Positions 1 to 38,413 of a DNA stretch of 38,413 nucleotides are shown here, in pieces (the first letter of the stretch is position 1; the number at the start of each line of letters is the position of its first letter). Origin of the DNA: Armatimonadota bacterium (GTDB lineage Bacteria; Armatimonadota; Zipacnadia; Zipacnadales; UBA5352); assembly GCA_034722055.1 (NCBI GenBank), contig JAYENL010000120.1, positions 1 through 38,413 of the forward strand. The letters are read 5' to 3'. Under the pieces are notes generated by a model. The model saw nothing but the letters and a program-made list of their open reading frames with translations, ran no database searches and was not told the DNA's origin. A program made the translations under genes and the position numbers.

Positions 1-83
1 AAGTAGAGGTCGCCCGCGGCGTCGAAGCACGGGCCCTCCGGGAAGTCGAAGCCGTTGGCAACGAGCTCGATGCTGTGATCCAT
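1..83 (-). CDS. 5' part of an SMP-30/gluconolactonase/LRE-family protein (runs off the window)
   Basis: Manual translation from ATG at 83 gives MDHSIELVANGFDFPEGPCFDAAGDLY..., with the typical FPEGP..D..G.LY N-terminal motif. An AGGAGAAGGAG RBS lies upstream. Confidence 0.75.
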   Translation of the reverse strand, partial: MDHSIELVANGFDFPEGPCFDAAGDLY

Positions 84-114
84 GATGCTCTCCTTCTCCT
101 AGTCTGCGCGGGCC

Positions 115-2673
115 CTACATGTCGAATGTGACCGTCTGCACGCCTGGAGGCACGTTCAGCTCCCGCGTCTTGATGTTCAGGGTGGCCCCCTGCTCCGACT
201 CGATGACCATGCTCAGGCGGTCCTCGGACCATGACAGGTTCGTCACGACTGCCTCGCCAGCGCTTGGCGTGAGAGTGACGGGCAGGCGCTCGAGGATGAC
301 CATTCGCCCCTCGCCAATCTCGACCTCCACGCGGGCCTCCTCCCCCACGCGCGTGGGGAAGTCGAGGTCGGTGAGCATGCCCTCGGCGTCGAAGTGCATC
401 ACGCGTGCCAGCGCCCGCTCCCCGTGCCAGCCGTAGCTGCCGGAGTGTGTGACGATGATGCGCTCCTCGCCGAGCATGTAGCCGGGGTGGATCTCGATGG
501 GCGTGAAGGGGAACAGGTGGGGTTGCACCTGGTGGTCGTAGAGGCTCCAGTGCGTGGCGACAGGCAGGCTGGCGAGGTTGATGGCGCGCACGAACTTGTC
601 GAAGGAGAGGTAGCTGCTGAGATACCCCAGCGGCGTGTCCAGGTTGCCCTCGTAGCACCAGACGTCGTTGTGCTGGATCTCCACCATGCGCGGCACCTGC
701 ATCGCCAGCAGCGCACGGACGGCGGTGGGCCCGTTGCCCATCACCATGCCGCCCAGCTCCCGGGCGCGCTCGACGACCGCGATGCGGTGCTCGCGGCCCA
801 GCAGCGTCGTCACGCCCACGCGGTGGTCGATCTCGTGCGTCTCCGGGTCGAGCACGCAGGAGTAGCCATCGTGCGTGTTGTGCGTGACCAGCGGCGAGCC
901 GAAGGCCACGTTCTCCATCTCGTCCCAGTAGAGACCATCCACGTTCATCTGCTCGAAGTACTCATCCACCGCGTCTACCATGGCCGTGCCGAAGGAGTTC
1001 TCGAGCGTGGCCACCATGTTCCAGGTCAGCGAGTAGCGGCCGCCCCACTCCGTCGAGAGCTGCTGGCCCCCCGCGTTCACCAGCCGGCTGTCCGGGTAGC
1101 GCCGGTCGGCATCGGGGTAGCTGTCGCGCTGGGTATCGTAGTAGACCAGGCAGGTGACGCCCGGCCTGGCCTGGTGGAGCTTGTCGATGGCCAGCCGCAG
1201 CCGGCGCCGGAAGTCAGCCCAGTCCTCATCGAGCACGTAGGTCCCGAAGCCGATGGTCTTCTGCTGCTTGGTGTCCTTGAGGCGGTCCACCCAGCCGCCG
1301 CAGTAGATGAGGTAGTCCAGCTTCTGGCGGTCGAGCTGCTCGCGCAGCTCCTCCAGCGGCGTCTCGATGACGCTGTCGGGGCTGAAGAAGCCCCACGGCC
1401 CGGGGCAGGCGTAGTCCGAGCCCCAGTCATCGCGCACCGCGTTGATGAAGTCGAAGTAGTCCTCCGAGGCCACCGGGTAGACCGACCACCGCAGCGTGTA
1501 CTCCCCGCCCTCAGGCAGCCACAGCATCTCAGTGCGCATCGCCGCCGCGTTCTCGTCTGCGTCATACAGCAGCGTGGCCTGGTTGCGGTAGACGTCGTCC
1601 TCGCAGACCATGCCCAGCCCGTGGCCCTCGCCGGCGACGTAGACGGTCGGGTTGGCGGGGGCGTAGTAGCTCTCGCGCGACGGATCCGGGCTGCCGGCGA
1701 GGTGGATACGCCGGTCGCTGTCGAGCAGCACGCGGTTGTCCACGATCAGGCCCAGCTCTGCCTCGCGCAGGTTCACCCAGGTGTCGGCCACCTCGATCCT
1801 GCCATCGGCGAGGCTGACCGACCGGCGCAGCTCGTAGTCCGGTCCGCGGCCGACGATGAGCGGGTCCTGCCCGGCGCGCAGTGACGTGTGCCACTGCGGC
1901 TGGCCCTCGGCAGTCGCCTCCGGTCTCGCCTCCAGGCGGTTGAAGCCGCCTCCCGGGTAGCTCACCAGCGTCTCGACGGGATAGCCCGTCCCGCCCACGG
2001 TGATCTCAAAGCCACCCGTGTTGAAGGCGTCGAACTCGTACTCCGCAGGCCCGGCCAGCGGCTCGCCGCGGTTGATGGGCTGGCTCATGACATCCGCTGC
2101 CCGCAGCATGGGACTCTCGCCCTGCTCCGTCCGCAGGCGCATCATCCCGATGATCAGCGGAATGTCGCCCTCAACGCGCGCAGCCAGGGCCGGCGTGCCG
2201 ATGTGCCGCGCGGTCACCGTGTTCTCTGCCTCGGCGCTCAGCAGGTCGGTGATGTCCAGGACGAAGCGGTAGGCCTCACCCTGATAGCGCGGCTGATCGT
2301 TGCAGACCTCGAAGTCGGGGGCGTAGACGATCCGCCACTGCCCGCTCCGTGCCCACCGCAGCGTCAGCTCCGGGCTGTGCTGGAAGCTCAGCGGCTTGTT
2401 GCGCAGTCGGCTGAGGCGCCGCGTCTTCGCCGCCGTAACCCGCTCACCGTTGACCAGCAGCCCCAGCATGAAGGTAGAGCCGGAGGGCGTAGGCGCATCA
2501 GTGCGGGCGGTCAGCTCCAGCAGCGCCGTCCGGCCCTCCGTCGGCACCGGGCCGACCGTCCACTCGCGCTGGGATTGCAGCTCGACGGGCCGCGGCTCGG
2601 TCACGATCTCGACGTCCTGGGCAGCGGCGGCACCGGCCACGCAGACTATCGCCGCGCACACACGCACTATCAT
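115..2673 (-). CDS. Large secreted protein, putative glycoside-hydrolase-like (TIM-barrel) enzyme
   Basis: 852 aa with a signal peptide (MIVRVCAAIVCVAGAAAAQ), host-like codon usage and a DGLYWDE motif typical of GH-like barrels. Exact family not recognised. Confidence 0.6.
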   Translation of the reverse strand: MIVRVCAAIVCVAGAAAAQDVEIVTEPRPVELQSQREWTVGPVPTEGRTALLELTARTDAPTPSGSTFMLGLLVNGERVTAAKTRRLSRLRNKPLSFQHSPELTLRWARSGQWRIVYAPDFEVCNDQPRYQGEAYRFVLDITDLLSAEAENTVTARHIGTPALAARVEGDIPLIIGMMRLRTEQGESPMLRAADVMSQPINRGEPLAGPAEYEFDAFNTGGFEITVGGTGYPVETLVSYPGGGFNRLEARPEATAEGQPQWHTSLRAGQDPLIVGRGPDYELRRSVSLADGRIEVADTWVNLREAELGLIVDNRVLLDSDRRIHLAGSPDPSRESYYAPANPTVYVAGEGHGLGMVCEDDVYRNQATLLYDADENAAAMRTEMLWLPEGGEYTLRWSVYPVASEDYFDFINAVRDDWGSDYACPGPWGFFSPDSVIETPLEELREQLDRQKLDYLIYCGGWVDRLKDTKQQKTIGFGTYVLDEDWADFRRRLRLAIDKLHQARPGVTCLVYYDTQRDSYPDADRRYPDSRLVNAGGQQLSTEWGGRYSLTWNMVATLENSFGTAMVDAVDEYFEQMNVDGLYWDEMENVAFGSPLVTHNTHDGYSCVLDPETHEIDHRVGVTTLLGREHRIAVVERARELGGMVMGNGPTAVRALLAMQVPRMVEIQHNDVWCYEGNLDTPLGYLSSYLSFDKFVRAINLASLPVATHWSLYDHQVQPHLFPFTPIEIHPGYMLGEERIIVTHSGSYGWHGERALARVMHFDAEGMLTDLDFPTRVGEEARVEVEIGEGRMVILERLPVTLTPSAGEAVVTNLSWSEDRLSMVIESEQGATLNIKTRELNVPPGVQTVTFDM

Positions 2674-2749
2674 CGCTCATGCTCCCGGTGGGAGGCGTCA
2701 TGGCTGGCAGGCAGAGGTCACTTCGGCGTCGGGGCGGCACGCTCCTGCG

Positions 2750-4204
2750 TCAGGGCACCACGGGCTCGAAGGCCCCGCAGCTTGGGGGATCGGGCCTTGG
2801 CCGGCCGAGGAAGTCGTGCGTCACCGCGGGCCGAACATCGGTGGCGCTGAGGGTCTCGGCTGTGCCGGCGCCCGCCGCCGGCGACTCCAGCAGGATGCGG
2901 TAGTCGCCGGCCTCCGCATCGACGAAGCGGGGATCGCGCTGTGCCAGCGTGCTGTGGAGGTCGAAGCCGGCCTCGCGCCATCGCTCCCAGGTGTCGATCT
3001 GGGGGGTATTGCCGGTGCGCGGGGTCAGCCAGTGGCCGGGCGGCGGCATCAGGTAGAGGAAGAAGTCGGGGCGGAGCACGTGGACGTCCTGATGGGGCGT
3101 CTCGCCCATGGACTCGTAGATGTCCGACTGCGCCGCGGCCGAGTGCAGCAGGCAGTTGCGGAAGTACTTCGGCCCCTCGCGGTAGTGCATGACGTGGAAG
3201 TAGCCCTTGTTGCGGTTGAAGACGTAGGTCTCGTGCACCCGCCAGTTCTCCCAGCCGGTGTGGTAGTCGGTGAGGCTGCTATCGACGTAGACGTTATTGC
3301 ACCACAGCAGCGCGCAGGAGGCGCTGCCCTCAGCGCCGTTGGTCTTGACGCGGTGGCAGTCCCTGAAGACGCAGCGCTCGATGCGGTGCAGGTGGTCCTG
3401 ATATGCGGCGTCATTGCGGCGGTGCGAGTCGTCGAGCGCCGAGTCCGCCTCCCAGCTTTCGAACCAGCAGTTGAAGACGATGCCGTCCGCGGGCGCGTGG
3501 AAGAGGATGCCATCGTGATTGTGGACGGGGTCGGTCAGCCCGTAGTCGTGCACGTAGCAGTTCTGGATGACGCCGAAGCGCAGCTCCCTGGGGTCCTGTG
3601 CCCACAGCATGCCCGGCCGCCGCTCCTCCTCATCCCATCCGGCGCCGTTGTTGATGAAGATGCCCGGCCCGCAGCGGTAGCCGGCGGCGTCGCCGCCGAA
3701 GTCGATGCCGGCGATCTCGACCCCGTCGATGAAGTACTCCTCGCAGCCCTCGATCCGAATGAAGGCCCGGCCGCAGGTGCCCGCCAGGTAGCAGTCCCTG
3801 ATCTCAACGCGGCCGCAGGACTCGAAGAAGAAGGTCGAGGATGCCCGCCAGTCGGGATGATTCTGGATGATCGCCATGTCCTCGATCCGCACGGTCTCGC
3901 AGTTGCGGAACAGGTAGAGCGTGTGCCGGTACTTGTCGCACTCCGGCTTCTGCCACGTGACGCGCAATCGCTCGCCGGAGACGGTGACCTCCTGCTTATC
4001 CACGAAGCTGCGCCGGGCCTGCCCACCGGCGACGTCCTGGAAGTCATAGCTCGCGGGGTCGTGTGCGCCCAGCTCCCGGCCGGTGGGCAAGGCGGCCCAG
4101 TCGGACTCGTAGGCCTGTGAGTAGCGGCCGTGCTCGGGGATCAGACCATCGGCGCAGGCCGCGGTGCAGAGGGCCACCAGCACCAGCGCACACGCACACC
4201 TCAT
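2750..4204 (-). CDS. Secreted right-handed beta-helix protein with a choice-of-anchor-Q-like C-terminus
   Basis: Signal peptide; parallel beta-helix-type repeats (IRDC, IQNCYVHD, IVFNCWF, IERCVF); C-terminal DPRFVD..GDYR....SPA..AG...DFLGRPR...SCGAFE. GAGGAGG RBS. Confidence 0.7.
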   Translation of the reverse strand: MRCACALVLVALCTAACADGLIPEHGRYSQAYESDWAALPTGRELGAHDPASYDFQDVAGGQARRSFVDKQEVTVSGERLRVTWQKPECDKYRHTLYLFRNCETVRIEDMAIIQNHPDWRASSTFFFESCGRVEIRDCYLAGTCGRAFIRIEGCEEYFIDGVEIAGIDFGGDAAGYRCGPGIFINNGAGWDEEERRPGMLWAQDPRELRFGVIQNCYVHDYGLTDPVHNHDGILFHAPADGIVFNCWFESWEADSALDDSHRRNDAAYQDHLHRIERCVFRDCHRVKTNGAEGSASCALLWCNNVYVDSSLTDYHTGWENWRVHETYVFNRNKGYFHVMHYREGPKYFRNCLLHSAAAQSDIYESMGETPHQDVHVLRPDFFLYLMPPPGHWLTPRTGNTPQIDTWERWREAGFDLHSTLAQRDPRFVDAEAGDYRILLESPAAGAGTAETLSATDVRPAVTHDFLGRPRPDPPSCGAFEPVVP

Positions 4205-4229
4205 GGGCGGAGACCTCCTCGGTGGCGCG

Positions 4230-4303
4230 GCTACAGCGGGGCGATGAGGACCGTGGCCTGGGCAGCGATCCCCTCCCCGCGCCCCTCGAAGCCCAAACGC
4301 TCG
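4230..4303. repeat. Direct repeat copy 1: displaced duplicate of the ispDF 3' end (att-like)
   Basis: 68/74 nt identical to 6851-6924. Encodes the same peptide [23 protein letters not shown] on the - strand. Confidence 0.92.
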
Positions 4304-4380
4304 ACTTGAGCCGAGCAGCTATCGCTCAGGACAGGAGCTGCATCTTGTGCACGCGGGAAGCGCCGCGCGGCCGCGCCCAG

Positions 4381-5181
4381 TCAAGCACCACTCTGAGGGC
4401 CGGGACGGGCGTCAATGGGAGCGGGCCGTCCCAGCGCGGAGAGTATCGAGCGGAAATCATCGACGTTCGTGGTGCAGACACGCGCGCCGCTTGGACACTG
4501 GAGTGTAATGATCGCATCGGCGAGAACTCCGAAGCAATTCCTACCGCGCGCAGCATCTGGGTTTTCGATCACTTCACGGGCCACCTGTCGGAAACACCGG
4601 TGGACTGTCTTGTCGAGCTCGGCTGGTCCATCTGCCAGACGAGCCAGTTCCTCACTTCGAGCGGTGAGGAACTCGGTGATGCGGCACTGAGGTGGATCCG
4701 ACCGCCGACATCTCCTCGACGCCTTGTAGGTACGCCCGTCCCACCTGTCAACATCCTCGGTCCGCGTGCATTCGATACACTCGGGAAGGCTTTCTACACC
4801 CTCAAGCAGATCGCTCATGAGCCGATCATCGATCCACATCTCCAAGTACCAGAGGAACCCGGCATCGTCTTCATCCGGCGGGCGGTTTCGCCAGAAACGC
4901 GCGACCAACTGCATGGCTCGCTGCTGTTCTCTCAGGTTCGGGTAATGTGACGCGCGGGCCAAAGCTTCACCAACATCTCCATCACTGTCCACAATCAGCT
5001 TGTGCATGCGCGCGAAAACGAAAAGGAACGTCGCTCTCAACTCATGGACGACGTACTCGCATACGACGGGACGGCCGGAGGCCAAGGCCTGCTCTGCCGC
5101 CTTTCTTCCGCGACTGTCGTCGAAGCGACGAGCGGCGAGGACGCTGGTATCGGCGTGGAGTTGGCACGAAGGACCGACCAC
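4381..5181 (-). CDS. PIN-domain-like putative ribonuclease with a Cys-rich insertion
   Basis: PIN motifs appear in order: ADTSV (first Asp), YVVHEL (Glu), LADAII (Asp), TTNVDDF. The insert carries CIEC, C-x6-C and further Cys. GTG start. Confidence 0.65.
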   Translation of the reverse strand: MVGPSCQLHADTSVLAARRFDDSRGRKAAEQALASGRPVVCEYVVHELRATFLFVFARMHKLIVDSDGDVGEALARASHYPNLREQQRAMQLVARFWRNRPPDEDDAGFLWYLEMWIDDRLMSDLLEGVESLPECIECTRTEDVDRWDGRTYKASRRCRRSDPPQCRITEFLTARSEELARLADGPAELDKTVHRCFRQVAREVIENPDAARGRNCFGVLADAIITLQCPSGARVCTTNVDDFRSILSALGRPAPIDARPGPQSGA

Positions 5182-5196
5182 GTGGATCGCCCCCCG

Positions 5197-5826
5197 TCAC
5201 GACTCGACTTCGGGTACATAGTCCAGATCGTGAGACCGCAGGACATCTGCGAGCTCATCCAAGTCTACCGGCCTGCCCTCAAGCAGTTCGGCGCAATCGG
5301 CAGTCGCCTGCAGTTGGGATTCGCTCATGTCTTCAGCATGCTCCAGCCCCACTGCCCACTTGATCATTGTGGCGGCGTGCTGAAGGTCCCGTGCTCCTCT
5401 GGCGTGTGCAACGTCCACCAGTTCGCTAAGAGCCCGCTTAAGCTCCATCACAGCGTCCAGGCGGTCGTCAAGATTGTGTGCACTGCTGGCGGCGTTGGCC
5501 GCCACGATCGTGCGTGTTACGACCTCTCCTATCGAGCCCGCGTCATCGTCTGGCTCCCAGCTCTCGAATGTTGTCGACGCGAAATCCGCCAGGGCGTTGC
5601 GGAACGCAACATCCCTTCTTGCCGCATCATACAAGATGCGCCGGACCTCGTCCTCCGCATCGGGGTGCGCAAAAAGCCACCGGATGACGCCAGCAGCTCC
5701 GGATCTGGTGCCTTCCTGGCCCATGAGCAGCTGGAGTACTAGCTGGGAGCGGTCTGCCAGTTCCACAGCGTCATCGGCATGGGGCACACGCCCCAACATC
5801 TCCCCTAATCCTCGTGGCGTCCGCAT
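5197..5826 (-). CDS. Hypothetical acidic, all-helical protein
   Basis: 209 aa ORF with a GGAGGAG RBS overlapping the end of the upstream gene. Gaps to its neighbours are 6 nt and 15 nt. Confidence 0.7.
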   Translation of the reverse strand: MRTPRGLGEMLGRVPHADDAVELADRSQLVLQLLMGQEGTRSGAAGVIRWLFAHPDAEDEVRRILYDAARRDVAFRNALADFASTTFESWEPDDDAGSIGEVVTRTIVAANAASSAHNLDDRLDAVMELKRALSELVDVAHARGARDLQHAATMIKWAVGLEHAEDMSESQLQATADCAELLEGRPVDLDELADVLRSHDLDYVPEVES

Positions 5827-5832
5827 GAGCGT

Positions 5833-6495
5833 CTACTCCTCCCCTTCTGCACGTCGAAGCTCTTCTCGGATGAGGCGGAGGCGGCGAAGCATGTGGTCGA
5901 GATCAGTCAAGGTGCAGGTGACGGCCAGGTCATCGGGAGCTCGTCTGCTGATAAGATCAGCGATCCAGTTGCCGGAAATGGGCCGGGCGGCCACTTCAGC
6001 ACAGAACCTTACGACTGCGGCCGCGGTGGTCGGCGCAGTATCTCCCGATCTCCCAGGCTTCACGAGTTGCCAGTCAAGATACCAGAATGGTGGGATTACA
6101 GCGCTTCTCCTCGCACGGTGCTCCGCGGCTATGCGATTCACGGGGAAGCGCCTTCCGACCTCACCTGCCCTTGCGATCACCGTGTTCTGCTCCTCCTCTT
6201 CGAGATCCTCGAAGCCGGGCGCCTCGAGAAGAGCCGCCTGGGACATGCCCAGAACTTGAGACGTGAGCAGGACGTCCAGCTCGCCATCCACAATCTCCCG
6301 GTAACGCTCAAGGGTGAGATCCGTGCGGTCAAGAGCTTCCCTCGCGCGATCGTTCTCGACGGTAATCTCGACACCAGAAACGACCGTCGGCCTCACTTCG
6401 AAGTGCCCTGCCTCGTGCAGGCGCAGCGAGACGTCGAGCGCGCAGGCGAACTCCTCGTCCGTGGACAGATCGCTCTTGCCATCCTCCTTGGGCAT
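5833..6495 (-). CDS. Hypothetical protein with a C-terminal COMM-domain-like region
   Basis: 220 aa. C-terminus IPPFWYLDWQL...AAAVVRF...DDLAVTCTLTDLDHMLRRLRLIREEL matches the COMM pattern: P-x(5-6)-W, beta strands, terminal amphipathic helix. The ORF is well supported; the domain call is by eye. Confidence 0.6.
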   Translation of the reverse strand: MPKEDGKSDLSTDEEFACALDVSLRLHEAGHFEVRPTVVSGVEITVENDRAREALDRTDLTLERYREIVDGELDVLLTSQVLGMSQAALLEAPGFEDLEEEEQNTVIARAGEVGRRFPVNRIAAEHRARRSAVIPPFWYLDWQLVKPGRSGDTAPTTAAAVVRFCAEVAARPISGNWIADLISRRAPDDLAVTCTLTDLDHMLRRLRLIREELRRAEGEE

Positions 6496-6850
6496 AATCC
6501 AGCCGCCTTTCGCTCCGCGCCATCGTGCCCCATGCGCACTAATTCAGCTCCCGGCCAGTATGACCCCCGCCACCGATCTACAATCGCTTAGGACTATTCC
6601 GTAGTTCCTCTTACGACTTATGTGTTCGGGTGTGATCCCAAGAAGCCTTCTGCGTCCTGAGAAGGCTATTGGGCAACTCCGTTAGCAGCGACTTCAACCC
6701 GGCTACGATCTCTGACGTTTCTTGGCCTCTGCGGTTCGCGAATGGTTGCTTCGTACGGCGAGCGGTTCTGCGCCGTGATACTCTTCCTTGAACGTTGCAC
6801 GATTCCTTCCCCACACTGGCCCAGAATGCATGGAGGCACAGAAGGTCTCA

Positions 6851-6924
6851 GCTACAGCGGGGCGATGAGGACGGTGGCCTGGGCGGCGATGCCCTCCCCG
6901 CGGCCCTCGAAGCCCAGCCGCTCG
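6851..6924. repeat. Direct repeat copy 2: current 3' end of ispDF (att-like)
   Basis: 68/74 nt identical to 4230-4303. Confidence 0.92.
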
Positions 6925-8027
6925 GTCGTCGTGGCCTTGACGCTCACCGCGGACGCGTCGATGCCCAGCGCCGAGGCGATCTTGGCGCGCATGGCGTCGA
7001 TATGCGGCGCCAGCTTCGGGCGCTGGCAGATGACGGTGGCGTCCACGTTCGCCGGTCTGAAGCCCTGGTCGGCCAGCATCTTCACCACGCGCGCAGCAAG
7101 CTCTGCGCTGTCGGCGCCGGCGTATCGGGGGTCGCTGTCGGGGAAGTGAGTGCCGATGTCGCCCAGCGCCGCCGCCCCCAGCAGGGCGTCGCTGATGGCG
7201 TGGAAGAGCACGTCGGCGTCGGAGTGCCCCGCCAGCCCGCGTTCGTGCTCGACGCGCACGCCACCGAGGATCAGAGCACGGCCCTCCGCGAAGGCGTGGA
7301 CGTCGTAGCCGGTGCCCACCCGCATGGCGGATACCTCCCGGCCGGCGCGGCGGCGCAGCAGCCACTCGGCCCGCGCCAGGTCCTCGCGCGTGGTGATCTT
7401 GAGGTTATCGCGATGGCCCTCGCTGAGGTAGACGGGATGCCCCATGCGCTCCACGAGCTGAGCGTCGTCGGTGACGTCGAGCCCCTCGCGGGGAGCCCGC
7501 TCGTAGGCCTCCATCAGCAGGTCGTAGCGGAAGGTCTGAGGGGTCTGGGCGTGGTAGAGCTCACCGCGTGGTGGCGTGTCCTCGATGCGGCCGTCGGGCG
7601 CACAGCGCTTGATGGTATCGGTGGCCGGGACCGCCGCGATGGCCGCCCCGCGCCGCAGAGCCACGTCGATAGAGCGCTCGATGGTACCCCGGTCCACCAG
7701 CGGCCGGGCGCCGTCGTGCACGCAGACGATCTCCGGGGAGCGCTCGCGAAGCGCCTCCAGGCCGGCCCGGACGGATTCGGGGCGCTCCTGGCCGCCTGGA
7801 ACGATGCCCACGAGCCTGGGGTCGTCCTCCGCGATCTCCGCGGCACGGTCGAGGAGGTCCGGCGGGACGACCAGCACGATGGCGCTCACCCGCCCGCAGG
7901 CGGTGTACGCCTGCAGGGACCACTGGAGCATGGGTCTGCCGCCCAGGGGGACGAAGACCTTGGGGATGGGGCCGCCGAAGCGCGTGCCGCGCCCCGCGGC
8001 CGCAATGACGGCGGCTGCCTCCGGCAC
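6852..8027 (-). CDS. ispDF: Bifunctional IspD/IspF (MEP cytidylyltransferase / MEcPP synthase)
   Basis: IspD motifs [24 protein letters not shown] and NLKITT. IspF motifs GYDVH, GHSDADV, GDIGTHF and [18 protein letters not shown]. Confidence 0.95.
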
Positions 8028-8030
8028 GCC

Positions 8031-9134
8031 TCAGTCTCCCTCGTCCGAGTCCGCTTCCTCGTCCTTGGCCCGGCCCTTGACCTCGGCGAACAGCATCTTG
8101 CCGGCGTTGGTCTGCAATACGCTGGTGACCATGACGATGAGGGTCTCTCCCACCATCTTGGAGGCCTTCTCGACCACCACCATGGTGCCGTCGTCCAGGT
8201 AGCCGACCCCCTGACCGGGCTCCTTGCCCTCTTTGATGATGGTGACGGTGACCTCCTCGCCGGGCAGGAAGGTGGGCCGCATGGCCCCGGCCAGCTCGTT
8301 GACGTTAAGCACCCGCACGCCCTCCAGGGAGGCGATGCGGTTGACGGAGTAGTCGTTGGTGACCACCGCCGAGCCGGTGCGGGCGGCCAGGTTCACCAGC
8401 CGGGCGTCCACCTCCATGTGCTCCCGGGGCGGGTTGGGATCGTGGTAGATGATGACATCGGTGTCCTGGAGGGCCTTGAGGCGGTTGAGCACGTCCAGCC
8501 CCCGCCGGCCGCGCTCGCGCTTGAGGCCCTCCGCGGAGTCCGCGATGTGCCTCAGCTCCTGGAGGATGAAGTTCGGGATGCAGATGGGACCCTCGATGAA
8601 GCCTGTGGCGCAGATCTCATAGACGCGCCCATCAATGATAATGTTGGTGTCAAGCATCTTGGTGCCCGGGGGGAGGCTTGAGTCCACGCTCTTACCAAGC
8701 TGCGCCAGGCCCGGGAAGACGTAGACGAGCTGCTCCTTGGCGCTCATGGCGAAGATGACGCCGAGGATGGCGCCGATGATGCTGGCGAAGATCTGGATCG
8801 GCAGCCCGTACTGCAGCGATGAGAACGGCACGGTCGCCAACAGAGCCACGGCCAGCCCGACGGTGACGCCCACGGCCGCAGCCGCCTTGTCCAGCAGCGG
8901 CACCGCCTCCATGTGCTGCAGCCACCCGATGAGCTTGCGGAACAGGAACAGCGAGACCAGGAAGCCGATGAGACCGAAGATGGTATTGACGCCCACGAGG
9001 AAGTAGGTGTAGTCCGTGCCGGCGTCCTCCCCCAGCAACCGCGCGCCGGCGATGCCTCCGACCCAGTGCCCGATCAGCACGAATGCGAATGTGATCGCCG
9101 CAACGAACAGGAACCACAACCAGCGAATGAGCAT
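8031..9134 (-). CDS. Membrane-anchored PIN/TRAM domain protein (YacL family)
   Basis: Four TM segments; LDTNIIIDGR, ELRHIADS...RGRRGLD, VTNDY, GKEPGQGVGYLDDGTMVVVE, VTSVLQT.AGKMLF. Sits upstream of ispD as in the conserved clpC-yacL-ispD-ispF neighbourhood. Confidence 0.92.
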   Translation of the reverse strand: MLIRWLWFLFVAAITFAFVLIGHWVGGIAGARLLGEDAGTDYTYFLVGVNTIFGLIGFLVSLFLFRKLIGWLQHMEAVPLLDKAAAAVGVTVGLAVALLATVPFSSLQYGLPIQIFASIIGAILGVIFAMSAKEQLVYVFPGLAQLGKSVDSSLPPGTKMLDTNIIIDGRVYEICATGFIEGPICIPNFILQELRHIADSAEGLKRERGRRGLDVLNRLKALQDTDVIIYHDPNPPREHMEVDARLVNLAARTGSAVVTNDYSVNRIASLEGVRVLNVNELAGAMRPTFLPGEEVTVTIIKEGKEPGQGVGYLDDGTMVVVEKASKMVGETLIVMVTSVLQTNAGKMLFAEVKGRAKDEEADSDEGD

Positions 9135-9270
9135 GCATGCACTCCTCCCGTCAGATGGTTACAATGCGCGACCAAACCGTGCCACAAGTTCACGGCGTCT
9201 GAGCGAATGTACATGATTGCTAAGGTAGATGCTTCGCCGCGGATCGGCTGTATCCTCCATGAGGGCGTGG

Positions 9271-9307
9271 AAGAATCGCCGCCGGCCGGATGCCCGGCCG
9301 ACGGCGA
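9271..9307 (-). terminator. Putative intrinsic terminator after clpC
   Basis: 14-bp stem TCGCCGTCGGCCGG-gcat-CCGGCCGGCGGCGA (one G:U pair) followed by TTCTT on the - strand, about 30 nt after the clpC stop. Confidence 0.55.
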
Positions 9308-9339
9308 GCGGCTGTCACGAGTGTCACCGGCTCTGAGGC

Positions 9340-11760
<2,421 letters not shown>

Positions 11761-12087
11761 GCTGCGTTCGGCTCCTTGTGCGTGTGGTGCGCCGTGACTG
11801 TCAGGCTCCGCGATCGGCTCGTGGCGTTTCTGTGCGCCGCCCTGCCGGCCGCTATCGTTCGACGCACTCGGAGCCGTCCCCGCCGGCTCCCGACCTGAGT
11901 CCTTGCCTGGCGGCCGTTGTGCCGCCGGGAGGAGAAGTGTTGACCGCCACAGTCGGTGTAGCGATGCGTTCGGCCGCTCGCCTGCCCTGACCGGAGCACC
12001 CCGACTATGGTCAGATTCCCGCGACCCGCCGGGTCATTTCCTGTCCGCTTGGCGGGCCCTCTTATCTATTCCCACACACGCCGATTC

Positions 12088-12966
12088 CTACTCGTAGATC
12101 GGCGTGCCTTCGGACCGGGTCAATTCACGGAACCTGTTTAGTAGACGTTTCGTCGTCCGACCAGGTTTTCCATTCCCGATTACCCGCCCGTCCACCTTCA
12201 CTACGGGGACCAGTTCGGCGGCCGTGCCGGTCAGGAAGCACTCATCGGCGGTATAGACCTCGCTGATCGGGAACAGCTTCTCGGCAACCTCGATGCCCTC
12301 ATCGCGCGCCAGCTCCATCACTGCCGCGCGAGTGATGCCATCCAGGATCCCCGCCTCTACCGGAGGTGTGACGAGCTCCTCCTCCATGCGGATGAAGATG
12401 TTGTCGCCGGTACACTCCGAGACCATGCCCTGGTTGGTGAGCATGATCCCCTCCTGCACCCCGGCCTGGATGCACTCGATCTTCCCCAGGATGTTGTTGA
12501 GGTAGTTGAGTGACTTGATGCCCGGATCGAGGCTGGCGGGCGAGTTCCGCCGGGTTGAGACGGTGATCAGAGGCAGCCCCGTCTGGTAGAGCTTCTCGGG
12601 ATAGAGCTGGAGGTTGGCTGCGATGATGACGACCGTCGGCTTGGGGCATTTGCGGGGGTCTAATCCCAGATCCCCCACGCCGCGGGTGACAACCATGCGA
12701 ATGTAGCCGTCGCGCACCTCATTGGCGCGGCAGGTCTCGACGGTGGCCTCCACCAATTGCTCGTGGGTGAGCGGAATGTCGAGCATGATGGCGCGCGCCG
12801 AGCGCTGCAGGCGCCTGAGGTGCTCGTCGAGACGAAACACCCGGCCGTTGTAGACGCGGATGCCCTCGAACACCCCATCGCCGTACAGCAGACCGTGGTC
12901 GTAGACCGATATCTTGGCTCGCTCACGCTCCACGAGCTCACCGTCGAGATAGATCAACTGTGCCAT
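12088..12966 (-). CDS. ilvE: Branched-chain amino acid aminotransferase (PLP class IV)
   Basis: DHGLLYGDGVFEGIR, IKSLNYLNN, ECTGDNIF, LDGITR and DECFLTGTAAE. Start set at MAQLIY (ATG 12966) after a GGGAG RBS. Confidence 0.92.
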   Translation of the reverse strand: MAQLIYLDGELVERERAKISVYDHGLLYGDGVFEGIRVYNGRVFRLDEHLRRLQRSARAIMLDIPLTHEQLVEATVETCRANEVRDGYIRMVVTRGVGDLGLDPRKCPKPTVVIIAANLQLYPEKLYQTGLPLITVSTRRNSPASLDPGIKSLNYLNNILGKIECIQAGVQEGIMLTNQGMVSECTGDNIFIRMEEELVTPPVEAGILDGITRAAVMELARDEGIEVAEKLFPISEVYTADECFLTGTAAELVPVVKVDGRVIGNGKPGRTTKRLLNRFRELTRSEGTPIYE

Positions 12967-13066
12967 CCAGAGTCGCTCCCGTTCGCGGCGGCCCCGATGG
13001 TCCGTGAAGCAGCCCCGCACGCAGATGCAGTACAACCGGCGACGATGATGCCGCCGGTTACGTCAG

Positions 13067-13095
13067 ATTGTAGCACATCCGTCCCCGGCCCGCAA
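13067..13095 (-). promoter_or_regulatory. Putative sigma70-type promoter for ilvE
   Basis: On the - strand, TTGCGG-17 nt-TACAAT with an extended -10 (TGcTACAAT), about 100 nt upstream of the start. Confidence 0.6.
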
Positions 13096-13340
13096 CTGCG
13101 GGGCCTCAGAGGGCGCGAACTCGTAATGTCATGCTTACCGCGCGGGCGACGCCGCCACTAGCGGCCAGCACCCACTCAATCTCGCCGCCCTCGCGGAGTG
13201 GCGGACGATGATCCCTCCCTCCACGTCCCTGCGATGCGACCTCTCTCGGTCAGGCTGCAAGCCCCACCTACCCGGAAGGTGCCACACCGCGAGCGACTGG
13301 CTGCCGTCTCTGCCGTTCGGGTCGTTATCTGCCGGTATGG

Positions 13341-13406
13341 GCCTCACCCCCCTGCCCGACTGTGTCGGGCGTCCCCCCTCTCCGTTCCGGATGAGGGGGG
13401 ACGGCG
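13341..13406. repeat. REP-like palindromic element, copy A
   Basis: GCCTCACCCC, then hairpin GCCCGAC/GTCGGGC, then hairpin GTCCCCCCTC/GAGGGGGGAC, then GGCG. Same layout as 17620-17696. Confidence 0.6.
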
Positions 13407-13520
13407 TCGTTGTCCAGTCGTTTGGAGGGGCGGGCCTCCGTTCCCGCCCGGCTGTTGTCGGGCTCGAAGCCTGACCTATACGCGGCAGGTAACGCGCGGA
13501 CAGCTGTCGTCAGCGGTCTG

Positions 13521-13586
13521 TGTCGTTAGCCGGCGTTATCTGCCGTTGTCTGATGTTGTCTGCCGTTATCTGCCGTTATCTGACGT
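13521..13586. repeat. 10-bp tandem repeat, consensus TGCCGTTATC, about 6.5 units
   Basis: tgtcgttagc cggcgttatc tgccgttgtc tgatgttgtc tgccgttatc tgccgttatc tgacgt, directly after the stop codon of the isomerase gene. Confidence 0.8.
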
Positions 13587-13587
13587 A

Positions 13588-14556
13588 CTATGCCCAGGTC
13601 ATCTCCCCCGGCTCCTCGAAGATCGCGCAGTCCTGCAGGAACTCCACGGCCTTCAGGAAGCCCTCGTTGGCGGTCATCAGCGAGTCCTCGTGCTCGATCG
13701 ACAGCGGCCCGTCGTAGCCGCACATCCGCAGCGTGGAGATGAGGTCCTTCCACTCCAGGTCGTCGTGTCCGTAGCCGAGGCTGCGGAAGATCCACGAGCG
13801 GTTGAGCTCATCGCCGTAGTGCTTGGCGTCCAGCAGGCCATTGACCTTCGCGTTCCAGTCGTAGACGCAGACGTCCTTGGCGTGGAAGTGCTGGATGACC
13901 GCGCCGTGCTCCTGCAGCCAGCGGATGGCCGCGGTGGGGTCGATCCCCTGCCACCACAGGTGCGAGGGGTCGAAGTTCGCGCACATGCGCTCCCCGCAGG
14001 CCTCGCGGAGCTTCATCAGCGTCTCAGGGTTGTAGACCAGGAAGTTGGGGTGCATCTCGAAGCAGAAGTCCACGCCCCGCTTGTCGGCGTATTCGTTCTC
14101 GCGCGTCCAGTACTCGATGGCGATCTCCCACTGGTACTCCAGAGCCTCAAGGTGGTCCTCCGGCCAGGGAGCGACGACCCAGTTGGGGACCTTGTCGTCG
14201 GGTCCGCCGCCGGGCAGGCCGGAGAAGCCGTTGACGCAGCTCACCCCGCACTGCTGGGCGAGGTCGCAGGTGGCGCGCCAGACCTCGTGATGCTCCTCGG
14301 CGACGGCCTCGTCGGGGTGCAGCGGATTGCCGTGGCAGGAGAACGCGGAGATCTCCAGGCCATGGTCGGCGATCATGGCCAGGAAGTCCTCCCGCTTGGT
14401 CTTATCGCCCTTGAGCTCGAACGGGTTGCAGTGGGCGTCGCCGGGGTAGTTGCCGGTGCCGATCTCGATGGTCTCGAGCCCGGCCTCGGCGAAGAACGCA
14501 CAGACCTCCTCAAGCGGCATGTCACTCCACGCGGCACTCAACGCTCCGACTTTCAT
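13588..14556 (-). CDS. Sugar phosphate isomerase/epimerase (xylose-isomerase-like TIM barrel)
   Basis: SCHGNPLHP, FEMHP, NFDPSHL.WQG, HFHAKD, FRSLGYGH and SIEHED. Start MKVGALS after a GGAGGAG RBS. Confidence 0.88.
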   Translation of the reverse strand: MKVGALSAAWSDMPLEEVCAFFAEAGLETIEIGTGNYPGDAHCNPFELKGDKTKREDFLAMIADHGLEISAFSCHGNPLHPDEAVAEEHHEVWRATCDLAQQCGVSCVNGFSGLPGGGPDDKVPNWVVAPWPEDHLEALEYQWEIAIEYWTRENEYADKRGVDFCFEMHPNFLVYNPETLMKLREACGERMCANFDPSHLWWQGIDPTAAIRWLQEHGAVIQHFHAKDVCVYDWNAKVNGLLDAKHYGDELNRSWIFRSLGYGHDDLEWKDLISTLRMCGYDGPLSIEHEDSLMTANEGFLKAVEFLQDCAIFEEPGEMTWA

Positions 14557-14658
14557 TGCCTTGCTCCTCCCTGTCTTAGCTGATCGCACGTCTGTGTTCG
14601 CGACGTTCGGAACACCACAGTGCCCAGATGAGGGCGAATGAGCATCGGCCGGCGTGCC

Positions 14659-14925
14659 TCAATCGCTCACAGCGCCAGGCGGCTGGTGCTCACCGCCCTC
14701 GGCACGAAAGAAGTCCTCACTGAACTGCGCATCGCCGTCGGTCAGCATGGGCATGACGGCCACGAACGCGATCACATTGACGACTACCACCAACGCCAGC
14801 AGCAGATTCGTCGCCAGGCTCTCGGGCCCTGTCCCCCAGCAGACCACGAAGGCGATGTGCAGCGCCAGCCAGACCACCACGAAGGTGGCGCAGATGGGGC
14901 AGTCCGTCAGCTCCTCCGAGGCCAT
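14659..14925 (-). CDS. Small two-TM membrane protein with an N-terminal CPIC
   Basis: 88 aa with two hydrophobic segments and host-like codons. GGAGG upstream. Confidence 0.6.
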   Translation of the reverse strand: MASEELTDCPICATFVVVWLALHIAFVVCWGTGPESLATNLLLALVVVVNVIAFVAVMPMLTDGDAQFSEDFFRAEGGEHQPPGAVSD

Positions 14926-14935
14926 GACTGCCCCG

Positions 14936-15061
14936 CTACCTCCGGTTCGACGGTCCGCGGCGGCGCCTGCCGATGCGCGTGATCCACGGCGCCAGCACCA
15001 CGAAGACGAGACCGATCGCCACGATCACTCCGGCCACCGCCAGTATCGCCATCCACGTCAC
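14936..15061 (-). CDS. 41-aa single-TM small protein (not in the ORF track)
   Basis: GTG start after a GAGGTG RBS: MTWMAILAVAGVIVAIGLVFVVLAPWITRIGRRRRGPSNRR*. TM helix plus basic tail; ends 10 nt before the next ORF. Confidence 0.6.
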   Translation of the reverse strand: MTWMAILAVAGVIVAIGLVFVVLAPWITRIGRRRRGPSNRR

Positions 15062-15188
15062 GGCGACTCACCTCGTCGATCGGGTGTCGTCATCAGGCGA
15101 GCAAAAAACCACGTAACGGCGCACGGACAGGAGTGTCCATGCCACGGAACGGCAGATCGCTCTGTGCAAGCGCTGCCGTACCGCCGTT

Positions 15189-15244
15189 GCTTGCAGCTTG
15201 AGGCTTGCGGCTCACCACTTGCAGCTCGCGGCTTCGAGCTCGGC
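15189..15244. repeat. 7-bp tandem repeat (GCTTGCA-like), 8 degenerate units
   Basis: gcttgca gcttgag gcttgcg gctcacc acttgca gctcgcg gcttcga gctcggc, just downstream of the Gfo/Idh/MocA stop. Confidence 0.7.
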
Positions 15245-15263
15245 GCGCAGCGCCGAAGCGCCC

Positions 15264-16448
15264 CTACAGCCCGACCTCCTCCCACTGGCCGCTGCCGGCC
15301 GCCCTCTCGCAGGCCGCCAGGACCTTCTGCGTGCGCAGGCCGTCCACGAAGCTCGGCCAGGGCTGCTCGTCCTTGCCCAGGGCATCGCAGAGGCTGAAGA
15401 CGGTGTTGATGAAGGTGTGCTCGTAGCCGATGATGTGGGCCACCGGCCAGTAGCGCGGCCCTCCCTCGTCGGGCAGCCCCATGTAGGGGTGGCAGTCCTC
15501 CGTCGCCGGGATGACGCGGAAGCCCTGCCGGTCCTCGGGGTCCTCGGTGTTGTAGTACTCCAGCTCGTTCATGCGCTCGAGGTTGAAGCGAATCGAGCCC
15601 CTGGAGCCGTTGACCTCGAACCAGTTGTAGTTCCGGTGCCCGGCGGCGAAGCGCGTGGCCTCCATGGTCCCCAGCGCGCCATTGTCGAAGCGGCACAGGG
15701 CGATGACGCCGTCATCGACGTCCACGGTGCCCATCTCGGCGCCCTCGGCGGCGCGGCCGCCCAGGCCGGTGTCGAAGTCCTCCATCATGGGCCGCTCCTC
15801 GATGAAGGTCTCCATGGTGCAGGCCACGGAGTCGATGTCGCCGAGCATCCATAGCGCCAGGTCGATGGAGTGTGCCATCAGGTCCCCCAGCGAGCCGGAG
15901 CCGGCGATGTCCTTCTGCACCCGCCACATCATGGGGACGTCGGGCGAGAGCAGCCAGTCCTGCAGGTACAGCGAGCGCCAGTGGTAGATCTCGCCCAGGT
16001 CGCCGTTCTCGATCATTTGCTTCGCCAGGGACACGGCGGGGGCGCGGCGATAGTTGTGGCAGATCATGTGCATGACGCCGGCGTCCTCGACGGCCTGCAC
16101 CATGCGCTCGGCGTCCTCCACGCTGGTCGCCAGGGGCTTCTCGCAGAAGACGTGCTTCCCGGCCTCCGCGGCCTTGATGGCGAGCTCCGCGTGCTGGTTG
16201 TTGGGCGCGGTGATGTCCACCAGGTCGATGTCATCGCGGGCCACCAGGTCGTCCACGTCGTAGACGGTTTCCTCCCAGCCGAACTGCTCCGCGCAGGCGT
16301 CCACCCGCTCCCTGGTGCGCCCGCAGAGCACCTTCATGACCGGCTCGGCCTCGACCTCGGGGAAGAAGAATGGGACCTGTCGGTAGGCGTTGGAGTGCGC
16401 GCGGCCCATGAAGTTGTAGCCGACGAGACCAACATTGATCTGTTCCAT
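15264..16448 (-). CDS. Gfo/Idh/MocA family oxidoreductase
   Basis: VGLVGYNFMGRAHS, GKHVFCEKPLA, HNYRR.PA and GSGSLGDLMAHSID. Start MEQINV after GGGAGG. Confidence 0.92.
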   Translation of the reverse strand: MEQINVGLVGYNFMGRAHSNAYRQVPFFFPEVEAEPVMKVLCGRTRERVDACAEQFGWEETVYDVDDLVARDDIDLVDITAPNNQHAELAIKAAEAGKHVFCEKPLATSVEDAERMVQAVEDAGVMHMICHNYRRAPAVSLAKQMIENGDLGEIYHWRSLYLQDWLLSPDVPMMWRVQKDIAGSGSLGDLMAHSIDLALWMLGDIDSVACTMETFIEERPMMEDFDTGLGGRAAEGAEMGTVDVDDGVIALCRFDNGALGTMEATRFAAGHRNYNWFEVNGSRGSIRFNLERMNELEYYNTEDPEDRQGFRVIPATEDCHPYMGLPDEGGPRYWPVAHIIGYEHTFINTVFSLCDALGKDEQPWPSFVDGLRTQKVLAACERAAGSGQWEEVGL

Positions 16449-16773
16449 CACATGACCCTCCCGGCGCTGGACCTCGCGCGTCGCGCCGTCAGTGACGTCA
16501 TCGAGGCCAGCACGAACGGTGTGAGCGACGGTCCGATCCGCTGCTTGGCGATCGTGGCATGATACTGTTCCGCACATCATCGAGGAGTCCTTCAAGAAGC
16601 GCAGAAGCCGAACATTTCAGCGTCTCGACCGCGGCCGGGCGACGCGGCGGCAGGATTCCGCCCGGCAGGCGTTCAACTGCGTGACGGCGGCGACAGTTGA
16701 GAGAGGCCGCGACAGCGGGGGAGCACGCCGGCCCGGCTTGATGTCCAGGCCGCGGCGAAGGGAGCGATGGTAC

Positions 16774-17610
16774 GTGAAGGTGCTGCTGACGGGCGGAAGC
16801 GGACTCGTGGGCTCGCGACTGGCGCCGATGGTAGCGGAGCGCCACGAGGTGACGCACTTCGAGATGGCCGAGCCGGGAGACGGGCTTCCCTGGATCGAGG
16901 GCGACCTGCTGGACGCCGAGGCGGTCGGCGAGGCCTGCCAGGGCATGGACGCGATCGTGCATGTGGCCGCCATCCACGGCGCGGTCTGGCGCCAGCTCGG
17001 CGACCACGCCATGTTCGAGACCAACGTGATGGGCACGCACAATGTCCTGCAGGGCGCCGTCGCAGCGCGCGCACGGCGGGTGGTCTTCACCTCGTCGATC
17101 AGCGCCACCGGCCACGGAGCCGGCCCGCCGGCGCCCTCACTGCCCATCGACGAGGAGATCGAGCGCGGCCCCAGCGACCTCTACGGCCTCAGCAAGCAGC
17201 TCGGCGAGCAGATGTGCCGCTTCGCAGCCGCCCGCCACGGCCTGAGCACCATCATCCTGCGCCCCGGCTTCATCTGTGCCGAGGACGTGCCCTTCGAGCG
17301 CACCATCGACTTCCTCTTCCACATGGTGGATGTGCGCGATGTGGCGCGGGCGCACCTGCTGGCACTGGAGGCTCCCGAGGACTTGGCGCAGGAGACGTTC
17401 ATCATCACCGCCGACAGCCCGCTTGCCGGCGTCGAGCCGCTGCAGTTCTTCGCGGACCGCATCGGGACGCTGGAGGGCCTCTACCCGGGCATCCGCGAGC
17501 TCATCGAGGATGGCACGCTCGACCCCTCGCATGGGCGGGAGTGGTACAGCATCGAGCGCGCCCGGCGCGTGCTGGGATGGGAGCCGCAGCACGGCTTTGA
17601 GCTTCCGTGA
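16774..17610 (+). CDS. NAD-dependent epimerase/dehydratase (extended SDR)
   Basis: VLLTGGSGLVG, HVAA, TNVMGT, FTSS and the YGLSK catalytic motif. GTG start after GGGAG. Confidence 0.9.
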   Translation: MKVLLTGGSGLVGSRLAPMVAERHEVTHFEMAEPGDGLPWIEGDLLDAEAVGEACQGMDAIVHVAAIHGAVWRQLGDHAMFETNVMGTHNVLQGAVAARARRVVFTSSISATGHGAGPPAPSLPIDEEIERGPSDLYGLSKQLGEQMCRFAAARHGLSTIILRPGFICAEDVPFERTIDFLFHMVDVRDVARAHLLALEAPEDLAQETFIITADSPLAGVEPLQFFADRIGTLEGLYPGIRELIEDGTLDPSHGREWYSIERARRVLGWEPQHGFELP

Positions 17611-17619
17611 TCGACGGCA

Positions 17620-17696
17620 GCCTCACCCCGCCCCAGCATCAGCTCGGGCACCCCTCTCCCTGGCGGCTTCGCCGCAGCCGGGAGAGGGGAACGGCG
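17620..17696. repeat. REP-like palindromic element, copy B
   Basis: GCCTCACCCC ... CCCCTCTCCC (17651-60) / GGGAGAGGGG (17680-89) stem, then ACGGCG. Intergenic. Confidence 0.65.
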
Positions 17697-17736
17697 ACGA
17701 CAGATGGGCTGACGCGTGGGCAAGGAGGACACGCAC

Positions 17737-18468
17737 ATGCGACTTGAGGGACGCAAGGCGCTCGTGACCGGCGCCAGCCGCGGGATCGGACGGGCCATCT
17801 CGCTGGCGTTCGCGGATGAGGGCGCGGACGTGGCCGCCACGGCGCGCTCCCTGGAGGCCCTGGAGGAGACCTGGGCGGAGATCGAGGCGCGCGGGCGGCG
17901 CTGTCACGCCATGGCCTGGGACGTGCGCGATGTCTCGCAGGCCGAGCAGCGCCTCGAGGATGCCGCAGAGGCGCTGGGCGGCCTCGACATCGTGGTCAAC
18001 AACGCGGGCGTGCACCACCTGCCGGATGGACCGGACGGACGCGCCGACAGCGAGGCCGAGTGGGACTACGTGATGGATACCAACCTCAAGGCGGTCTGGT
18101 TTATCACGGAGGCGGCGGCCCGGATGATGGCGCGCGAGGGCGGGGCGGTGGTGAACATCGCCTCCGACTACGCGTTCCGCGGCGCGAACACCATCTACGG
18201 GGTCTCCAAGTGGGGTGTGGCCGGCCTCACCCGCGGCCTCGCGCGGAACTGGGCCGGCAGGGGTGTGCGCATTAACGCCATCGGCCCGGGGCCGGTGGCC
18301 ACGGAGATGATCGGCTGGGAGGAGGGCGACGCGCTGGAGAGCGATCACCTGCCCCTGGGGCGGCTGACGCTGCCCGACGAGGTGGCGCGGGTGGCGGTCT
18401 TCCTGGCCTCCGATGACGCCTCCGCGCTCATCGGCGAGACCATCGTGCTCAACACCGGCAATCCGTAG
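17737..18468 (+). CDS. Short-chain dehydrogenase/reductase (classical SDR)
   Basis: TGASRGIG, VNNAG, NIAS, YGVSK and NAIGPG. AAGGAGG RBS before MRLEGRK. Confidence 0.92.
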   Translation: MRLEGRKALVTGASRGIGRAISLAFADEGADVAATARSLEALEETWAEIEARGRRCHAMAWDVRDVSQAEQRLEDAAEALGGLDIVVNNAGVHHLPDGPDGRADSEAEWDYVMDTNLKAVWFITEAAARMMAREGGAVVNIASDYAFRGANTIYGVSKWGVAGLTRGLARNWAGRGVRINAIGPGPVATEMIGWEEGDALESDHLPLGRLTLPDEVARVAVFLASDDASALIGETIVLNTGNP

Positions 18469-18613
18469 CCCAGCTACCATCCCAGCATGCACATTGGGTG
18501 GCAGAACTACGCTTCCTGTAGACACGGTAATTTAAGGACTAACGCATTGCGGAGAGGGGTATAGAAACAAGGAAGAAAGCGAAGCTGCCGTATCCTCATC
18601 CGGGGGTGAAGAG

Positions 18614-20011
18614 ATGCATGCCTCGCACAGCAAGCCCTCGTGGGGCATCATGGATGAGATGACGCTGACGCTTCCGGTGCAGACCTGGACGCCCAAGAAC
18701 GGGGTGGTGAAGGCTACCGGCGACGACATCATCCTCCACCACGCCGATGATACCTCCCACACCATCTCCTGGAACATCATCCACCACGTGGGCGATGGCA
18801 TCGATCCGCGCTTCACGGTTACCGTGGACATCTACGACCTGCAGGGCAACGCGGTCGCCCAGCTTACCCAGGAGGACGTTGAGACCGGCGAGGGTAACCT
18901 GGCGTGGGACACAGATCTTCCCGAGGAGAACGGCATCTACACCTACCGCATCAGCGCGGCGCACGAGGACGGCCCGCCGGCGCTGGTGTGCGGCCCCGAG
19001 CCCGACAAGTCCTGGCGGCTGGAGATCAGCGATGTGAGCGTTTCGGACTTCGCCTGGATTGACGGTCCCCCAACCGAGGCGTCGGTAACCTTGCACTACG
19101 AATTGAACCGGGAGGCGGGTGCCTGCGACTTGGACATCTACAACCATGATCTGGAGCAGGTCAGCATTATCGAGCCTGCCGGGGGCGGCCAACTCGACCC
19201 GGGCAATGGCGCGCACCAGTGCACCGTGGAGTTCAAGGACCCAGACCAGATCGTGGGAATCTACAGGTTCGTGGTTTCCGCATTGGAGACTGATGCAGAT
19301 GGGCAAGAGAACAGAGACCAGCAGCCCAAGCTGACGCTACAGACGGGCAGCACTATCGTCAAATGGCCTAAAGCCTATAACGTGCCTGGCGAGGGCGGCA
19401 GCTCAGCGAGCTTTGCCGCAGCCGTCAACACCTCTTGCTACTACCAGTCCCACGGCGGCGACGGCACACAGTACTCCGCGCAGGTCGGGCGGGCTGTTGC
19501 TTCCACCACCTACGAGGCCTTCGACAACTGCGCCGTCTTCCAGTACATCGGTCATGCCGCTGCGAACCATTGCGCGCTTCAGCAGGTCGTCAACCATCAC
19601 CAACTGCGAGGCGGGACGGCGGGCGAGAACCCCAACGACAACGATTCGGTCAACGACATCTATTACCTGGAAAAGAAGGCGGATGGCGCGCTGGAGTTAT
19701 GTAGATTCGTGTTCTTTGTCGGCTGTCACACTGCAGCCGACAACGCTGCTGGTTCCAACCTACTGGATGCCGCCAGTGACAAAGGCGTGGACTGCAGTGC
19801 GGGGTTTGAAGGCGATCTATATGTATGGGCGATGTCCGAAGGCATCCCGCTGTTCTGGGATTACGTGATGTCTGACGGCGCGTATGTGGACGCCGCGGCG
19901 ATACAGGTGATATTCGATCTCCGAGACGAAAACGACGGAGACGACGGCGGATGGGGCACGTACGCGTCAAGAGACAACGTGACGCTGTTACCTGCCAAGT
20001 GGGGGGAGTGA
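18614..20011 (+). CDS. Cassette A: FlgD-Ig-like N-terminal module plus caspase/gingipain-like (His-Cys) peptidase-like C-terminus; start uncertain (18614 or 18650)
   Basis: VTVDIYDLQGNAV...LAWD...GIYTYRISA is FlgD-Ig-like. C-terminal VFQYIGHA...FVFFVGCHT...GVDCSAGF...FWDY follows the caspase-hemoglobinase-fold pattern. No signal peptide. Confidence 0.6.
   Translation: MHASHSKPSWGIMDEMTLTLPVQTWTPKNGVVKATGDDIILHHADDTSHTISWNIIHHVGDGIDPRFTVTVDIYDLQGNAVAQLTQEDVETGEGNLAWDTDLPEENGIYTYRISAAHEDGPPALVCGPEPDKSWRLEISDVSVSDFAWIDGPPTEASVTLHYELNREAGACDLDIYNHDLEQVSIIEPAGGGQLDPGNGAHQCTVEFKDPDQIVGIYRFVVSALETDADGQENRDQQPKLTLQTGSTIVKWPKAYNVPGEGGSSASFAAAVNTSCYYQSHGGDGTQYSAQVGRAVASTTYEAFDNCAVFQYIGHAAANHCALQQVVNHHQLRGGTAGENPNDNDSVNDIYYLEKKADGALELCRFVFFVGCHTAADNAAGSNLLDAASDKGVDCSAGFEGDLYVWAMSEGIPLFWDYVMSDGAYVDAAAIQVIFDLRDENDGDDGGWGTYASRDNVTLLPAKWGE
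18641..18708 (+). repeat. 68-bp exact repeat (also at 23364-23431)
   Basis: tggggcatcatggatgagatg...aagaacggggtggt is identical at both sites and encodes WGIMDEMTLTLPVQTWTPKNGV. Confidence 0.93.
18722..19020 (+). repeat. ~300-bp repeat shared with 21018-21331 (conserved cassette module)
   Basis: Contains a 101-bp identical block (18758-18858 = 21054-21154). Both copies encode IILHHADDTSHTISWNIIHH...CGPEPDKSWRL. Confidence 0.93.
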
Positions 20012-20105
20012 GGTTTGAAATGGCCGGCGGTCCGGTGGCCCTTGCAGCACGGGCGCCACGGCGTATCACAACACACTGAGTGATCGCGAGCTTGGAGGTG
20101 AAGTC

Positions 20106-20924
20106 ATGACGACACGCCGCAAGGTCCTGATCGGAGGATGTCTCGTCTTAGCCGCCGCGGTAACCGCCTGGCTCGCATTCTCTGCCCAGGAGGAGCTCGA
20201 CCAGAGAATCAGGGAGATTACTTACCACTTCCTTGACGTAACGCCGCAGTCCATCGAGAAGCTCACGAGAGAGCGCCGGGGGCGCCATCAGCACCGTGTC
20301 GAAGTCTCGTATACCCCCGCCCCATCCGATCAGCAGTCCGTCGCCCGGCGCGCCAGCCTGGACGTTGACACCCAGCTTGGCTACGTGACGCGCGCACGAT
20401 GGCCCGAAGCATATGTGTGGGAGGCGAAAGGAGACGCCGCCGGCGAGCATGAGCTTCTGCCGATTGCCAGGAGATTCGCGGAGCGTCACTGCCCCTTCTG
20501 GACGGAGCAGTTCACGCTTGAGGAGCACAGGGGTTTCCCGCGGAATGAGCCGAGTGCCTACCTGTTCACATGGCTCCTGCGCGCTGAAGATGATGCCGCT
20601 ATCGGCAGAGTCATGATTGCGGTCTGCGCACAGAACAAGGAGGTCTTCTCCTATGCCTGCTCATACGCGCCACCTGAGCAGATGACCACGGCATCGGTCA
20701 CCCGCATGGAGGCGATGCGAACCGCACGCGAGCTGCTGACAGACAGGCATGGCGCCGCTGCACAGATAGACGATGTCACCTTCAGCCACCACATGAAGAA
20801 GTACGATGCACCCGTCTGGACCATCGACTTCCACGTGTCGCAGGAAGGCATGGAAACGTGGTACGACGCGGTGTTCATCGACGCGCGAAACGGGAAGGTG
20901 CTCTACCCCACCGACGAGTATTAG
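20106..20924 (+). CDS. Exported/membrane-anchored PepSY-like (YcdB/YcdC-like) protein, partner of cassette A
   Basis: N-terminal hydrophobic anchor; C-terminal VTRMEAMRTARE...VWTIDF...FIDARNGKVL PepSY pattern; GGAGGTG RBS. Confidence 0.7.
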   Translation: MTTRRKVLIGGCLVLAAAVTAWLAFSAQEELDQRIREITYHFLDVTPQSIEKLTRERRGRHQHRVEVSYTPAPSDQQSVARRASLDVDTQLGYVTRARWPEAYVWEAKGDAAGEHELLPIARRFAERHCPFWTEQFTLEEHRGFPRNEPSAYLFTWLLRAEDDAAIGRVMIAVCAQNKEVFSYACSYAPPEQMTTASVTRMEAMRTARELLTDRHGAAAQIDDVTFSHHMKKYDAPVWTIDFHVSQEGMETWYDAVFIDARNGKVLYPTDEY

Positions 20925-20993
20925 TGGAGAACACTGGGGACTCGAAGTCCCAAGTAGCTCGGACTGACCGCGTTGGCACAGAGTTACAACTGA

Positions 20994-22505
20994 AAGAATG
21001 CCAGTGTCACCACCAGTGACGAGATCATCCTGCACCACGCCGATGACACCTCGCACACCATCTCCTGGAACATCATCCACCACGTGGGCGATGGCATCGA
21101 TCCGCGCTTCACGGTTACCGTGGACATCTACGACCTGCAGGGCAACGCGGTCGCGCAACTCACCGAGGAGCACGTTGCGGCGGACGAGCAGGGCGAGATT
21201 GCCGGTGAGATTGATTGGGACACGGATCTCCCCGAGGAGAGCGGCATCTACACCTATCGCATCAGCGCGCAGCACGAGGACGGCCCGCCGGCGCTGGTCT
21301 GCGGCCCCGAGCCCGACAAGTCCTGGCGGCTCACAACGTCAGTGGACAGCTTCTACTACTCCGAGGCCAACCCGGAGACAGGGGTGCTCAGCGGGGCAGT
21401 CAGATACACGATGAACCGCGCCGCCGGATCTGTCGAATTGCAGTTCTGCGGTCCCGAGCTGACCACTCTGGGAACCCTGACCGGCCAGCCGACCGATGCC
21501 GGGTCGAGCTGGAGCGACGTCTACACGTTGACCGGCGTGGAATTCGATGAGGACGACGAGCCGATCGGCCCGATCTACTGTGTGCTCTTCGCCGACGAGA
21601 GCGCGGAGGACGCCGCCCAAAACCGCGACGGCCTCGCCAAACCGGCGCTGGAGAGGGGCAGCACGAATCTGGTGCGCGCGCTCGAGATCCTGGAGCCTGA
21701 CGAGAACCCCGTGACGGACAACAACTTCGTGTTCGACGACGCCGCAGACCCCAACGGTGCGTGTCAGGTGGCAGCGACCGGCACTACGCACGGGGTCTTG
21801 CCGCAAGCTGACCTGGAGTGGGAGCTCGACACCATCCAGGGCTCCACACTGACCAGCGATCCTGATCCACCCAAGGGGCAGACGATCACTTTCACCTACA
21901 CCCGGCTGCCCAGCTCCAACAGCGAGTTCGGGAACAAGGTGCTCACACTCTCGCACTCACAGGTCCCGTGCGAGGACACGCAGACAGTGCAGATCTTCTT
22001 CCCGCGCGATGCAACGAACCATCCGGGGCCTGACACGGGTGTCACACCAAACTGGTACTATTACTGGTCGGACGCCGGTGCGGACACCGGCTCCCACCAA
22101 TACGACCCGAATTCGGGTTCAGACGGATACTATCAGTTCGGGGATCCCCATTTCCACATTGGGCCAGGGGCGTGCGAGCAGGATGAGGGCTTGGTCGTAA
22201 TGGGTGATGGCATCGACAACTTCGGCTCGACCTGCCTTCACGAGAAGGCACACATGGACTACTACTTCGACGAGTGGGATCCGTACGACCGCAACTTCGA
22301 TCTCGACCGCGACTTCATGCACGACAATGACGAGCCGACTAAGACAGGCCTCGACGGCAACCCGTATGACCCGACCCAACAAGACACCAACTTCGACGGC
22401 TATTGGGATGGCGAGGACTGGGCCTGCAAGGCAGAGCAGACGTGGCAGATGGGATCGTTCGACGCTGTTGACTGGGCGAGTCCAGGCCATCAGAGCGCTC
22501 AGTGA
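20994..22505 (+). CDS. Cassette B: same N-terminal module plus an HExxH metallopeptidase-like C-terminus; lacks a proper start (orphan cassette)
   Basis: The frame opens after TGA 20991-20993 with KNASVTTSDEIILHH..., homologous to cassette A. The first usable start (GTG 21084) lies inside the homology block. Contains TCLHEKAH and Asp-rich DLDRDFMHD and DTNFDGYWD Ca-binding-like motifs. Confidence 0.6.
   Translation, partial: KNASVTTSDEIILHHADDTSHTISWNIIHHVGDGIDPRFTVTVDIYDLQGNAVAQLTEEHVAADEQGEIAGEIDWDTDLPEESGIYTYRISAQHEDGPPALVCGPEPDKSWRLTTSVDSFYYSEANPETGVLSGAVRYTMNRAAGSVELQFCGPELTTLGTLTGQPTDAGSSWSDVYTLTGVEFDEDDEPIGPIYCVLFADESAEDAAQNRDGLAKPALERGSTNLVRALEILEPDENPVTDNNFVFDDAADPNGACQVAATGTTHGVLPQADLEWELDTIQGSTLTSDPDPPKGQTITFTYTRLPSSNSEFGNKVLTLSHSQVPCEDTQTVQIFFPRDATNHPGPDTGVTPNWYYYWSDAGADTGSHQYDPNSGSDGYYQFGDPHFHIGPGACEQDEGLVVMGDGIDNFGSTCLHEKAHMDYYFDEWDPYDRNFDLDRDFMHDNDEPTKTGLDGNPYDPTQQDTNFDGYWDGEDWACKAEQTWQMGSFDAVDWASPGHQSAQ
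21018..21331 (+). repeat. Second copy of the conserved cassette module
   Basis: Aligns with 18722-19020 with a short internal divergent segment and a 15-nt indel. Confidence 0.93.
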
Positions 22506-22543
22506 TGCGACGCCACGGCACGTGCAGAAGGGAGGCGACTGAG

Positions 22544-23260
22544 ATGGGTAGATGGATGATGTTGTTGCTGCTCCTCCTCGGGTTCGTGGTCGGTTGCCGG
22601 GACGAGCAGGAAACGCAGAGCCGGACTGACCCGCGGCAGGCCGCAGGTGAGCTCGCTCTGCCGGCCGCGCCAGGAGGCGAGGTGTCGCCGGAGGAGGTCA
22701 CCAGACTCATAGACCAGTTGGGCAGCACCAAGTTCTCGGAGCGCATCTCGGCGGCGCTTCGGCTGGGCAAGTCCGGTGCGCCTGAGGCCGCAAGCGCCCT
22801 GCTGGCCGCTCTTCGCGACGAATGTGCTCTATCAGACCGGCAGGTAGAGGCGCGCAACATGGAGGGTCCTGGGCTCACGCCCGCGGTGGCCAGCGGCTTC
22901 GTAAAGGGCGCTTACCAGATGGGACTGTGGAAGCTCGGACCCCAAGTTCGCGAGGAAGTGCAGGGTGAGCTTGCTAGAGCCGACGGGGAGTTCCACGACT
23001 GGCTCGTCATCGTCCTCGGCTATCTCGGCGATAAGGAGCAACTGGAGCCGCTGATGACGTTGGCGCAGGGGAGCCCGGATGGGTTCGTGCGCGAGGCCGC
23101 GGCCCGCGCTCTGGGCCATCTGGGCAGGGCCGAGGCCATCCCTGTACTGCAGGACGCCCTCAACGATCCATTCGTGGTCCAGATGCACGATGTTCGTATA
23201 CCCCTCGTACGCGAAGCCGCCCGGGCGGCCCTGCGGCAGTTGGGCGCGCAAGAGCAGTAG
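22544..23260 (+). CDS. HEAT-repeat (PBS-lyase-like) lipoprotein, partner of cassette B
   Basis: MGRWMMLLLLLLGFVVG-C lipobox-like signal; repeats ERISAALRLGK, VREAAARALGHLG and VREAARAALRQLG; GGGAGG RBS. Confidence 0.78.
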   Translation: MGRWMMLLLLLLGFVVGCRDEQETQSRTDPRQAAGELALPAAPGGEVSPEEVTRLIDQLGSTKFSERISAALRLGKSGAPEAASALLAALRDECALSDRQVEARNMEGPGLTPAVASGFVKGAYQMGLWKLGPQVREEVQGELARADGEFHDWLVIVLGYLGDKEQLEPLMTLAQGSPDGFVREAAARALGHLGRAEAIPVLQDALNDPFVVQMHDVRIPLVREAARAALRQLGAQEQ

Positions 23261-23363
23261 CATGCGCCGAGTGCGGGTGGCCGCAGGAGGGCCTGTGCCC
23301 CCCGGCCGTGTGTGCGCGACCCTCAATGGGGCCTTGCCGTGGCGGGCGAAAGTACACCTGTTC

Positions 23364-23431
23364 TGGGGCATCATGGATGAGATGACGCTGACGCTTCCGG
23401 TGCAGACCTGGACGCCCAAGAACGGGGTGGT
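23364..23431 (+). repeat. Remnant of a third cassette head (68-bp exact copy of 18641-18708)
   Basis: Exact repeat, followed after about 75 nt by the second PepSY-like gene with no effector C-terminus in between. Confidence 0.9.
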
Positions 23432-23506
23432 CAATGCAATGCCTCGGGGAGGGGCGCCAGACTCCATGACAACACAGAGACAAGTTGCGAGCCAGGAGGC
23501 AAGGTC

Positions 23507-24367
23507 ATGAGCGCACCTCGCATGGCGCTGATCGGAGGATGTCTGGTCTTCGCCGCAGCAGTAACCGGCTGGATCGCATTCTCTGCCGAGCAGGAGCATG
23601 ACCACAGAGGCAGGAGGATGACCTCCCACCTGATTGACGTCACGCAGCCGGATCCTCGGCACGTGGTCGCTCAAGCACTGGCAGTCAAAGAGGATGCGGT
23701 GCGCATCCAGAGGATCAGCCACAAGGAGGGCGGCCGAGAGGTGGTCGTCCAAGCCACGGTCCTTGACGGGGAGCACGAGCGCGTCAAGGTCACCTACAAC
23801 GCTGAGACTCGGTTCCTACGCCGCGTTTTCTGGCCGGACAGAAGGGTCTCCGAGCCCGAGGACACGCGGATCCCGATGGAGGAGGCGCTGGAGCAGGCGA
23901 AGCGACTGAAGGCGCGACTCTTCCCTCCCGTCCCGGTGAGGATGCAGCTTGTCGAGAGGGCAAGACGCGATCAGCCACCCTTTTACACTTTCATCTGGCA
24001 GGCACGCGCCGCGCCGGGCGTGTACACGGGGGATATGGTGTCGGTGCTTATCTCAAGCATAACCGGCGAGCCCATCTCCTACGTGCAGAGGGTCGCGAAG
24101 GTGCGTCCCGAGCTCGAAGACATCGACGTTGGGAGGGACAGGGCGATGGCGATTGCGCGGGAGCATCTGCACGGTCGGTACGATTCGCCGGTCGAACTGT
24201 CGCTCGATGAGCCCAGGCTGATGCTGAGCTCCCCGATACACCCGGACGAGGGTTCCGTGTGGATCGTGGATTTCGACGTGAAGCCCTCCGGCGACAGACA
24301 GCCGATGGGCACGATGGAGCGCGCTTGAGCCGTGATCGACGCCATGTCCGGCGAGGTGCTGCAATGA
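23507..24367 (+). pseudogene. Second PepSY-like exported protein with an in-frame TGA at 24326-24328
   Basis: The N-terminus is paralogous to 20106 (LIGGCLV.AAAVT.W.AFSA). After the TGA the frame continues AVIDAMSGEVLQ*, the IDAxxG motif seen in the paralog (FIDARNGKVL). Confidence 0.7.
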
Positions 24368-24503
24368 CTGCTTGGGGCTGACCCGGACCCCAAGGCCGTC
24401 TGGTTGAGCCGGCAGTCGGCAGCCACAATGATGGTGGTGGCGGCGTCGGGTATCGGCCTCGTCGGCGACGAGGAGTGAAGGCGTTCACAACCGAGGAGAG
24501 ATC

Positions 24504-25262
24504 ATGAGGCTCCACTGCACGAGGAGCGCGGCGGTGCTGCTGGCAATCCTGGCGCCAGCGGTGCTTAGCGCTACGGCTGTGTTCTCTCAGCAATCGCCTC
24601 CGGAGGCAGGCGAGCAGTTCAGGCGGCAACTGAGCGCACTCGCGGAGATCAAGGCGTCCGAGAACCTGACCGCTGAGGAGAAGGCGGGAACGGTGATGGC
24701 CGCGCTGGAATCCGAGGTGCGAGAGCCGCTGGATCGCCCCGGCACCCCGGCGTTGGCCAGCGGCTATGCGCTCACCGAGCACCTGCGGATCGCATACGTC
24801 TCGGTCCTGGGCGAGCTCCTTCTGCCCGACGCACTGTGGCAGCGGCGTGCGGCTATCCCGACGGGAGACGAAGCTAAGGCGACTGACACGACGCTACGCA
24901 GGTTGCTGCTCTTCGCGTTCGCCACATCAGCCGCGAAGCATGAGGACGCGGCAATCGCCGAGGCCAGGCGGCAACGCGCCATCGAGCAGTTGACCCGCCT
25001 CCTGAGAACCGACGAGGATGACTTGATACGGGCGCTGGCCGCGCGCTCGCTGGGTTTCCTCGACACGAGGGAGGCGAAACCTGCCCTCGCAGAGGCACTC
25101 AACGACCCGGCATTTCGTGATGTGGAGGGCCTCACGGATATTGGAGCCCCGGGATGGGGATCGAGGCAGTACCTGGTCAGGCTGGAGGCGGCTCTGGCTC
25201 TGAGGCGGATGGGATTCGCAATCCGACATCCATCGCACGATGTGTGGCTGCTGGAGGAGTAG
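24504..25262 (+). CDS. Secreted HEAT-repeat protein, paralog of 22544-23260 (orphan partner)
   Basis: Signal peptide. IRALAARSLGFL...EAKPALAEALNDP...LVRLEAALALRRMG aligns with VREAAARALGHL...EAIPVLQDALNDP...LVREAARAALRQLG. GAGGAG RBS. Confidence 0.75.
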   Translation: MRLHCTRSAAVLLAILAPAVLSATAVFSQQSPPEAGEQFRRQLSALAEIKASENLTAEEKAGTVMAALESEVREPLDRPGTPALASGYALTEHLRIAYVSVLGELLLPDALWQRRAAIPTGDEAKATDTTLRRLLLFAFATSAAKHEDAAIAEARRQRAIEQLTRLLRTDEDDLIRALAARSLGFLDTREAKPALAEALNDPAFRDVEGLTDIGAPGWGSRQYLVRLEAALALRRMGFAIRHPSHDVWLLEE

Positions 25263-25374
25263 AGACCGTCTCGTCGTTGGCAGTCGAAGCGCTTGGGATG
25301 ACCTGGGCCTGTACGATGCTGAGATTCCTAACGATACCCACGCCTCAGCAAGCGCCGGCAGCCTGCCTCCGCTC

Positions 25375-27291
25375 TCACTCTGCAGGAAAGCGGAAGGAGT
25401 AGAGGTCGGCGTCGTAGAGCCGCACGCGCAGGCGGACGGGAGTGCCGGCCAAAGCACTCAGGTCGCTGGCGTCGTTCCAGGTGACCGTGTGCTGGATCTC
25501 GTTGCCGAAGAGCAGCTCACTGTCGCGCAGCGAGTAGCCCTCGATGGGCTCTCCGGCCTCGTCGCACAGCTCAAAGCGCATCCAGCCCACCGCAGAGGTG
25601 GCGTAGTTCACCACGAGCCGATCCCCGGAGAAGATCAGCGGCCGGGTGATGATCTCCCCCATGTCGCCGCCGGCGTGCACGGAGACGAAGCCGTCGGTGC
25701 GGATGGTGCCCCGGCGCAGGCGCATGGTCGGATGGCGGTAGTGCTCCGTCCAGTAGAGCGAGATCTCCTCCGGGGAGGTCTGCATCATCCCCCAGCCGGG
25801 GTAGTTGTTGCGGTCGGTCCAGACCTCGGGCTCGGCGGCGGGGCGGATGAAGCCCTCCTCCCAGCGCTCGAAGTGCAGGCCGTCGCGGCTGCTCATCAGG
25901 ACTGCGTCGCTGACGCCGCTGCTGGGGTGCTCATCGATCTTCTTGCGTGAGGGGACGAAGCGAGCCGGGGTGCCGATGTAGATGTGCGGAGCGCGGAAGT
26001 AGGGCCGGATGCCGTTGGTGTACATGTGCTGCTTGCGCTCGTCGGCGTACTCGATGAAGACAGGCTCGGTCCAGTTCACGAAGTCCTCGCTGGTGCAGGT
26101 CATGATGTCCCGCACGCCCTCGCGTCCCTGGCGGTGGTACTCCACGTAGAGGCCCCGCAGCGGGTCCCAGAAGGCCAGGTTCTGGGAGTCGAAGGCGCCC
26201 TTGGTGATGACGGGCTCCCCGGTGAGGTCCTGCCAGTGGATGCCGTCGGGGGAGACGTGGGCGGCCAGGCCGTGGCCGTGGTCGCTGTAGCCGAGGGCCT
26301 TGAAGCGCTGGTCGTCGGGAGCGGCGGGGTTGGGGTCCTTGAAGGGCGTGAAGTTGTGGGCGCCCTTGCCCTGCCAGATGATATTGTTGTCCGTGGAGCC
26401 ATCGAACTCGAAGAGCCCCACCGTGGGGCGCTGGAAGTAGATGCCGTCGGTGCTCTCGGCCACGCAGGTGACCTGCCCGGTCTCCTCGCTGCTGCCCCGG
26501 TAGTAGAGCAGGATCCGCTCGCCGTCCTGCACCAGGGCGAAGTAGGCCGAGGTGTTGCCCTCCCAGGGCCTGTCGAGCTGCAGGACGATCTCTCGCCGGG
26601 TGGGACGGTGGAGGCGCCGCTCGACCGCGCCGGCGGTGCCATCGATCAGGAAGCTGTCCACGAACAGCTCCAGGCGGTCGGCGATCTCGGCCGGCTCCCT
26701 GTCACCGGGCTCGGCACGCTCCAGGCCGGCGCTGCCGGGCTCCGCGCCGCCCTGGACGGTGAGGGCGACGTCGTCGGCATCGAACTCACCCACGTCGCCG
26801 ACGTAGGCGTAGAGGGAGGCCGAGACCTCCCAGGCCATCTGCGGGGCGGCGGCGGTGACCTCCACCCGCGCCCACCCGTCGGTCGGCCCGGTGGCGCGGG
26901 CGTACTTGTTGTGGATGCGCTCGCCAAGCTGGTCGTAGATGTTGATGTAGACCCCCGGCTGGCAGTCGTCGGCGGTGCGGAACCAGGCGCTGGCGGTGTA
27001 GGTGCCGCCGGGGCGAGCCGGCACCCGCTGGCTCTCCAGGAAGAGGCCGGCGTCGTCGCGCTCATCGACGAAGTGGACGTAGCCGTCGCCGGCGTGTCCG
27101 CCGTCGGCCTGCAGCGCGACGCCCTCCGGCTCCCGGAGGCTCCAGTGGACCGGCGTCCCGTCCTCGGTCCCGCCCTCCTCGAAGCCCGGATTGGCGACGA
27201 GGTTGGCGTCATCGGCAGCCATCGAGGCGGTGGCAAGTGCGGCGATAGTCAGCAGCATGATCGTGGTCATCCCCGTTCGCGGTACTGGCAT
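25375..27291 (-). CDS. Secreted protein: CBM-like N-terminal domain plus a GH32/GH43-like beta-propeller
   Basis: Signal peptide; NLVANPGFE CBM4/9-like start; Asp-box motifs S.DG..W/F (ESTDGIYF, SPDGIHW, SEDFVNW, SRDGLHF); FDSQN. Start set at ATG 27291 after GGGAGG. Confidence 0.7.
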   Translation of the reverse strand: MPVPRTGMTTIMLLTIAALATASMAADDANLVANPGFEEGGTEDGTPVHWSLREPEGVALQADGGHAGDGYVHFVDERDDAGLFLESQRVPARPGGTYTASAWFRTADDCQPGVYINIYDQLGERIHNKYARATGPTDGWARVEVTAAAPQMAWEVSASLYAYVGDVGEFDADDVALTVQGGAEPGSAGLERAEPGDREPAEIADRLELFVDSFLIDGTAGAVERRLHRPTRREIVLQLDRPWEGNTSAYFALVQDGERILLYYRGSSEETGQVTCVAESTDGIYFQRPTVGLFEFDGSTDNNIIWQGKGAHNFTPFKDPNPAAPDDQRFKALGYSDHGHGLAAHVSPDGIHWQDLTGEPVITKGAFDSQNLAFWDPLRGLYVEYHRQGREGVRDIMTCTSEDFVNWTEPVFIEYADERKQHMYTNGIRPYFRAPHIYIGTPARFVPSRKKIDEHPSSGVSDAVLMSSRDGLHFERWEEGFIRPAAEPEVWTDRNNYPGWGMMQTSPEEISLYWTEHYRHPTMRLRRGTIRTDGFVSVHAGGDMGEIITRPLIFSGDRLVVNYATSAVGWMRFELCDEAGEPIEGYSLRDSELLFGNEIQHTVTWNDASDLSALAGTPVRLRVRLYDADLYSFRFPAE

Positions 27292-27317
27292 TGTGCGGCC
27301 TTCCTCCCTGCACGTGC

Positions 27318-28082
27318 TCATTCGGCCGGGCGCACCTGACTCAGCAGCTCATGGGCCCTCGACGTGATGGCCTCCACTACGGCGCCCACCCCGCGCTGGC
27401 CGTAGTCGGCGGAGGCGTGCTGGCGGGGGTCGCGGCCGCCGATGCCGATCAGAGTGGCGTCGGGATCCTCGGGCAGCCGGCTCAGGTCCACCAGCTCCGG
27501 GCGCATCGCCATCATCAGCGACGTCTCCCAGGCTCCGGCGTGGTCCCCGGCGGTGGGGATCTCGTCCTGCACCAGGTCGTAGCCGCTGGTGGCCCAGGCC
27601 CGCGTCGGCCGGCACAGCACGTTGAACCACTCAGCGGCGGCCGTGGCGTGGTTGCGCAGCGGGTAGTGGCCTGCGATGAGCGTTATGACCTGGAAGCCGA
27701 GGCTCTTGATCTCCCGCAGGATGTGGATCAGCAGCTCAATGTAGGCCCGATCCTGCTCCTGGATGGAGCGGCCCATGTAGCCGGGGGCGAAGTTCTCCTC
27801 CGGCAGCGCGTACTTCTGCTTGATGAGGCCGCCGGGATCGTGGTTCGTCTCCATGAGGTAGGCCTCGCGGTTCTCCCCGTAGAACAGTGGCGGGAACCGC
27901 AGGCCGCCGGCGGCCTCGGCGCAGCGGACCGCGATCTCGTTGGCCTTCACCGTGTCCAGCCCCACGCAGTTGTGCTGCCCGTGCCACTCCACGCCGCCGA
28001 CGGCGAGGTAGGCGATGGGGCACTCCTGGCGGGCCTGGACGATCTCGTGGGGCAGCAGCTCTTCGTACCTGACGTTGCGCAT
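27318..28082 (-). CDS. Creatininase/creatinine amidohydrolase family protein
   Basis: GGVEWHGQHN..GLD, AGHY and DHAGAWETS. Start MRNVRYEEL.P after GGGAGG. Confidence 0.85.
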   Translation of the reverse strand: MRNVRYEELLPHEIVQARQECPIAYLAVGGVEWHGQHNCVGLDTVKANEIAVRCAEAAGGLRFPPLFYGENREAYLMETNHDPGGLIKQKYALPEENFAPGYMGRSIQEQDRAYIELLIHILREIKSLGFQVITLIAGHYPLRNHATAAAEWFNVLCRPTRAWATSGYDLVQDEIPTAGDHAGAWETSLMMAMRPELVDLSRLPEDPDATLIGIGGRDPRQHASADYGQRGVGAVVEAITSRAHELLSQVRPAE

Positions 28083-28114
28083 ACGGACCCTCCCGATACG
28101 TGGCGCGCAGCGAC

Positions 28115-28255
28115 TCACAGCGGCGGCCCGAGCAGCTCAACCAGTGCATCAACGAAGGCGTCTATGTGCTCCGGTCCCCGGGCGGTGATGATTCTCGCAT
28201 CCACCTCCACGGGTTCGCCGGTGACCACAGCTCCCGCCCTCCTCAGCTTCCCATC
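28115..28255 (-). pseudogene. C-terminal fragment of a DJ-1/PfpI-family protein
   Basis: Manual translation DGKLRRAGAVVTGEPVEVDARIITARGPEHIDAFVDALVELLGPPL* matches the DJ-1/PfpI C-terminal pattern (AGA....V.VD..IIT..GP....F). The N-terminal catalytic part is absent. Confidence 0.6.
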
Positions 28256-28324
28256 GCTGCCCCGTGCGCCCGCGCCTGTCCGTCCCACCGGCGGGCCGCA
28301 TTGCTTACCAGCCCCGAGGCCGGA

Positions 28325-30136
28325 TCATCCTCCGACCTCCTCGCCCGCGAACAGCAGCGTCAGGACCTCCGCGGCGGTGGTGATCCCGGCGTTAACCTTC
28401 GAGAGACCGTCGTACTTGAGGCTGCGCATGCCCGAGCGCAGCGCGATGCGGCGCAGCTCAGCGGCGGTGGCCTCGGCAGCGATGGCGTCGCGCAGCTCCG
28501 GCGTGATGGGCATCAGCTCGTAGACGCCGATGCGGCCGGAGTAGCCGGTGTTGCGGCACATGGCGCAGCCGCGGCCGTGATGGAACTTGATCTTCTTCGC
28601 CTGCTCCGCGCTCAGCTCCAGGCGGTCCAGCTCCATCTCGCTGGGCTCCACCTCCTCCCGGCAGCGGGGGCAGATGCGCCGCACCAGCCGCTGGGCGATG
28701 ACCCCGATCATCGAGGAGGCGATGAGATAGGGCTCCACGCCCATGTCCACCAGGCGGGTGGCCGCCGAGGGGGCGTCGTTGGTGTGCAGCGTCGAGAGCA
28801 CCAGGTGACCGGTCATCGAGGCCCGGAAGGCCATCTCGGCGGTCTCCAGATCGCGGATCTCGCCGACCAGGATAATGTCGGGGTCCTGGCGGAGAATGTG
28901 CCTGAGGGTGGAGGCGAAGGTCAGGTCGATGCGGGGGTGCACCTGCGTCTGGTTGATGCCGGCGACCTGATACTCGATGGGGTCCTCCACCGTCGTGATG
29001 TTCTTGGTCTCATCGTTGATGGTGTGCAGTGAAGCGTAGAGCGTCGTGCTCTTGCCGCTGCCGGTCGGCCCGGTAACCAGCAGCATCCCCTGGCGGGTGT
29101 GCAGCAGCCTCTCCCAGGTGTTCATCGTCTCCTGGCTCATGCCGAGCTGGTTCAGCGACACCAGGGCGCGGGACTTGTCGAGAATGCGCATCACAGCCTT
29201 CTCGCCCCAGTAGGTGGGCAGCGTGGATACGCGCACGTCGATGGGCCGCTCATCGACCTCCGTGGCGAAGCGGCCGTCCTGGGGCAGCCTGGTCTCGGAG
29301 ATGTCCGCCCCCGCCATGATCTTGATGCGCGAGAGCGCGTAGCGGTGCATATCGCTCGGCAGCGTGGTGAAGGTCATGAGCTGGCCGTCCACGCGGTAGC
29401 GCACCCGCACGTTCTCGGCCCGGGGCTCGACGTGGATGTCGGAGGCGCGCATGCGCACAGCCTCTTTGAGAATCTGCTCGACGATGGCGACCACGGGCGC
29501 CTGGTCGATCATCTCGGCAAGCTTCTGGTCCATCTCGCCCGCGAACTCGCTGTCGGTCACGCGCATGTCCAGCTCGGTGGATGTTGTCGCCTGCATCGAC
29601 ACCTGGGAGCGGGCGCGGGCGGCGTAGTAGTGGTCGATGGCGTTGCGCAGCTCCACCTCGTCCACATCGATCGCCTCGACGCGCTTGCCCGTGCGGGAGC
29701 GTATCTCGTCGATGGCGAAGACATCGCCCGGATCCGCCATGGCCACCAGCATGCGGTCCTCACTGACCTGGATGGGCAGCACCAGGTGCTGCTCGGCGAC
29801 CGCCTTGGGGACGTCGGTGAGGGCCTCCGGGTCAACCTCGTAGCTGTCCAGGGAGGCCTTGCCGTCCGTCCGCGCGGCCCGGCGCTTGCGGGGAGCCTCC
29901 ACTTCCTGCTGCTGCGCCTCCGCGCGGGCCGGGGACTGTCCCTCGCCCTCACGGGGCATGCGCTCGGCAGCCCGGGCCAGGTCCTGGGCAGTGGCGAGGT
30001 CCATGCCCAGCAGCGCCTGAACCAGAGAGACGCCCTCACCGTCCACCTTCCGGTGGGCCTGATCGAGCTGCTCGGGGGTCAGAACGCCCATCTCCACGAG
30101 GGTCTGGGCCAGCTTCTCGTCACGCTCGGATGCCAT
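28325..30136 (-). CDS. GspE/PilB family secretion/pilus assembly ATPase
   Basis: ASDIHVEP, RLPQDGR, Walker A GPTGSGKST, TVEDPIEY, LRQDPD...GEIRD, TGHLVLSTLHTND, and a tetracysteine CPRC/CAMC motif. Confidence 0.93.
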   Translation of the reverse strand: MASERDEKLAQTLVEMGVLTPEQLDQAHRKVDGEGVSLVQALLGMDLATAQDLARAAERMPREGEGQSPARAEAQQQEVEAPRKRRAARTDGKASLDSYEVDPEALTDVPKAVAEQHLVLPIQVSEDRMLVAMADPGDVFAIDEIRSRTGKRVEAIDVDEVELRNAIDHYYAARARSQVSMQATTSTELDMRVTDSEFAGEMDQKLAEMIDQAPVVAIVEQILKEAVRMRASDIHVEPRAENVRVRYRVDGQLMTFTTLPSDMHRYALSRIKIMAGADISETRLPQDGRFATEVDERPIDVRVSTLPTYWGEKAVMRILDKSRALVSLNQLGMSQETMNTWERLLHTRQGMLLVTGPTGSGKSTTLYASLHTINDETKNITTVEDPIEYQVAGINQTQVHPRIDLTFASTLRHILRQDPDIILVGEIRDLETAEMAFRASMTGHLVLSTLHTNDAPSAATRLVDMGVEPYLIASSMIGVIAQRLVRRICPRCREEVEPSEMELDRLELSAEQAKKIKFHHGRGCAMCRNTGYSGRIGVYELMPITPELRDAIAAEATAAELRRIALRSGMRSLKYDGLSKVNAGITTAAEVLTLLFAGEEVGG

Positions 30137-30348
30137 CGGTGCTCCTCCTCGCGCCTTCCTGACGCACCCGGCGCGCGCCCCGCGGGCTCGGTCCGCCGCG
30201 CCGAGCGCCCGGTCGTGCGTACCTAGTGTATTCGCTCCCGTTCGACCGCATCCCTCTGCGTGCGCTCCATATCAGAGGCGGCCAGTAGGGCGAGGCCCGC
30301 AAGCGTCCAATCTGCAACGTCCGGGCCCGCAGGCGTCCCCGGCTTGCG

Positions 30349-30378
30349 TTGACAGCCCACAAGAGCCACGCGTATAAT
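30349..30378 (+). promoter_or_regulatory. Consensus sigma70-type promoter upstream of the TPR gene
   Basis: TTGACA (30349-54), 18 nt spacer, TATAAT (30373-78); 34 nt before the ATG at 30413. Confidence 0.8.
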
Positions 30379-30412
30379 CAGCCCGAGCGCTGAGCGACGT
30401 GGAGGCGACACC

Positions 30413-30970
30413 ATGTGGCCCTTCGGCAGACGGGAGAAGAAGACCGAGGAGAGGCCCGACGCCCGCAAGCGGTTTCGGGACGCCACGCGTGCGCTTGAGC
30501 GGGGCGAGCGCTCCGAGGCCATCCGGGTGCTCTCGGAGGTCGTGGAGGAGGACCCGGAGCACTTCGCCGCCCGCGTGAACCTGGGCACCGCCTACTACAG
30601 CGAGGGGGAGTACGTGGCTGCGGCCCGCCAGTTCGAGGCCGCGCGGGAGCTGCAGCCGGAGAACCCGAAGGTGCTCCTCAACCTCGCGGCCTCCAGGAAC
30701 CAGCTCGACCAGGTGGAGGAGGCCATCGACCTTCTGCTGGAGGTCCTGGAGCTGGACCCGCAGTTCCGGGACGTTCACCACAACCTGGCGATCGCCTACT
30801 GGCGGCAGGGCAAGCTGCCGCAGGCCATGGCGGAGCTGGAGATGGAGCTGGCCCTGCATCCCGACCACGAGGCCGCGAAGCAGACCGCGGAGCGGCTGAG
30901 GGCGGAGGCGGGGCCGGTGCCCGGCGAGGAGTCGCCGCGCGAGACCGGGGAGCCAGAGGACGAGGCATAG
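30413..30970 (+). CDS. Tetratricopeptide repeat protein
   Basis: About four TPR units (NLGTAYY..GEY..A, NLAIAYW.QGK...A..., L.LDP/L.LHP). GGAGG RBS. Confidence 0.85.
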   Translation: MWPFGRREKKTEERPDARKRFRDATRALERGERSEAIRVLSEVVEEDPEHFAARVNLGTAYYSEGEYVAAARQFEAARELQPENPKVLLNLAASRNQLDQVEEAIDLLLEVLELDPQFRDVHHNLAIAYWRQGKLPQAMAELEMELALHPDHEAAKQTAERLRAEAGPVPGEESPRETGEPEDEA

Positions 30971-31300
30971 AGCCTCGGGGCCGATCAGATCAGGCTCCCG
31001 CATGAGGCGTGGGGGCGTCTCGGAGCGATCACGAAGTGAGTGCGGCGCACGGGGTCGTACACGGCCGCGGGCATGAGCCCGCGGTCGATTCGCATCCGGA
31101 CAGGTCCAGCCGGCCGCCGGGGGGAACCGGCGTCGGGGACCATCACCGCATGGAGGTGTGGGTGGCATCCACGAACACAACGGCAGTCGCGCTGCTCGTG
31201 ATATGCTGACTGACTGCCTGCCGCCGCTCCCGCTCTCCGACGCCGCGCTTGCGGTGCGGTTCGCATCGACGCGACTACGCTGCGCCGTGAAGGTCGCGGG

Positions 31301-32179
31301 ATGAGCCCCCAAACTGTCGCGTATCTGATGGCCGGCGGCGCCACAGTCATGTGGGGCCTGGTGGTCATCCCCATCAAGCGCGCCCGCACCTCGGGGCGGC
31401 TGGGAATCGCCATCTCCATGGCCATCGGCACCATCGCGATGTTCGCCCTCTCAGGTCGCGACATCGCGATACTGGCCAGGCTCAGCTACCCGGAGCTGGG
31501 CCTCTATGCGGTCACGGGCGTGCTGCAGTTCCCCCTGGGCTGCACGCTCTACTACCGGGCGGTGCAGCACGGCAGCCTTTCAGTGGCCGTGCCCATCACG
31601 CGGGTGAAGACCATCATCATCCTGTTCCTCTCCATCGCGCTGGGCCTGGAGGTCTTCCGGTGGGGCCTGCTGGCGGCCGCACTGATGGCGCTTTTCGGCG
31701 GAATCATGGTGGGCGCGCCCACCTCGGCCGCGGACGGCGACGAGCGGGTCAGCCACTGGACCGCCGTGGGCTACGCCGTGGGGGCCTGCGTGTTCTGGGC
31801 CATCGGTGAGACCTTCATGGGCCTGCTACCCCACCGCGTTCCGGCCATGGCCTCCAACGGCATGCTGCTGGGCTGCGGGCTGGTGGCGTGGAGCGTCTAC
31901 GCCCTCGTCTCCGGCGCCTGGCGGGAGCTGCTGGCGATGCCCGGGCACGACATCTGGTGCTTCCTCGCGCACGGCCTGCTGAGCTTCGCCACCGGCTACG
32001 CCCTGTTCGTGGCCGCCATTCAGATCGCCGGGCCGCCCCGGGTGGTCATCATCACCTCCACCTACCCCCTCATCGCCGCCCTCGTGGGCTGGATCGGCTA
32101 TGGCGAGCGCTTCAGCGTCCCCCTGCTGATTGGAGCCATCCTGCTGATCGGCGGGGTCATCACGCTGCAGTTCGTCTGA
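31301..32179 (+). CDS. DMT/EamA family transporter
   Basis: About 10 TM helices in two repeats; MWG/FWA, LGLE and GYGER...GAILLIGGV motifs. Confidence 0.85.
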   Translation: MSPQTVAYLMAGGATVMWGLVVIPIKRARTSGRLGIAISMAIGTIAMFALSGRDIAILARLSYPELGLYAVTGVLQFPLGCTLYYRAVQHGSLSVAVPITRVKTIIILFLSIALGLEVFRWGLLAAALMALFGGIMVGAPTSAADGDERVSHWTAVGYAVGACVFWAIGETFMGLLPHRVPAMASNGMLLGCGLVAWSVYALVSGAWRELLAMPGHDIWCFLAHGLLSFATGYALFVAAIQIAGPPRVVIITSTYPLIAALVGWIGYGERFSVPLLIGAILLIGGVITLQFV

Positions 32180-32230
32180 CGTCGCAGGGCCTCCGCCTGG
32201 GCTTCGCCAACTCCCCCCACCGGCCAGCCC

Positions 32231-33220
32231 TTAGTCCTCGCCACCGTCAGGCAGCACCTCGGACAGGCGGCTCAGCACCTCGCGCTCGACCGCATCCAAC
32301 GTGTCGAGGAACGGGCCGCGGTCGGGACGCAGGTCGAACGAGCGCCGCGGCTCGCCGTCATCGGCGCCGCGGTTGGAGCCGTTGTGCAGGCACCAGCCGG
32401 CGGCCCCGCCCTCGATGGCGCCGCGCAGGTCGGTGAGGAAGTCCTCGGTCTCCGGCTGCCAGGAGCCGTAGTCGCGCCGGAAGGGCTCCTGCAGGTGCAC
32501 CGGAACCCCCCGGCCGATCTCCCGCATCCACGCCAGGCAGCGTGTAACCACGGCCCGTGTCTTTGCCGGATCCTCAGGGCCACGCCCCAGGTGCGGCGCG
32601 ATCAGGTCAACCTGCGTGGTCTCAAGGAACTCGTCGAGCGCCTCCGCCGATCTGAGGGCACACGAGGCGGTGACGAGACGGTGGGCATCGACCTCTCGGA
32701 TGGCATCGCGCAACTCCCGGCACTCCTCGAGACTGACGAACCGGGCGTCACGGACATCGCGCTCGTTGGCCACGTCGATGTACACGTTGCGCCACGGCAG
32801 CAACTCGCGCGAGATCGTCCGCACGGCCGCCAGATGCGCCTCCTGCGTGGTCAGCACGCCGCCGCGGTGCAGCGTCACGTCCACGATCATGCCGCGTTCG
32901 TCGGCCAGACGCACCAGCTCGCGGAGCCGCGACATGGCCGACTCCACCGTCGCCCCCGCCTCATCCAGCGCCGGCTGCGTGCCATGCCGCTCCCACGTGG
33001 CCCACACGCGGACCCAGTTCACGCCCAGCTCTCGCAGGTCGTCGAGGTCGCCGGTCATCAGCTCCGGCGTCCGCGCCTGCCCCGCGTAGTAGCTGACGCC
33101 GACGAGGAAGGCGGCCTCCCCCTCGAGCGTGAAACGCGTCCCGTCGATACCCAGCTCCATCGCCTGTCCGGTCACCGTCATCACCACCGCGCACGTACAG
33201 ATCAGCGTTCGGGTCCGCAT
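32231..33220 (-). CDS. Secreted GH5/clan-A-like TIM-barrel glycoside hydrolase
   Basis: Signal-like N-terminus MRTRTLICTCAVVM; GVNWVRVW; VANE (acid/base-like NE); PVHLQEP (nucleophile-like). GGAGG RBS before ATG 33220. Confidence 0.7.
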   Translation of the reverse strand: MRTRTLICTCAVVMTVTGQAMELGIDGTRFTLEGEAAFLVGVSYYAGQARTPELMTGDLDDLRELGVNWVRVWATWERHGTQPALDEAGATVESAMSRLRELVRLADERGMIVDVTLHRGGVLTTQEAHLAAVRTISRELLPWRNVYIDVANERDVRDARFVSLEECRELRDAIREVDAHRLVTASCALRSAEALDEFLETTQVDLIAPHLGRGPEDPAKTRAVVTRCLAWMREIGRGVPVHLQEPFRRDYGSWQPETEDFLTDLRGAIEGGAAGWCLHNGSNRGADDGEPRRSFDLRPDRGPFLDTLDAVEREVLSRLSEVLPDGGED

Positions 33221-33705
33221 CCGTGCCACCTCCAGCACTGAGAAGTCTCGTCTGGATTCAACGCCCATCGCAAGGCAGTGTTCCGCAGGCATCCCGGCGA
33301 CCGGCGGACACGGCTGTCTGCGGCTCGAAACCGCAGGAGAAACGCACCGACCTCCGTCCGCGCGGGCACCCAGCGCGTCTGTCGTTCCGTGGCCCGGAGT
33401 TCTGGAGATGCGGAGCATCTCAGCCAGTCCGCTTGCGGTCTGGGGAACTCCGTAACCTGGCTCGCCTGCGAGCCTCCGGACGCTCCTGTCCGGGCGCCGT
33501 TTGCCCTGTTTCGACGCCGAACGACAACGACCGGGCGCCAGCACAGGCGCGCCCATGCAAACGGAACTACACACGGCCAGCGGCTCTCAAGACGCTGCCG
33601 GGCCGGACGGGATGGGGATTAGTGCGGTCCGGCGGTGTCATGTGTAACGCCGCCTCAGCACAGTGTGAAGTAGCCAATGAACTGGCCCCCTGTGGGCCAG
33701 TCAGC

Positions 33706-33711
33706 TATAAT
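33706..33711 (+). promoter_or_regulatory. Possible -10 box for the 740-aa gene
   Basis: TATAAT in a GC-rich intergenic region 144 nt upstream of the ATG; the -35 is poor. Confidence 0.4.
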
Positions 33712-33855
33712 CAGCGGCGAACTCGGTCTCGCGCCGGGTGGCGGTGATCGCCACGTCACATGCGGCGGCTTCCAGCGCCAACCTATGGCGTGGCCGGGGT
33801 GGAAGGCCGTCCCAGCGCGGACGTGCGTGCTTCGCCCTGAAGAGGAGGTGACGCA

Positions 33856-36078
33856 ATGTCGCCGCCAACCCTCCGCCGCCTCGCCGCAACCGGCCTTGGC
33901 CTGACCATGCTCCTGGTGCTGACCTGGCCCGCTGTGGCGCAGAGGGTCGAGATGGACGTGCTTGCCAATATCAGCCCCGATCTCGAGCTATACTTCGAGG
34001 GCACCGTCGCTGCCAGCAATCTGACCCCTCAGGGGCACCTGCAGGTGCACAACGAGCTGGACATCACGGTGGAGTTCATCGAGAAGGGCGGGAAGTTCAA
34101 GGTCCTCCCCGACAGCTACAAGGCCACCAGCGATGAGGCCTTCAGGGGCCGCCGCACGCTCGGCGATGAGGAGAAGAACGGCGTCAACTCGCAGACCGTG
34201 CGCATCTGCGGCCAGGAGGTGGTGCCACAGGACGAGGGGCAGCCGTTCGGGATCCGAGGCACCACGTCGCTGGGCAACGCCCACCGCTTCCGCATCATCG
34301 CCACCCTCAAGCACCACTGGTTCGGCAACTTCCCCGCCGCGGACTGCATCTACGACGTCGCGGGACCCTTTGCCGTGACACCGGGGGTGGCGCGCAAGCG
34401 CCAGGGCGGCGGTCTGCTGAGCCAGGTTGGGCGCTTCCTGCAGAGGTCCGTGTGTGACATCGGCGAGCAGGTGGTGGAGGGCGGGGTGGGAGCGCTGCTG
34501 GGCGGCGGAGCGGTCGGCCTCCTGCAGTCGGCGCTGCTCGACGAGGTCCAGAGCAAGCAGGGCGCGCTCGGCCAGGCTCTCAGCTACATCGGCGCCGGCC
34601 ACGAAGGCGGCTCAGCGACGGGAGTGCTGCCCGCCGCGGGCTCTGAGGGCGACCTGGCTCGATCCGTGGTGCAGCGGCTGCTGGGCGAGCAGCTCGGCGA
34701 AGCCGCGGGCGGCCTGCTGTCCCCCACCGGCGAGATCCGCCTCGACGCCCCCCAGATCCAGCAGGTGGTGCAAAGGATCACATCCGACGTGCAGAGCCAG
34801 TTGGGCCTGCGGGATCTCTCCGTGAGCGTTGATGAGGCGGAGGTCATCGTGCGCAGCCTCTCACCGGCTTTGCAGGGGCACGGTCACCTGGAGCCGATCG
34901 TGGCCTACCTGCTGGCGGAGGCCGCGGTCTCCGCGCCCTGGGTTCAGACCGTGACCGTTTTCTTCGACGACCTGCAAGGCGGCTCACTGGGGGTGCTGGC
35001 GCCCGCGGACATCGCCCGGCAGTACGCGCAGGGAAGCATGGACACGGCCGCCTTCCTCAGCCAGTGCGGACTCACCGATGAGTCCTCAGCGCAGACGCAG
35101 GTCGGCGACGTGGCCGGCCAGGGGCAGCCCGTGGGAGCGGCAGCGGGCGGCACGCAGCAGTCGCCGGCCACGACGCAGGCCCTGATCCGCCAGGCCCAGC
35201 TTCCCGCGGGCTGGCTGGCCAGCGCCACCAGGCCCATCCCGCCGCCTCAGCTTCAGGGCTCCCTGCCCGGGCTGGACATCAGCGCTCACCAGGTGGTGTG
35301 GGCGGGGCTGCAGGTGCTCCAGGTCGGCTCGAGTCCGGTGACCTTGTTGGGGATGGAGCTTCAGGGGCCGGTGGAGGCCACGGCGCTGCTGCGCGACCTG
35401 GCGACACAGACCGGCGGGCAGGGCACGCCCAGCGGGCTCGTGGCGATGCCCACGAATCCAACGCTCTACGCGGTGCAGATCGGTCGCATGGTGCACCTGA
35501 TGACCGGCGAGGAGGCGCCGGTCACCCAGGTGGCCGGGGTCGTGGCGCAGATGCCCCAGCAGGCAGCGGCGCCAGCCGTCGCGGCCTTCACACCGCACCC
35601 GGGAGAGGGCACGGCCGCACCTGCAGGCGCCCAGCCTGGCGCAGTCACCGCGACGGGCCAGCCACAACCTCCGACACCCGGGCCGGCGCAGGGCGGCGAG
35701 CAGCAGCCCCCGGAGCCGGTGGTGGGGCTGCCCGAGGCGATGCCCCTGCAGCAGGGCAGCTTCATCCAGGAGGCCGTGCTGTGCACGGACGTGGACAGGT
35801 CGGGCACGCCCGTTGAGATCACCGAGCCCCTGCCGACCGACACGACGAGGGTGGGCGTGTTCCTGGACATCCAGCAGGCGCCCGCCAACTCCCAGGTTCT
35901 GCTGGAGTGGTTCCGCGAGGGCCGGACCATCAGCCGGCGCCTCATCACGGTCAGCGGCAGCAAGCGGACGGTGAACTGGGTGATGCCCAGCGCCGGGGGC
36001 TTCAGCCCCGGAAGCTACTGGCTGGAGATCACGGCCGACGACACACTCGTCGCCAGGCTGCCCTTCACCGTTCAGTAG
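33856..36078 (+). CDS. Secreted multidomain hypothetical protein with Pro/Ala/Gln linkers and a C-terminal Ig-like domain
   Basis: GAGGAGG RBS; signal peptide ending AVA-Q; host-like codons; C-terminal W...G....PGSYWLEI.ADD...A..PFTV beta-sandwich pattern. Confidence 0.75.
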   Translation: MSPPTLRRLAATGLGLTMLLVLTWPAVAQRVEMDVLANISPDLELYFEGTVAASNLTPQGHLQVHNELDITVEFIEKGGKFKVLPDSYKATSDEAFRGRRTLGDEEKNGVNSQTVRICGQEVVPQDEGQPFGIRGTTSLGNAHRFRIIATLKHHWFGNFPAADCIYDVAGPFAVTPGVARKRQGGGLLSQVGRFLQRSVCDIGEQVVEGGVGALLGGGAVGLLQSALLDEVQSKQGALGQALSYIGAGHEGGSATGVLPAAGSEGDLARSVVQRLLGEQLGEAAGGLLSPTGEIRLDAPQIQQVVQRITSDVQSQLGLRDLSVSVDEAEVIVRSLSPALQGHGHLEPIVAYLLAEAAVSAPWVQTVTVFFDDLQGGSLGVLAPADIARQYAQGSMDTAAFLSQCGLTDESSAQTQVGDVAGQGQPVGAAAGGTQQSPATTQALIRQAQLPAGWLASATRPIPPPQLQGSLPGLDISAHQVVWAGLQVLQVGSSPVTLLGMELQGPVEATALLRDLATQTGGQGTPSGLVAMPTNPTLYAVQIGRMVHLMTGEEAPVTQVAGVVAQMPQQAAAPAVAAFTPHPGEGTAAPAGAQPGAVTATGQPQPPTPGPAQGGEQQPPEPVVGLPEAMPLQQGSFIQEAVLCTDVDRSGTPVEITEPLPTDTTRVGVFLDIQQAPANSQVLLEWFREGRTISRRLITVSGSKRTVNWVMPSAGGFSPGSYWLEITADDTLVARLPFTVQ

Positions 36079-36100
36079 CCCCGGCGCGCGGAAGGAGACG

Positions 36101-36205
36101 ATGGTGGACGACATCCTGAGGGTTCTGAGCAGCGCCGCGCTGATACTGACCATCATCGGCCTGCTGATCCGCGACGCGATTGTGCCGCGGCGCGGACGGG
36201 ACTGA
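36101..36205 (+). CDS. 34-aa single-TM small protein (not in the ORF track)
   Basis: AAGGAG RBS; MVDDILRVLSSAALILTIIGLLIRDAIVPRRGRD*; fills the gap between two same-strand genes. Confidence 0.6.
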   Translation: MVDDILRVLSSAALILTIIGLLIRDAIVPRRGRD

Positions 36206-36225
36206 CGGCCGCATGGGAGAGACCG

Positions 36226-37182
36226 GTGCGAATGTCGGGGGATGAGGCCGAGGCGCCCGAACGGTGCGCACCGCGCGCGGTGATCTTCATTGCCTGGAGC
36301 TTCCCTCTGGCCTGGGTGGCGACGATTGCGGTGCGGCTGATCGTGGGGCCCTTCCCCAGCGTGGCGCCCGGCGCGCCGCTGACGAGCGTTCCAGAGTTCT
36401 GGCCCTACGCCGCCCTCTTCGCCTTCATCGTTCTGCTGCCGCCGGTAGTCGCGTGGCTTCTGGCGCGAAGGTGGGGCCTGTCCACCAGGCGCTGGGGACT
36501 CCGCGTCGGGCGCTCCGGGCAGGCGGTCCTCGTTACGCCGCTGGTGGCGCTGGCCGTGGCCATGCTGGCCACGGCGCTGCCCATCGCGGCGGGGATCGGG
36601 AGGCTCGACCTCTCCGGGATGGGGCACGTGCAGCGGCTCGGCGAGGCCGGACGGTTCGAGGAGGCGCTTGAGGAGAAGCTGGACCGCGAGGATAGCCCGT
36701 ATCCCGTCGGCGCGCGCGTTGTCTCTGGCCTGGTGACCGGGCTGATACTCGGCGTGCTGCTGGCACCGATCGTCGAGCTGCCCTGGCGCGGGCTGCTGCA
36801 GACCGAGCTTGCATGGCTGGGCTTTGCGAGGTCCAGCCTGCTGGTGGGCGTGCTGGCGGCGGCGTGGTGGCTGCCGGCGCTGGCCTGCGGCCCGGACGAT
36901 CAGCCGGGGCTGCCGCTGCTCGGCGTGTGGCTGGGGACGGTGGCGCTGCTGGGGGTGCCGCTCTCGTGGCTGCGCCTGTCCACCGGCTCGATCATCCCCG
37001 CCAGCGTCCTGGCGGCGAGCTGGGCCTCACTCGGCGAGCTGCCGCTGATGGCGGTCCGGGGAGGCACGGAGCTGCAGATCGAGATTGCGAAGCTGGGCGC
37101 GGTGGCCCTGCTGGCGGGGGCGGCGCTGGTGTGGCCGCCGCGCTCAGCGAAGACTGGCGACCAGCCTGCGCGCAGCCCGTGA
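36226..37182 (+). CDS. CPBP/Abi (CAAX protease-like) membrane protein with degenerate catalytic motifs
   Basis: Paralog of the next gene (ELPWRGLLQ.EL...GFAR.S). The EE, H and HxxxN residues are replaced. Confidence 0.8.
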   Translation: MRMSGDEAEAPERCAPRAVIFIAWSFPLAWVATIAVRLIVGPFPSVAPGAPLTSVPEFWPYAALFAFIVLLPPVVAWLLARRWGLSTRRWGLRVGRSGQAVLVTPLVALAVAMLATALPIAAGIGRLDLSGMGHVQRLGEAGRFEEALEEKLDREDSPYPVGARVVSGLVTGLILGVLLAPIVELPWRGLLQTELAWLGFARSSLLVGVLAAAWWLPALACGPDDQPGLPLLGVWLGTVALLGVPLSWLRLSTGSIIPASVLAASWASLGELPLMAVRGGTELQIEIAKLGAVALLAGAALVWPPRSAKTGDQPARSP

Positions 37183-37304
37183 ACCGGCCAACGTGAGCCC
37201 GCAGCAGGCGCCGGTGCGTCGCCGGCCGCCGTCGCCCGATCGCGTGCCTCGCGCTTGCCTTGAGAGCGGGGACGTGCCTGACACCTGTTGAGCCGGAGCA
37301 ACTC

Positions 37305-38321
37305 ATGGATACCCCCGAGCAGATTGAGGCACATCCGAACTGGCCTCGCGTCCTGAGCTTCATTGCCATCACCTACGCCATCGACTGGGGTGCCGTGGGC
37401 GCGCTGTACGCCGGCGGCGTGCAGATCAAGGGCCTCGTGGCCAGCGCCGTGGCCACAGGCTACATGATCGTCCCCGCCCTCGTTGTCCTCGTCCTGGCAT
37501 GGCGATGGGGCGTAGCGCTGAAGGACTACGGCGTGCGCGTCCCCCGGCGGTGGGAGCTGGCGCTGGCGCCGGTGGTGCCGATCGTCATCGCCATGCTGAC
37601 GGTCATTGCCGCCGTCGCCATGGGCCTGGGCGAGCTCGATGTCACGGGCATGGCGCTGGCGGACAGGCTCACGGAGATGGGACAGGCGGAGGCGGCCGAG
37701 GCGGTCCGCGCGGGCTTCGAGCGGACCCCGCTCAATCCCATCCTGCTGACCATCCTCTCGGCGCCCATCGCCGGCTTCACGATCAACGGCCTCTTCGCGT
37801 TCGGCGAGGAGCTGGGCTGGCGGGGACTGCTGCAGCGGGAGCTGGCACCGATGGGCTTTGCGAGGGCCAGCGCGCTGATCGGCGTGGTGTGGGGCGTCTG
37901 GCATGCGCCGCTGATCCTGCTGGGCCACAACTTCCCGCAGCACCCGCGCCTGGGCGTGCTGGTGATGACGGTCGCGTGCGTGCCACTGGGCATCGTCCTC
38001 TCGTGGCTGGCCCTGCGGGCCCAGACGGTCTTCGCGGCGGCGGCCGCACACGGGACCCTCAACGCGGTCAGCGGTGTCACGATGATGGCCGTGCGCGGCG
38101 GTGACTCCATCGAGATCTTCATTCTGGGCTACGCCGGCATCGTGGCGGCGGCACTCGTCGCAGGCCCCATGCTGGGACGGCCGCCCACAGATGCGATCTA
38201 CGGGCCCGAGGCGCCCCCTGCGCCGCCCGCCGTCGAGGGCCCGCCGCCACCGCCGCCCGGCGGCAGCACCGACATCGGGCCTGCCGGCCCGCACCGACCT
38301 CCCGGCGGGGATGAGGACTGA
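37305..38321 (+). CDS. CPBP family intramembrane glutamic endopeptidase (CAAX/Abi)
   Basis: GEELGWRG, WGVWHAP and AAAHGTLN motifs are intact. Pro-rich tail; GGAG RBS before MDTPEQ. Confidence 0.9.
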   Translation: MDTPEQIEAHPNWPRVLSFIAITYAIDWGAVGALYAGGVQIKGLVASAVATGYMIVPALVVLVLAWRWGVALKDYGVRVPRRWELALAPVVPIVIAMLTVIAAVAMGLGELDVTGMALADRLTEMGQAEAAEAVRAGFERTPLNPILLTILSAPIAGFTINGLFAFGEELGWRGLLQRELAPMGFARASALIGVVWGVWHAPLILLGHNFPQHPRLGVLVMTVACVPLGIVLSWLALRAQTVFAAAAAHGTLNAVSGVTMMAVRGGDSIEIFILGYAGIVAAALVAGPMLGRPPTDAIYGPEAPPAPPAVEGPPPPPPGGSTDIGPAGPHRPPGGDED

Positions 38322-38413
38322 CCGGTAGGCTCCCCGCGCAGGTCCATCGGTGGCGGAGCGCGAAGACTCAGATGGTCGGCGGCGGTGCTGCGCGCGCCGC
38401 CGCCGATCTCTGT

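Follow-up and report, generated by a model that had tools for sequence, protein, structure and literature searches.

The analysed window is a 38,413-nucleotide stretch from the assembly of an Armatimonadota bacterium (contig JAYENL010000120.1). It contains three co-oriented open reading frames on the minus strand, here called A, B and C, with intergenic gaps of 6 nt (A-B) and 15 nt (B-C), exactly as the original prediction had placed them. A GGAGGAG motif lies upstream of the ATG of gene B (5826). The genes and the features that delimit them are:

5833-6495, minus strand: gene A, 220 aa, predicted COMMD-like protein with a variant HN domain as well as a COMM domain.
5197-5826, minus strand: gene B, 209 aa, with a lineage-specific N-terminal part of ~100 residues and a conserved C-terminal helical domain.
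4381-5181, minus strand: gene C, 266 aa, GTG start, predicted VapC-fold PIN nuclease with a ~130-residue insertion.
4230..4303, minus strand: displaced original ispF 3' end, a 74-nt stretch with 6 differences relative to the working copy; the distal cassette boundary.
6851..6924, minus strand: working ispF 3' end, the proximal copy of the direct repeat.
6496..6850, minus strand: foreign leader, 355 nt from the ispF stop to gene A.
6852..8027, minus strand: host ispDF, the insertion target gene, which lies outside the system.

The atypical composition reported earlier was borne out. GC3 of A, B and C is 0.70, 0.66 and 0.65, compared with 0.83-0.92 in the six flanking genes, and the GC content of the island is 0.608 versus 0.684 for the genome (only 0.7% of 2242 genome windows of island size have a GC content of ≤0.61). 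The proposed att-like repeats are real as a direct repeat of 74 nt (92% identity, 4230-4303 and 6851-6924; local score 118, compared with 30 for the best of 200 shuffles), but the repeat is the duplicated last codons of ispDF, and no integrase-sized ORF lies between its copies. An apparent extension beyond 74 nt was rejected on comparison with relatives. We identified the 4230-4303 copy as the displaced original ispF end because it is followed by the native spacer, as in the same-genus genome G049. The site is empty in close relatives (17 loci examined): ispDF is directly followed by a homologue of window gene 2750-4204 in four family members, including G049, and by a homologue of window gene 115-2673 in four further relatives. 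Duplicated gene ends flanked two of the eight cassettes tested (the window and genome G046). The cassette is a mobile, integrase-less element that sits behind a duplicated gene end.

The foreign leader had no significant match elsewhere in the genome, and no sigma70-like promoter was found in it; the window holds no tRNA. Contigs from two runs of one study, one run being possibly the source of the window, spanned the cassette and both junctions. No excision joint was seen in contigs from four DNA runs of one study, although contigs show presence only, and no RNA dataset carrying the cassette was listed. In one run, the contig differed from the window at six positions within 3700-7052, all of them inside gene A (5833-6495); the matching database variant of A has three residue changes, too few to show selection.

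Several further observations concern the surroundings of such cassettes. In the same-family A-B-C locus of G046 (L134, contig C799), a duplicated gene end of 40 nt (85%; 639-678 and 3111-3148) appears by eye to come from a sulfatase-like gene; the cassette lacks an integrase and seems to enclose part of a further host gene. In genome G070, another member of the taxonomic order of the window, the cassette (L132, contig C49, 5729-7733) occupies the same isomerase-ilvE-clpC neighbourhood as that of the window, at a different site. Upstream of ispDF, the window carries a host membrane PIN-TRAM gene (8031-9134, minus strand), presumably yacL, which is an ordinary conserved neighbour. Long direct repeats (74-197 nt, 75-97%) at 18641-23648 lie between paralogous coding stretches.

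Gene A, earlier called COMM-like, is COMMD-like by its predicted fold and its profile. Using a model built with 34 homologues (pLDDT 84.3), Foldseek placed COMMD9 first (E 4.6e-5) among seven human COMMD chains that reached E≤0.001, and it also matched 9q6a, a COMMD-like octamer from bacteria, at E 3.4e-3; the target TM to the COMM domain of COMMD9 (6bp6) was 0.64. Full-length COMMD chains took ranks 1-4 in VIA-align at modest Z scores of 5.6-6.6, and the matches of the HN domain to those of COMMD9 (4nkn, Z 4.8) and COMMD10 (Z 4.6) were likewise modest. The A profile matched the COMM domain at E 0.038, and one homologue (L059) exceeded the Pfam COMM_domain cut-off (23.0 vs. 22.4). In the model, the COMM domain (137-218) comprises three strands (137-145, 159-166, 189-194) and a long helix (196-218), while the variant HN domain carries an extra beta-hairpin (32-46). 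By analogy with the prokaryotic proteins described in PMC13392464, A would be expected to assemble into dimers that close into rings of 8-10 subunits. The protein is acidic (net charge -14 in the window; negative in 17/20 homologues), and its homologues are 12-36% identical to it. Single-sequence searches gave one relative each, the sole relative of A being a strain variant. A fold search of BFVD with A gave no match at E≤0.001, and an Atlas search gave no more than weak COMM leads for A and nothing usable for B. Separately, an archaeal locus (L148) holds a COMMD-looking gene (1465-2175, minus strand) with a weak A-profile match (E 1.5e-4), a 201-aa gene (878-1480, minus strand) with an unstructured-looking N-terminus and, by eye, a winged-helix-looking end, and a 184-aa ORF (323-874, minus strand). 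No B, C or clear Pfam match was found among these three genes, and the locus is possibly another COMMD-led cassette with a different effector.

Gene C was recognised in the original prediction as a PIN nuclease with a Cys-rich insertion, and its AF2 model (pLDDT 94.6) agrees. The best structural match is VapC21 (5sv2; VIA-align Z 9.4, rmsd 3.2, 133 aligned), and PIN or PIN-containing proteins fill the top 21 VIA-align rows. Foldseek returned nothing for the C model at E≤0.001; in an HMM alignment with VapC 7by2 (E 0.052), the first and last motifs were matched. A two-sequence C profile detected 383 representatives (50% identity) at E≤0.001, and we aligned 112 rows, namely 110 full-length sequences of the 150 listed representatives plus two seeds. 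It had been claimed that all PIN acidic motifs are present. This is correct for D11, E47 and D222, but the fourth position is approximate, being N239 with D241/D242 after it. Across the 112 homologues, position 11 is D or E in 111, position 47 is E in 95 and Q in 17, D222 is invariant (112/112), and position 239 is N in 83 and D in 28; D/E11, E47 and D222 occur together in 94. The ~130-residue insertion consists of a helical and a Cys-rich part, and all four cysteines (C138, C158, C166, C216) are present in 109/112 homologues; to judge by the cysteine pattern, a four-cysteine zinc site probably stabilises the insertion. C would be a metal-dependent RNase.

Only 4/112 C homologues matched Pfam PIN at E≤0.01, since the insertion causes profiles to miss the family. 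None of the Pfam, NCBIfam and PADLOC models covers C; the PADLOC-DB 2.0 (2023) protein models gave no match for A, B or C, and just six single matches (E 0.004-0.008) among the 112 C homologues. Relatives of C were found neither in viral contigs nor in phage records. C represents an unannotated PIN family, accompanied by a dedicated antitoxin-like domain and by a third gene that can be exchanged.

The helical character assigned to B applies to its conserved C-terminal domain, predicted to be a folded helical bundle, and its role as the partner of C is upheld by complex prediction. We modelled two A chains with C and B, together with three controls, and scored the prediction for B. Binding of B scored 0.67, compared with 0.01 for the best control, and runs agreed in at least 51% of contacts (partner pLDDT ≥63); with C replaced, the B score was 0.01. 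The mark used for the score is reached by 116/157 solved complexes and 2/215 mismatched pairs, counts that are roughly valid here. In the confident interface, residues 130-161 and 189-208 of B contact residues 19-23 and 95-124 of C, so that the predicted footprint of B on C is the insertion and excludes D11, E47, D222 and N239; blocking of the active site is therefore not indicated. While the modelling thus gave a B-C contact, no confident contact of either A copy with B or C was listed, which is no verdict on binding by A.

The N-terminal part of B behaves differently from its C-terminal domain. In COMMD-led operons, the N-termini align in 4/120 pairs, compared with 70/120 for the C-terminal domain, and are richer in P/S/T/G (0.23 vs. 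0.15), yet their disorder proxy is barely higher (0.095 vs. 0.083); that of the window looks helical by eye. No Phd/AbrB/RHH/HTH-type DNA-binding domain was matched in the window B by Pfam or NCBIfam. In other loci, the B domain is fused to a Phd/YefM domain (Pfam; L030, L031, L064, L066-L068, L075, L078, L094), and in L029, B is weakly MazE-like (E 0.006). Because of the Phd/YefM fusions in two-gene forms, we infer that C would be a toxic RNase neutralised by B, and B-C is likely a toxin-antitoxin-like pair. An apparent B-C fusion of 454 aa (L006) turned out to be a frameshift in B. In one further sequence (P0093), a C homologue is fused behind an HSDR_N restriction-type domain.

To examine synteny, C homologues were fetched from the class of the window (7/79 genomes), its phylum (8/401), GTDB (10 loci) and metagenomes (the best 80 of 108). 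The resulting 100 loci were reduced to 65 non-redundant loci at 80% identity of C; they came from motif-seeded scans, and the class proportions given below are therefore biased. B lies directly upstream of C in 63/65 loci, by a B profile partly built from these rows; for one of the two misses the DNA upstream is limited to 52 nt, and for the other the ORF there is unmatched. In a first pass, a 19-sequence B profile matched the ORF just upstream of C in 72/80 metagenome loci, some of which are near-copies of its training loci. Among the eight missed, B was later found in two, and four of the other six have <200 nt upstream.

The gene upstream of B varies. An A homologue is found there, in A-B-C order, in 16/65 loci, and one locus (L111) has a more canonical COMMD-like gene over the Pfam COMM_HN cut-off. 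A TIGR04255-like gene (T) takes this place in 16/65 loci (in L097 it is fused to B), and 2/65 have a DUF4209 gene there. B has a Phd-type N-terminus without a third gene in 10/65 loci, none of which (0/10) has A or a TIGR04255-like gene, and the other 20/65 are short contigs or plain two-gene forms. The T family is weakly tied to TIGR04255 (HHalign probability 44.6%; HMM 2.5e-5) and had no PDB match. A true TIGR04255 gene (L037, 6542-7720) lies close behind one T-B-C operon; the next gene encodes 159 aa, with an N-terminus of low complexity and an end that looks like a winged helix. The predicted three-gene synteny exists, but what is conserved at its core is B with C, whereas the upstream position is taken by A or by one of several other genes exchanged for it.

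The A-B-C order occurs in the class of the window, in Clostridium, Lachnospiraceae and Methanosarcinales. Searching with A itself gave full-length matches in 5/79 genomes of the window class, all before B-C and all training rows of the profile. In the order to which the Methanosarcinales genome G427 belongs, a search of 284 genomes gave two new full-length matches, each with B and C behind it; the C of one (L147) has an internal stop. In Clostridiaceae, the profile matched the training genome alone (1/292 scored, 9 unscored). On a quick tree of C for 54/65 loci (those with too little upstream DNA or a short C were left out), T falls on one side of one branch, Phd needs two changes, and A needs four, of which at least two are forced. 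The classes are clustered on this tree, hence independent swaps were few, and only a small number of independent events lies behind the finding that A, T and Phd exclude one another. Apart from this, a gene at L007 (2247-2951, minus strand) joins the start of an A homologue to a B domain with no COMM domain (E 3e-6), and by eye L003 (2294-2899, minus strand) is a like hybrid with the COMM domain missing.

A defence-type gene was found within two genes of the operon in 10/35 loci (L032, L033, L036, L054, L074, L080, L089, L102, L117, L123), a moderate raw count. The expected proximity to defence genes thus holds for these loci, four of which are among the 11 A-type loci examined, but not for the remaining 25/35. 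Neighbours include RADAR-like, BrxL, PDC-M19, PDC-S31 and HmaA genes, and matches to type III R-M, PDC-S01 and PDC-S39 mark L139 as a defence island. All five A-B-C cassettes of the window class stand by eye among housekeeping or metabolic genes, at different sites. A Scytonema plasmid carries the B-C pair near parA, beside an integrase gene.

When compared with known systems, the operon is closest to VapBC and TAC modules. As in VapBC (VapC21, 5sv2; VapBC2, 3zvk; PMC5499597), there is a predicted VapC-like PIN fold with conserved acidic residues and a partner gene directly upstream, homologues of which are fused to Phd/AbrB-type domains. It differs in that C is twice the size, with its helical and four-Cys insertion, that B is a new helical domain predicted to bind this insertion, and that a third gene is often present. 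As in TAC systems (HigBAC, CmdTAC), there are three genes, with a third component beside a toxin-antitoxin pair and an additional variable extension of the antitoxin where the third gene is present. In contrast with TAC, the third protein has a predicted COMMD fold instead of SecB, the toxin is a PIN protein and the extension is N-terminal. As to a disordered chaperone-addiction (ChAD-like) extension, the signs point both ways: the B N-termini are hypervariable, yet in disorder they hardly differ from the conserved domain. In TAC, the chaperone is contested between the antitoxin extension and a phage protein (Mets et al., bioRxiv 10.1101/2024.02.24.581848). The prokaryotic COMMD-like proteins (9q6a, 9q6c; PMC13392464) share with A the HN and COMM domains, the single-gene form and the occurrence in bacteria and archaea, and differ from it in the HN domain, to which a beta-hairpin is added in A. 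Liu et al. (Nat Commun 2026; PMC13392464) describe T6SS-like neighbours in Myxococcota, with no predicted partner and no function.

The novelty of the combination held up as well. In the text and supplements of PMC13392464 we found no PIN, VapC or antitoxin context, although its datasets could list A homologues. No description of the C family was found in the passages covered of the PIN classification by Matelska et al. 2017 (PMC5499597). Literature searches for TIGR04255 and for COMM/COMMD with PIN, defence, toxin-antitoxin or anti-phage gave no paper, although tables of predicted systems could hold the operon. As no Pfam, NCBIfam or PADLOC model or paper covering the system was found, it is apparently an undescribed PIN (VapBC-like) toxin-antitoxin variant with a COMMD-like third component.

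The reading that we favour, and consider about evenly balanced between right and wrong, is a mobile three-part type II-like toxin-antitoxin module in which A would gate B and an invader would be the trigger. C would be a VapC-fold metal-dependent RNase, and B its cognate antitoxin, the C-terminal helical domain of which is predicted to dock on the helical insertion of C. The N-terminus of B would act as an exchangeable control module: a standard Phd- or AbrB-type DNA-binding domain in two-gene versions, and a hypervariable extension plus the upstream gene in three-gene versions. A, as a ring, may hold or stabilise B through this extension, in a manner comparable to the SecB-like chaperone of TAC systems. 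A protein of a phage or other invader, as the most likely trigger, would compete for A and free C, which would then cut RNA and arrest the cell. The parts of this reading differ in strength. A is very probably a functional member of the operon; an anti-phage role is a little short of an even prospect; and gating of B by A in the TAC manner, argued by analogy, is possible but on the doubtful side.

With the same toxin-antitoxin chemistry, the operon could instead be a selfish addiction or stress-dormancy module in which A stabilises the complex without sensing invaders. Most loci lie among housekeeping genes, insertion has occurred at many unrelated sites, one plasmid copy is near parA, and the Phd-type two-gene versions resemble ordinary type II modules. 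However, bacteria and archaea alike retain a third gene that is costly, several copies adjoin RADAR-like, BREX, PDC and type III R-M genes, and the HSDR_N fusion of C also argues against this explanation, which we judge unlikely. Doubt is greater still for B as an activator, adaptor or structural subunit of a single A+B+C nuclease machine that would stay inactive before its assembly or triggering. The predicted contact of B on the insertion, away from the catalytic residues, would suit such a role, as would its folded helical bundle, which is unlike VapB tails. In solved VapBC complexes, these tails are extended. Against this role, at least nine loci have this B domain joined to Phd/YefM antitoxin domains, and the antitoxin-before-toxin gene order is kept.

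Separate regulators are found in omega-epsilon-zeta and PaaR-PaaA-ParE systems, and A could likewise be the transcriptional regulator of the operon, replacing the Phd/AbrB DNA-binding domain. That A and Phd-type B never occur together points this way, as does L007, where the N-terminal 70 residues of an A homologue stand at the usual place of Phd; VIA also gave weak matches with Myb and homeodomains (Z≤4.3), but these are within background. Given also the acidity of A and that COMMD-like proteins appear to be without nucleic-acid-binding surfaces (PMC13392464, Discussion), we regard this role as improbable. Finally, A might be a passenger beside a two-gene B-C module, as some three quarters of the loci have B-C but no A, and a clade rich in A includes loci where A is missing or shortened (L003, L007). 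This is scarcely credible, since in the whole-genome searches every full-length A homologue, at 12-36% identity to the A of the window, is found immediately upstream of B-C, only a few bases away.

Returning to the gated toxin-antitoxin module, a broader generalisation, somewhat unlikely in our estimate, is that COMMD rings are modular immune sensors or chaperones: the ring would hold a fast-evolving antitoxin extension, and competition by an invader protein would release a zinc PIN RNase. If true, TAC-like logic would operate on a fold from which eukaryotes made the core of Commander, and the TIGR04255-like protein would be an unrelated stand-in in the slot of A. One COMMD-like subfamily is here tied to a predicted nuclease with a simple read-out, growth arrest, and a COMMD-like role is therefore testable in a three-gene construct. 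So far unexplained microbial COMMD proteins would thereby gain a testable job.
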